Below are positions 1 to 53,458 of a DNA stretch of 53,458 nucleotides, one piece after another. Made by a program: the position numbers and the translations under genes. Source of the stretch: Ruminococcus sp. UBA1780 (lineage in GTDB: Bacteria; Bacillota; Clostridia; Oscillospirales; Ruminococcaceae); the NCBI GenBank assembly GCA_002315235.1, contig DCGK01000095.1:1-53458 (forward strand), written 5' to 3'. Position 1 is the first letter of the stretch; every line of letters begins with the position of its first letter. The notes under the pieces were generated by a model. It was not told the DNA's origin. It saw only the letters and a program-made list of their open reading frames with translations, and did no database searches.

Positions 1-1
1 C

Positions 2-127
2 GTAGCGCTCAAGAGATTCTTACTCCTTGCTGATACAAAGAAACCGGCAAACGGTGATATCAGCGGTGACGGAAACATCAACTCACAGGATATGATTCTC
101 CTCGTTAAGCACCTTCTTTCAAAGTAA
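2..127 (+). CDS. 3' end of a dockerin-bearing protein (partial, truncated by window start)
   Basis: Frame 2 reads VALKRFLLLADTKKPANGDISGDGNINSQDMILLVKHLLSK*: Ca-binding loop DISGDGNINSQD plus helix, closely matching the C-terminal dockerin of the next gene. Confidence 0.85.
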   Translation, partial: VALKRFLLLADTKKPANGDISGDGNINSQDMILLVKHLLSK

Positions 128-165
128 TCCTCTGATTACAGATATGTTTAACAGATAAAACAATC

Positions 166-199
166 AGACCGGAACGGCTCAGGCTGTTCCGGTCTTTTG
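166..199 (+). terminator. Intrinsic terminator
   Basis: Stem AGACCGGAACGGC / GCTGTTCCGGTCT with 4-nt loop followed by T tract. Confidence 0.75.
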
Positions 200-430
200 T
201 ATATGATTTGAAAATGAAAACTGCATTAATGTTAACAAATTTTTTAAAAAAGTATACAACTTCAAAAAAAATTCAAAAAAATAATAAATTAAATTTCAAA
301 ATAGACTATACAACCATGAAAAAATATTGTATAATATATTTAAGAGTAAATTTTTTGAGATTTATCCAACTCGCTATTGCTGAGGACGCAGTCCGGATGC
401 AGTAAATTTATAACATGGAGGGTGTTAAAA

Positions 431-3127
431 TTGTCAAGAAAAATTAAAAGAACAGTAGCCAGCACATTAGCTCTTGCTATGATGGCAGGCAGCGTAAACG
501 CTATGCCTTCAGTACAGTTTTCATCAATTGTACAGGCAGCAGATGCAGGCGCAACAGTTTCAGTTAAGTTAGCTGATGCTTCACAGACAACTGTAAAGCC
601 AGGCGATACAGTTAAGGTTATTACAGAAGTAACAAACAACAATGATGGTTTCTGCGCACTTGTTGCATGGCTCAGCTACAACAAGAAGGCATTCCAGTTC
701 GTATCATGGGAACAGGAAGACAAGAAAATCAACAAGCTTATCGAACCATCACAGTCAGATGATGCAGAAGCTAAGAACAAGGCATACACAAATCCTGATG
801 CCAATATCGGTACAGTAGTTCAGCTTTATACAGACTCAAAGAACTACACAGGTGATCTCAAGTTCTCAGTTGTAACATTCAAGGTTCTCGACAGCGCAGC
901 TGACGACGAATACGAATTTACACTCGGCGGTGACCCTGTTCTTCAGGACGGCTTAAAGACAGCTGACCAGAACAGATATGACGCTGACAAGAACGTAGTT
1001 GAACTTACACCAAACTATGTTCCGCTTAAGATCAAGGTTTCAAAGGACGGCTCACAGCCTGCAGAAACAACACCTGCAGTAACAACAGCTGCTCCTTCAG
1101 ATTCAAGCAAGCCAGCAGAAACAACAGCAGCACAGCCTGCAGAAACAAAGCCAGCAGAAACAACAGCAGCTGCAGTTGTAAATCCAAATGCAATTCAGGT
1201 AGGTTTTGAAAACATCACAGCTAAGGCTGGTGATACAGTTACAATCAACCTCAAGGCAGCAAATGCAGGCAAGGGCTTCTCAGCAATGCAGTTTGACTAC
1301 GAAATGGACAAGTCATTCACATTTGTTGATTCTTACTCAGAATTTGGTAACTGGACAATCGGTGAAGTAGAAAGATCACTTCAGTTCCTCCAGGAAAAGG
1401 GTAACAACGTAACAGCTGAAGCACTTGAGGGTGAAGATAACGTAATCGGTGAAATCGATCTTGAAATCCCGGCAGGTACACCGGACGGTGTATACCCAAT
1501 CGTTCTCAAGAACATTGAAGGTTCTGTATATGATACAGAAGCTAAGAAGCAGCAGAAGCTTACTTCTGAAGCTTTCCAGGCAGTAGCTGGTACAATCACA
1601 ATCGGTGATGCTCCGACAACAACAAAGCCGGACGTAACAGAAGTTAAGCCTGCACAGACAACAGCTGTTTCAGCTGAAGTAACAGACACTCCAGTTAAGG
1701 CTGAACAGCCGGTTGACAGCGCAAACGTTGCAGGCGGTATCAAGGGACCTAAGGTTGACGCTGGTAAGTACGTTGTAGAACCAGGTGAAGAATTCAACGT
1801 TCAGATCAAGGTTTCTGACAATGACGGCGGTTTCAACGGCCTTAATGCATGGCTCGATATCGATACAAACATTTTCGAAATTATCGGCGACGTTCAGAAG
1901 GGTGACCCTTCTGATCCTAACAACAAGAAGTCTAACGCAAGCAAGTTCACAACAACAAACCGTTATCATAAGGCAACTGCTGCTGAAGGTGTTGACACAG
2001 CAATTGCAATGTACTCTGATACAAAGAATACAACAGGTGACATGATTCTTGCAACTGTTACACTTAAGGTTAAGGACGGCGTTAAGAACGGTTACTACAC
2101 ACTCCCATTCGACGCAGTTGCTGAAAAGGGTGCTATGGGTAACAGAATTGCTGCTGACAAGTCTATCACAATTCTTAACCCTACATACTATGGTGCATTA
2201 ATTCAGGTTGGCAAGGATGTTGCTACAGACCCTAAGGAAACAACAGCAGCTCCTGTAACAACACCAGCTGTACAGGCAACAACACCTGCAGTAACAAAGG
2301 GCGAAGAAGAACAGGCACCGGGACAGGGAATCAATGTTGGATTTGAAGATATCAAGGCTAATGCTGGTGAAACTGTAACAATTCTCCTTAAGGCTAAAAA
2401 GTTAGGCGACGGCTTCTCAGCAATGCAGTTTGACTACGAAATGGATAAGACATTCAAGTTCGTTGATTCTTATTCAGAATTCGGTAACTGGACAATCGGT
2501 GAAGTAGAAAGATCACTTCAGTTCCTCCAGGAAAAGGGTAACAACGTAACAGCTGATGGTGCTGCTGCAGTTGATGATGTAATCGGTGAATTCGATCTCG
2601 AAATTCCTGAAGGCACACCTGACGGCAAGTATCCTATCACACTTAAGAACTTCCAGGGTTCTGTATACAGTGCTGATGCCAAGAAGCAGCTCAAGCTCGG
2701 CGCAGACGGATTTACAGGTCTTGTAGGTTACGTAATCGTTGGTGAAGTTCCGGATGAAACAACAGCTAAGCCAGCTGAAACAACAGCTAAGCCGGCTGAA
2801 ACAACACCGGCAGCAACAACAGAAGCAAAGCCAGTTGAAACAACACCGGCAGCAACAACAGCAAAGCCAGCTGAAACAACACCGGCAGCAACAACAGAAG
2901 CAAAGCCAGCTGAAACAACACCAGCAGTAACAACAGAAGCTGAACCAGCAGGTCCTGTAAAGGGTGACGTTGATAACAACGGCGTTGTTAATGCAAGAGA
3001 TATGATTGCTCTCAAGAGATTCTTACTCTTAGTTGATGCTAAGGCTCCTGAAAACGCTGACGTAAACGGCGATAAGGCAATCAACTCAATCGATATGGTA
3101 CACCTTATTAAGGTACTTCTCGGTTAA
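431..3127 (+). CDS. Cellulosomal scaffoldin: signal peptide, four cohesin-like domains, Pro/Thr/Ala linkers, C-terminal dockerin
   Basis: TTG start at 431 after GGAGGGTG RBS; Sec signal; four 140-165 aa beta-rich modules (about 551-1044, 1187-1606, 1745-2212, 2327-2746); dockerin GDVDNNGVVNARD...ADVNGDKAINSID. Confidence 0.85.
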   Translation: MSRKIKRTVASTLALAMMAGSVNAMPSVQFSSIVQAADAGATVSVKLADASQTTVKPGDTVKVITEVTNNNDGFCALVAWLSYNKKAFQFVSWEQEDKKINKLIEPSQSDDAEAKNKAYTNPDANIGTVVQLYTDSKNYTGDLKFSVVTFKVLDSAADDEYEFTLGGDPVLQDGLKTADQNRYDADKNVVELTPNYVPLKIKVSKDGSQPAETTPAVTTAAPSDSSKPAETTAAQPAETKPAETTAAAVVNPNAIQVGFENITAKAGDTVTINLKAANAGKGFSAMQFDYEMDKSFTFVDSYSEFGNWTIGEVERSLQFLQEKGNNVTAEALEGEDNVIGEIDLEIPAGTPDGVYPIVLKNIEGSVYDTEAKKQQKLTSEAFQAVAGTITIGDAPTTTKPDVTEVKPAQTTAVSAEVTDTPVKAEQPVDSANVAGGIKGPKVDAGKYVVEPGEEFNVQIKVSDNDGGFNGLNAWLDIDTNIFEIIGDVQKGDPSDPNNKKSNASKFTTTNRYHKATAAEGVDTAIAMYSDTKNTTGDMILATVTLKVKDGVKNGYYTLPFDAVAEKGAMGNRIAADKSITILNPTYYGALIQVGKDVATDPKETTAAPVTTPAVQATTPAVTKGEEEQAPGQGINVGFEDIKANAGETVTILLKAKKLGDGFSAMQFDYEMDKTFKFVDSYSEFGNWTIGEVERSLQFLQEKGNNVTADGAAAVDDVIGEFDLEIPEGTPDGKYPITLKNFQGSVYSADAKKQLKLGADGFTGLVGYVIVGEVPDETTAKPAETTAKPAETTPAATTEAKPVETTPAATTAKPAETTPAATTEAKPAETTPAVTTEAEPAGPVKGDVDNNGVVNARDMIALKRFLLLVDAKAPENADVNGDKAINSIDMVHLIKVLLG
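2755..2945 (+). repeat. Tandem PAETT(PAATTEAK) linker repeats in the scaffoldin
   Basis: Repeated GAAACAACACCGGCAGCAACAACAG units encoding PAETTAK / PAETTPAATTEAK. Confidence 0.9.
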
Positions 3128-3169
3128 TTAATACATTAGTTGATTCAATTAACTGAATAAATATCATAA

Positions 3170-3205
3170 CCCCGGATGGTATTAAACCGTCCGGGGATAT
3201 TTTTT
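3170..3205 (+). terminator. Intrinsic terminator of the scaffoldin gene
   Basis: CCCCGGATGGT-attaa-ACCGTCCGGGG followed by ATATTTTTT. Confidence 0.75.
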
Positions 3206-3272
3206 GTCATGACGGAAGTTATACAGGCAGACTGTGTGCCAGGTCCGTCATACATGATTTAATCAGTGTTTC

Positions 3273-3319
3273 AAAAAAAGCACATCAAAGCTGCGTATAA
3301 ATGCATCTCTGATGTGCTG
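3273..3319 (-). terminator. Intrinsic terminator of the aro/DUF4364 operon
   Basis: Minus strand AGCACATCAGAG...CTTTGATGTGCT followed by T run. Confidence 0.65.
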
Positions 3320-3357
3320 AATTGCTGTAAACTTAAGGAACCACTGATTAAAAATGG

Positions 3358-3912
3358 TTATTCTTTTTCTGCTGGTATTCGCTTCTGAAGTGAATATTCG
3401 ATAAAGTCCTGATAGAAGGAGGATGGATTATCGCTTATACGTTCGCCGATGAGCTCTGCCTGGGTTCTGTTCTGAGTAAGGAGTCTGAATTCGACAAGAT
3501 TTCTGCTGCCGTCAGATATGCTGCAGCTGAGTACGCATCCTGAATCACTGTCTTCATAATCAAGGGAGAAGCTGGCGTTGCGCAGCTTGCGGGCCTTATA
3601 CTGAAGTGCAGCGTACATGATTCTGTTTCTGAAGGAGCGTTCAACATATGAAGAAAAGTCCTTTACAAACAGTTTTCCTTTTTCACTGAGTGAAAAGCAG
3701 GTGTTTCCTTCAGCGTCAACGTCCGAAAGTATAGTATCATTTACAAGAAGGTCTTCAATGGCTTCACTGTAATAGAAATGAGTAATTATTCCTGAGTTGA
3801 CAGCTATGTCATAAAGTTCATCTGAATTAATGCCTGTTTCCAGGTTGTGTATAAGATAGCAGATAAGAATCTTTACTGAATTAAGATCATTCGGCTGATA
3901 ATCGAATTCCAT
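3358..3912 (-). CDS. DUF4364-family protein (winged-helix-like N-terminus)
   Basis: 184 aa; KILICYLI..F YYSEAIEDL..LSEKGK pattern typical of this clostridial family; GGAGG RBS. Confidence 0.7.
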   Translation of the reverse strand: MEFDYQPNDLNSVKILICYLIHNLETGINSDELYDIAVNSGIITHFYYSEAIEDLLVNDTILSDVDAEGNTCFSLSEKGKLFVKDFSSYVERSFRNRIMYAALQYKARKLRNASFSLDYEDSDSGCVLSCSISDGSRNLVEFRLLTQNRTQAELIGERISDNPSSFYQDFIEYSLQKRIPAEKE

Positions 3913-3986
3913 TTTTTCCTCCTTTCAGCTTGCGAAGTTTCAGTAAAAGTAATAAACAGGTTATTTTACTGTAAACCAGGAACCGT

Positions 3987-5081
3987 TTATCTGAAGTTTG
4001 GATAGTCAAGCATGTGACTGAGAACTGCGAGGTTAACTGCGGCTTCGACACAAGGGACTGCACGTGGAACTATGCATGGATCATGTCTGCCCTTGATAGT
4101 GATTACATCGTTTGAAAGGTTTGTATAGTCGATTGTGTTCTGCGGCTGTGAAATGGAAGGTGTAGGTTTGATTGCAACCTTCAGTACAAGAGGCATTCCT
4201 GATGAAATACCGCCGAGAATACCGCCGTGGTTGTTTGTTCTGGTGAGGACATGTCCGTGATCATCAACGTAGAACTCGTCATTGTTCTGGCTGCCGAGAA
4301 GCTCGGCTGCTTTGAAGCCTATACCGAATTCGATTCCCTTTACTGCCGGAATGCCGAAAACAAGCTGTGAAATAGTGTTCTCAAGTCCGTCAAACATAGG
4401 TGAACCGATTCCTGCCGGAATGTTTATGGATGCACATTCGATAACACCGCCGAGAGAGTCAAGCGCCTTTCTTGCCTTGTCTGCATCGGCAATCATTTTC
4501 TTTCCTGCTTCATCGTCTATAACAGGGAATTCTTTTTTTCTGATATCAAGCAGCTCCTCACGGGTGATGTTTGTATATCTGAATTCCTTGTCCTTGATTC
4601 CGTGAATTGAAGCTATATGAGCGCCTGTGTAAATTCCGCGTCTTTCGAGAATCTGTGCACAGACTGCACCTGCAAATACGAGAGGAGCTGTAAGACGGCC
4701 TGAGAAATGGCCTCCGCCCCGTACATCGTTGAATCCCTGGTATCTTTTTGCACCTGTGTAGTCAGCGTGTCCCGGACGTGCAAGTGTCTGAACGTTCTTA
4801 TAGTCGTTTGAATGCTGGTCAGTGTTCTGGATTACAGCACAGAGAGGAGTTCCCGTTGTTCTGTTGTTGTAGAGGCCTGACATAATCTGAGGTATATCCT
4901 TCTCATTACGAGGAGTTGATGTTTTGTTTTTCTTAGGTGCTCTTCTGGACATGAACGCCATAATATCGTCCATGCGAATGTATTCTCCCGGCGGGAGATT
5001 ATCTATAACAACACCTATTCCGGCGCCGTGTGATTCTCCGAAAATTGAAATTGAGATACGGTTATTCCAAAGTGATGCCAT
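3987..5081 (-). CDS. aroC: Chorismate synthase
   Basis: GESHG, RPGHAD, GGHFSGRLT, KPTPSI, GRHDPC motifs. Confidence 0.97.
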   Translation of the reverse strand: MASLWNNRISISIFGESHGAGIGVVIDNLPPGEYIRMDDIMAFMSRRAPKKNKTSTPRNEKDIPQIMSGLYNNRTTGTPLCAVIQNTDQHSNDYKNVQTLARPGHADYTGAKRYQGFNDVRGGGHFSGRLTAPLVFAGAVCAQILERRGIYTGAHIASIHGIKDKEFRYTNITREELLDIRKKEFPVIDDEAGKKMIADADKARKALDSLGGVIECASINIPAGIGSPMFDGLENTISQLVFGIPAVKGIEFGIGFKAAELLGSQNNDEFYVDDHGHVLTRTNNHGGILGGISSGMPLVLKVAIKPTPSISQPQNTIDYTNLSNDVITIKGRHDPCIVPRAVPCVEAAVNLAVLSHMLDYPNFR

Positions 5082-6309
5082 TCTCTGTTTTTCCTCCTAA
5101 ATTTATGAAATCCTTAAGAAAATCAGGGTATGATTTTCTGATTGATTCGAATCCGAGTACTGTGAGTTTTCCTGAAGAAGCGGTCGAAGCAATTGCTGAA
5201 GCCATCGCTATACGGTGGTCATTAAAGCTGTCAACTGTTCCTCCGGTAAATCCGTCAACCGGGTGTATAACCAGTCCGTCGTCTGTTTTGTCAACTCTGC
5301 CGCCTATTCCGTTAATCATACGGGCTGTTGTGTCAAGACGGTCACTTTCCTTGATTTTGAGACGTTCAGCATTTGTAATGTGAACAGTGCATCCGGAAAG
5401 GGAACTGAGAACTGCAAGAGTAGGTACAAGATCAGGAATATCTGATGCGTTAATGTACATATCCTCAGAAACACCCGCTTTTTTATTATAGCATATACGT
5501 TCTGCTATTTCAATTATTTTCTTGTCTCCCTGCGCACTTTCGGATGTATCAGGGAGATTTGAAACAGTAACATTGTTTCCGATTGCATTTGCAGTGATGA
5601 AGAAAGCCGCCTGTGAAAAATCAGCTTCTGATGTGTAGTCAGCAGGGGAGTATTTCTGACCGCCCTTTATGCGGTACCCTGTTTCAGTTCTTTCGGCATG
5701 TACGCCGAAGGCTTTCATACAGCTGAGTGTAATATCCACGTACGGTTCTGACTGAAGCGGTGATGTGAGGATAATTTCGGAGTCCTCCTCACAGAGAGGA
5801 AGTGCGAGAAGAAGACCGGTAATAAACTGTGATGAGATATTTCCCTCAACGTGAAATGTTCCTCCGGAAAGCTTTCCGTGAACAGTAAAAGGCATTGTGC
5901 TGCTGTAGTCAAAGGTTATACCTTTGTCTGAAAGTTCTCTTATATAGATGTCAATCGGTCTTTCAGGGAGACGTCCTTTTCCGTAAAATGTGGATTCTGT
6001 ACCGAGAGCACATGCAACAGGGATTATGAAACGGAGAGTTGAGCCGCTTTCGTTGCATCTGAGGTCCGCTTTTTCTGACGGTTTGCCGATACCGTGAACA
6101 GTAATGAGGTTTTCCCCGGTCTCAAATGATGCACCAAGCTCGGTCAGAGTGTCTATAGTTGCATATATATCCTGTGACATGCTTATATCACGCACACAGG
6201 AAGTGCCTTCTGCAAGTGCTGCGCAGATAAGTGCTCTGTGTGAAACACTCTTGGAGGACGGTACTCTTACGGTACCTGAAAGCTTTTCCGGTAAAAATGT
6301 AATATCCAT
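5062..6309 (-). CDS. aroA: EPSP synthase
   Basis: PSSKSVSHR, NESGSTLRF, SSQFITGLL, KESDR, DHRIAM, KSYPDF; ATG at 6309 preceded by GGAGG. Confidence 0.96.
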   Translation of the reverse strand: MDITFLPEKLSGTVRVPSSKSVSHRALICAALAEGTSCVRDISMSQDIYATIDTLTELGASFETGENLITVHGIGKPSEKADLRCNESGSTLRFIIPVACALGTESTFYGKGRLPERPIDIYIRELSDKGITFDYSSTMPFTVHGKLSGGTFHVEGNISSQFITGLLLALPLCEEDSEIILTSPLQSEPYVDITLSCMKAFGVHAERTETGYRIKGGQKYSPADYTSEADFSQAAFFITANAIGNNVTVSNLPDTSESAQGDKKIIEIAERICYNKKAGVSEDMYINASDIPDLVPTLAVLSSLSGCTVHITNAERLKIKESDRLDTTARMINGIGGRVDKTDDGLVIHPVDGFTGGTVDSFNDHRIAMASAIASTASSGKLTVLGFESIRKSYPDFLKDFINLGGKTENGITLE

Positions 6310-6322
6310 AATCTGCCTCCGT

Positions 6323-7381
6323 TTAAGCTTCCATGAAAGCTCTGAAATCTTCAAAAGGCATCTTTTTAATAAAGGATGTGCCTATGCTGCTGCATATAAT
6401 TGCATTTATTGAAGTTGATTCGCATTTTTTGTCCTTGCTGCAGAGAGGGATGAGCCCGGAATACGGAGCATCAACTGTAAGAGGAAGTCTGTAGGAAGTG
6501 ATTACAGCGTCAAGCTTTTCAAGGGATTCCCTGTCACATTCACCGCTCTTTACTGCCTGCTCTGTAATCATGTGCATACCGGCAGCAACAGCATTTCCGT
6601 GAGTGTATGTTTCATAGTTGTAGTAGCTTTCAACTGCGTGACCAAGTGTATGACCGAAGTTGAGAAGCATTCTTTCGCCTCTGTCAAATTCGTCGTTCTC
6701 AACAACATCTCTTTTTATTGACACACAGCTACAGATAATGTCGTCAATATCATCAAAGTAGTCTTCGATGCTGTGTGAAGCGATGAGTTCAAATAGCTCG
6801 CTGCTTCTTATCATGCCATACTTAATAGCTTCTGCCATACCGTCAGAAACAATTTCCGGAGAAAGAGTCTTCAGTGTGAGCGGATCACAGATAACGAGCT
6901 CAGGCTGCTTGAATGCGCCTACGAGATTCTTTCCGCACGGAAGATCAATTGCAGTTTTTCCGCCTACAGAGCTGTCAATCTGAGCCAGAAGTGTGGTAGG
7001 AATCTGAATGAAGCTGAGTCCGCGGAGAAATGTGGCTGCAGCATAGCCTGTAATATCTCCGACAACACCGCCGCCGAGAGCTATGAGACTGTCAGCGCGT
7101 GTAATACCGTTTTCGGCAAGAAATCCGTAAATGCTGTTAAGAGTGTCTGAGCATTTTGATTTTTCACCGTGAGGAAATACAAACTTAACCACGCGGAATC
7201 CGGCAGCTTCAAGTGATGAGATTACTCTCTCGGAATATATAGCGTCAACATTGTCATCGGTAATGACAGCCGTGAATTTTGTTTTTGTAACTTCTGAAAC
7301 GAGTCTTCCGCATTCTGACAGGAGACCCTGTTCGATGAGAACTTCATACGGTTTCGAAGCTTTTACAGCAATTTTTTTCAT
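6323..7381 (-). CDS. aroB: 3-dehydroquinate synthase
   Basis: GGGVVGD, PTTLLAQIDSSVGGKT, KNLVGAF, LNFGHTLGHA motifs. Confidence 0.97.
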   Translation of the reverse strand: MKKIAVKASKPYEVLIEQGLLSECGRLVSEVTKTKFTAVITDDNVDAIYSERVISSLEAAGFRVVKFVFPHGEKSKCSDTLNSIYGFLAENGITRADSLIALGGGVVGDITGYAAATFLRGLSFIQIPTTLLAQIDSSVGGKTAIDLPCGKNLVGAFKQPELVICDPLTLKTLSPEIVSDGMAEAIKYGMIRSSELFELIASHSIEDYFDDIDDIICSCVSIKRDVVENDEFDRGERMLLNFGHTLGHAVESYYNYETYTHGNAVAAGMHMITEQAVKSGECDRESLEKLDAVITSYRLPLTVDAPYSGLIPLCSKDKKCESTSINAIICSSIGTSFIKKMPFEDFRAFMEA

Positions 7382-7421
7382 TGGATAGATTTTCCTTTCA
7401 CCTGTTTACATATTTATGTTA

Positions 7422-7450
7422 ATTATACTATATAAATGCGGATAAGTCAA
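7422..7450 (-). promoter_or_regulatory. SigA promoter for aroB operon
   Basis: Minus strand TTGACT-17bp-TATAAT. Confidence 0.7.
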
Positions 7451-7475
7451 ACCAAATTGATGCATTAATGCAGTC

Positions 7476-7504
7476 TTGATTTATTTTCCGGCTGGTGGTA
7501 TAAT
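7476..7504 (+). promoter_or_regulatory. SigA promoter for yloC operon
   Basis: TTGATT-17bp-TATAAT with extended -10 TG. Confidence 0.7.
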
Positions 7505-7598
7505 AATATAATGAGTATACTGGAGTTGTATCGTTATTTGACGGAAAGTCAGATTGGTTTCTGACTCTATTTATTGAAAAAACAGAGGTGAATACAGC

Positions 7599-8477
7599 AT
7601 GATAAGAAGCATGACCGGTTTCGGACGCGACAGGATGACGCTTAACGGCAGGGATATTCTTGTTGAAATAAAATCCGTAAACCACAGGTACAATGAACTC
7701 AGCATCAAGCTTTCAAGAGCGTACACATATCTTGAGGAACCGCTGAAAAAACTTGTTCAGGACAGCATTTCACGCGGAAAAACTGAAGTATCAGTAACAA
7801 TTACAAATATTTCAGCTCCGGACACAGTTATCGATGTTAACACAGCACTTGCCAGAGGGTATGTTGATGCTCTGAGAAGAGCGAATGAAGAACTGGGCCT
7901 GATGGATGATCTTTCACTTTCAAGAATCACCCGTTTTCAGGATATTTTCACGGTTGTCAAGGCTGCTGACGATGAAGACCAGATATGGAATGACGTAAAG
8001 ACAGTTGCGGAATCAGCTCTTGGCATGTTTGTTTCAATGCGTGAAACAGAAGGCGTTAAGATGAAGGAGGATGTCCTTGGAAGACTCGAAACCATCGAAA
8101 AATGGGTTGGATTCATTGAGGAAAAATCACCTGAAACTGTGACTGCGTACAGGGAAAAACTTTTCGCAAAGCTTTCAGACCTTCTTTCGGACACCAGTAT
8201 TGACGAGCAGCGCATCCTTACAGAGGCGGCGATATTTTCCGAAAAGACGGCAGTTGATGAGGAGACAGTGAGACTCAGAAGCCACATTGCTCAGTTCCGC
8301 AGCCTTCTTGCCACAGAAAGCATCGTCGGAAGGAAGCTTGATTTTCTTATTCAGGAGATGAACAGGGAAGCCAATACTACCGGCTCAAAGGCACAGAATC
8401 TCGATATCACAAGGACTGTTATTGATATCAAGTCAGAGATTGAGAAAATACGCGAACAGATTCAGAATATCGAATAA
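7599..8477 (+). CDS. yloC: YicC/YloC family endoribonuclease
   Basis: MIRSMTGFGR start, KSVNHRY, GRKLDFLIQEMNREANT..SK, EKIREQIQNIE end. Confidence 0.95.
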   Translation: MIRSMTGFGRDRMTLNGRDILVEIKSVNHRYNELSIKLSRAYTYLEEPLKKLVQDSISRGKTEVSVTITNISAPDTVIDVNTALARGYVDALRRANEELGLMDDLSLSRITRFQDIFTVVKAADDEDQIWNDVKTVAESALGMFVSMRETEGVKMKEDVLGRLETIEKWVGFIEEKSPETVTAYREKLFAKLSDLLSDTSIDEQRILTEAAIFSEKTAVDEETVRLRSHIAQFRSLLATESIVGRKLDFLIQEMNREANTTGSKAQNLDITRTVIDIKSEIEKIREQIQNIE

Positions 8478-8486
8478 GGCACATAT

Positions 8487-8744
8487 ATGAAACTTATTAA
8501 TGTCGGATACGGTAACATGATTTCATCAGACCGTTTGATAGCAATCGTCAGTCCGGAGTCTGCTCCGGTCAGACGAATTATACAGGACTCAAGGGATAAC
8601 GGCGTTCTTATCGATGCCACATGCGGCAGAAGAACCAGGGCTGTTCTTGTAATGGACAGCGGTCACGTTATTCTTTCTGCAGTCCAGCCTGAAACAATGG
8701 CGCTCAGATGCAGCGGCGAGAAAGGAAATGAAACAGATGGATAA
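8487..8744 (+). CDS. remA: RemA/DUF370 family regulator
   Basis: [37 protein letters not shown]; position between yloC and gmk. Confidence 0.9.
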
Positions 8745-9342
8745 GGGTATTCTTATTGTTCTGTCCGCTCCTTCCGGATGCGGAAAAGGTACAATTCTTG
8801 CAGAAGTACTGAAGGATGAAAAGTTCTTTTATTCCGTTTCAGCAACAACCAGGTCACCAAGACCCGGTGAGACTGACGGTGTAAACTATCATTTTCTCAG
8901 TAAGGAACAGTTCGAGGAGCTTATTTCCACAGGAGGCATGCTTGAGTATGCTCAGTACTGTGATAATTACTACGGAACTCCAAGAGACAAGGTAACAGAA
9001 AAGCTTAATGAAGGCAGACATGTTATTCTCGAAATTGAAGTACAGGGTGCGATGCAGATAAGGGAAAAATGCCCTGACGCTGTTTTCGTGTTCATTGCTC
9101 CTCCTTCAGTCGGTGAACTTAGAAACAGACTTGTAAACAGAGGAACAGAAACCATCGACGTTATTGAAAAGCGTGTTTCGGAGGCGGCACATGAAATAAG
9201 CTTTGCTCCGAAGTATGACTACGTTATCGTAAATGACGTGCTGGAGACAGCGATTGATGATTTCCGCTCAGTTATACGCGCTGAGGAACTTAAGGCTATA
9301 AACCAGAAAAATATTATTGATGAGGTGCTTAAAAATGCTTAG
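8728..9342 (+). CDS. gmk: Guanylate kinase
   Basis: [10 protein letters not shown]-loop, [24 protein letters not shown]. Confidence 0.96.
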
Positions 9343-9553
9343 ACCAGCTATTACACAGATAATCACAAAGAACGAAAGTTACTATTCACTCGTTATCGGC
9401 GTTGCAAAGAGAGCAAGATCAATTGCTGATGACCTTTATGACAAGGGTGAAATACTTAAGGAAAAGCCTGTAAAGACTGCTGTTGAAGAATTTGCAAGCG
9501 GAAAGTACAAAATCATCGAACACACAGAGCAGGAAACAGCAGAAAACTGCTGA
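9335..9553 (+). CDS. rpoZ: RNA polymerase omega subunit
   Basis: MLRP..SYYSLVIGVAKRAR..KPVKTAVEE; ATG at 9335 after GAGGTG; gmk-rpoZ synteny. Confidence 0.9.
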   Translation: MLRPAITQIITKNESYYSLVIGVAKRARSIADDLYDKGEILKEKPVKTAVEEFASGKYKIIEHTEQETAENC

Positions 9554-12015
9554 TGCAGAAAGAAAATGCAGTCAGAACGGCAAAGGTTGCCGTTTACAAT
9601 ATCGCATTTCAAGCCGACAAGCCGTTTTCATATATTATCCCTGATAATTTATATGAGACGGCTGTCTGCGGAGTACGTGTAATTGTTCCATTCGGACGCG
9701 GCGGAAAGAAACGCGCAGGACTGATACTCAGCGTCAGTGAGGAAGTGCCGGGAATGAAGCTGAAGGCTCTTGCATCTGTCGTTGACAGCAGTCCCGTTGT
9801 AAGTGAAGAGATGATGAACATGATCATCTGGCTTAAGGAAAATACTTTCTGTACATATTATGATGCAGTGCGCACTATTCTGCCCTCCGGTATGAACATA
9901 CGCGTTAATGAAAAATACCGTCTGTGTGAGAATTACAGTCACGCAGATCTGTCAGAAGAGGAAAGCAATCTTGTTTCCTTTCTGGAAAAAGCTTCTTCCG
10001 GACGAGAGTTTGACGAGCTTCTTGATACATCCTCCAGTCCTGACAAGGCTCCTGTCATAGAGTCACTGATTGAAAAAAATGTTATAGAAACAGTCAGTGA
10101 GGCTAATCAGAAGATAAATGACAGAACACTCCGCATGATAAAGCTTACGGACGGTTATATCAGCAGTCCGGCAGCATTCAGGCTTACCGCGAAGCAGCAG
10201 CAGGTTGTCAGGCTCCTTGAGGAAAACGGTTCTGCATCTGAGAAGGAAGTCTGCTATATATGCAGTGTGACTGCCGCAGTACTGAAAAACCTTGTGAAAA
10301 ACGGAGTGACTGAGCAGTTCAGTGTTCCGGACTACCGTACTGACGGTGAGGATGAGTACGAACCCGGTGCTGTTGACAGCATTGTACTTTCTGAGTCCCA
10401 GAACCGTGTATACGGCAGGGTACAGGAGAAGCTCACAGAAAAAAAACCACACTGTTTTCTTCTCCACGGGGTAACGGGAAGCGGCAAGACATCTGTTTTT
10501 ATAAAACTGATTGAAAAAACTCTCTCAGAAGGAAGACAGGCGATGCTGCTTATTCCTGAAATTGCCCTTACACCACAGATAGTCAGACAATTCCGCCGCC
10601 TTTTCGGCGGAACTGTTTCTGTTATACACAGCAGCCTTTCACTTGGCCAGCGTCTTGAGGAATACAGAAAAATAAGCGCAGGTCTCTCAAAAATAGTGAT
10701 TGGTACAAGAAGTGCCGTTTTCGCTCCTCTTGACAATATCGGGCTCATAATTATGGATGAGGAGGGGGAGCATTCATACAAGTCAGACAGTGCTCCGAGG
10801 TACAGCACGGTTTCCGTTGCAAAGGAACGCTGCAGGACACATGGTGCTGTGCTTCTTCTCGGATCTGCAACTCCGTCTGTTGAGAGTTATTACTATGCTC
10901 AGAAGGGTGTTTATGAGCTTCTTGAGCTTAATGAAAGATTCAACAGAAGTGAGCTGCCTCATGTTGAAATAGTCGATATGAATGCGGAACGTGCCCAGGG
11001 CAACACCACCGAATTTTCGGATGTGCTGGTCGGTGAGATAAATGCAAATCTCGAGGCGGGAGAGCAGACCATTCTTCTTCTCAACAGAAGAGGCTATCAT
11101 ACGTTTATTTCATGCACAGGATGCAGCAATCCTCTGTACTGTCCTAACTGCAGTATTCCTTACACATATCACAAGGTAAACAATTCCCTTGTGTGCCACT
11201 ACTGCGGAAGCATTGCGCCGCTTCCTGATGAATGCCCGTCATGCGGCGGAACAGTATTCAGACAGATGGGATTCGGCACGCAGAAGATGGAGGAGCAGCT
11301 TGCGGAGCTTTTTCCGAAGGCGCGCATTCTCCGCATGGATGCAGACACGACATTTTCAAGATATGCCTATGAAAAGAATTTTAAGGACTTTGCAGACAAA
11401 AAATACGACATCATGGTCGGAACACAGATGATAGGCAAGGGACTTGATTTTCCTGATGTAACTCTGGTAGGCATTCTATCCATAGACAAGTCTCTTTTCT
11501 CCGGTGATTTCCGAAGCTATGAGAGAACATTTTCACTCATTACGCAGGTAGCCGGAAGAAGCGGCCGTGGCGGAAAGAAAGGAAGAGCATATCTTCAGAC
11601 ATTTATGCCGGATCATTATCTTCTCAATCTTGCCGCTCATCAGAATTACAGAGGATTTTATGACGAGGAGATTGCTCTTCGCAGGACGCTTATTTTCCCG
11701 CCTCTGTGTGATGTGTGCGTTATTGGTGTTTCATCAGTATCCGATACATCAGCCTCTGCGGCAGCTTCGGCTGTGCTGGGCATTGTAAAGCAGCTTGTGG
11801 CGGAGAAAAAGATAAAATTTCCTCTCAGGGTTCTCGGACCTGCACAGTCGGGAATCGCAAAAATCAACGGAAAGTTCAGATACCGTCTGATTCTTAAGTG
11901 CAAAAACAACAGGGAAACAAGAGAATTCATAAGGGATGTTCTGCTAAGGACAGCAGATTACCGTGAGTTTTCGAATGTAAATATTTATGCCGATATGAAC
12001 GGCGATATAATTTAA
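9553..12015 (+). CDS. priA: Primosomal protein N' helicase
   Basis: HGVTGSGKT, PEIALTPQ, DEEGEHSYK, four CxxC zinc pairs, GTQMIGKGLDFPDVTLVG. Confidence 0.96.
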   Translation: MQKENAVRTAKVAVYNIAFQADKPFSYIIPDNLYETAVCGVRVIVPFGRGGKKRAGLILSVSEEVPGMKLKALASVVDSSPVVSEEMMNMIIWLKENTFCTYYDAVRTILPSGMNIRVNEKYRLCENYSHADLSEEESNLVSFLEKASSGREFDELLDTSSSPDKAPVIESLIEKNVIETVSEANQKINDRTLRMIKLTDGYISSPAAFRLTAKQQQVVRLLEENGSASEKEVCYICSVTAAVLKNLVKNGVTEQFSVPDYRTDGEDEYEPGAVDSIVLSESQNRVYGRVQEKLTEKKPHCFLLHGVTGSGKTSVFIKLIEKTLSEGRQAMLLIPEIALTPQIVRQFRRLFGGTVSVIHSSLSLGQRLEEYRKISAGLSKIVIGTRSAVFAPLDNIGLIIMDEEGEHSYKSDSAPRYSTVSVAKERCRTHGAVLLLGSATPSVESYYYAQKGVYELLELNERFNRSELPHVEIVDMNAERAQGNTTEFSDVLVGEINANLEAGEQTILLLNRRGYHTFISCTGCSNPLYCPNCSIPYTYHKVNNSLVCHYCGSIAPLPDECPSCGGTVFRQMGFGTQKMEEQLAELFPKARILRMDADTTFSRYAYEKNFKDFADKKYDIMVGTQMIGKGLDFPDVTLVGILSIDKSLFSGDFRSYERTFSLITQVAGRSGRGGKKGRAYLQTFMPDHYLLNLAAHQNYRGFYDEEIALRRTLIFPPLCDVCVIGVSSVSDTSASAAASAVLGIVKQLVAEKKIKFPLRVLGPAQSGIAKINGKFRYRLILKCKNNRETREFIRDVLLRTADYREFSNVNIYADMNGDII

Positions 12016-12028
12016 AGGTGATTAAGAA

Positions 12029-12490
12029 ATGGCTTTAAGAAACATAGTGACAAAGGAACAGGACGTACTTTATAAAAAATGCAGAACAGTTGAGAAGTTT
12101 GACGAAAGACTCTGGACACTTCTTGACGACATGAAGGACACACTTTACAAGGCTCAGGGCTACGGACTTGCTGCACCTCAGGTAGGAATTCTCAAGAGAG
12201 TTGTTGTTATAGACGTTGGTGAGGGGCTCCTTGAGCTTATCAATCCTGAGATTCTCAATCCTCAGGGTGAACAGCGTGATGTTGAAGGCTGTCTTTCATG
12301 CCCTGATGAATGGGGTTATGTAACAAGACCTATGACATGTACTCTCAGAGCACAGGACAGAAACGGCGAATACTATGAAAAGGAACTTGAAGGAATTTTC
12401 TGCAGATGTGCATGCCACGAAGTTGACCATCTTAACGGAAAATTATTCCTTGAACTTGTTGACGAGTTTGTAAAACCGGAGGAAGAATAA
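12029..12490 (+). CDS. def: Peptide deformylase
   Basis: GLAAPQVG, EGCLS, HEVDHLNG motifs. Confidence 0.96.
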   Translation: MALRNIVTKEQDVLYKKCRTVEKFDERLWTLLDDMKDTLYKAQGYGLAAPQVGILKRVVVIDVGEGLLELINPEILNPQGEQRDVEGCLSCPDEWGYVTRPMTCTLRAQDRNGEYYEKELEGIFCRCACHEVDHLNGKLFLELVDEFVKPEEE

Positions 12491-12492
12491 TA

Positions 12493-13431
12493 TTGAATAT
12501 AGTTTTTATGGGTACACCTGATTTCGCAGTACCTTGTCTTAAGGCTCTTGCAGATGCAGGTGAAAATATAAAGGCAGTTTTCACACAGCCTGACAAGCCT
12601 AAGGGAAGAGGCTACAAAATGATTTCTCCCCCGGTTAAGGCTGCGGCTCTGGAGATGGATATTCCTGTATACCAGCCGCTTTCACTCAGAAAGGGCGAGG
12701 ACGCAGAGCAGGCTCTTGCAGTTCTTAAGGAAATAAATCCTGACCTTATAGTTGTTGTTGCCTACGGACAGATACTACCTGAGGAAATTCTTAATCTTCC
12801 GGCACACGGCTGTATCAATGTTCACGGTTCACTTCTTCCGCAGTACAGAGGAGCGGCTCCTATGCAGTGGTGTCTTCTCAACGGCGAAAAGAAAACCGGC
12901 GTAACAACAATGATGATGGACAAGGGTCTCGATACAGGTGACATGCTTATAAAGTCTGAGGTTGATATTGATATCAGTGATACATTCGCTGAGATTCACG
13001 ACAGACTTGCTGAATGCGGAGCAGAGACACTTATCAGAACAATAGAGGCTGTTAAGGCCGGCACGCTGGTACGTACGCCTCAGGATGACAGCCAGTCCAC
13101 ATATTCTCCTATGATTACAAAGAATATGTCTCTTATTGATTTCAGCGAACCGGCTGCCGTGATTCATAATAAAGTCAGAGCAATCACCGGGTTTGCATTT
13201 CTCGGCGGAAAGCGTCTGAAGATATTCCGCTCAGAGCTTACAGGAAAGAAATCCTCTGAAGCACCGGGTACAGTGACTGAAGCTTCATCAGAGTTCCTTA
13301 CAGTGTGCGGAGACGGCGAGCTTATCAGATTTACTGAGGTACAGCCTGAAGGAAGCAGAAGAATGAATGCCGCTGATTACCTCAGAGGCGTCAAGCTTCA
13401 GACTGGTATCAGATTTACAACCGGAGAGTAA
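12493..13431 (+). CDS. fmt: Methionyl-tRNA formyltransferase
   Basis: VFMGTPDFA, INVHGSLLPQYRGAAP, GLDTGD. Confidence 0.96.
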   Translation: MNIVFMGTPDFAVPCLKALADAGENIKAVFTQPDKPKGRGYKMISPPVKAAALEMDIPVYQPLSLRKGEDAEQALAVLKEINPDLIVVVAYGQILPEEILNLPAHGCINVHGSLLPQYRGAAPMQWCLLNGEKKTGVTTMMMDKGLDTGDMLIKSEVDIDISDTFAEIHDRLAECGAETLIRTIEAVKAGTLVRTPQDDSQSTYSPMITKNMSLIDFSEPAAVIHNKVRAITGFAFLGGKRLKIFRSELTGKKSSEAPGTVTEASSEFLTVCGDGELIRFTEVQPEGSRRMNAADYLRGVKLQTGIRFTTGE

Positions 13432-13432
13432 T

Positions 13433-14737
13433 ATGGTAAACTGCAGAAAAGAAACAGTAAAGCTTCTGCTTAAGACATTCGGAGAGGAGAGCTTCTCAAA
13501 TCTTCTTCTCGACAGTGTTCTGTCATCAGGTGAGATGACAATGCAGGACAGAAAGTTTATAACGACTCTGTATTACGGGGTTATAGAAAAAAAGATTACT
13601 CTTGACTATATAATTTCACAGTTCAGTTCAAAGAAAATCGGAAGACTGGATCCCACGGTTCTTAATATTCTCAGAACAGGTGTTTACCAGATAAAGTATA
13701 TGGACAGTGTACCTGACAACGCAGCCGTAAATGAATCAGTAAAGCTGGTTCGCGGTTTCAGAATGTCAAGTGCTTCCGGTTTTGTAAATGCTGTTCTCAG
13801 AAATTTTCTCAGAGAGAGAAACAGTATAAAGGAGCCTGAGGATGAACTCGAAAGGCTTTCCGTGGATTATTCAGTTTCTCCGGAAATTATAACTATGTTA
13901 AGAGAAGGATACGGCGAAGAGTTTACACGCAGCTTCCTCGAACGTCTTAACATCAAGGCACCGGTCTACATAAGACTTAACAGTGCACTTGCTGATGAAA
14001 AGACTCTTTCGGAGTCAGTGGGAAGAAACGAAATATCAAAGGAAGAATTCCTTCCTGACTGCTACAGGGTTTCAACAGGAAACCTTACGCATACCTCCGG
14101 ATTTAAAAAAGGGTATTTTCATGTTCAGGACATTTCCTCGCAGATTTCATGTGCTGTGCTTGATCCGCAGCCGGGTGAAACTGTTCTGGATCTGTGCTCT
14201 GCTCCCGGCGGAAAGACATTTACAGTCGGACAGATTATGAAGGGCAGCGGAACAGTTAAGGCATTTGACCTTTATGAGCACAGAGTAAAGCTTATAAGCG
14301 ACGGTGCAGGCAGACTCCGTCTGAAAAATATAACTGCTCTTACAGGTGACGCAGCAGAACATAATCCTGAACTTGAAGGTGCTGACAGAGTACTGTGTGA
14401 TGTACCGTGTTCAGGCTTCGGTGTAATGCGAAAAAAGCCTGAGATAAGATACAGGAGCACGGAAAATCTGGATGAGCTCTATGACATTCAGTACAGCATT
14501 CTGTGCAACGCCGCCTCATATCTGAAAAAAGGCGGAGTACTTGTTTACTCAACATGTACAGTAAACAAAAAGGAAAATGACGATATAGTCGACCGTTTCC
14601 TGAGTGAACACAGTGAATTTGAGGGTGTGAAATTCCTTGAGGATGCGGGAAAGCCGTTCGGAGACTATAAGGCTGTGCTCGGGGCATACGGTCCTGACAG
14701 CGACGGATTCTTTATAGCAAAGATAAGAAGGAAATAA
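13433..14737 (+). CDS. rsmB: 16S rRNA m5C967 methyltransferase
   Basis: NusB-like N-terminus (SGFVNAVLR), DLCSAPGGKT, DVPCSG, YSTCT; start at ATG 13433. Confidence 0.93.
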   Translation: MVNCRKETVKLLLKTFGEESFSNLLLDSVLSSGEMTMQDRKFITTLYYGVIEKKITLDYIISQFSSKKIGRLDPTVLNILRTGVYQIKYMDSVPDNAAVNESVKLVRGFRMSSASGFVNAVLRNFLRERNSIKEPEDELERLSVDYSVSPEIITMLREGYGEEFTRSFLERLNIKAPVYIRLNSALADEKTLSESVGRNEISKEEFLPDCYRVSTGNLTHTSGFKKGYFHVQDISSQISCAVLDPQPGETVLDLCSAPGGKTFTVGQIMKGSGTVKAFDLYEHRVKLISDGAGRLRLKNITALTGDAAEHNPELEGADRVLCDVPCSGFGVMRKKPEIRYRSTENLDELYDIQYSILCNAASYLKKGGVLVYSTCTVNKKENDDIVDRFLSEHSEFEGVKFLEDAGKPFGDYKAVLGAYGPDSDGFFIAKIRRK

Positions 14738-14741
14738 CCAT

Positions 14742-15794
14742 ATGACTGATAAAACGGATATACTTTCTCTTTCGCTTGCTGAACTGACAGAAGCAGTTAC
14801 AGAGAAACTGGGAGAGAAAAAATTTCGTGCCGGACAGATTTACAACTGGCTTCATGTCAGGAAAGTCAGAAATTTTGAAGAAATGACTAACTTATCAGCC
14901 AGTTTAAGACTTAAACTGAGTGATACGTTTTGTATAAAACGCCTAAATATCGTCCGAAAGCTTGAATCTACCATAGATAATACTGTAAAATATCTTTATG
15001 GACTTGAAGACGGCAATATTGTAGAGTCCGTAGTAATGGAATACAGCTTCGGATTATCAATTTGTGTTTCCACACAGATAGGCTGTAAAATGGGCTGTGA
15101 TTTCTGCGCATCGACCATTGCGGGATTTGTGCGTAATCTTACAGCATCAGAGATACTTCAGCAGAAGTACGAGGCCGAAAGAGACCTCGGAAGGAAGATT
15201 TCAAGAGTTGTGCTCATGGGGATAGGTGAGCCTCTGGATAATTACGACAATGTTATTCGTTTTATCCGTCTGGTAACTTCCTCCGACGGTGACGGTATCA
15301 GTCAGAGACATGTAACCCTGTCAACCTGCGGGATTGTTCCTCGTATTTATGATCTTGCAGAGGAAGATTTTTCGATTAACCTCGCAGTTTCACTTCACAG
15401 TCCTGATGATATCAGCAGAAGTAAAATTATGCCGGTTAACAGAAAGTATAATCTTGCATCACTTATGAAGGCATGCAGAGACTATACAGGAAAGACAGGC
15501 AGACGAATTACATTCGAATACGCTGTTATTGAAAATGTCAACTCATCATCCGCTGAGGCAGGAAAGCTTGCAGAATTACTCAGAGGTATGATTAGTCATA
15601 TAAACCTTATAGGTGTCAACGATGTTAAGGAAAGAGACTATTCGTCTTCATCCGCTCACGTTGAAAAATTTAAAAACGAGCTTGTAAAACGCGGTGTAAA
15701 CGCTACAGTACGCCGTAAACTCGGCGCAGATATTGATGCTGCATGCGGACAGCTCAGAAGAGAGTTTGAAAATACAAGAGGTGAGAATGATTGA
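14742..15794 (+). CDS. rlmN: 23S rRNA m2A2503 methyltransferase (radical SAM)
   Basis: CVSTQIGCKMGCDFC, MGIGEPLDN, SLH, DIDAACGQL. Confidence 0.95.
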   Translation: MTDKTDILSLSLAELTEAVTEKLGEKKFRAGQIYNWLHVRKVRNFEEMTNLSASLRLKLSDTFCIKRLNIVRKLESTIDNTVKYLYGLEDGNIVESVVMEYSFGLSICVSTQIGCKMGCDFCASTIAGFVRNLTASEILQQKYEAERDLGRKISRVVLMGIGEPLDNYDNVIRFIRLVTSSDGDGISQRHVTLSTCGIVPRIYDLAEEDFSINLAVSLHSPDDISRSKIMPVNRKYNLASLMKACRDYTGKTGRRITFEYAVIENVNSSSAEAGKLAELLRGMISHINLIGVNDVKERDYSSSSAHVEKFKNELVKRGVNATVRRKLGADIDAACGQLRREFENTRGEND

Positions 15795-16522
15795 AAATAG
15801 CCAGTGAATCAGATATCGGCTTATGCAGAGGAGAAAACCAGGATATGGTTGTCTGCGAAATAATGGATGATTCAGCACTTGTTATAGTATGTGACGGAAT
15901 GGGCGGAGAAAACTCCGGCAGGGATGCAAGCTCAATTGCAGCTGAGGTTGTAAGAAGCAAGTTTATTGCCGGTTATGACAGTTCATTTTCATCCAAAAGC
16001 CTGAAAAATCTGCTAGTGTCTGCGGTCACAGTGGCTAACTCGATAATATTCAACACATCACATGCTGAACCGGATAAATCAGGAATGGGGTCTACCTGTG
16101 TTGCAGCATTTATAGACGCTCAGTCGGATACCGTGCACATAGTCAATGTCGGCGACAGCCGTGCATATCTGTGCAGGGAAGATTCAATAGAGCAGCTTAC
16201 CAGAGATCATTCGTATGTTCAGCTTCTGGCTGACCAGGGAAAGATTACAGAAGAGGAGCTTGCTGATCATCCGAAGAAAAATATGCTTATAAGAGCTGTC
16301 GGAGTTGACAGAACAATTGATGTCGACTACTTTGAGTTCAGACTTGACGGGGCAAGACTTCTGCTCTGTACGGACGGACTTCACGGATGCTGCTCAAATG
16401 AAGATATTCTGGATGCGGTAAACGAATCAGAAATAGAACAGGCTGCCAAAAAGCTTGTTGATATGGCTCTTGATAAAGGCGGGCCGGACAATGTTACACT
16501 TGCAATTGCTGAAAACAGCTGA
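15791..16522 (+). CDS. prpC: PP2C-type Ser/Thr phosphatase (PrpC/Stp1)
   Basis: RGENQD, CDGMGG, NVGDSRAY, LLCTDGL, GGPDNVT. Confidence 0.93.
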   Translation: MKIASESDIGLCRGENQDMVVCEIMDDSALVIVCDGMGGENSGRDASSIAAEVVRSKFIAGYDSSFSSKSLKNLLVSAVTVANSIIFNTSHAEPDKSGMGSTCVAAFIDAQSDTVHIVNVGDSRAYLCREDSIEQLTRDHSYVQLLADQGKITEEELADHPKKNMLIRAVGVDRTIDVDYFEFRLDGARLLLCTDGLHGCCSNEDILDAVNESEIEQAAKKLVDMALDKGGPDNVTLAIAENS

Positions 16523-16574
16523 CAAATACAATTAAGGTCTGAATCTTTATTTATTATCAGGAGTGTTTTACACA

Positions 16575-18785
16575 ATGGACAAATATATCGGAAAAAGGCT
16601 TGACGGTCGCTTTGAGATACAGAAACTCATTGGTACCGGTGGAATGGCTGATGTTTACAGAGCGAGAGATCTTAAGGACAAAAGCATTGTTGCAGTAAAG
16701 ATTCTTAAGAAGGAAAATTCAGAAAACGAAGAGTTCCTCAGACGCTTCCGTAACGAATCCCTTGCAATTGCATACCTTTCAAATCAGAACATTGTAAAGA
16801 TTATTGATGTCGGATTTTCCAACAAGGTTCAGTATATTGTAATGGAGTATATTGAGGGCATCACCCTGAAAAAATACATGGAACTTCAGGATGCTATGGA
16901 CTGGCAGACTTCTGTATATTTCATGCTGCAGATACTCAGTGCTCTGGGGCATGCACACAGAAGAGGCATAGTTCACAGGGACATCAAACCGCAGAACATC
17001 ATGGTTCTTGAGAGCGGTCTTATAAAAGTCATGGACTTCGGAATTGCAAAGTTTGCAAGGGAAGAAGGCCTTACGACCACGGCTCAGGCCATCGGTTCGG
17101 TTCACTATATAAGTCCTGAACAGGCGAGAAGTGATGTTACCGATGAAAAGAGCGATATATATTCAGCTGGTATTGTTTTTTACGAAATGCTTACCGGGGT
17201 TAAACCATTTGATAATGAAAATCCTATTTCTGTTGCTCTTATGCATATGCAGCAGAAGGCAAAACGGCCTACGGATATCAGGCATGATATTCCGCAGGAA
17301 CTTGAAAGGATTATAATGAAAGCGATTGAAAAAAATCCTGAAGACCGTTATGCTGATGCGCAGCAGATGATTAATGATATTGAAAATTTCAAAAAACAGC
17401 CTGACGGAAAATTCGGGCATGATGAAGAGGAGAAAGTATACGTTATGGAAAGAGACAATAAACCAAAAAGAATTTATGACTCAGTTGATGACGACAGTTT
17501 ATTAAACAGTTCATATGATGATGCGGATACTTCGTATGATTCAGATTACGACAGCTATCAGGATGAAGAGCCTGTCATTGAGGAGGAATACGTTGAAAAG
17601 AGATCAATGTTTATTCCGATGCTTTCCGGTGTAGTAATAGTTGTTATTATTATTGCGACAATTTTTCTCTCCGGCCTTATGCTCAACTATTTCGGAAACG
17701 AATCAGACTACAGGGAATTCCATGTTCTCGATTTCAAGGGACAGGAATTTGACAATGCGAAAAAGCTTTACGGCCAGTATCTTTCATTTGAAGTAAAGGA
17801 TACAGTTTATTCACCAATGCCGGCAAATACAATTCTTGACCAGGATCTCGCCGTTGACGAGGTTGTTAAGCCGGGACACAAGATTTATGTTGTTCTCAGC
17901 AAGGGACCAAGAATGATTGAAATACCTTCACTTGACAACGGATTTACAGAAGCACAGGCAAAGTCAATCCTCGAAGAAAAGAAATTTACAACACAGACCA
18001 AGCTTGTATACAGCGATACAGTTCAGGAAAACTACGTGGTTAAAACTGAACCAGAGGCAAATACACCTTGCAAGGAAGGCACAACAGTTCTTATTTACAT
18101 CAGCCGAGGCAAGATGACTCAGAAGGTTAAAATTCCTGATGTAACAGGAAAGAAGGAAGCTGATGCAAGAAAGATTCTTGAAGAAACAGGTCTTGAAGTA
18201 GTTTCACAGCAGAGAAATTCAGCTATGGCAGAGGGTACTGTAGTTGCCATAGACCGTTCAGCAAATACAGTCGTTGAAACAGGAACACCGATTACAATTT
18301 TCATAAGTACAGGTCAGCCTGCAGTTTCAACACAGGAAATCCTTATTAACTTCCCTAAGGAAGCAAACGGTGTTTTCACATTTAAGGTATATGTTGACGG
18401 TACACTTAACGGCGAACACAAGGACGTTGATGCGAAGTTTACTTCAAGCAAGAATATCGCTATCCAGGGTTCAGGTACAAAGAAGGAAATCAGAATCATG
18501 CTCGTAAACCAGGCTAACGGCAAGGAACACGAGCTTGGCAGATATATGTATTCATTTGATGAAACAATGACAAAGCAGGTTATCTCTGAAGATATCAACG
18601 CTGCATTCAAGGAAGTAGGCGGACTCAAGGCAGGAGCACAGGCTGCAGCATCTGCAACACCTGTTCCTACAGCAACACCTGCTCCTACACCGGTTCCTAC
18701 ACAGGCTCCGGAAGAACCTGAAACAGATGAAAATGAAACACCTGAAGAACCGGACTCAGACGGACAGGATGAAAATCAGGACTGA
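16575..18785 (+). CDS. prkC: PASTA-domain Ser/Thr kinase, copy 1 (PrkC/PknB)
   Basis: GTGGMADVY, VAVK, HRDIKPQN, DFG, GSVHYISPEQ; one TM; about three PASTA repeats; Pro/Thr and acidic tail. Confidence 0.93.
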   Translation: MDKYIGKRLDGRFEIQKLIGTGGMADVYRARDLKDKSIVAVKILKKENSENEEFLRRFRNESLAIAYLSNQNIVKIIDVGFSNKVQYIVMEYIEGITLKKYMELQDAMDWQTSVYFMLQILSALGHAHRRGIVHRDIKPQNIMVLESGLIKVMDFGIAKFAREEGLTTTAQAIGSVHYISPEQARSDVTDEKSDIYSAGIVFYEMLTGVKPFDNENPISVALMHMQQKAKRPTDIRHDIPQELERIIMKAIEKNPEDRYADAQQMINDIENFKKQPDGKFGHDEEEKVYVMERDNKPKRIYDSVDDDSLLNSSYDDADTSYDSDYDSYQDEEPVIEEEYVEKRSMFIPMLSGVVIVVIIIATIFLSGLMLNYFGNESDYREFHVLDFKGQEFDNAKKLYGQYLSFEVKDTVYSPMPANTILDQDLAVDEVVKPGHKIYVVLSKGPRMIEIPSLDNGFTEAQAKSILEEKKFTTQTKLVYSDTVQENYVVKTEPEANTPCKEGTTVLIYISRGKMTQKVKIPDVTGKKEADARKILEETGLEVVSQQRNSAMAEGTVVAIDRSANTVVETGTPITIFISTGQPAVSTQEILINFPKEANGVFTFKVYVDGTLNGEHKDVDAKFTSSKNIAIQGSGTKKEIRIMLVNQANGKEHELGRYMYSFDETMTKQVISEDINAAFKEVGGLKAGAQAAASATPVPTATPAPTPVPTQAPEEPETDENETPEEPDSDGQDENQD

Positions 18786-18792
18786 CAGGTAA

Positions 18793-19683
18793 ATGAATAT
18801 GATTCCTGAAAAGAATAATATAACAGGACTTGTTGTTAAGTCCATCGGGGGACTCTATACTGTAGAGTCTCCTGATGGCATTTATGAATGTGTTCCGCGC
18901 GGAATTTTCAGAAAGGAAGGCCGTTCACCGTGTGTGGGGGACAGGGTTTCATTTTCAGAGGACAGGGTTATCACAGATATACTTCCGCGCAGAAATCATA
19001 TAATCAGACCGCCGCTGGCAAATATGGATCAGCTTATTTTTGTTGTTTCCGTTTGTGAACCGGCGCCTAATCTTTTACTTCTGGATAAGTTTATTGCAAT
19101 TGCCGAATACAAAAATATCAGGCCGGTTGTGGTGCTTACCAAGGTGGATCTTGATAAATCTGACAATATCTTTTCCATATATAAAAAAGCAGGCATAGAT
19201 ATTGCTGTTGTTGACTATTCGGACAGCAGCTCGGTTGAAAATATCAAATCAATGCTTGCCGGAAAAATAAGCGCCTTTACAGGTAACAGCGGTGTCGGAA
19301 AGTCGACGCTTCTCAATGCAATTGACAGTTCACTTGGCCTTCAGACAGGCGAAATCAGCAAAAAGCTCGGACGAGGCAGGCATACAACCAGGCATGCAGA
19401 GCTGTACAGACTTGACAACGGCGGATATATAGCGGATACACCGGGATTTTCAACTTTTGAGACAAACAAGTATGATATAATAAGAAAAGAAGAGCTTAGT
19501 TCATGTTTTACTGAGTTTGCTGATTATTCAGATAACTGCCGCTTCAGTGACTGTTCCCATACAAAGGAAAAGGACTGCGCAGTAATAAGCGCGGTTAATG
19601 AAGGAATTATACCGGCAAGCAGGCATGAAAGTTATTGTCAGATGTATGAAGAGGCTAAGGCAATTAAGGAATGGGAGCTTTAG
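18793..19683 (+). CDS. rsgA: Ribosome small subunit-dependent GTPase A
   Basis: TKVD before GNSGVGKST (circularly permuted), GRHTT, DTPG, CRFSDCSH..C zinc finger. Confidence 0.96.
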   Translation: MNMIPEKNNITGLVVKSIGGLYTVESPDGIYECVPRGIFRKEGRSPCVGDRVSFSEDRVITDILPRRNHIIRPPLANMDQLIFVVSVCEPAPNLLLLDKFIAIAEYKNIRPVVVLTKVDLDKSDNIFSIYKKAGIDIAVVDYSDSSSVENIKSMLAGKISAFTGNSGVGKSTLLNAIDSSLGLQTGEISKKLGRGRHTTRHAELYRLDNGGYIADTPGFSTFETNKYDIIRKEELSSCFTEFADYSDNCRFSDCSHTKEKDCAVISAVNEGIIPASRHESYCQMYEEAKAIKEWEL

Positions 19684-19713
19684 CATATACATAAGAAGGA
19701 GAATTGAAGTTTT

Positions 19714-22032
19714 ATGGATAAGAATATCGGGGTTATTCTTGGCGACAGATATGAAGTAAAAAAACGTATCGGCGTCGGTGGGATGGCTGATGTATACAGA
19801 GCTTATGACAGTGTACAGGGTCGTGATGTTGCTGTAAAAATCCTTAAAAATGAATATACCAAAAACGATGAATTCCTTCAGCGTTTCAAGAATGAATCAA
19901 AGGCTGTTTCCATGCTTTCTCATCCTAATATCGTTAAGGTCATTGATGTCGGCTTTAACGAGGAGGTAAGATACATCGTCATGGAATATATTGACGGTAT
20001 CACCCTCAAGGAATACATGGAATCGCAGCAGAAGCTTGAGTGGAAGGAAGCATCGCATTTTATAATTCAGATTCTTCGTGCTCTGGGACTTGCCCATAAC
20101 AAGGGTATTATTCACAGGGATATAAAGCCTCAGAACATAATGATGTTTGAAGACGGTACGATAAAGGTCATGGATTTCGGCATAGCCAAATTTACCTATG
20201 AACTCGGAATTACCGCCACAGCCCAGACTATTGGTTCGGTTCACTACATAAGTCCTGAACAGGCCTGCGGAAGGCAGACTGACGGGTCAAGCGACATTTA
20301 TTCGGTAGGTATACTTCTCTATGAGATGCTTACCGGTAAGAAACCGTTTGATACGGAAAATCCGCTTTCAGTTGCTCTTATGCAGATGAACGATATTCCT
20401 GAGATGCCGAGAAGCATCAATCCGGAAATATCGGCCGGTCAGGAGGAAATAATCCTCAGGGCAATTGAAAAGGACCCTGCCGACAGATACCATACGGCAC
20501 AGGAAATGATCCGTGATATCGAGATGCTGAAGAACTACCCGGATATGACTTTCGGATACAGATTTTCAGGACTTCCCGAGAAAAATGATGAACCTGAAGA
20601 AATTCAGCCTGAGGAGCCTGAACAGTATTTTGAACCCGAGCCTGAGCCGGAAGAACCGGACCCGAGAGACTATGACCCGGATGAAGCAACGCCTAACTAT
20701 TACATAGACAGGAGAAAGCATGATGCTGAACTGAGACGAAAGGAAGCAGTTGCATCGCTCAGGGATGCAGAGACTGAAGTTGTCGGCAACGGACTGGGTA
20801 TGAAGCTGGCAACTATCGGTACGGTTATTGGTCTGATTGTTGTTGTTGCTGTCATAGCCGGTTTTGTTATGAAGCTGGTAAACGGAAGTCCGAAGGAAGA
20901 AACCACGTTTGCGATGCCTTCACTTGTTCAGTATGACTATGACGACATGGTAAAAAAATATTCAGGAAAGCTTGTTATTACTGTTGAAGGTGATCCAGTT
21001 TTTTCTGAATATGTTGCAAATACTATCGTCAGACAGAGTATAGACGAGGGACAGAAGGTAGAAAAGGGAACTGAAGTTTTTGTAAACATAAGCAGCGGAA
21101 AGCGCATCAGCGTTGTTCCTGATGTATCCGGATGCACATCCGGGGAGGCAAGTGACAGGATTACTGATGCCGGTTTTGGAGTGGTTTTCAAGACCCTGTT
21201 TAACGACAAGATCCCTTATGACAAGGTAATAAGAATTTCTCCTGAAGCCGGAACTGAGATGGAATCCGGCAAGTCCGTTACAGTTTATGTCAGCAAGGGC
21301 AATCAGGATGATTCAAAGATTCTTCCTAATGTAACAGGAAAGAAAAAGGATGAAGCAGTAAAGATTCTCAGCGAAGCCGGCTATAAGTCAGTTGAGTTTG
21401 AAGAGAAGGATGACAAGGCACCTGAGGGTGAGGTAATCAGTCAGAACTTCCCTGGAGATACACTTGTAAATCCTAAGGAAAAAATTATATTAATCGTAAG
21501 TACAGGAAAGGAGCCGACAGAGGTTGTGCCTCTTCATCTTACTTTCCCTGAAGGAGCTTACGGTGTATGTACCTTCAGAATTTATATTGACAATGAGCTT
21601 GCTGAAGCTGTTGAGGATATCAATATAGACGGAGTTACTGATTTCACGATTGACGTTACGGGTTCCGAAAAGAAAACGGTACGTGCTGAAATCATGAATA
21701 TATTCAACGGAGGTACGGCAGATATCGGTACATACAAGTTCGATTTCAAGGAAAAGAAATATGAAACTGTAAAGGAAAATATGAAGGAAGCTCTTGAGAA
21801 GATCGGTTCTGTAAGAATTGAGGAAACAACTCCTGCAACACCGTCTCCGACTCCGACACCATCTCCTGCACCGACACATGCACCAACATCTGCTCCTGTT
21901 CACACTCCGACACAGCAGCCTGAACCGACTGCACCGGAGCCGACAGAAGCACCGGCTGTTCCGACAGAACCGGAACAGAATGAAACTCCTCCTGCTGATT
22001 CAAATGCAGAGGAACCGGGTATTTCAGAATAA
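19714..22032 (+). CDS. PASTA-domain Ser/Thr kinase, copy 2 (PrkC paralog)
   Basis: GVGGMADVY, HRDIKPQN, DFG, GSVHYISPEQ; TM; three PASTA-like repeats; Pro/Thr/Glu tail. Confidence 0.92.
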   Translation: MDKNIGVILGDRYEVKKRIGVGGMADVYRAYDSVQGRDVAVKILKNEYTKNDEFLQRFKNESKAVSMLSHPNIVKVIDVGFNEEVRYIVMEYIDGITLKEYMESQQKLEWKEASHFIIQILRALGLAHNKGIIHRDIKPQNIMMFEDGTIKVMDFGIAKFTYELGITATAQTIGSVHYISPEQACGRQTDGSSDIYSVGILLYEMLTGKKPFDTENPLSVALMQMNDIPEMPRSINPEISAGQEEIILRAIEKDPADRYHTAQEMIRDIEMLKNYPDMTFGYRFSGLPEKNDEPEEIQPEEPEQYFEPEPEPEEPDPRDYDPDEATPNYYIDRRKHDAELRRKEAVASLRDAETEVVGNGLGMKLATIGTVIGLIVVVAVIAGFVMKLVNGSPKEETTFAMPSLVQYDYDDMVKKYSGKLVITVEGDPVFSEYVANTIVRQSIDEGQKVEKGTEVFVNISSGKRISVVPDVSGCTSGEASDRITDAGFGVVFKTLFNDKIPYDKVIRISPEAGTEMESGKSVTVYVSKGNQDDSKILPNVTGKKKDEAVKILSEAGYKSVEFEEKDDKAPEGEVISQNFPGDTLVNPKEKIILIVSTGKEPTEVVPLHLTFPEGAYGVCTFRIYIDNELAEAVEDINIDGVTDFTIDVTGSEKKTVRAEIMNIFNGGTADIGTYKFDFKEKKYETVKENMKEALEKIGSVRIEETTPATPSPTPTPSPAPTHAPTSAPVHTPTQQPEPTAPEPTEAPAVPTEPEQNETPPADSNAEEPGISE

Positions 22033-22038
22033 AACCAG

Positions 22039-22075
22039 TATAGTGAACGTCAGAATCATTTTGATGTTCACTATA
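22039..22075. repeat. 37-bp palindromic element, also likely terminator
   Basis: TATAGTGAAC...GTTCACTATA followed by T run; same length and ends as element at 48256-48292. Confidence 0.7.
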
Positions 22076-22083
22076 TTTTTCTG

Positions 22084-22112
22084 TTGATAAAAAATGAGAT
22101 TTATAGTACAAT
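22084..22112 (+). promoter_or_regulatory. SigA promoter
   Basis: TTGATA-17bp-TACAAT. Confidence 0.55.
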
Positions 22113-22155
22113 TATAATATTAGCGTAAATGCAGATTTGTACGGAGGTAAGAATT

Positions 22156-24012
22156 TTGCTCAGGGATAAAATAGAAAAGCTGCTTCTTAAGGTTCAGAAA
22201 CCGTCAAGATATATCGGCGGCGAGCACGGAAGCGTAATGAAAGACAAGGATAAGGTGGATGTACGATTCGCCTTCTGTTTCCCGGACAGCTATGATATAG
22301 GCATGTCCCATCTGGGAATGAAAATACTTTATTCGCTGATAAATTCAAGAGAGAACTACTGGTGTGAAAGAGTATTTGCTCCGTGGCTTGATTTTGAAGA
22401 GCTGATGGTGGAAAATGATATTCCGCTGTATGCGCTTGAGAGTCTTGATCCGGTTAAGGATTTTGATTTTATAGGATTTACAATGCAGTATGAACTGTCA
22501 TACTCAAATCTTCTCAACATGCTTTCTCTTGCGGGAGTCCCGATATGGCAGAAGGACAGGGGGGACAGCCTTGCACCGATTGTTGTTGCAGGCGGACCGT
22601 GTGTGTGCAATCCTGAACCGTTTGCTGATTTCTGCGACATCATTTCCCTCGGTGAAGGTGAGGAAGTTACACTTGAGATGATGGATCTCTATAATGAGAT
22701 GAAGAAAAAGGGTTCAACACGACACGAATTTCTCGTTGCTGCATCAAAGATAGAAGGTCTTTATGTTCCGTCACTTTATGATGCCGAATACAACGAAGAC
22801 GGTACTATAAAGCAGTATGTTCCGAAGGAAGGTGCTCCTGCGGTAATCAGAAAGAGAATTATCCGTGATCTTGACAGCGTGTTCTATCCGGATGATTTTG
22901 TTGTTCCCTTCTCGGATATAGTTCATAACAGAGCTGCTGTGGAAGTCCTCAGAGGATGTATACGAGGCTGCAGATTCTGTCAGGCTGGTTTTATATACAG
23001 ACCTTTCCGTGAGAAGACTACGGAAAGAGTATGCAGTCAGGCAAAGTGTCTCTGTGAAAACACAGGCTATGAGGAGCTTTCGCTTCTGTCACTCAGTACA
23101 AGTGACCATTCAGATATCGGCGGGATATTTACCGAGCTTCTGGAATATACCGAAGATGAGCATATAAACATGTCTCTGCCTTCACTCCGTGTTGACAATT
23201 TTTCAGATGAACTTCTTGAAAAAATCAAAAGGGTAAGAACAAGCGGACTTACTTTTGCACCGGAGGCCGGAACACAGCGACTCCGTGATGTAATAAACAA
23301 AAATGTTTCCGAAGAGGAAATCATGTCCACATGCCGCATAGCCTTTGAGGGCGGATATACAAAGGTTAAGCTTTACTTCATGATGGGTCTTCCTACAGAA
23401 ACGGATGAGGATATTGTCGGTATTGCGGAAACCGCACAGCGAATAGTTGACCTTTTCTACTCGCTTCCGGACAGACCAAAGGGTTCTCCTTCTGTTTCGA
23501 TAAGTGTTGCCACCTTCGTACCAAAGCCGTTTACTCCGTTTGAGTTTGAACCGCAGATTTCATACGACGAGATAAAACGACGTCAGAAGCTTCTGGTTGA
23601 CAGCATTACTTCAAAGAAAATCAAGGCAAGCTGGCACGATCCTGAGATCAGTATCCTTGAGGAAATACTTGCAAAGGGCGACAGAAGAATTGCTCCTGCT
23701 ATGTATGAGGCGTGGAAGAGCGGCTGCAAGTTTGACAGCTGGGGCGAAACATATGATTTTGGAAAATGGATGGCTGCATTTGAAAAATGCGGCATTGATG
23801 TCGGCTTCTACGTTAACAGGGAGAGAAGCTATGACGAGGTATTCCCGTGGGATCACCTTGATTACTTCGTGACAAAGGAATTCCTTGCAAGAGAAAACAA
23901 AAAGGCAAAACAGAATCTTACAACTCCTCACTGCCGTCTGAAGTGTTCCGGCTGCGGAGTAAACAAAAAAGCCGGAGGTGAATGTTTTGAAAAAACTACG
24001 TGCCAGATTTAA
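22156..24012 (+). CDS. TIGR03960-like B12-binding radical SAM protein
   Basis: KPSRYIGGE, FPDSYDIGMSHLG, RGCIRGCRFCQAG, TFAPEAG; TTG start after GGAGGT. Confidence 0.88.
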   Translation: MLRDKIEKLLLKVQKPSRYIGGEHGSVMKDKDKVDVRFAFCFPDSYDIGMSHLGMKILYSLINSRENYWCERVFAPWLDFEELMVENDIPLYALESLDPVKDFDFIGFTMQYELSYSNLLNMLSLAGVPIWQKDRGDSLAPIVVAGGPCVCNPEPFADFCDIISLGEGEEVTLEMMDLYNEMKKKGSTRHEFLVAASKIEGLYVPSLYDAEYNEDGTIKQYVPKEGAPAVIRKRIIRDLDSVFYPDDFVVPFSDIVHNRAAVEVLRGCIRGCRFCQAGFIYRPFREKTTERVCSQAKCLCENTGYEELSLLSLSTSDHSDIGGIFTELLEYTEDEHINMSLPSLRVDNFSDELLEKIKRVRTSGLTFAPEAGTQRLRDVINKNVSEEEIMSTCRIAFEGGYTKVKLYFMMGLPTETDEDIVGIAETAQRIVDLFYSLPDRPKGSPSVSISVATFVPKPFTPFEFEPQISYDEIKRRQKLLVDSITSKKIKASWHDPEISILEEILAKGDRRIAPAMYEAWKSGCKFDSWGETYDFGKWMAAFEKCGIDVGFYVNRERSYDEVFPWDHLDYFVTKEFLARENKKAKQNLTTPHCRLKCSGCGVNKKAGGECFEKTTCQI

Positions 24013-24643
24013 GAAAAAGGACAGAGCCAAATATATTTCACACCTTGATCTGTACAGATTTATGCAGAGAACATTCAAACGTGCCGGTATTTCGGTATGG
24101 TATACGCAGGGATTCAATCCGCATCTTTATATCATGTTCCCGCTTCCGCTCTCACTCGGATATGAGAGTGACTGTGAGATAATGGATTTTAACATTAACG
24201 ATGATACTCTGGCTCCTGAAACAGTCATGGAGAAGCTTAACGAGGCAATGCCTGCAGGTATAGAAATTACTGAGGTTTACGAGCCTGAGATGAAGCACAC
24301 CGAAATTGAATTTTCACATTATGATATTCTGCTTACAGGTGCGCCTGAGATTAATGCAGAAAATTTCGGAAGGTTTTTCAGTCAGGACCGGATTGTTATT
24401 CAGAAGAAGACGAAGCAGAAGACAATGAAGGATGTTGATATAAAACCTTTTGCAGAAATTTCAGAATGCTCCGATACGGACAGGGGACTTCATATTTTGA
24501 TGAAAATGCCGTCAGGAAGCAATGCGAGCTATAATCCTTCACTGCTTCTGGGTGCATTTTATAAATTTGCCGGAGCAGAGGCTGAGTTTGCCTATGTAAA
24601 CAGAACCCGAATAGTTACCGGTGACGGAAGGGATTTCAGATAA
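23987..24643 (+). CDS. TIGR03936-like radical SAM-associated protein
   Basis: KYISHLDL, YTQGFNPH, PLSLGYES; usual partner of the upstream gene; TTG start after GGAGGTG. Confidence 0.88.
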   Translation: MKKLRARFKKKDRAKYISHLDLYRFMQRTFKRAGISVWYTQGFNPHLYIMFPLPLSLGYESDCEIMDFNINDDTLAPETVMEKLNEAMPAGIEITEVYEPEMKHTEIEFSHYDILLTGAPEINAENFGRFFSQDRIVIQKKTKQKTMKDVDIKPFAEISECSDTDRGLHILMKMPSGSNASYNPSLLLGAFYKFAGAEAEFAYVNRTRIVTGDGRDFR

Positions 24644-24663
24644 GAAGGGATTGTCAGATTGTT

Positions 24664-25788
24664 ATGTTGATGAAGATAAGAAAGATTTGCACAGCCGTTT
24701 TTTCACTGATTATGGCTGTTTCAATGGTTTCATGCAGCGTCGGCTCAGAGCCGTCAGTGAAGCCTGATTCCGGCAGCGCTGCCGTGTCAGGGAAAAAGGA
24801 TGATAACAGGAATGACGATGTAAAGGGTGATGATGAAGATTCATCAGAGGAAAACGAGGAAACTGATCCTTCGTCAGAAGCGCACAATCCTCTGACCGGT
24901 GAATACGGTTATAATCCTCAGGCTCAGGGCAAAAGGCCTGTCGCTGTAATGATAAACAATATCAGCCAGAGCCTTCCGCAGTACGGTATTTCATCTGCTG
25001 ACTATATCTATGAAATGGTTGTTGAAGGCGGCATTACAAGACTTATGGCTGTATTTGCCGATTACACAAATGTTCCTGATCTGTGTTCGGTAAGAAGCTG
25101 CCGTTATTATTATCCTCTGGTTGCAAACGGACTTGATGCAGTCTACTGTCACTGGGGAATGGATATGACCATAGCCAGAGACACGCTTGACAGACTGGGT
25201 ATTGACAGGTTTGACGGAAGTGACAATCAGACACTTTTCTATAATGATGAAGAGCGTCTTAAGACCTACGCAAGGGAGCATACCGGATGCCTTAAGGGAA
25301 GCAGATTTGCAGAATCAATAGAAAAGGCAGGATTTCGTACTGAAGCCTCAAACGGCGGAGCTGACATGATGAAATTTGCTGAGGGTACGGAGTTTGCGGA
25401 CATAAAGGGTGAACCGTGCGAACAGGTGGATATAAAGTTTTCTGCCGCATATTACAGCACATTTACCTATGATAAGGAAACCAGGACATATCTGAAGCAG
25501 CATTCAGGTTCTCCGCATATGGACGGCGCATCCGGCAAACAGCTTGCTTTTACAAATGTATTTGCGCTTAAGACAAGTATTTATATGCGTGATGACGGCT
25601 ACCGTATGAACGTTGAACTTGAAGGCGGTGACGGATATTATTTCTCAGGCGGAAAGGTTCAGAAAATCAGATGGGAAAAGGCAGACGACAGCAGTAATTT
25701 CAGATTTACTGACTATGAAACAGCTGAAGAAATCACTGTCAACAGAGGTAAGTGCTATATAGGGCTTACTGACAGTGTTTCCTTCTGA
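24664..25788 (+). CDS. DUF3048-like lipoprotein
   Basis: Lipobox MVSC; NPLTG, RPVAVMINN, PQYGISSAD, EGGITRLMA, SVRSCR. Confidence 0.8.
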   Translation: MLMKIRKICTAVFSLIMAVSMVSCSVGSEPSVKPDSGSAAVSGKKDDNRNDDVKGDDEDSSEENEETDPSSEAHNPLTGEYGYNPQAQGKRPVAVMINNISQSLPQYGISSADYIYEMVVEGGITRLMAVFADYTNVPDLCSVRSCRYYYPLVANGLDAVYCHWGMDMTIARDTLDRLGIDRFDGSDNQTLFYNDEERLKTYAREHTGCLKGSRFAESIEKAGFRTEASNGGADMMKFAEGTEFADIKGEPCEQVDIKFSAAYYSTFTYDKETRTYLKQHSGSPHMDGASGKQLAFTNVFALKTSIYMRDDGYRMNVELEGGDGYYFSGGKVQKIRWEKADDSSNFRFTDYETAEEITVNRGKCYIGLTDSVSF

Positions 25789-25862
25789 GTACAGGGAAAA
25801 ATTATACTTTAAGGAAATACTGCCAGTTAAAAAAACAGAGCTTAAAGAAAGAAGGGGATAAT

Positions 25863-26105
25863 ATGAGACTTATTATTTCACTGATTTGCGGTGCAGTAAT
25901 CGGTTCAGTTGCCGGAAAACTTATGGATAACGGACATAAGGGATTCTGGAAAAATGCATTTTTGGGTATTCTCGGCGGATTTGTCGGAGGATGGCTTGGT
26001 TCATTTCTTAACGTTGCGGACGGAAAACTTGCAAACTTTATTCTTTCAGTTGCCGGTTCGTGTATTGTGATATGGATTGGCCGAATGATTAAGGGTAAGC
26101 AGTAA
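25863..26105 (+). CDS. GlsB/YeaQ/YmgE family small membrane protein
   Basis: 80 aa, three hydrophobic Gly-rich helices, LGILGGFVGGWL, SVAGSCIVIW. Confidence 0.85.
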   Translation: MRLIISLICGAVIGSVAGKLMDNGHKGFWKNAFLGILGGFVGGWLGSFLNVADGKLANFILSVAGSCIVIWIGRMIKGKQ

Positions 26106-26123
26106 AAGAAAAAGTGGCAAAAA

Positions 26124-26336
26124 ATGGAACTAAGAAAAATATTATCAGGTACAGCTGCGTTCACTATGGCTTTTTCATTTTTTTCGGGTATACAGGTAAG
26201 TGCCGGGGAAACGGTAACACTTGATCAGAAGATAATTAACCAGATCTATGACCGAAATTCAGACGGAGTTATCAGCATAACTGACGTGATTCTGCTGAAG
26301 GAAAAGATTATTTCTGCGGCGGAACAAATATCGTAA
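26124..26336 (+). CDS. Small secreted protein with a single dockerin repeat
   Basis: Signal peptide ending VSA, then DRNSDGVISITDVILLK EF-hand-like dockerin loop-helix. Confidence 0.7.
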   Translation: MELRKILSGTAAFTMAFSFFSGIQVSAGETVTLDQKIINQIYDRNSDGVISITDVILLKEKIISAAEQIS

Positions 26337-26382
26337 AAAAACAACCCTGAAGCTCGTTATACGGGCTTTGGGGTTGTTTTTT
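26335..26382. terminator. Bidirectional terminator
   Basis: A-run ACAACCCTGAAGCTCG / CGGGCTTTGGGGTTGT T-run between convergent genes. Confidence 0.8.
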
Positions 26383-26392
26383 CATTTTTTAT

Positions 26393-26977
26393 TTATTTTG
26401 CATCAAATCCCTGAATGCCATGTTCAATAAGGCAGAAGGCAGTGTCGGCCATTTTTTCCGGAGTTCCGATTGAAATGTCCTGAAGCCAGGTTTCAGTTAT
26501 TCCAAGAATACCTGCAATCATAAAGCTTGTTGTAAGATGGATAACATTTTCTTCTACCTTTTCACCGAGACTTGTTTTAATTATTTCAAATGTTTTACTG
26601 TAAATAATTCCTCTGAGTTTTCTCTGGAAGCTGACATCACCGTTGCTGCTGAGAAGTACGGAACAGAGTTCAGCGTTTGAATATATGGTTTCGAAGGTAT
26701 CATTAAGAAAATCGATAAGGATGTTCTGCGTGATATGATTCTGGTTGAGCTCTTCGAGGGTACTGATAAGATTTGCAGCAAGGTCATTTTCAATCTTTTC
26801 AACCATGTCAAAAATGTCCCTGTAGTGAAGATAGAAGGTTGAGCGGTTGATATCAACCTCGTCTGCAAGCTCCCGTACTGTGATATCCTTGATGTTCTTT
26901 GTTTTCATGAGCTTTGTAAGTCCCCTTACAAGCTGCTCTTCAGTTTTTCTTACTCGTCTGTCCTGCGGGTTTACCAT
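26393..26977 (-). CDS. TetR/AcrR family regulator
   Basis: DRRVRKT..ITVRELADEVDINRSTFYLHYRDIFD HTH; ATG at 26977. Confidence 0.92.
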   Translation of the reverse strand: MVNPQDRRVRKTEEQLVRGLTKLMKTKNIKDITVRELADEVDINRSTFYLHYRDIFDMVEKIENDLAANLISTLEELNQNHITQNILIDFLNDTFETIYSNAELCSVLLSSNGDVSFQRKLRGIIYSKTFEIIKTSLGEKVEENVIHLTTSFMIAGILGITETWLQDISIGTPEKMADTAFCLIEHGIQGFDAK

Positions 26978-27059
26978 ATTAAATCCTGTCCTTTCGTGCA
27001 AAAATAAACACATATCTGATTTGTGATGTTTAGAAGACATATGTTACACAAATTAATGG

Positions 27060-27088
27060 TTGAATCTTCTATCTACCAATAGTATAAT
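27060..27088 (+). promoter_or_regulatory. SigA promoter for YhgE/Pip gene
   Basis: TTGAAT-17bp-TATAAT. Confidence 0.65.
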
Positions 27089-27187
27089 ATAAACAGAAGA
27101 AAAAATCAACACTTTTCTATTAATAGATAAAAATTTGTTTTCAGACAGGTGTTTAGCTTCTTATCCGTTGGAAAGGGGAAATTGTTT

Positions 27188-29503
27188 ATGGAAAAAACAG
27201 AGAAGAAGGAAAATTTTTTAAAACGGCATTTCAAAACGATTGCAGCGGTGGGAATTATCACAATACCGACAATCTACACATCATTTTTCCTGGGTTCAAT
27301 GTGGGACCCGTACGGAAAGGTAAGCAGTCTTCCGGTTGCTGTTGTGAACAATGACAGACCGGTTATATACAACAATGACGTGATTGACGTGGGAGAAAGA
27401 CTGGTGGAAAAGCTTGAGGACAACGATGCACTGGCATTTAATTTTGTCGACGGTGAGGTTGCCGAAAAGGGACTTGAAAACGGAACCTATTATATGGTGA
27501 TTACTATACCGGAAAATTTTTCTGAAAATGCGGTAACAGTACTTGATGATGAACCGAAAAAAATGGTGCTTAACTACAGCGTAAATCCCGGAACAAACTA
27601 TATTGCCTCAAAAATGAGCGAGAGTGCAATGGTTAAGCTTCAGAAGAGCGTTGAGGAAAGCGTTGTGGAGGAATACACAAATACGGTTTTTGAAAAACTC
27701 AGCACAATAGGCAGCGGAATGGATGAGGCGGCTGAGGGAGCCGGAAAGCTTAAGGACGGTTCAGGAAAAATTTCAGAAGGAACCGATACTATCAGGGATA
27801 ACCTCAGAACACTGGCTGAAAGCACAGTTTCTTTTGAAGAGGGAGCTTCAGCGCTGAGAGACGGCATAAAGGAATACACTGACGGAGTGAGCAGTGTAAA
27901 TGACGGTGCTTCAAAGCTTTCATCCGGTGCTGATGCGCTTAAGTCCGGTGCGGGAACACTTTCAGACGGTGCATCAAAGCTTTCAGAAGGAATAAAAAAT
28001 TACACTGACGGTGTTTCTTCAGTAAATGATGGTGCTTCTGCACTTTCAGACGGAGCATCACAGCTGAAAAGCGGAAGCCAGTCTCTTCTGAACGGACTTA
28101 ACACGCTTTCCGGAGCAATAGACAACAGCCTCAGTGAGGAAAATATAAATAATATTCACACGGTTCAGAGCGGCCTTACAAGTCTGAATGAGGGAATTCA
28201 GGAGCTTAATACAGCGATTGTTAATGCCGAGGCAGCGGGTATGGATCCGGCGGCAATTGAAGCGGTTATGAAATCAAACATTGCAGCTATAGCAGCAAAT
28301 TCAGAAAAGCTTCTTCCGGCAGCAAATGCGGCAGTAGACTCTCTTTCCGGAGGTCTGCAGACAGTACAGAATGCACTTGAAAGACAGGGGACAACGCCTG
28401 AAACCATCGGAATAATTCAGGGAGCCCAGGCACTTGATGCCGGAATTAAACAGGTCAGTCAGGGAAGCGGTACTCTGTACGAGGGAACAAAGCAGCTTAT
28501 GTCAAACAGCAGTACACTTAAGGACGGAGCGGCAGCATTAAGCAGCGGCGCAGCATCACTTGCAAGTGGTGCAGAGGAGCTGAGAAACGGAGCGGATACA
28601 CTTAAGACAGGCACAGGTAAGCTTGTGTCAAACAATGAAAAGCTTGTCAGCGGCTCTGACGAGCTTTATGACGGTTCCGCAAAAATTGCTGACGGCTCAT
28701 CAAAGCTTTATGACGGTTCTGAGGAGCTTTCTGACGGCGTTAATGAACTTTACGACGGCTGCGGAACGCTTGAATCATCACTGGCTGACGGAGCATCTGA
28801 AATAAACGACACAAATAAAAATGACACTAATGCCAAAATGTTTGCTGCACCTGTTGAAATCGAGGAAACAATTCTTACAAATCCGAAAAACAACGGTCAG
28901 GCAATGGCGGCATATATGATGTCGGTAGGCCTCTGGGTAGGATGCCTTGCATACTGTATCATGTTCAGCCCTGAGGAAGCAATTGAAGAAAAGAAGGTAA
29001 GCAGGAAAAATGCTGTTCATTACTGGATTCAGGAAATGACAAAGGTTCTTCTGATGGCAGCAGTTCAGGCGGTTATCATGGTGTTTGCTCTTTCAGGAGC
29101 TCTCGGATTTGAACCGGCAAATGCAATGAGAACAGTTTCGGTTGCATGTATGAGTTCGATGGCATTTATGATGCTTTTCTATTTCTTCAACATTCTCATG
29201 GGCAAAATAGGCAGCTTCCTTCTTCTTGTATTCATGGTTCTGCAGCTCAGCGGTGCGGCAGGTACATATCCGATTGAACTTTCAGACAGCTTTTATCAGA
29301 AAATTCATCCGTTTATGCCTTTCACATATACGGTTAATGCCTTCAGAAGCACAATCGCAAGCGGGCTGAATATTTCAACAGAAATAAAGATTCTCTGTGG
29401 AATATTCATTGTTTTCCTCGGACTTAATCTCGCAGCTGTTGTTTTAAAATCATCACCTGAAGAAACAGCAGGAAAAACCGGCAATATTGAATGTACTGAA
29501 TAA
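27188..29503 (+). CDS. YhgE/Pip-domain membrane protein
   Basis: IPTIY..SMWDPYG..LPVAVVNND, YYMVITIPENFS, x3-L-x2-G heptad repeats, C-terminal TMs with QLSGAAGTYPIELS. Confidence 0.92.
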   Translation: MEKTEKKENFLKRHFKTIAAVGIITIPTIYTSFFLGSMWDPYGKVSSLPVAVVNNDRPVIYNNDVIDVGERLVEKLEDNDALAFNFVDGEVAEKGLENGTYYMVITIPENFSENAVTVLDDEPKKMVLNYSVNPGTNYIASKMSESAMVKLQKSVEESVVEEYTNTVFEKLSTIGSGMDEAAEGAGKLKDGSGKISEGTDTIRDNLRTLAESTVSFEEGASALRDGIKEYTDGVSSVNDGASKLSSGADALKSGAGTLSDGASKLSEGIKNYTDGVSSVNDGASALSDGASQLKSGSQSLLNGLNTLSGAIDNSLSEENINNIHTVQSGLTSLNEGIQELNTAIVNAEAAGMDPAAIEAVMKSNIAAIAANSEKLLPAANAAVDSLSGGLQTVQNALERQGTTPETIGIIQGAQALDAGIKQVSQGSGTLYEGTKQLMSNSSTLKDGAAALSSGAASLASGAEELRNGADTLKTGTGKLVSNNEKLVSGSDELYDGSAKIADGSSKLYDGSEELSDGVNELYDGCGTLESSLADGASEINDTNKNDTNAKMFAAPVEIEETILTNPKNNGQAMAAYMMSVGLWVGCLAYCIMFSPEEAIEEKKVSRKNAVHYWIQEMTKVLLMAAVQAVIMVFALSGALGFEPANAMRTVSVACMSSMAFMMLFYFFNILMGKIGSFLLLVFMVLQLSGAAGTYPIELSDSFYQKIHPFMPFTYTVNAFRSTIASGLNISTEIKILCGIFIVFLGLNLAAVVLKSSPEETAGKTGNIECTE

Positions 29504-29511
29504 TCATGCCT

Positions 29512-29555
29512 GAAACGGCAGCAGACATCCTGGTTATGGTGTCAGCTGCCGTTTC
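29512..29555 (+). terminator. Hairpin after YhgE/Pip gene
   Basis: GAAACGGCAGC..GAC / GTC.GCTGCCGTTTC; weak U tract. Confidence 0.5.
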
Positions 29556-29616
29556 CGTGCAATGATGAGGAACGGAAGTGCGGGAAGGTTAACGAAATAT
29601 TTTTTTAAAAATACAC

Positions 29617-29645
29617 TTGACAATGTAAACTGAATAGTGTATAAT
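29617..29645 (+). promoter_or_regulatory. SigA promoter of infC operon
   Basis: Perfect TTGACA-17bp-TATAAT. Confidence 0.9.
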
Positions 29646-29658
29646 AATTTAGTAAAAC

Positions 29659-29763
29659 AAAGCAGAACCTCAGTTCTCACCGGTTGGTTAAGTATCGAAC
29701 CGGTAAATACTTTAAAGAATTTTTAAGTATGAGTACTGACGTGTGTCTGTACTCATTTTTTTT
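29659..29763 (+). ncRNA. Ribosomal protein L20 leader (attenuator)
   Basis: AAGCAGAA..GTTCTCACC 5' motif and terminator TGAGTAC..GTACTCA-T run upstream of infC-rpmI-rplT. Confidence 0.75.
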
Positions 29764-29792
29764 AACTTTATATGGTCTTGGAGGTGCTGACG

Positions 29793-30311
29793 ATTAGCAA
29801 CAAGGAACTGCAGATAAACGAAGAGATTCGTGACAAGGAACTTCGTGTCATAGGAAATGACGGCGAACAGCTTGGAATTCTCTCAGCAGCAGAAGCGCTG
29901 GAGATTGCTTTTGAAAGAAATCTTGATCTGGTTAAGATTGCTCCTCAGGCTACACCGCCTGTATGCAAGATAATGGATTACGGCAAGTACTGTTTTGAAC
30001 AGGCTAAGCGTGAAAAGGAAGCCAGAAAGAACCAGAAGGTTGTTGAAATAAAGGAAATCAGAATGTTTTCAAACATCGATACAAACGACTTCAACACTAA
30101 GGTAAATCAGGCTTGTAAATTCTTAAAATCAGGTGATAAGGTAAAGGCTTCGGTCAGATTCCGTAAGAGAGCTATTGCTCATCCGGAACTCGGCGGAGAG
30201 TTACTTGAGCGTTTCAAGGAAGCTTGTCTGGAGGTTGGCGTTGTTGAAAAGCCGGCGAAAATGGAAGGACGTAGCCTTGTTATGTTCATTTCACCAAAGA
30301 CAAATAAGTAA
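29793..30311 (+). CDS. infC: Translation initiation factor IF-3 (ATT start)
   Basis: GGAGGTG RBS then ATT at 29793; [26 protein letters not shown]. Confidence 0.95.
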
Positions 30312-30328
30312 TTAAGGAGGATATAAAA

Positions 30329-30532
30329 ATGGCTAAGGTAAAGGTTAAAACACATTCAGGCGCTAAGAAGCGTTTTAAGGCTACTGGTACAGGCAAGTTC
30401 AAGTATCAGAAGACAAACAGAAGACACAGATTAACTCAGAAGGAAACAAAGAGAAAGAGAATTAATCGTGCTTCAGGTGTTGCTGACTCAACAAACATGG
30501 GCGCACTCAAGCAGCTTATGCCATACGCATAA
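30329..30532 (+). CDS. rpmI: 50S ribosomal protein L35
   Basis: [17 protein letters not shown]. Confidence 0.97.
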
Positions 30533-30590
30533 TCAGATCTTTTTTGAATAAAACAGTTAACATTAGATTTAAATATCGGAGGTATAAATT

Positions 30591-30944
30591 ATGGCACGTA
30601 TTAAGGGTGCAATGATGACTCGTAAGAGAAGAAATAAGACTCTCAAGCTTGCTAAGGGCTACTGGGGCGCTAAGAGCAAACACTTCAAGATGGCTAAACA
30701 GGCTGTAATGAAGTCAGGCAACTATGCATACGTTGGACGTAAGCAGAAGAAGCGTAACTTCAGACAGCTCTGGATCACAAGAATCAGCGCAGCTGCTAAG
30801 ATGAACGGCATGAACTACTCAACATTCATGAACGGTCTTAACAAGGCTGGTATCACATTAAACAGAAAGATGCTCTCAGAAATCGCTATCAACGATCCTG
30901 CAGGCTTCACAGCAATTGTTGAAAAGGCAAAGGCTGCTCTTTAA
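30591..30944 (+). CDS. rplT: 50S ribosomal protein L20
   Basis: [33 protein letters not shown]. Confidence 0.98.
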
Positions 30945-30952
30945 TTCGATTT

Positions 30953-30988
30953 AAACACGCTCATTATTTTAATATTGAGCGTGTTTTC
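30953..30988 (+). terminator. Intrinsic terminator after rplT
   Basis: AAACACGCTCA / TGAGCGTGTTTT. Confidence 0.75.
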
Positions 30989-31053
30989 TATATTATTGTA
31001 AACGTAAAAATCTTTTGCGTTAACTTGATAAACAACAGGAAAGTGGTGTTTTT

Positions 31054-31842
31054 TTGACTGTCATTACTTCTAAGGACAATCCTTCACTTAAACTGTATGT
31101 GAAGCTTTCTGCATCGAAAAAGGAGCGAAAGAATTCAGGAATGTATGTTCTTGAAGGCTTCAGGCTTATTGAGGATGCGGTTCATGAAAACTCCTCTGTA
31201 AAACAGATTTTCTTTACTGAGGATGCATATGAAAAGTATTACGCAGAGTTATCCCAGGTTGATTTGAAAGAAGTAAAAATACTAATTATTTCAAATGAGC
31301 TTGGAATAAAAATTTCATGTACGGAAAAACCGCAGGGTGTGTTTGCAATATGCAGTATGCCTCCTGCAAAATCTCTTGCGCAGAATATTAAAAAAGACGG
31401 TAAATACGTTGTTTTACACCAGCTTCAGGATCCCGGTAATCTCGGTATGATTATCAGAACTGCAGATGCTGTCGGTATTGACGGTATAATTCTTTCTGAA
31501 AGCTGTGAACTCTGGAGTCCAAAGGTTATAAGATCCACTATGGGTTCAGTATTCCGTATGAACATTTATGAGAGCAACGGACTTGATGATCTGTTTTCAT
31601 GTTTTGAGGAGAACGGAATCAGAAGCTATGCCGCTGTAATTGACAGGGATGCTGAGGATCTCAGAAACTGTTCATTTGACGGCGGATGTGCCGTATTTAT
31701 CGGAAATGAAGGAAACGGGCTTCCTGCAGATGTATCATCACGATGCACTGTAAAGGCCACTATAAAAATGTCCGGACATATAAACTCCCTTAATGCCGCA
31801 ATGGCTACGGGTATATTTATGTGGGAGATGTCAGGCAGATAA
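31054..31842 (+). CDS. TrmH/SpoU family RNA methyltransferase
   Basis: QDPGNLGMIIRTADA, IGNEGNGL, SLNAAMA SPOUT motifs. Confidence 0.92.
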   Translation: MTVITSKDNPSLKLYVKLSASKKERKNSGMYVLEGFRLIEDAVHENSSVKQIFFTEDAYEKYYAELSQVDLKEVKILIISNELGIKISCTEKPQGVFAICSMPPAKSLAQNIKKDGKYVVLHQLQDPGNLGMIIRTADAVGIDGIILSESCELWSPKVIRSTMGSVFRMNIYESNGLDDLFSCFEENGIRSYAAVIDRDAEDLRNCSFDGGCAVFIGNEGNGLPADVSSRCTVKATIKMSGHINSLNAAMATGIFMWEMSGR

Positions 31843-31875
31843 AATTCATACTTTCCGGAAAAGTATGAGGAAGAT

Positions 31876-33084
31876 ATGAAAGAAAAACTGTACTGGGTTG
31901 TTCTGGCCGGAATATTTGGTCCGGCAAACCCGAATCTGTGGAAGCTTATGAATACCTGTGAAAGTCCGTCCGAAGGATACCGCAGGATTTCAGAGGGAAG
32001 GTTTCCGCTTACTGCAGCTGAAAAGGCTGCGTATACATTATGGACTCCGTCAAAGGCATCGGAAACCGCAGCGGAGTGCGAAAAGAAAAAAATACAGATA
32101 GTAACGTTCAGTGATGAATGCTATCCTTCAAAACTTAAGACGATTTTTAATCCGCCGGCAGTGCTTTACACCATCGGAAATACTGACTGTCTGAACGATG
32201 AACTCACAATCGGAATTGTCGGAACAAGAAATCCGTCGTCATACGGATACAAAGCGGCATTCAGAATTTCCGAGGAGCTTGCAAAGGTCGGATTTACAAC
32301 CGTAAGCGGTTTTGCTGCCGGTATTGATTCTGCAGCTCACAGAGGTACACTCAGGGCCGGCGGAAGAACAGTTGCTGTGCTTGGATGCGGACTTGATAAT
32401 GATTATCCGAAGGTTAACAGCGATATTCGCGGGGCTGTTTCTGAAAACGGTGTTCTTGTTTCGGAGTTCCCTCCGGGGACTCTTCCTCTGGGAAGAAACT
32501 TTCCTTTAAGGAACAGAATTATTTCCGGTTTGTCACTCGGGGTATTCGTTGCTGAAGCTCCGATGAAGAGCGGAGCGCTGATAACAGCTGATACAGCTAT
32601 TGAACAGGGCAGAGACGTTTTCTGTCTTCCGCCTCAGGATATTTTCAGCAAAAGCTGTCACGGTGTTGTAAGGTATCTCAGGGACGGTGCTGTTCCGGTT
32701 TTCAGCCATCTTGATATTATTTACGAATACATGACGGCTTTTTCACACAGGCTCACGCCTCTTAAACCTTCGGATGACTATAATGCCGGACGTACTGACA
32801 GCTTGGTTTTCAGCGAAAGCACCGGCGAGGCTCCGGTGAAGAAAAAAACGCGTCAGAAAAAGAATTCTGAGATACAGGAGAGTCCGGGCACGCTGCCTGA
32901 TTTCAACTTCACTGAAAACCAGAAAAAAATAGCGGAAGCACTTGTTTGCGGCCCTCTTCATCTTGATGAAATCAGTGAAGCAGCGGAAACCGGCATGCAG
33001 GATCTTCTCATGGAAATAACCGATATGGAGATTTCAGGCATGGTTGTTTCCCTTCCGGGAAAAATTTACAGACTTAATCAGTAA
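31876..33084 (+). CDS. dprA: DNA-processing protein DprA
   Basis: IVGTR, SGFAAGIDSAAH, FPLRNRIISGLS, KSGALITA, C-terminal wHTH. Confidence 0.95.
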   Translation: MKEKLYWVVLAGIFGPANPNLWKLMNTCESPSEGYRRISEGRFPLTAAEKAAYTLWTPSKASETAAECEKKKIQIVTFSDECYPSKLKTIFNPPAVLYTIGNTDCLNDELTIGIVGTRNPSSYGYKAAFRISEELAKVGFTTVSGFAAGIDSAAHRGTLRAGGRTVAVLGCGLDNDYPKVNSDIRGAVSENGVLVSEFPPGTLPLGRNFPLRNRIISGLSLGVFVAEAPMKSGALITADTAIEQGRDVFCLPPQDIFSKSCHGVVRYLRDGAVPVFSHLDIIYEYMTAFSHRLTPLKPSDDYNAGRTDSLVFSESTGEAPVKKKTRQKKNSEIQESPGTLPDFNFTENQKKIAEALVCGPLHLDEISEAAETGMQDLLMEITDMEISGMVVSLPGKIYRLNQ

Positions 33085-33092
33085 AAAATTCT

Positions 33093-33121
33093 TTGACAAA
33101 TCGGAACAAATCATATATACT
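33093..33121 (+). promoter_or_regulatory. SigA promoter of topA
   Basis: TTGACA-17bp-TATACT. Confidence 0.8.
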
Positions 33122-33165
33122 ATATTATTATAAATTATACTTAAATATAAATAAAGGAGAAAGAA

Positions 33166-35244
33166 ATGTCAGATCTTGTTATAGTAGAGTCTCCTGCCAA
33201 GGCAAAAACAATTCAGAAATATCTTGGACCGGGATATGAAGTTATCGCTTCAATGGGGCATATAAGAGATCTTCCGAAGTCAAAAATCGGTGTTGATCTT
33301 GAAAATGATTTTGAACCTGTTTACACTGATATGAAGGGTAAAGAGGATGTTATAAAAGAATTAAAGAAACACGCAAAAAAATGCGATAAAATTTATCTCG
33401 CAACTGACCCGGACCGTGAGGGTGAAGCTATATCATGGCATATAGCACAGATGCTTGATCTCGATCTTGATGCAGACAACAGAGTTGCATTTAACGAAAT
33501 CACAAAGTTCGGTGTTCAGAGCGGTATGAGTAATCCGCACAAGATTGATATAGATCTTGTAAATGCGCAGCAGGCAAGAAGAATTCTTGACCGTATTCTT
33601 GGCTACAAGCTCAGTCCTTTCCTCTGGAGAAAGGTAAAGAGAGGCCTTTCTGCCGGACGTGTACAGTCTGTTGCAGTAAGTCTTGTTGTAGACAGGGAAA
33701 ATGAAATCAGAAAGTTTGTTACTCAGGAATACTGGAGCATCGACGGAAAGTTTACTGCACCTTCAAGCAGAAAGGTATTTTCTGCAAAGCTCGCTTCAAT
33801 TGACACAAAGAAGGCTGAGCTTAAGAATGAAGATGAAACAAACAGCATTCTTGCTTCACTTGAAAACGAAGAATTCAGAGTTACAAAGGTAAAGAAGAGA
33901 GTTACAAAGAGACAGCCTGCTCCTCCGTATATCACATCAACACTTCAGCAGGAAGCCTCACGCCGTATGGGATTTCAGGCGAGAAGAACAATGAAGGCCG
34001 CCCAGGAGCTCTATGAAGGTATCGAGATTGATGAACTCGGACTCGTTGGTCTTATCACATATATGAGAACGGACTCGCTCCGTGTTTCCGATGAGGCAAA
34101 GCAGGCAGCTGCTGAATATATCAAAAACAGGTACGGTGAGGATTATCTTCCTTCATCACCTCGTGAATACAAGTCCAAGAAGAACGCACAGGATGCTCAT
34201 GAAGCTATCAGACCTTCAATGCCTGAGCTTGATCCTGAACGTGTAAAGAACAGCCTTACTACTGATCAGTACAAGGTTTACAAGCTTATCTGGGAACGTT
34301 TTATTGCAAGTCAGATGGCAAATGCGCTTCTTGATACTGTGTCAGCAGAAATCAATGCCGGTAACTGCACATTCACAGCATCAGGCTATTCAGTAAAATT
34401 CAAGGGATTTTCAGTGCTTCATGTCGAATCAAAGGATACTTCTGACGAAGAGGAAAACAAGGAGCTTCCTCCTCTTGAAGAAGGTGATGTGCTTAAGGTT
34501 AAGTCACTTCTCGGCAATCAGCATTTTACCCAGCCTCCTTCAAGATACACGGAAGCAACTCTTATCAAGACACTTGAGGAAAACGGTATCGGCCGTCCAA
34601 GTACATATGCACCTACCATTACAACAATCACATCACGTATGTACGTTGAACGTGACGGCAAGCAGCTCAAGCCTACTGTACTCGGTGAAGTAACAACTGA
34701 GCTTATGAAGGAGCACTTTGCAAACATTGTTAACGCAAAATTCACAGCCGGTATGGAAACCAACCTTGATGACGTTGAAAAGGGCGACAAGGACTGGAAG
34801 AGCACACTCAAGGAATTCTATGAGGACTTTGATGCAACTCTTGCAAAGGCGGAAGTTGCTATGGAAGGCAAAAGAGTAAAGATTCCAAGTGAGGAAACAG
34901 ACGTTGTCTGTGATCAGTGCGGAAAGAACATGGTAATCAAAATCGGACGTTTCGGTAAGTTCCTTGCATGTCCGGGATTTCCTGAATGTACAAACACAAA
35001 GAAGATTGTTCAGGCTACAAAGGGCGTTTGTCCTCTCTGCGGAAATACAGTTATTGCACAGAAGTCAAAGAAGGGCAGAAACTTCTTCGGATGTGAAAAG
35101 TATCCTGAATGTACATTTATGACATGGAATACACCAATCGAGGACAAATGTCCGAAGTGTTCATCAACACTGTTCAAGAAGGGCGGCAAGGCAGGCAGGA
35201 TTCTCTGCGAGAAGCCTGAGTGCGGCTACGAAAGAGGACTCTGA
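33166..35244 (+). CDS. topA: DNA topoisomerase I
   Basis: VIVESPAKAKTI, DPDREGEAI, SAGRVQS, ITYMRTDS, zinc ribbons. Confidence 0.98.
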   Translation: MSDLVIVESPAKAKTIQKYLGPGYEVIASMGHIRDLPKSKIGVDLENDFEPVYTDMKGKEDVIKELKKHAKKCDKIYLATDPDREGEAISWHIAQMLDLDLDADNRVAFNEITKFGVQSGMSNPHKIDIDLVNAQQARRILDRILGYKLSPFLWRKVKRGLSAGRVQSVAVSLVVDRENEIRKFVTQEYWSIDGKFTAPSSRKVFSAKLASIDTKKAELKNEDETNSILASLENEEFRVTKVKKRVTKRQPAPPYITSTLQQEASRRMGFQARRTMKAAQELYEGIEIDELGLVGLITYMRTDSLRVSDEAKQAAAEYIKNRYGEDYLPSSPREYKSKKNAQDAHEAIRPSMPELDPERVKNSLTTDQYKVYKLIWERFIASQMANALLDTVSAEINAGNCTFTASGYSVKFKGFSVLHVESKDTSDEEENKELPPLEEGDVLKVKSLLGNQHFTQPPSRYTEATLIKTLEENGIGRPSTYAPTITTITSRMYVERDGKQLKPTVLGEVTTELMKEHFANIVNAKFTAGMETNLDDVEKGDKDWKSTLKEFYEDFDATLAKAEVAMEGKRVKIPSEETDVVCDQCGKNMVIKIGRFGKFLACPGFPECTNTKKIVQATKGVCPLCGNTVIAQKSKKGRNFFGCEKYPECTFMTWNTPIEDKCPKCSSTLFKKGGKAGRILCEKPECGYERGL

Positions 35245-35247
35245 TAA

Positions 35248-36555
35248 ATGACTGTAAAAGTAATTGGTGCAGGTCTTGCCGGCTGTGAGGCAGCATGGCA
35301 GCTTGCGAATGCAGGCATAGAGGTTGAACTTTATGAGATGAAGCCGAAGAAATATTCTCCTGCTCACCACTATGAAGGAATGGCTGAGCTTGTATGCTCA
35401 AATTCACTCAAGGCTGCGAGAGTTGATTCGGCCTGTGGTCTTCTCAAGGAGGAAATGCGAAGACTCGGTTCACTTATTGTTCCGTGCGCTGAGGAAACTT
35501 CCGTTGAGGCAGGCGGAGCTCTTGCTGTTGACCGTACAAAGTTTTCAGACCTTGTAACTGAGAAAATAAAAAATCATCCCCTCATAAGGGTTATATCAGA
35601 AGAAGTAAAGGAAATTCCGGAAGGAAATGTAATTGTTGCCACAGGTCCTCTTACCTCAGGTGACCTGGCAGCTTCAGTAGCTGAAAAATGCGGAAACTAT
35701 CTCAGCTTTTTTGATGCAGCGGCTCCTATAGTTACATTTGACAGTCTTGATACGGATGTGGTTTTCTTTGCCTCAAGATATGACAAGGGTGATGCTGACT
35801 ATATAAACTGCCCTATGGACAGGGAAGAATACGAAATATTCTACAATGAACTGATAAATGCCGAGTCAGCGCCTCTTAAGGAGTTTGACAGGGAATCATT
35901 CAAGGTTTATGAAGGCTGCATGCCGGTTGAAGTTCTCGCAAAGCGCGGTCCTGATACGATGCGTTACGGTCCTCTGAAGCCGGTGGGACTTACTGACAGG
36001 CGTACCGGAAAGAGACCGTATGCTGTGGTTCAGCTCAGAAAGGAAAACAGAGAGGGTACAATGTACAATCTCGTAGGCTTCCAGACAAACCTGAAATTCG
36101 GCGAGCAGAAGAGAGTATTTTCTCTTATCCCGGGACTTAAGGATGCAGAATTTGTAAGATACGGTGTTATGCACCGCAATTCATTTATAAACAGTCCGGT
36201 TCTTCTTAAGCCTACATTCGAAATGAAAAACTGTCCCGGCCTTTATTTTGCCGGACAGATTACAGGTGTTGAAGGATATGTTGAATCAGCAGCCAGCGGC
36301 ATAATGGCAGGGCTTAACATGGCAAGAAAGCTTCAGGGAAAATCCGAAGCTGTTCTTCCGTGTGAAACAATGACCGGAGCGCTGTCACTGTACATCAGCG
36401 ACGCATATAACGACGGACATTTCCAGCCTATGGGTTCAAATATGGGCATACTGCCTGAGCTTCCTGAGCGTGTTAAGGACAAAAAGAAGAAGTATCAGAT
36501 GTATGCTGACCGTGCACTTGAAAAATTTGACGATTATATGAATAAAATATCATAG
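35248..36555 (+). CDS. trmFO: FAD/folate-dependent tRNA m5U54 methyltransferase
   Basis: GAGLAGCEAA, ELVCSNS, VGFQTNLK, YGVMHRN, GQITGVEGY. Confidence 0.96.
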   Translation: MTVKVIGAGLAGCEAAWQLANAGIEVELYEMKPKKYSPAHHYEGMAELVCSNSLKAARVDSACGLLKEEMRRLGSLIVPCAEETSVEAGGALAVDRTKFSDLVTEKIKNHPLIRVISEEVKEIPEGNVIVATGPLTSGDLAASVAEKCGNYLSFFDAAAPIVTFDSLDTDVVFFASRYDKGDADYINCPMDREEYEIFYNELINAESAPLKEFDRESFKVYEGCMPVEVLAKRGPDTMRYGPLKPVGLTDRRTGKRPYAVVQLRKENREGTMYNLVGFQTNLKFGEQKRVFSLIPGLKDAEFVRYGVMHRNSFINSPVLLKPTFEMKNCPGLYFAGQITGVEGYVESAASGIMAGLNMARKLQGKSEAVLPCETMTGALSLYISDAYNDGHFQPMGSNMGILPELPERVKDKKKKYQMYADRALEKFDDYMNKIS

Positions 36556-36603
36556 TAAAAAATCAGATTTATTCTGAATTTCACTGTGATTCGGGAGTTT
36601 AAT

Positions 36604-37608
36604 ATGATAAATGTTATAGTTGATGCATTCGGCGGCGACAACGCACCTGATGCGGTAATCGAAGGAAGTATTATGGCAGTTCAGAGCCTCGGGGTAAAGG
36701 TTACTCTTGTAGGTAATGAAGCACTCATTAATTCTGCAGCTGAAAAGCACAATCTCAGCCTTAATGGAATAGATGTTGTAAATGCGGAAACGGTAATAGA
36801 CATTCACGAAGAACCGACAGAGGTTATCAAGGGTAAGAAGGACTGTTCAATGGCAGTTGGACTTCAGCTTCTTCACGACGGTAAGGGAGATGCCTTTGTA
36901 AGTGCCGGAAGTACAGGCGCTCTTGTTGTCGGTGCGACATTCATAGCAAAGAGACTCAGGGGAGTAAAGAGAGCAGCTCTTGCTCCTATAATGCCGGGAA
37001 AAGACGGCTTCTTCATGATGCTTGACGGCGGTGCAAACACGGAATGCCGTCCGGAAGCCCTTGTGCAGTTCGCAATCATGGGCTCAGCCTACATGGAAAA
37101 GGTAATGAATATCAGCAATCCGAGAGTCGGACTTCTCAATATCGGTGCTGAGGATACAAAGGGACGTGACCTTGAAGTTGAAGCATACAAACTCCTTAAG
37201 GACAGTCCGGTAAATTTTGTCGGAAATATTGAGGCCCGTGATATGCCGTTCTCAAAATGCGACGTCCTTGTTGCAGACGGTTACACAGGAAATATTGCAC
37301 TTAAGCTTTACGAAGGTATGGGTATTTACTTTGCAAAGACACTTAAGGGCATGCTTACAAAGAATTTCAAAACAAAGCTTGCTGCCGGTCTTCTTATGGA
37401 CCAGGTAAATGAATTCAAAAAGTCCATGGACTATTCAGAAGTCGGCGGTGCAGTTCTCATGGGAATCTCGGCTCCTGTAATCAAGGCACACGGAAGCTCG
37501 GACGGCAAGGCATTTTTCAATGCAATCCGTCAGGCTAAGGAATGTGTTGAGACAGGAGTTACAGAGCGCATTTCATCATACCTCGAAATGCAGAAGGGAG
37601 GAGAGTAA
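36604..37608 (+). CDS. plsX: Phosphate acyltransferase
   Basis: VDAFGGDNAP, SAGSTGA, LLNIGAE..KG, DGYTGNIALK, KAHGSS. Confidence 0.95.
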   Translation: MINVIVDAFGGDNAPDAVIEGSIMAVQSLGVKVTLVGNEALINSAAEKHNLSLNGIDVVNAETVIDIHEEPTEVIKGKKDCSMAVGLQLLHDGKGDAFVSAGSTGALVVGATFIAKRLRGVKRAALAPIMPGKDGFFMMLDGGANTECRPEALVQFAIMGSAYMEKVMNISNPRVGLLNIGAEDTKGRDLEVEAYKLLKDSPVNFVGNIEARDMPFSKCDVLVADGYTGNIALKLYEGMGIYFAKTLKGMLTKNFKTKLAAGLLMDQVNEFKKSMDYSEVGGAVLMGISAPVIKAHGSSDGKAFFNAIRQAKECVETGVTERISSYLEMQKGGE

Positions 37609-37609
37609 T

Positions 37610-38296
37610 TTGACCGAACTTGAAGATAGTATAAGGTATTCGTTTAAAAACAAAAAGCTTCTGACAGAGGCACTCTCCCATTCATCATACGCAAATGAAA
37701 ACAAGAGAAGCAGAAGAAGCAACGAGCGTCTCGAATTTCTCGGTGACAGCGTGCTTTCAATAGTTGTTTCCCAGTATCTGTTTGAACATTTTTCACATCT
37801 TCCTGAGGGTGAGCTTACAAAGATAAGAGCCTCACTGGTATGTGAAAAGTCACTTCATGTATTTGCCAGACAGATAGATCTCGGAAAATATCTTCTCCTT
37901 GGAAAGGGCGAGGAAAACACAGGCGGACGAGAGAGAGCCTCGATTCTTGCCGATGCATTTGAAGCACTCATAGCCGCAGTTTTCCTTGACGGCGGTCTTG
38001 AAGCTGCAAGAACACATATTCTCAGATTTATTCCTGATGATCTTGATGCCCAGAAATACGCTGCTTTCAGCGACTACAAAACAATACTTCAGGAAGTTAT
38101 TCAGCAGAATCCCGAGGAAAAGGTTGAATATATCATTGCAAGCCAGAGCGGTCCTGACCACAACAAGGCGTTTACGGTAAATGTCTGCCTCAACACAAAC
38201 GTAATAGGCGTTGGTACAGGAAGAAGCAAGAAGGAAGCAGAACAGATGGCTGCAAAGGAAGCTCTTAAGCTTATGGGCTACAATGAAGCACAGTAA
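37610..38296 (+). CDS. rnc: Ribonuclease III
   Basis: NERLEFLGDSVL, ADAFEALI, dsRBD DYKTILQE..SKKEAEQ; TTG start after GGAGG. Confidence 0.96.
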   Translation: MTELEDSIRYSFKNKKLLTEALSHSSYANENKRSRRSNERLEFLGDSVLSIVVSQYLFEHFSHLPEGELTKIRASLVCEKSLHVFARQIDLGKYLLLGKGEENTGGRERASILADAFEALIAAVFLDGGLEAARTHILRFIPDDLDAQKYAAFSDYKTILQEVIQQNPEEKVEYIIASQSGPDHNKAFTVNVCLNTNVIGVGTGRSKKEAEQMAAKEALKLMGYNEAQ

Positions 38297-39269
38297 TATT
38301 TCGGTTTTTATTCCGCATACGGGATGTCCTCATATGTGCAGTTTCTGCAACCAGCACACGATAAGCGGCGCACAGCAGCCTCCTTCCGGAGAAGAAGTTA
38401 AAAAGACCTGTTCAGAGGCATTTGACTTTATAAAAAACAGGAAGAACTGCGAGATTGCATTTTTCGGCGGAAGCTTTACGGCGGTTCCTGAAAAATACAG
38501 AACGGAGCTTCTTGAAAGTGTTCAGGAATTTATCGGCGGTGACGGATTCAGCGGAATTCGTATTTCAACACGTCCTGACTGCATAGATGAAAACATCCTT
38601 GAGCAGCTTAAACGATATCATGTAACTGCGATAGAACTCGGTTGTCAGAGTATGGATGATGAGGTGCTTGCACTTAACGAAAGAGGACACAGCTCCGCTG
38701 ACGTGGCAAAGGCCTCAGAGCTTATCAGAGAATACGGATTTGAGCTTGGTCACCAGATGATGACAGGACTTTACGGTTCATCACCTGAGAAGGACAGCAT
38801 GACGGCTGACAGGATTATTTCACTGAAGCCTGATACGGTGCGCATCTATCCGGTGGTCATTCTTGAGGGAACAAGGCTTGCGGAGTACTACAAAAACGGT
38901 CAGTATTCTGTTTATTCACTTGACAGGATGGTTGATTACTGCAGCGAATACATGACACGTTTTGAAAACAGCGGAATCCGCGTTATAAAGTGCGGACTTC
39001 ATGCCTCGGAAACAGTTGAGGGAGAAATGCTGGGAGGTTACTATCATCCTGCCTTCAGGGAACTGTGCGAGAGCAGAAAATACAGAAACATGCTTGACGG
39101 TATGCTTAACGAAAAGGGACAGTACAGGGTTGAGGTCAGACCTGAGCTGGTAAGTAAGGTGACCGGGCAGAAGCGATCGAATATAAATTATTTCAGCCTG
39201 AAAGGAATAGACATTAAGGTTGTTTCTTCAGTGCAGAAGGAAGAAGTAAATGTATTTAAAATCACTTGA
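38283..39269 (+). CDS. Elp3-like radical SAM protein
   Basis: FIPHTGCPHMCSFCNQ, AFFGGSFT, ISTRPDCI, IELGCQS; lies between rnc and smc. Confidence 0.88.
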   Translation: MKHSNISVFIPHTGCPHMCSFCNQHTISGAQQPPSGEEVKKTCSEAFDFIKNRKNCEIAFFGGSFTAVPEKYRTELLESVQEFIGGDGFSGIRISTRPDCIDENILEQLKRYHVTAIELGCQSMDDEVLALNERGHSSADVAKASELIREYGFELGHQMMTGLYGSSPEKDSMTADRIISLKPDTVRIYPVVILEGTRLAEYYKNGQYSVYSLDRMVDYCSEYMTRFENSGIRVIKCGLHASETVEGEMLGGYYHPAFRELCESRKYRNMLDGMLNEKGQYRVEVRPELVSKVTGQKRSNINYFSLKGIDIKVVSSVQKEEVNVFKIT

Positions 39270-42200
39270 ACTGCATGGCTTCAAGTCCTTTCCGGATAAG
39301 GTTACGCTTACCTTTGACAAGGGACTTACAGGTGTAGTAGGGCCTAACGGCAGCGGAAAAAGTAATATAGGTGACGCGGTAAGGTGGGTTCTCGGCGAAC
39401 AGTCGACAAAGACACTCCGCGGAAACAAAATGGAAGATGTTATTTTTTCCGGTACTACAGCGAGAAAACCGGCTGGATTTGCGTCAGTTACGCTTACGAT
39501 TGACAACAGCACCGGTGAACTGAATCATGATGACAGCGAGGTTGCCGTTACACGTAAGATTTACCGTAACGGGGACAGTGAATACAAAATAAACGGTAAA
39601 ACCGTCAGACTCAGGGATATCAATGAACTTTTCATGGATACCGGACTTGGCCGTGACGGTTATTCAATTATCGGACAGGGACGTATTGCGGAAATTGTCG
39701 GTGCCAAGAGTACTGAACGACGTGATATCTTTGAGGAGGCTGCCGGTATTTCAAAATTCCGCTACAGAAAGGCGGAAGCCCAGAGAAAGCTTGCGCAGGC
39801 CCAGGAAAATCTCAATCGTCTCATGGACATTGTTACAGAGCTTGAATCCCGTGTTGAACCTCTGAGAAAGCAGTCAGAAAAAGCAGAAAAATTTCTTGTT
39901 CTTGCTGACAGCAGAAAGACTCTCGAGATTTCACTATGGGTTCATGACCTTGATGAGCTTTCAGAATCTCTTAAAAAGCTTTCCGAGGATTCACTTATCT
40001 ACACGGCTCAGTATGAAAATATTGAGAGTCAGATTGAACGTGAGGAGCAGGAAATACAGGCAGCTTATGACAAGATGAGGGAGATTTCAGTCAAGATAGA
40101 AGAGTACAGGCAGCTCATTCTTGATACGGAAAAGGAATCTTCAGACGTCAGGTCAGCAATTGCCGTATGCGAAAATGATATTCGTCACAGCGAAAGCATT
40201 ATCCAGTCTGTTAAGGACAGACAGAATGATGAGGAAAACTCAAGAAAAGCAATTTTTGAAAAGATTGACGAACTTAAGCAGAAGCTTGCTGAAAATGAAA
40301 GCAGGGTCACTGAAACAGAAAAGGAACTTGAATCCACAGAAAACAGCTTTAACGACATCAAACGTGAAGCCAGTGAGGCTGAAAAGAATTTCGGTGACGG
40401 TGAAAGTGAAATAAACGGGCTGTACAAGAAGCAGAGTGAACTCAGACTCAGCATTGCCGCTTCCGAGTCGAAAAAGGATGAAACAGCAAAACAGCTTGAG
40501 AACATTAATTCGCAGCTTGAGGAATTTAACCGGACTGTTGAGGGCTATGAGGAGGAAATCCGTTCAAACAGGGAGACTCTTGCTCTTATTGAGGATAAGG
40601 AAAAGGAATCAGAAAACAGGCTCGCAGGTCTTTCCATGGTCTATAAAAAGAAAAAGTCCGCATTTGATGAGAAAAAGCAGCTTTTTGAGGACCTTTCACT
40701 TCAGATGAAGGAAAAGCAGCAGAGAGAGAAGCTTCTTACTGACCTCGAAAACAGTATGGAGGGCTTCAACTACAGCGTAAAGGAAATACTTAAGGCTCAG
40801 AAAAATCAGCGTATTTCCGGAATTTACGGTACAGTTGCCCAGCTTATCACAGTAGAAGGCGAGTATACCACTGCCATTGAAACAGCTCTCGGCGGTGCGC
40901 TGCAGAACATTATCGTAAAAAACGAGGATACTGCCAAGAGATGTATTGCGCTCCTCAGGGAACTCAGAAAGGGACGAGCAACATTTCTGCCGGTAACTTC
41001 GGTTAAGCCGTACGAGTTCCATGACAACGGCGTGAGAAATGAAAACGGATTTGTGGCCCTCGGTGATGAGATAGTAACCTGTGACAGCGAATTTAAAAAG
41101 ATTATGAGTAATCTGCTTGGCAGAACAGTAATTGCCGAGGACATAGACTACGCGTCTGTAATTGCAAAAAAATACGGCTACAAATTCCGTATAGTAACTC
41201 TTGACGGTCAGGTAATCAACGCCGGCGGTTCATTCACAGGTGGTTCGGCAGTTCAGTCAAGCGGTGTGCTCTCAAGGAAAAATGAAATAAATGAGCTTAC
41301 AGAGAAGATAAAGGAACTTGAAGGACTGACTGCTTCGGCAAGGGATGAAGCACAGAAGATAAAGACGGAAGCCGAGAAAATCCGCCTTGATACCGAGGCT
41401 GAAAATGAATCAAAGCAGAAGCTCAGTGAGGATATAATCAGATTCAGATCCGAGATAAGAAGTCTCGAATCAATTATGCAGCAGGCTGACCAGCAGAACA
41501 GAAACTACAGGGAAAGCCGTGAGAGGCTTGAAAAAAGTCTTGCTGAGTCAGATGAACTTCACAGAACCGCATCTGAGGAGCTTGAAAAGCTTAATGCGGA
41601 AATTGAAACGGCGCAGTCAAAGATTGACTCGCAGCAGAGTCTCAGAGAGAACCTTGTAAACCAGAGACAGACACTTTCCGATAAGCTTTATCAGCTGAGA
41701 CTTCAGAAGATGGAAGCTGAAAAGTCATGCGACGCTGTTAAGCTTGAAATAAGTCACTGTGAAAGTGACGCTGCAAATCTTGACCAGAATTCAAAACAGC
41801 TTAATGCCCAGATTGCCGAGAATGAAAAGATAATTGAAGGCAAGCGCGCAGAAATTGAAAAGCACAGGGCTGAGCTTGAGAATGCAGCCGGCAAGACAGA
41901 GGTATACAAAAACAGCATTACAGCATCGTCAGATATGCACAACCGGTTTGAGCAGAGTATTACAGAAAAGCGGGCTGCTCTTAAGCGTGTTAATGAAGAC
42001 AAGGAACGTGTCTCACGTGAGATGTCCAGATTTGACGAGAAAAAGATAAATACTCAGCGCGACTATGATACAATCATTTCACGCATGTGGGAAAACTATG
42101 AGCTTACACGAAGTGAAGCGGAGCAGATTTCCGTTGCTCTTGACAATGTTCCTGACGCTCAGAAGAAGCTTGCTGATATCAAAAACTCCATCAGGGCACT

Positions 42201-42816
42201 TGGCAACATCAACGTTGCTGCCATTGAGGAATACAAGGAAGTATCGGAACGATACGGATTTCTTTCAGAACAGCTCAGAGATGTCGAAACATCCAAGCGT
42301 GAGCTTGAAAAGCTCATTGAAGAGCTTACGACCGACATGCAGAGAATTTTTGCAGAGAGCTTTGCACAGATCAATAAAAACTTCAGGGAAATCTTCGTTG
42401 ATCTTTTCGGCGGAGGCAAGGCAGACCTTGAACTTACTGATCCGGACAATATTCTTGAGTCCGGTATCGAAATCAAAGTTGCTCCTCCGGGCAAGGTAAT
42501 CAAAAATCTTATCTCGCTTTCAGGCGGAGAGCAGGCCTTTGTTGCTATTGCGATTTACTTTGCAATCCTCAGAATCAAGCCTGCACCGTTCTGCATCCTT
42601 GACGAAATAGACGCGGCCCTTGATGAAGTAAACGTAAGAAAGTACGCTTTCTATCTCAAAAACTTTGTCAGCACAACACAGTTCATCCTCGTTACCCACA
42701 GAAGAGGTACAATGGAGCTTGCAAATGTCCTTTACGGTGTTACAATGCAGCATAACGGTGAGTCAAAGCTTCTTAAAATGAATCAGGTTGATATTCCTGA
42801 TGAAAATATTCAGTAA
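39250..42816 (+). CDS. smc: Chromosome segregation protein SMC
   Basis: GPNGSGKSN, coiled coils, hinge GRATFLP / GGSFTGG, LSGGE, LDEIDAALD. Confidence 0.98.
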   Translation: MYLKSLELHGFKSFPDKVTLTFDKGLTGVVGPNGSGKSNIGDAVRWVLGEQSTKTLRGNKMEDVIFSGTTARKPAGFASVTLTIDNSTGELNHDDSEVAVTRKIYRNGDSEYKINGKTVRLRDINELFMDTGLGRDGYSIIGQGRIAEIVGAKSTERRDIFEEAAGISKFRYRKAEAQRKLAQAQENLNRLMDIVTELESRVEPLRKQSEKAEKFLVLADSRKTLEISLWVHDLDELSESLKKLSEDSLIYTAQYENIESQIEREEQEIQAAYDKMREISVKIEEYRQLILDTEKESSDVRSAIAVCENDIRHSESIIQSVKDRQNDEENSRKAIFEKIDELKQKLAENESRVTETEKELESTENSFNDIKREASEAEKNFGDGESEINGLYKKQSELRLSIAASESKKDETAKQLENINSQLEEFNRTVEGYEEEIRSNRETLALIEDKEKESENRLAGLSMVYKKKKSAFDEKKQLFEDLSLQMKEKQQREKLLTDLENSMEGFNYSVKEILKAQKNQRISGIYGTVAQLITVEGEYTTAIETALGGALQNIIVKNEDTAKRCIALLRELRKGRATFLPVTSVKPYEFHDNGVRNENGFVALGDEIVTCDSEFKKIMSNLLGRTVIAEDIDYASVIAKKYGYKFRIVTLDGQVINAGGSFTGGSAVQSSGVLSRKNEINELTEKIKELEGLTASARDEAQKIKTEAEKIRLDTEAENESKQKLSEDIIRFRSEIRSLESIMQQADQQNRNYRESRERLEKSLAESDELHRTASEELEKLNAEIETAQSKIDSQQSLRENLVNQRQTLSDKLYQLRLQKMEAEKSCDAVKLEISHCESDAANLDQNSKQLNAQIAENEKIIEGKRAEIEKHRAELENAAGKTEVYKNSITASSDMHNRFEQSITEKRAALKRVNEDKERVSREMSRFDEKKINTQRDYDTIISRMWENYELTRSEAEQISVALDNVPDAQKKLADIKNSIRALGNINVAAIEEYKEVSERYGFLSEQLRDVETSKRELEKLIEELTTDMQRIFAESFAQINKNFREIFVDLFGGGKADLELTDPDNILESGIEIKVAPPGKVIKNLISLSGGEQAFVAIAIYFAILRIKPAPFCILDEIDAALDEVNVRKYAFYLKNFVSTTQFILVTHRRGTMELANVLYGVTMQHNGESKLLKMNQVDIPDENIQ

Positions 42817-42820
42817 AATA

Positions 42821-42865
42821 AACAGCACATCAGAGATTCATGTTTAACTCTGATGTGCTGTTTTT
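42821..42865 (+). terminator. Intrinsic terminator after smc
   Basis: AACAGCACATCAGAG / CTCTGATGTGCTGTT-TTT. Confidence 0.8.
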
Positions 42866-42927
42866 ACGGTAAACGGAAAATACAGTGACCGAAAAGAAGC
42901 CTGATTATCTGTATTTCCGGAAAACGG

Positions 42928-45066
42928 TTATGGCATACGGATTTCGATAATACCTGATGGATATCCGCAGTTTTCAATGTACCATGTCCGGTTTTCACTG
43001 TCGTATCCGAAATCACCCAGTGAATTTATATTCATACCGCCTGCCGCTTCCTTCAGATGAATTTTTCCGAAGTCAAGTACGGTATCATATTTATCCGGAT
43101 TTTCTATATCCTTTACGCCGTATATTCCTTCAGTGCTGATATAGTAAAACGCATATTCTCCCGCTCCCGGTTTGCAGTACTGTGAATAGACAAACGGTGC
43201 ACCTGTGATATCAATCTGCTTCACGTCCTCTCCGCTGCTGGTCATTTCGTATGCAAGATAACGGCTTATGCCTCCGTAAATATTATCATATTTCAGAACT
43301 GCAATAACCCTGTTTTCAGACAGTGTAAAAATATTATGAATGTAGTATCCCTGTTTAAGCTTAACGGTATTTACGATATTACCTTTTCTGTCGGATATCA
43401 GTAAAGCAGGATATTCCATAAGTCCGCTTTCCCTGTTCCGGACTGCTGAGGCAAACAGAAAATATTCATCCGTTACGCAGAAGCTCTTCAGCATGCTTCC
43501 GTATGGTACTGAAAGCGGAATCTGTCCGGAAATGCCTGTCTCCGGGTCGGTTTCAGTAACCGAATAGCATTCATAGTCGTTTTCGTATGAGCAGCGTTCG
43601 GTTTCACTCAGTGAGTATATATGTCCGTTATGGATTATATCGCTGCTGCGCTGATACATATTTGCCTGAATTACTGTCTGAATTACATAATTTTCTGTTT
43701 CAGATTTAACAGCTTTCATGGCAGTATCGGTGCAGAATTTCTTTGATGTGAAATAACCGTGCTGTACGGTGAATGCTTTGTCAGAAATTTCGAACAGGCC
43801 GTCAGTAGTGGCTGCTGATGATAAATGTATTATTTCAGTTTCGTCCGTGTCAGTGTTATATGCACTGATTTCAGTGCCGTCAGATGTATAGTAGCCGTAT
43901 TTACCGCCGGTGCTGAAGCACGGTATCTGGCTGAGTTCTTTATTATACTGACCTTCGTAAATGAAATTCTCCGATTCATCAAGTGACCATATCTCAGTTG
44001 ACAGGTCGTAGTCATTGTTAAATCCTTTGCAGCTAAACAGATATATTTTACCGTTTCTTATTTTAATGCTTTTAACTGAGTGCTTGTCATCAGAAAGAGT
44101 GATGATGTTTTTTATTTTCATATTCCGGTCAAGTATTACGGCATCAGTGCACTGTGTATCCTTCAGCTGGGAATGCTTTTCTGTTGCCGCTATAAGGATA
44201 TCGCCGGAATCAAGAATGCTGATATCTTCTGCCGTTTCATATTTTAAACCGTATTCAGACAGATTAAACGTTTCTTCAGAGGAAACCGATATCCGGGTTT
44301 CCGGACTGCTGTGTCCGCTGTCGGCAGGAATTTCATACACATCACTGTCCAGCGGAATCCTGTGGAGTATCAGGTCGTACCGGCTTCCGTATGCGTTTGC
44401 ATCCGATTCCGATTCGACAAGATAAAGACAGCCATCGCTTAAAGTAAACACCGGATTTCCGTTGCTGCTTCTGAATGTATAATCTATCACAAGTTCACTG
44501 TTATATACATGCACTGACCAGTAATTGTCAAATTCTGAATACGAAAGTACTGCTGTCCGGTCACCGTACTGTACAGCCTTTTTTATATTTGTAAGAAGAT
44601 TACCTGAACTGTAACGGAATTCAGGTGCTTCAGTATCTTCCGATGCCGGAACAAGTCTGCTTTCCTCTCTGTGCTTCGTTTTTATGAAGTAATTCCTTTC
44701 TGTAACGGAACCGGTCAGACTGAAGCTTTCCGAAGGACCGGAACTGTAACGGTGTATTCTGATATCTGGTTGTTCTGAAGTCTGTTCATGTGAAACTGTT
44801 CCCGGTATATCGCTGAGAGCGCTGTTCTCATTTTCATTTTTGTTTGCGTATGATGCGGAAGCAATGGTAACTGCGATTGCTGCGGCGACTGCAGCCGGAT
44901 AGAAAATGTTCTTAAGGCTGAATCTTTTTTCCTCATAGCAGTGTACAGCTATTTTTTCAGATGACATTTCATTTTCTTTCTGCAGTATTTTCTCAAAAAG
45001 AGTGTCCCTCTGTTCGTCTGACATTTTTACAGTATCAATTGCTCTGAAATATTTTTCGTCCTGCAT
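42928..45066 (-). CDS. Putative anti-sigma factor with one TM and large extracellular beta-rich domain
   Basis: Overlaps ECF sigma 3' end; short cytoplasmic N-terminus (YFRAIDTVKMSDE), TM AAVAAAIAVTIAS, about 630 aa aromatic/beta-rich ectodomain. Confidence 0.65.
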   Translation of the reverse strand: MQDEKYFRAIDTVKMSDEQRDTLFEKILQKENEMSSEKIAVHCYEEKRFSLKNIFYPAAVAAAIAVTIASASYANKNENENSALSDIPGTVSHEQTSEQPDIRIHRYSSGPSESFSLTGSVTERNYFIKTKHREESRLVPASEDTEAPEFRYSSGNLLTNIKKAVQYGDRTAVLSYSEFDNYWSVHVYNSELVIDYTFRSSNGNPVFTLSDGCLYLVESESDANAYGSRYDLILHRIPLDSDVYEIPADSGHSSPETRISVSSEETFNLSEYGLKYETAEDISILDSGDILIAATEKHSQLKDTQCTDAVILDRNMKIKNIITLSDDKHSVKSIKIRNGKIYLFSCKGFNNDYDLSTEIWSLDESENFIYEGQYNKELSQIPCFSTGGKYGYYTSDGTEISAYNTDTDETEIIHLSSAATTDGLFEISDKAFTVQHGYFTSKKFCTDTAMKAVKSETENYVIQTVIQANMYQRSSDIIHNGHIYSLSETERCSYENDYECYSVTETDPETGISGQIPLSVPYGSMLKSFCVTDEYFLFASAVRNRESGLMEYPALLISDRKGNIVNTVKLKQGYYIHNIFTLSENRVIAVLKYDNIYGGISRYLAYEMTSSGEDVKQIDITGAPFVYSQYCKPGAGEYAFYYISTEGIYGVKDIENPDKYDTVLDFGKIHLKEAAGGMNINSLGDFGYDSENRTWYIENCGYPSGIIEIRMP

Positions 45067-45553
45067 TACTGTTCTCCTCCTGTCTGATTATTTTTTTCAG
45101 CTGTTCTCTTGCACGGTTCATCCGGGTTCTGACCGTGCTTTCATTTTTCTCAAGCATTTTCGCAATTTCCACGGTCGAATATCCTTCATAATAAAACAGA
45201 TATATGAGGTCTCTGTATTTGTCTTTCAGCTTCATTACGGCTTCCAGGATGTCTCCGTACGGATTGTCGCTCAGAAATTCACATGTCAGTTCAGGAAATC
45301 CTTCCGTTCGTTCTCTGTTCCACCAGCTCCGCAAAATATCGCGGCAGTGATTTCTTGCCGTTACAATAAACCACGCTTTTTCATGCTCACTGTTCTGAAA
45401 CTCAGGCTTCAGCATGCAGTATTTCAGAAAAACACTCTGAACGGCATCTTCAGCATCGCTTTTGTTCCTCAGATGAAGAAAAGCGATTTTGTATACGGAA
45501 TCCGAATTTCGGTAATATATCTCCCGGAATCCGTCTCTGTCCTTATCGTTCAT
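45035..45553 (-). CDS. ECF-family RNA polymerase sigma factor
   Basis: DAEDAVQSVFLK, KAWFIVTARNHCRD, LFYYEGYSTVEIAKML..STVRTRMNRAR; ATG 45553 after GGAGGT. Confidence 0.92.
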   Translation of the reverse strand: MNDKDRDGFREIYYRNSDSVYKIAFLHLRNKSDAEDAVQSVFLKYCMLKPEFQNSEHEKAWFIVTARNHCRDILRSWWNRERTEGFPELTCEFLSDNPYGDILEAVMKLKDKYRDLIYLFYYEGYSTVEIAKMLEKNESTVRTRMNRAREQLKKIIRQEENSNAGRKIFQSN

Positions 45554-45640
45554 GGAATACCTCCTTCGTATATCATACTGTAAATGCAGTATCAATTGCG
45601 TTCACTGAAATAACTGATTTTCTGCTTTTACTATAAATTA

Positions 45641-45666
45641 TACGATTAAACATCATGTTTTGTCCC
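45641..45666 (-). promoter_or_regulatory. Putative ECF (autoregulatory) promoter
   Basis: Minus strand GGGACA-16bp-CGTA, resembling SigV/SigW-type architecture. Confidence 0.45.
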
Positions 45667-45730
45667 GTTTTCAGAAAAAATTTTTCCATCAGATTTTTCA
45701 TCAGATAATACATTGCCATAAAACGGAAAT

Positions 45731-45817
45731 AAAAATCCTGATTTCGTGATAAATCAGCACTTCAAAAATCCCGATTTCGTGATAATTCCGGGTTGAAAAA
45801 ATCCCGATTTCGTGATA
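45731..45817 (+). repeat. Three 21-bp direct repeats at 33-bp period
   Basis: AAAAATCC(T/C)GATTTCGTGATA at 45731, 45764, 45797 with two different 12-bp spacers. Confidence 0.95.
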
Positions 45818-45821
45818 TTAT
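45793..45821 (+). promoter_or_regulatory. SigA promoter of ATPase gene overlapping repeat 3
   Basis: TTGAAA-17bp-TATTAT with extended -10 TG. Confidence 0.65.
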
Positions 45822-45860
45822 AAGATTATTGTGAAAAATACTGAGCTCCGGGAGGTATAT

Positions 45861-47213
45861 ATGAAGCGAAAAATTTATGATAAAATGCTTGAATGGAAAC
45901 AAAGATCTTCAGGAAGAACTGCGTTACTGATTGACGGCGCCAGACGTGTCGGGAAAAGCTACATCGCCAGACAGTTTGCGGAATCTGAATACAGAAGCTA
46001 TATCATGATTGATTTCGGACGTGCGCCGGAGGAAATCAAAAGCCTGTTTTACAATTACCTCAACAGTCTTGATGAACTGTTTATGTATCTTTCGAATTAT
46101 TACGGTGTAAAGCTGTACGAGCGGGAAAGCCTTGTGATTCTGGATGAGATACAGCTTTGTCCCAAAGCAAGGTCTGCAATAAAATATCTGGTTGAGGACG
46201 GAAGATTTGATTATCTTGAGACCGGATCACTGATGTCAATAAAGAAAAATGTGAGAGATATCCTTATTCCGTCAGAAGAGGAGCATATCAGGATGTATCC
46301 TCTTGACTTTGAGGAGTTTTTATGGGCACTTGACAATGACATGCTTATGCCGTTTATAAAAGCATGTTTTGAGAAGACAAAACCTCTTGGACAGGCGATG
46401 CACAGAAAATCCATGGACTACTTCAGACAGTATATGATTGTCGGTGGAATGCCGCAGGCAGTTGCTGCATACGCAGAAACAAAAAGCTTTGATGATGTTG
46501 ACAGAATTAAGCGTGCAATACTTGAACTGTACAGGGCAGATATAGTAAAGCATGCTGAAGGTTATGAGATGAAGGTTGAGCAGATATTTGATGATATTCC
46601 TTCACAGCTTCAGAAACATGAGAAAAAATTTAAATTTTCTTCTCTCAGTAAAAATGCAAGATTCAGAGAATATGAAGACGCCCTGTTCTGGCTTTCTGAT
46701 GCTATGATTACAAATCCGTGCTATAATTCAACGTCACCTGAAATAGGGCTTAAACTCAATATGGACCGACTTACTATGAAATGTTATATGGCCGACACAG
46801 GGCTTCTTATCAGTCATGCATTTGATGAAAACGGACTTGTGAGTGAAGAAATATACAGAAAACTGCTTTTTGATAAACTGGAAGTAAACAAAGGCATGAT
46901 AGTTGAAAATATAGTTGCTCAGATGTTGGCAGCAGGCGGACATAAACTGTATTTTTACTCAAATCCGTCAAAAGATGATGCTTCATCGCGTATGGAGATA
47001 GATTTTCTGATTGCAAAGAGCAAAATAAGCAACCGTCATAATGTTTCACCGATAGAAGTGAAATCAGGAAGTAACTATACCATTAAATCTCTGAAAAAGT
47101 TCATTGCCAGATACAGCGAGCAGACGCATATTCCTTATGTTATTCACACGGGGGATCTGAAGTCTGAGGACGGAATACTATACATCCCGCTGTATATGAC
47201 ACCTTGTCTGTAA
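45861..47213 (+). CDS. AAA+ ATPase with C-terminal PD-(D/E)xK-like domain (AAA_14 + DUF4143-like)
   Basis: Walker A GARRVGKS, Walker B VILDEIQ, TGS, MYPLDFEEFL, VGGMP, KCYMADTGLL, EIDFLI..PIEVKSG; ATG after GGAGGT. Confidence 0.88.
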   Translation: MKRKIYDKMLEWKQRSSGRTALLIDGARRVGKSYIARQFAESEYRSYIMIDFGRAPEEIKSLFYNYLNSLDELFMYLSNYYGVKLYERESLVILDEIQLCPKARSAIKYLVEDGRFDYLETGSLMSIKKNVRDILIPSEEEHIRMYPLDFEEFLWALDNDMLMPFIKACFEKTKPLGQAMHRKSMDYFRQYMIVGGMPQAVAAYAETKSFDDVDRIKRAILELYRADIVKHAEGYEMKVEQIFDDIPSQLQKHEKKFKFSSLSKNARFREYEDALFWLSDAMITNPCYNSTSPEIGLKLNMDRLTMKCYMADTGLLISHAFDENGLVSEEIYRKLLFDKLEVNKGMIVENIVAQMLAAGGHKLYFYSNPSKDDASSRMEIDFLIAKSKISNRHNVSPIEVKSGSNYTIKSLKKFIARYSEQTHIPYVIHTGDLKSEDGILYIPLYMTPCL

Positions 47214-47257
47214 AAAAAAGTGGCATCAGTAAGTCTTTGACCTACTGATGCAATTGA

Positions 47258-47295
47258 AAAGCAGGAGCTGCCGGATGCAGCCCTGCTTGTTTTTT
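47258..47295 (+). terminator. Intrinsic terminator after ATPase gene
   Basis: AAGCAGG-GCTGC / GCAGC-CCTGCTT followed by T run. Confidence 0.65.
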
Positions 47296-47427
47296 GCCGA
47301 ATTTCACGGTTTAATCAGTATAGTATTTTATGATGTGAAAATTTGGTTCGATTGATGTATATGTTTTCAGAAGCTATATGTGCAAATTGCTGAAATTGAA
47401 GTTTGAGTTACATTTCTGAAATTAATG

Positions 47428-47473
47428 ATTCCGGGTTGAAAAAATTCCGGTTTCGTGATATCATAAAATTATT
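47428..47473 (+). promoter_or_regulatory. Duplicate of ATPase promoter upstream of MNT-HEPN pair
   Basis: 42/46 identity to 45785-45830; TTGAAA-17bp-TATCAT. Confidence 0.85.
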
Positions 47474-47488
47474 ACATAACGGAAGCAG

Positions 47489-47791
47489 GTGCCGGCTGAT
47501 TTGAAATACAATTTACCAGACAGAGTTTTCAGAGAAATAACAAACTTTTCACTCAGACACAATATATCAAAGGTAATACTTTTTGGTTCCAGAGCCAGGG
47601 GTACAAACTCGGAGAGAAGCGATATTGATATTGCGGTCAGTGGCGGAGATTTCGAAAGTTTTTACTGGGATATAAAAGAAAATGTTCATTCCCTGCTTAT
47701 GTTTGACATAGTTGAACTCGACAGAGGTATTTCAGAAGAACTTAAAAATGAAATTGAAAAAGACGGTGTAGTAATATATGAAAAAATATGA
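47489..47791 (+). CDS. Minimal nucleotidyltransferase (MNT) antitoxin
   Basis: VILFGSRARG..SDIDIAV (GSx10DxD) and FDIV; start could be TTG 47501. Confidence 0.9.
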   Translation: MPADLKYNLPDRVFREITNFSLRHNISKVILFGSRARGTNSERSDIDIAVSGGDFESFYWDIKENVHSLLMFDIVELDRGISEELKNEIEKDGVVIYEKI

Positions 47792-48179
47792 TAATTTTGT
47801 AAGATGTCTTGAAGTACTTTCATCTGCTGATTTTCATCTTGCAGATGAGAATGAAATTTACAGGACAGGAGTAATAGGTCAGTTTAATCTGACTTTTGAA
47901 CTTGCATGGAAAGCACTTCAGGCAGTTTTAATGCTTCATGGCGCGTCGGAAGCAGAAAGCGGTTCGCCGAGAGAAATTCTGCAAACCGGATACAAATATG
48001 GATTTATACATGATTCAGCGATGTGGCTTACTATGCTGAAAAAACGTAACACATCAGTTCATATATACAACGAAGACGAAATTGATGAAATGCTTCTTCT
48101 CATAAAAAACAGTTTTATTCCCGAGTTTATACAGCTTTCAGAAATGCTCAGTAAAAAGCTTGAAAAAATTGATTTATGA
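47778..48179 (+). CDS. HEPN protein (HI0074-like), putative RNase toxin
   Basis: GVIGQFNLTFELAWK, SPREIL, RNTSVHIY (Rx4HxY); overlaps MNT stop. Confidence 0.88.
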   Translation: MKKYDNFVRCLEVLSSADFHLADENEIYRTGVIGQFNLTFELAWKALQAVLMLHGASEAESGSPREILQTGYKYGFIHDSAMWLTMLKKRNTSVHIYNEDEIDEMLLLIKNSFIPEFIQLSEMLSKKLEKIDL

Positions 48180-48255
48180 GCATAACAACAAAGAGCTTTG
48201 AATAGCACAGGGTTTTGAAACTGTGTTTTCGCGCTTTGTGCTCTGTGGAGTAAAA

Positions 48256-48387
48256 TATAGTGAACGCAAAAAAAAATTTTACGTTCACTATAATTATTTT
48301 ATTTTTATTGCCTTGCACATCCGATGACTACGTCATCTCCGTGCATATCGGCTAATTGTAAACGCATTTATTTAATGCGTTTACAAT
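48256..48387. repeat. Cluster of palindromic elements
   Basis: TATAGTGAACG..CGTTCACTATA (48256-48292), GATGAC-TAC-GTCATC (48323-48337), ATTGTAAACGCAT..ATGCGTTTACAAT (48355-48387). Confidence 0.75.
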
Positions 48388-48426
48388 AACAGTCATTACA
48401 GCATATATTTCAGTAGGTTAAACTAC

Positions 48427-48455
48427 TTGAAATATATGCTTTTTTATGGTAAAAT
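48427..48455 (+). promoter_or_regulatory. SigA promoter of ftsY
   Basis: TTGAAA-17bp-TAAAAT with extended -10 TG; -35 lies in the 3' arm of a hairpin. Confidence 0.6.
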
Positions 48456-48488
48456 TGATTATGTATTTCAATATAACCAGGAGGTTTT

Positions 48489-50069
48489 ATGGGACTTTTC
48501 AGTAAAATTAAAGCAGGACTTCTGAAAACCAAGCAGCAGATGGTATCAAAAATCGCCAGACTGCTTCATTCATTTACAAAGATTGATGAAGACCTGTTTG
48601 AACAGCTTGAAGAAACTCTTATTATGAGCGATGTCGGAGTTGAAACATCACTTGAAATCTGTGACAGACTCAGAAAAAAGATAAAGGAAGAAGGAATTAC
48701 TGACCCTAAGCAGATAATGCGCCTTATTCACGAAATTGTCGCTGAAATGATGGGTGAGGATCAGGAACTTGATCTTTCGACGAAGCCGTCGGTAATAATG
48801 GTTATAGGCGTAAACGGTGCCGGCAAGACAACAACAATCGGCAAGCTGTGCCACAAGCTTAAGGGAGAGGGCAAAAAGGTTATTGTTGCAGCAGCGGATA
48901 CATTCAGAGCGGCTGCTATAGACCAGCTTCAGGTATGGACTGAAAGAGCCGGGGTTGATATAGTCAAGCATGCAGAGGGTTCGGATGCGGCGGCTGTTGT
49001 TTATGATGCGATTACAGCTGCAAAGGCAAGAAACTGCGATGTTGTTATTGTAGATACTGCCGGAAGACTTCATAACAAGAAAAATCTCATGGATGAGCTT
49101 GCGAAGATTAACCGAATTGTTTCACAGCAGGCTGAGGGCTGTTCAAGGGAAATCCTTCTTGTGCTCGATGCCACGACAGGCCAGAATGCGGTAAATCAGG
49201 CAAGACTTTTCAAGGAAGCAGCAGATATTACAGGTATCGTTCTTACAAAGCTTGACGGTACAGCCAAGGGCGGTATCGTTATTTCAATAAAAAATGAACT
49301 TGACATTCCTGTAAAGCTTATCGGACTTGGTGAAAAAATTGACGATCTTCAGGATTTCAACAGCAAGGACTTTGTAAACGCACTCTTCGGAGATGAGGTT
49401 CTTGACGGAGAAATCAATTTTGATGATGAAGTATCAGATGATAACGGCGAATCAGCAGAAGAATCAGCGGAAACCGGGGCTGAGACTGCGGAAGATATTA
49501 CGGAAACTGTGGCTGAAGAAGCAGCAGAAGAAGCTTCTGAAGCAATCACGGAACCTGCGACTGAAGCTTCAGAAGAGACCGTAGTACAGGCTGCAGAGGA
49601 GATTACTGAACCGGCAGCTGAGGAAAATGCTGAAGAAACATCGGAACCAGTGTGCGAATCAGCTGAACAGGTTACTGAAACAGCTGCAGAAATCACAGAA
49701 CCGGTTGCTGAAGCTGTCACAGAGACTTCTGAACCGGCTGAAGAGACAGCAGCAGAGATTACAGAGCCGGTAACGGAAGAAGTACCTGAAGAATCAGCTG
49801 AACCGGCTGCAGAAGAAATCACAGAACCTGCAGAAGAAACTGAAGAACCGGCATCCGGAGCTGCTGAAGATACATCAGAGCCTTCAGCTGAAACTACTGA
49901 AGCGCCTGCTGAACCGGCTGCAGAAACTGCGGAAGAAAATACAGAATCATCTGATGACTCAGCTTCAGAAGAAAATGCTGAAGAACAGAATGAAGAAACA
50001 CCGGAAGAACCTGAAGAAGGCAAAAAGAAAAAATCATTCTTCGATTTCTTCAGAAGAAAAAAGAAATAA
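48489..50069 (+). CDS. ftsY: SRP receptor FtsY with long acidic C-terminal extension
   Basis: GVNGAGKTTTIGKL, DTFRAAA, DTAGRL, TKLDGTAKGG; about 220 aa Glu/Ala/Thr/Pro tail. Confidence 0.95.
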   Translation: MGLFSKIKAGLLKTKQQMVSKIARLLHSFTKIDEDLFEQLEETLIMSDVGVETSLEICDRLRKKIKEEGITDPKQIMRLIHEIVAEMMGEDQELDLSTKPSVIMVIGVNGAGKTTTIGKLCHKLKGEGKKVIVAAADTFRAAAIDQLQVWTERAGVDIVKHAEGSDAAAVVYDAITAAKARNCDVVIVDTAGRLHNKKNLMDELAKINRIVSQQAEGCSREILLVLDATTGQNAVNQARLFKEAADITGIVLTKLDGTAKGGIVISIKNELDIPVKLIGLGEKIDDLQDFNSKDFVNALFGDEVLDGEINFDDEVSDDNGESAEESAETGAETAEDITETVAEEAAEEASEAITEPATEASEETVVQAAEEITEPAAEENAEETSEPVCESAEQVTETAAEITEPVAEAVTETSEPAEETAAEITEPVTEEVPEESAEPAAEEITEPAEETEEPASGAAEDTSEPSAETTEAPAEPAAETAEENTESSDDSASEENAEEQNEETPEEPEEGKKKKSFFDFFRRKKK

Positions 50070-50086
50070 GATAAGGATAACAGACT

Positions 50087-50674
50087 ATGAAAGTAATTCT
50101 TGCATCAAACAACAGGCATAAGCTTGAGGAAATAAAAAAGATTCTTTCACCTATGGGTTACGAGGTTGTATCACAGGCTGATGCCGGATGTAACATCGAT
50201 GTGGAGGAAACAGGCACAACATTTGAAGAAAACGCGTCACTTAAGGCAAGAGCTGTATATGAAATGACAAAGACAGCTGTTATTTCTGATGACAGCGGAC
50301 TTGAGGTCGATTATCTTAATGGTGCTCCGGGCGTATTTTCACACAGATATGCAGGTGAAAATGCAACTGATGCAGACAGATGCGCAAAGCTTCTTTCAGA
50401 GCTCAGCGGAGTATCCGGAGACAGACGTACAGCAAGATTTGTATGTGTACTCTGCTTTATCGATGAAAACGGTAAGGGAACAGTAATCAGAGGAACATGC
50501 GAAGGTATTATAGGAACTGAACCGCGCGGTGAAAACGGATTTGGATATGATCCGGTGTTTATGTACGGTGACAGGTCATTTGCTGAAATTTCTGCTGAGG
50601 AAAAGAACTCAGTAAGTCACAGAGCAGATGCATTAAGAAAATTTTCCGAAACAATTAGAGAAATGAAAGGCTGA
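50087..50674 (+). CDS. rdgB: Non-canonical purine NTP pyrophosphatase
   Basis: ASNNRHKL, ETGTTFEENA, DDSGL, GFGYDP, SHR. Confidence 0.95.
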   Translation: MKVILASNNRHKLEEIKKILSPMGYEVVSQADAGCNIDVEETGTTFEENASLKARAVYEMTKTAVISDDSGLEVDYLNGAPGVFSHRYAGENATDADRCAKLLSELSGVSGDRRTARFVCVLCFIDENGKGTVIRGTCEGIIGTEPRGENGFGYDPVFMYGDRSFAEISAEEKNSVSHRADALRKFSETIREMKG

Positions 50675-50678
50675 TAAT

Positions 50679-50972
50679 ATGCTTACAAGTAAACAGAGAT
50701 CCGCATTAAGAGGAATAGCCAGTACCTACGAAACAATTTTCCAGGTTGGAAAGAACGGTATACAGGACACACTTATCGCACAGGTAAACGATGCACTCAG
50801 AGCCAGGGAACTTATCAAGCTCAGAGTACTTGACAACAGTCCTTACACTGCAAGGGAAGCAGCAGATGAAATAGCTGAAAAGACAGGTTCAGATGTTGTA
50901 CAGGTTGTCGGCAGCAGATTTGTTCTTTTTAAGAGAAATCCAAAGGATCCTGTAATCGACATCAAGCTCTGA
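50679..50972 (+). CDS. yhbY: YhbY/CRM RNA-binding protein
   Basis: LTSKQRSALR, QVGKNG, RELIKLRVL, VQVVG. Confidence 0.93.
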   Translation: MLTSKQRSALRGIASTYETIFQVGKNGIQDTLIAQVNDALRARELIKLRVLDNSPYTAREAADEIAEKTGSDVVQVVGSRFVLFKRNPKDPVIDIKL

Positions 50973-51583
50973 TGGCAAGGACAGGATTTTTCGGGGGAAC
51001 CTTTAACCCGATTCACAGGGGACATATTCATCTTGCGGAGGAGGCACGGAAGGCGCTGAAGCTGGACAGGCTGATTCTTGTTCCTGCAAACATTCCGCCT
51101 CACAAGGAAGCACATAATCTCTGTACCAGTGCCGAAAGATTTGAGATGTGCAGACTTGCGGCTGAGAATCATGAAGGATTCGAAGTATCTGATTTTGAAC
51201 TTAAACAGGGAGGAAAAAGCTATTCAGTATATACAGCTGAGCATTTTTCTGAAATTTATCCTGATGACGAACTGTTTATGATGGTCGGAAGCGACATGTT
51301 TCTGTGCTTTGACAAGTGGTACAGGTTTGAGGATATTCTGAAGAAGGTTACTCTTGCGGTTGTTTCCAGAGAATATGATGATATGGAAAGCCTGAAAAAA
51401 AAGTCTGATGAACTGTCTGCTTTCGGTAAAACAGTAATTGTAAACGCTGAGCCGTTTCCGCTTTCATCCACGGAGATAAGGAAGATGATAGCCGGCGGAC
51501 AAAATTATTCTTGCTATTTACCTGAAAAAGTAGTACAATATATAAGATTGAATAAATTATACGGAAATGCAGAATCTGACTGA
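50972..51583 (+). CDS. nadD: Nicotinate-nucleotide adenylyltransferase
   Basis: GGTFNPIHRGH, PPHK, VGSD, SSTEIR. Confidence 0.95.
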   Translation: MARTGFFGGTFNPIHRGHIHLAEEARKALKLDRLILVPANIPPHKEAHNLCTSAERFEMCRLAAENHEGFEVSDFELKQGGKSYSVYTAEHFSEIYPDDELFMMVGSDMFLCFDKWYRFEDILKKVTLAVVSREYDDMESLKKKSDELSAFGKTVIVNAEPFPLSSTEIRKMIAGGQNYSCYLPEKVVQYIRLNKLYGNAESD

Positions 51584-51643
51584 TTTTTCTGCTGAAAAAT
51601 CATCTGAATGACGCTTCCGGACATTTTGGGTTGGTGATTATAC

Positions 51644-52240
51644 TTGTTTGACGTGGAAAATATAAAGGATTTTCTTAAAAACCGTCTTTCAGAAAAAAGA
51701 TATACTCATTCTCTCAATGTTGCTGACGAATGCCGGAAACTTGCGCAGAGATATGACGAGGATGAGGAAAGGGCATATTTTGCCGGACTTGTTCATGATG
51801 TATGCAAGGAGGTTCCGGCTGAGGAACTCAGAAAGCTTGCAGAGGAGAGCAATCTTGATGTTTCTCCTGCTGAACTGGAAACAAAGGCTTTATGGCATGC
51901 TGTGGCCGGCGGCGCTTTTGTCAGGGATTCTCTGATGATTGAGGATGAAGACATTATCAGTGCTGTGCGTTTCCATACTATAGGCAGGGCCGGCATGTCA
52001 CGTCTTGAGGAAATAGTCTATATCGGAGATCTTGTATCTGCGGACAGAACATACAAGGATGTAAAAAAATTCAGAAAGCTTGCCTATCAGGATATGGATA
52101 AGGTGATGCTTGAGGCACTTGTTTTTTCAATCGAGTCTGTAACCGATAAAAAGGGACTTATTCCTGAATATACAATTGAAGCGTATAATTTCTACGTTTC
52201 AAAGGTATCAAAGGCATCCCAGGAAAGGAAGCAGTCATGA
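51644..52240 (+). CDS. yqeK: HD-domain Ap4A hydrolase
   Basis: KRYTHSLNV, GLVHDVCKE, AVRFHTIG; follows nadD. Confidence 0.9.
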   Translation: MFDVENIKDFLKNRLSEKRYTHSLNVADECRKLAQRYDEDEERAYFAGLVHDVCKEVPAEELRKLAEESNLDVSPAELETKALWHAVAGGAFVRDSLMIEDEDIISAVRFHTIGRAGMSRLEEIVYIGDLVSADRTYKDVKKFRKLAYQDMDKVMLEALVFSIESVTDKKGLIPEYTIEAYNFYVSKVSKASQERKQS

Positions 52241-53370
52241 TGAAAAGAAATAAATTCAGAATTTTCAGGGATGTTCTGATTCTTCTTGTTACGCTTGCTG
52301 TGCTGTTTTTTGTCGGAAAGGCAATGATCAGTTCGGTTGTTTCGGATAAAAAACCGTTTATTTCCGAAGATTCAGGTGAACTTGAGAAGGATACGAATAC
52401 ATATCTTCTCAAGCCGGCTGAACCTGAGATAATGTTTGACGGGCTGGATCTTAATCAGTATATAGAGGGACAGTATACCGTTCTGTGCCTTGGCATGGAT
52501 GAAAAAGGTCTTAATACTGACATTATTCTTCTTGCGGTATTTGACCTTAATGCTGCAAAGATAAATATTCTTCAGATTCCGCGTGACTGCTATGTCGGAT
52601 ATGAGTACACATATAACGATATAGGCAAAATCAACAGCGTATATGCTGAAGGTTCATGCAGCGGCTCAAACGGAATAAACAAGATGGTAACATGCATAAG
52701 AGACATGTTCGGTATTCCGATTGACAGCTATATCGGCATTAAGTGCACTGATGTACCTCCTGTTGTTGAAGCTATGGGCGGTATTCCTATTAATGTTCCG
52801 TATGATATCATTTACGAAGCAGACAAGATTATTTACAGGGGCGAACAGGTTCTTAACGGCGAGCAGTCAGAATGGTTTGTACGTTTCCGTCACGATTATC
52901 TTGAAGGTGATATTGCGAGAATAAGAGCACAGAGAATTTTCCTTGCAGCTGCAATGCAGAAGGTAAAGGATCTCGGAACTCTCAAAATTCTCAAGATATA
53001 TCCGACACTGAAAAAATACATCATGTCAGACCTTGAACTCAGAGAGATAGGCATGATAAGTGAATTTGCCCAGACAGTTCCTATGGAAAATGTCACTGTT
53101 CATATGGTTCCGGGCGAGGATCTTGTTCCGGGAGATATCAACGAATACTACGGTTATTCGGTTCATGAGCAGGAAACGGTTGATCTTCTTAACGAGTGCT
53201 TCAGACCGTATCAGGAGGAACTTTATGCTGAAGACCTGCATCTCTGCGAGGTTAAGCATACAGCTGAATACTATGATAATGACAGCAGCAATTTCGGTGA
53301 TATAGCAAACGGCAAGGTTCCTGAGGTTCCGTTCAGGGAAGATGCAAATACACTTGAGGATATGAATTAA
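52237..53370 (+). CDS. LCP (LytR-CpsA-Psr) family protein
   Basis: N-terminal TM; LGMD, NTDIILL, QIPRD, KINSVY, VRFRH..GDIARIRAQR. Confidence 0.9.
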   Translation: MMKRNKFRIFRDVLILLVTLAVLFFVGKAMISSVVSDKKPFISEDSGELEKDTNTYLLKPAEPEIMFDGLDLNQYIEGQYTVLCLGMDEKGLNTDIILLAVFDLNAAKINILQIPRDCYVGYEYTYNDIGKINSVYAEGSCSGSNGINKMVTCIRDMFGIPIDSYIGIKCTDVPPVVEAMGGIPINVPYDIIYEADKIIYRGEQVLNGEQSEWFVRFRHDYLEGDIARIRAQRIFLAAAMQKVKDLGTLKILKIYPTLKKYIMSDLELREIGMISEFAQTVPMENVTVHMVPGEDLVPGDINEYYGYSVHEQETVDLLNECFRPYQEELYAEDLHLCEVKHTAEYYDNDSSNFGDIANGKVPEVPFREDANTLEDMN

Positions 53371-53438
53371 AAGTACACAATACAACCATGGAATCACTGG
53401 TGCAGACCATTGTTTCCTGAACTGAAAGGATTGATATA

Positions 53439-53458
53439 ATGGAAATACAGGAAAAGCT
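53439..53458 (+). CDS. Start of next gene (partial), possibly ribosome silencing factor by synteny
   Basis: AAAGGA RBS then ATG GAA ATA CAG GAA AAG; identity inferred only from nadD-yqeK-LCP-rsfS order. Confidence 0.35.

Follow-up and report, generated by a model that had tools for sequence, protein, structure and literature searches.

A phased box array upstream of a PDC-S01 ATPase-nuclease gene is a candidate cognate operator of its own product

An ATPase-nuclease gene behind three phased boxes

The window, by which we mean the whole 53,458-nucleotide stretch of Ruminococcus sp. UBA1780 DNA that was analysed, carries a PDC-S01 (AAA_14-DUF4143) gene in the interval between smc and ftsY, with three 21-bp boxes in front of it (Table 1). 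Each box is an exact match to AAAAATCCYGATTTCGTGATA and the boxes recur with a period of 33 bp, just as the initial annotation had described; its placing of the third box between the -35 and -10 of the gene's promoter held as well, box 3 overlapping the spacer of a predicted sigma-70-type promoter. With up to three mismatches allowed, the box sequence matches four times in the window where 0.01 matches are expected, a count that none of 100 shuffles reached. The predicted transcript start is at about 45828, and the likely start codon is the ATG at 45861, giving 450 aa, not the GTG at 45831, with GGAGG at 45851-45855 and homologs aligning from the methionine of that ATG. Consensus promoters of this type occur in the region at chance frequency (11 found, 10.4 expected), so the support for the promoter call is its register with the boxes, which is conserved in homologs (see below). 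No Rfam match was obtained at the array, and no terminator-like site was predicted between the array and the ATPase-nuclease gene.

Table 1. Features of the ATPase-nuclease locus, in window coordinates
Feature	Position	Strand	Remarks
Box 1	45731..45751	+	Core = positions 1-18; T at base 9
Box 2	45764..45784	+	C at base 9
Predicted sigma-70-type promoter, TTGAAA-17-TG.TATTAT (-10 hexamer 45816-45821)	45793..45821	+	Consensus match; register kept in homologs
Box 3	45797..45817	+	C at base 9; occupies the -35/-10 spacer; source of the TG in the extended -10
PDC-S01 / AAA_14-DUF4143 gene, 450 aa	45861..47213	+	Predicted STAND-type NTPase, helical domain, inferred winged helix, PD-(D/E)xK nuclease
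Walker A (G26-S33) to Walker B (D95-E96)	45936..46148	+	G31, K32, D95 and E96 in 242/242 homologs
Inferred winged-helix domain, residues 236-310	46566..46790	+	Model secondary structure; R267 starts the predicted recognition helix
PD-(D/E)xK motif E349, D381, E399-x-K401	46905..47063	+	Hairpin loop carries residue 371 (K here; codon 46971-46973)
Hairpin directly after the ATPase-nuclease stop codon	47223..47251		Scored as a minus-strand terminator
Duplicate of the box-3 promoter region, 49 bp, 90% identical	47425..47473	+	Own -35/-10; decayed fourth box at 47440-47460 (2 mismatches)
MNT (47489-47791) and HI0074/HEPN-like (47778-48179) pair	47489..48179	+	Toxin-antitoxin-type; behind the fourth box

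Elsewhere in the 1.9-Mb assembly no further copy of the box was found within three mismatches and a single match has four, and we discarded a genome-wide regulon or repeat on that ground. Single degenerate box cores number 317 in the host genome; about seven intergenic repeat pairs with a period of 31-35 bp were found, two of which precede the genome's two DUF4143 genes, the second gene having its own box pair at a 32-bp period. An 18-bp perfect pair with a 35-bp period (G000:C99:4813) lies upstream of what we take to be a glycoside-hydrolase-like ORF, divergent from a presumed AraC-like regulator.

A predicted STAND-type NTPase with a conserved nuclease motif

The ORF carries AAA_14 and DUF4143 domains in Pfam and matches the PADLOC PDC-S01 model over its full length (E 1.7e-118, residues 1-449); no NCBIfam model matched it, and no solved relative was found by sequence, the profile search returning only AAA P-loop matches. 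The Walker A and B motifs and the C-terminal EIDF..IEVK motif, both read from the sequence in the initial annotation, are present in the ORF and their key residues are near-invariant in 242 homologs. In the nuclease motif E349 is kept in 241 of the 242, D or E at 381 in all, E or D at 399 in 241 and K401 in all, and outside the Walker and nuclease motifs R3, G195, G196 and P198 are each found in 242 of 242; we take the invariant N-terminal arginine and the GGMP to be the STAND hhGRExE and GxP motifs. The near-invariance of both sets of motifs indicates that selection keeps the ATPase and the nuclease, putative as both activities are, and that the protein is not just a repressor.

An AlphaFold2 model of the 450-aa protein, built on 147 sequences, has a pLDDT of 93.4, whilst the middle domain modelled in isolation and without an alignment gave 51. 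Over residues 1-321 the folds that match it best are those of the archaeal STAND-type ATPases Paby2304 (2QEN; Z 16.4, rmsd 4.5, 269 residues aligned) and SSO1545 (2FNA; Z 15.5, rmsd 3.7, 261 aligned), with the NB-ARC proteins (CED-4, Z 14.6; also Apaf-1 and plant NLRs) and Avs5 (Z 11.7) more distant and the Cdc6/Orc1 structure 2QBY lower still (Z 10.9, rmsd 5.0, 197 aligned). In whole-model searches the matches were confined to the N-terminal 320-360 residues and left the C-terminal nuclease domain uncovered. On this high-confidence model, with 2QEN and 2FNA as its top matches, the predicted NTPase-helical-winged-helix fold is STAND-type. The secondary structure of the model at residues 236-310 runs helix-helix-hairpin, as in a winged helix, and we infer a winged helix there from that order and the whole-model matches only. 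The fold resembles STAND ATPases, yet the putative nuclease is C-terminal where those have an N-terminal effector, a repeat sensor domain is absent, and a cognate DNA array is inferred here. The Avs/AVAST layout, with an N-terminal effector and a C-terminal repeat sensor, is likewise not that of this protein, no repeat domain being found in Pfam or in the model and no Avs model among the PADLOC matches. DUF4143/COG1373 is given, in the available text of the family survey, as a PD-(D/E)XK family of unknown function (PMC3424549).

Phased arrays upstream of homologs

For comparison we used the best 80 of 563 relatives found in genome contigs, of which three were dropped from the repeat-lag test because they had too little upstream DNA. 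The best repeat lag fell at 32-35 bp in 73 of the 77 upstream regions against 10 of 72 downstream regions, and by profile search 77 of the 79 regions from close homologs, taken from the same best 80 of 563 relatives, have at least two boxes. The boxes of close homologs have the consensus AAAATCTyGwwwwNGTG, come in two to seven tandem units per array and are mostly spaced by 33 bp (134 spacings; 34 bp in 31, 32 bp in 4 and 66 bp in 1). The initial annotation had also pointed to an internal dyad, AAATC-NN-GATTT, which is present in the boxes at the locus but is not conserved: just 45 of 247 homolog boxes have it in perfect form, and just 4 of 77 homolog loci have it so in every box. We therefore rejected the dyad as the functional unit and treat the box as an asymmetric direct repeat.

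Arrays extend well beyond the close homologs. Three-unit arrays scored above the maximum of eight shuffles in 140 of 149 loci, paralogs of 27-55% identity included, and an array score of at least 40 of 54 was reached by 62 of 81 near loci, 43 of 68 far loci, no shuffle and 2 of 142 downstream regions. Paralogs from the same genus at 27-55% identity (three duplicates and three partial genes were left out) carry 32-34-bp arrays of different box sequences. The window-type box accompanies 75 of the 80 proteins with at least 60% identity and none of the 68 below, with the proviso that the profile was trained on most of the 80 and is circular for those; among pairs of 70-80% identity the boxes are conserved in 37% of pairs and the spacers in 3%. 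This one box type spans Clostridia, Bacteroidales and one spirochaete record, and the paired box pattern was found in none of 400 other genomes of the order. In a clade with a changed helix region the box is one base shorter; L104 and L105 carry a shorter box variant. From these sequence comparisons the phased upstream array is a trait of the family, with a box sequence private to each subfamily.

In some paralog subfamilies the 160 bp upstream hold no clear array of direct repeats (L123, L143, L125, L117, L129, L148, L150, L155, L156 and L130), and some of them appear to have inverted repeats instead. At three loci a second PDC-S01 gene lies in tandem directly behind the first (L004:5461-6831, L080:5461-6798 and L073:5405-6595), and the second genes of L004 and L080 have their own boxes, related yet distinct.

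Register of the boxes with the promoter

A box sits in the spacer of the best sigma-70 consensus in 64 of 77 homolog loci, and in 53 of 77 if no bonus is given for the TG, against a chance level of about 10%. Which box bears the promoter varies: in 18 of the 64 loci, this one included, no box lies downstream of it, and in 18 none lies upstream. The boxes outside the promoter keep the core and have lost the -35 and -10 hexamers, with about 18 of 33 bases conserved. The variable promoter box, and the core kept without hexamers, fit a DNA operator and argue against an RNA antitoxin or duplicated promoters.

The first of these alternatives has a precedent in layout, as ToxIN and AbiQ have tandem repeat units directly upstream of a nuclease gene, and the two to seven tandem units of 33-34 nt directly upstream of a putative nuclease would suit a type III toxin-antitoxin-like system whose RNA antitoxin is transcribed from the repeats. 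We nevertheless consider this barely credible, and the least probable of the readings weighed here, since in the 18 of 64 loci with the promoter on the last box no box would be transcribed whole, the conserved bases make up little more than half of each unit, and neither a terminator-like site between array and gene nor an Rfam match was found; membership of the type III systems was rejected on these grounds.

The second alternative is that the boxes are duplicated promoter pieces, or sites at which an unrelated regulator of the host binds, and that they have travelled with the gene. A box does supply the TG of the extended -10, and duplicates of the promoter region (the 49-bp copy here and a longer upstream copy in L019) both drive MNT-HEPN pairs. 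But tandem promoter duplication was rejected because the other boxes keep the core and not the hexamers, and an unrelated regulator sits badly with paralogs of one genome or genus having different boxes whilst a single box type reaches from Clostridia to a spirochaete record, and with a box that tracks the protein at the level of single residues; we regard either version as highly unlikely.

Co-variation of protein residues and box bases

For a comparison of boxes with proteins we added further relatives of 42-76% identity, leaving out nine duplicates and eight partial genes. Across 89 representatives the partial correlation between box similarity and local protein identity, with overall identity controlled for, is highest at residues 241-280 and 361-380, r being about 0.2, a small effect among pairs that are not independent. 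Co-variation of the upstream repeats with the protein's middle domain had been proposed as a check in the initial annotation; the repeats and a co-variation with the protein were found, but a specificity carried by the middle domain alone is not supported, and the strongest signal lies in the nuclease domain.

That signal is residue 371, which sits ten positions before D381 in a hairpin loop beside the nuclease site. It was analysed in 123 loci, 40 of 163 having been dropped (11 of the shorter-box clade, 14 of divergent clades and 15 without a called array). Bases 9-10 of the box are TG in 218 of 272 boxes of proteins with Arg371 against 31 of 104 boxes of proteins without it. On a tree built without the loop there are 11 independent pairs, of which 8.5 go the same way and none the opposite way (median p 0.004), and of 288 variable columns none but residue 371 falls below p 0.05 for bases 9-10. 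Its pairing with base 9 is likewise alone among 3456 tests in falling under 0.05 (p 0.008), a value that follows a post hoc choice and fails Bonferroni correction. Twenty Arg371 loci lack a TG majority, ten of them near-identical loci of one clade, and eight loci without the arginine keep TG. The window protein has Lys371, and base 9 is C in two of its three boxes. The Arg371-TpG pairing agrees with the methyl-Arg-G triad, which, in the available part of its description, predicts a preference of arginine for TpG (PMC11514455).

The other peak, at residues 241-280, includes residue 267, at the start of the putative recognition helix of the winged helix. Loci with Thr or Gly at residue 267 (L241, L252, L216 and L224) have boxes without the 3' GTG; by count, 149 loci have R or K together with GTG, seven have neither, six have R or K without GTG, and one has another residue with GTG. 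Only four independent pairs bear on this link and it is not significant.

The co-variation of residue 371 with base 9 points to direct recognition of the boxes by the protein itself. Together, the arrays of homologs, the boxes private to each subfamily and the co-variation argue for self-binding and, with the overlap of box and promoter, for autorepression; the best reading of the array is thus that of a cognate operator through which the protein would repress its own gene.

Gene-less arrays and the surroundings of the locus

In 16 of 19 loci of relatives smc lies directly before ftsY, and in the other three the interval holds other cargo, so the smc-ftsY interval is an insertion hot spot. In the window an ECF sigma factor gene and a 712-aa ORF without a Pfam match, likely an anti-sigma factor, lie between smc and the array (42928-45595, minus strand), and a second strain in run X1 appears different over 42887-45300. 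The MNT-HEPN module varies between strains independently of the ATPase gene, and its promoter, like that of the pair in L019 (L019:2745-2800; 47440 in the window), is a duplicate of the ATPase promoter or array; these are two independent cases, and either co-regulation or promoter capture would account for them. Further along, at 48254-48384, lies a 131-bp element with inverted repeats, of which genomes across the genus have up to about a dozen copies each and which is absent from one X1 allele (joint 48253 to 48385, four bases shared), a MITE-like insertion polymorphism. FtsY itself (48489-50069) has a long acidic C-terminal extension instead of the usual N-terminal one.

A gene-less allele occurs in the same species. 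Contigs of X1 and X3, from one study, and of X7, from another, retain the array and part from the window sequence at 45816, and read depth over the array exceeds that over the gene in X1 (30.6 vs. 15.7) and X3 (20.7 vs. 8). The right-hand joint of the allele is at 48480, from one X7 contig with 21 bases on that side. In a related species (genome G005) an orthologous three-box array lies between smc and ftsY, has no gene behind it and ends at about the same place; the closest relative of the ATPase-nuclease found in that genome, which is 84% complete, is 38% identical and no close homolog was seen. The three boxes of this array (L085, G005:C92:4309-4390) share a central variant unlike the window's and have a degenerate promoter, and they lie between the terminator of smc and the promoter of ftsY. 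Gene-less arrays were found at this one locus only, in none of 400 genomes of the order and in one of 16 other genomes of the genus. No joint listed for the five runs corresponded to a deletion from one 49-bp repeat to the other, by which the ATPase gene would be excised, a search in which contigs cannot show absence. Further box copies flanking the gene were found in three of 187 other loci (L019, L276 and L182); L182 (G297:C24), alone among the 187, has four boxes upstream and two inverted boxes directly after the stop codon, like the ends of an element.

These arrays suggest the main alternative role for the boxes, in a selfish one-gene module with the array as a DNA antidote or docking platform on which the nuclease stays inactive (addiction), or as the cut site for moving, homing or excision. 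Orphan arrays ending at box 3 would then be explained, as survivors or scars. The strongest base co-variation does lie in the nuclease domain, the three gene-less alleles depart at the same base with about twice the depth over the array in X1 and X3, G005 ends alike, the gene stands alone among unrelated housekeeping genes across phyla, and L182 has its inverted box pair. We hold it decidedly unlikely all the same: the orphans come from a single locus, second flanking arrays are rare, no recombinase or target duplication is seen at the locus, the right joint of the empty allele depends on that one short contig side, and ordinary gene loss with erosion could give the same picture.

Distribution and neighbourhood of the family

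The gene is solitary: no conserved partner or defence neighbour was found among 139 ORFs flanking homolog loci, and a Pfam scan of 36 neighbours gave largely housekeeping or regulatory genes, across phyla. Fifteen of the 139 have any PADLOC match (ORFs over 700 aa having been trimmed to 700 for this search), 12 of these being untested PDC candidates, a count with no baseline to set it against. A CRISPR-like repeat-spacer array was rejected, as the spacers are about 15 bp, against the unique spacers of some 30 nt in such arrays, and there is no cas or other conserved neighbour among these ORFs.

Iterons with Rep proteins, and ORB elements with Cdc6/Orc1, combine phased direct repeats, a cognate winged-helix reader and autorepression at the gene's promoter, and the initial annotation had likened the ATPase to an initiator on iterons. 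A replication initiator of this kind, acting for a plasmid, a satellite or an excised circle, would share with those systems the phased direct repeats beside the gene, at multiples of 11 bp, and an AAA+ domain with a winged helix (here predicted), and Cdc6/Orc1 is among the fold matches. Beyond a likeness in fold, and the fold is itself closer to that of the higher-scoring STAND ATPases, the initiator reading finds no support. Few relatives lie on plasmids (36 of 72,556 records, all 20 of those listed being at least 36 kb) or on viral contigs (four loci), and the present gene differs from an initiator in being a solitary chromosomal gene among housekeeping neighbours, with a conserved nuclease motif, a 32-34-bp period and no sign of a replicon; an initiator role is therefore very remote in our view.

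The family is otherwise known as a very common one. The available text of one survey puts PDC-S01 fourth in abundance among the defence and defence-candidate systems of prokaryotes (PMC12988326), and that of a study of rumen genomes gives it as the most frequent single locus, with 10,358 occurrences (PMC13356809). The initial annotation had called AAA_14/DUF4143 proteins widespread and largely uncharacterised. As far as the openly available accounts go, its role in defence was predicted on the basis of gene embedding (10.1101/2024.01.29.577857). In a published test four candidates protected against T4, T5 or T7, and a PDC-S01 coding sequence driven by a vector promoter did not belong to them (10.1101/2024.09.26.614923). 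In Thermus an AAA_14-DUF4143 gene was reportedly up 6.6-fold in the presence of a plasmid, an observation of little weight given that the gene lies near a CRISPR locus (PMC4406477).

Discussion

We consider it likely that the protein binds its own boxes, with one unit per 33 bp, the loop of the nuclease domain reading the TpG, the winged helix reading the GTG, and the promoter occluded as a result. The protein would dock head-to-tail on the three boxes on roughly one face of the helix, and would read each box in two parts. The 5' TpG (bases 9-10) would be contacted by the hairpin loop beside the nuclease site, through Arg371 in most relatives and through Lys here, where base 9 is relaxed to C in two of the three boxes; the 3' GTG would be contacted by the recognition helix of the putative winged helix, with Arg267. 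Since the boxes are phased and the host genome holds 317 single degenerate cores, binding is presumably cooperative, through the STAND module, with single degenerate cores not stably bound. A docked protein would block RNA polymerase and so keep a potentially harmful nuclease scarce. AbiE and the BrxR/CapW-controlled operons restrain a harmful effector in the same general way, by an operator over their own promoter; in the present case a single polypeptide would serve as both regulator and effector, and the sites are direct repeats instead of palindromes.

A plain operator leaves unexplained why two gene-less alleles end directly after box 3. They could be the footprint of a 'nuclease on a leash', in which the nuclease domain reads its private boxes and is inactive there, the array serving as a DNA antitoxin or trigger, and in which loss or displacement of the array, by degradation of the host DNA, entry of an invader or segregation, unleashes the enzyme; we think this unlikely. 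With autorepression through the array as the preferred reading, the function that is kept in check is its least certain part. The STAND switch and the conserved nuclease suggest an anti-invader function, and the ATPase-nuclease may be a STAND-like switch-nuclease that is released or induced on infection, a proposal that we make only tentatively and with slightly less than even confidence.

As a gene, then, this is not the undescribed system for which the initial annotation held it the best candidate, the family being known as PADLOC PDC-S01 and very common; the part not found in print is the cis array, our search of the open-access literature having returned no description of a phased upstream array for DUF4143, AAA_14, PDC-S01 or COG1373. 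The single-gene layout, with an ATPase fused to a PD-(D/E)xK domain, is that of PDC-S01 and COG1373 (PMC12988326, PMC3424549), whose published accounts, in their available text, give abundance and domains, with the upstream array, self-recognition and a mechanism absent from it.

PDC-S01 is among the commonest uncharacterised gene families of prokaryotes and has no assigned activity. A putative cognate DNA site with named pairs (residue 371 with base 9, residue 267 with the 3' GTG) offers it a first substrate for work on binding, ATPase activity and cleavage and for cryo-EM, and suggests a reason why a test of the coding sequence alone could fail. If the proposal is true, Orc1-like DNA recognition and STAND switches would be linked by a STAND-type protein whose nuclease domain reads the protein's own promoter, and the many pairs of a protein with its private box would form a natural set of orthogonal repressors.
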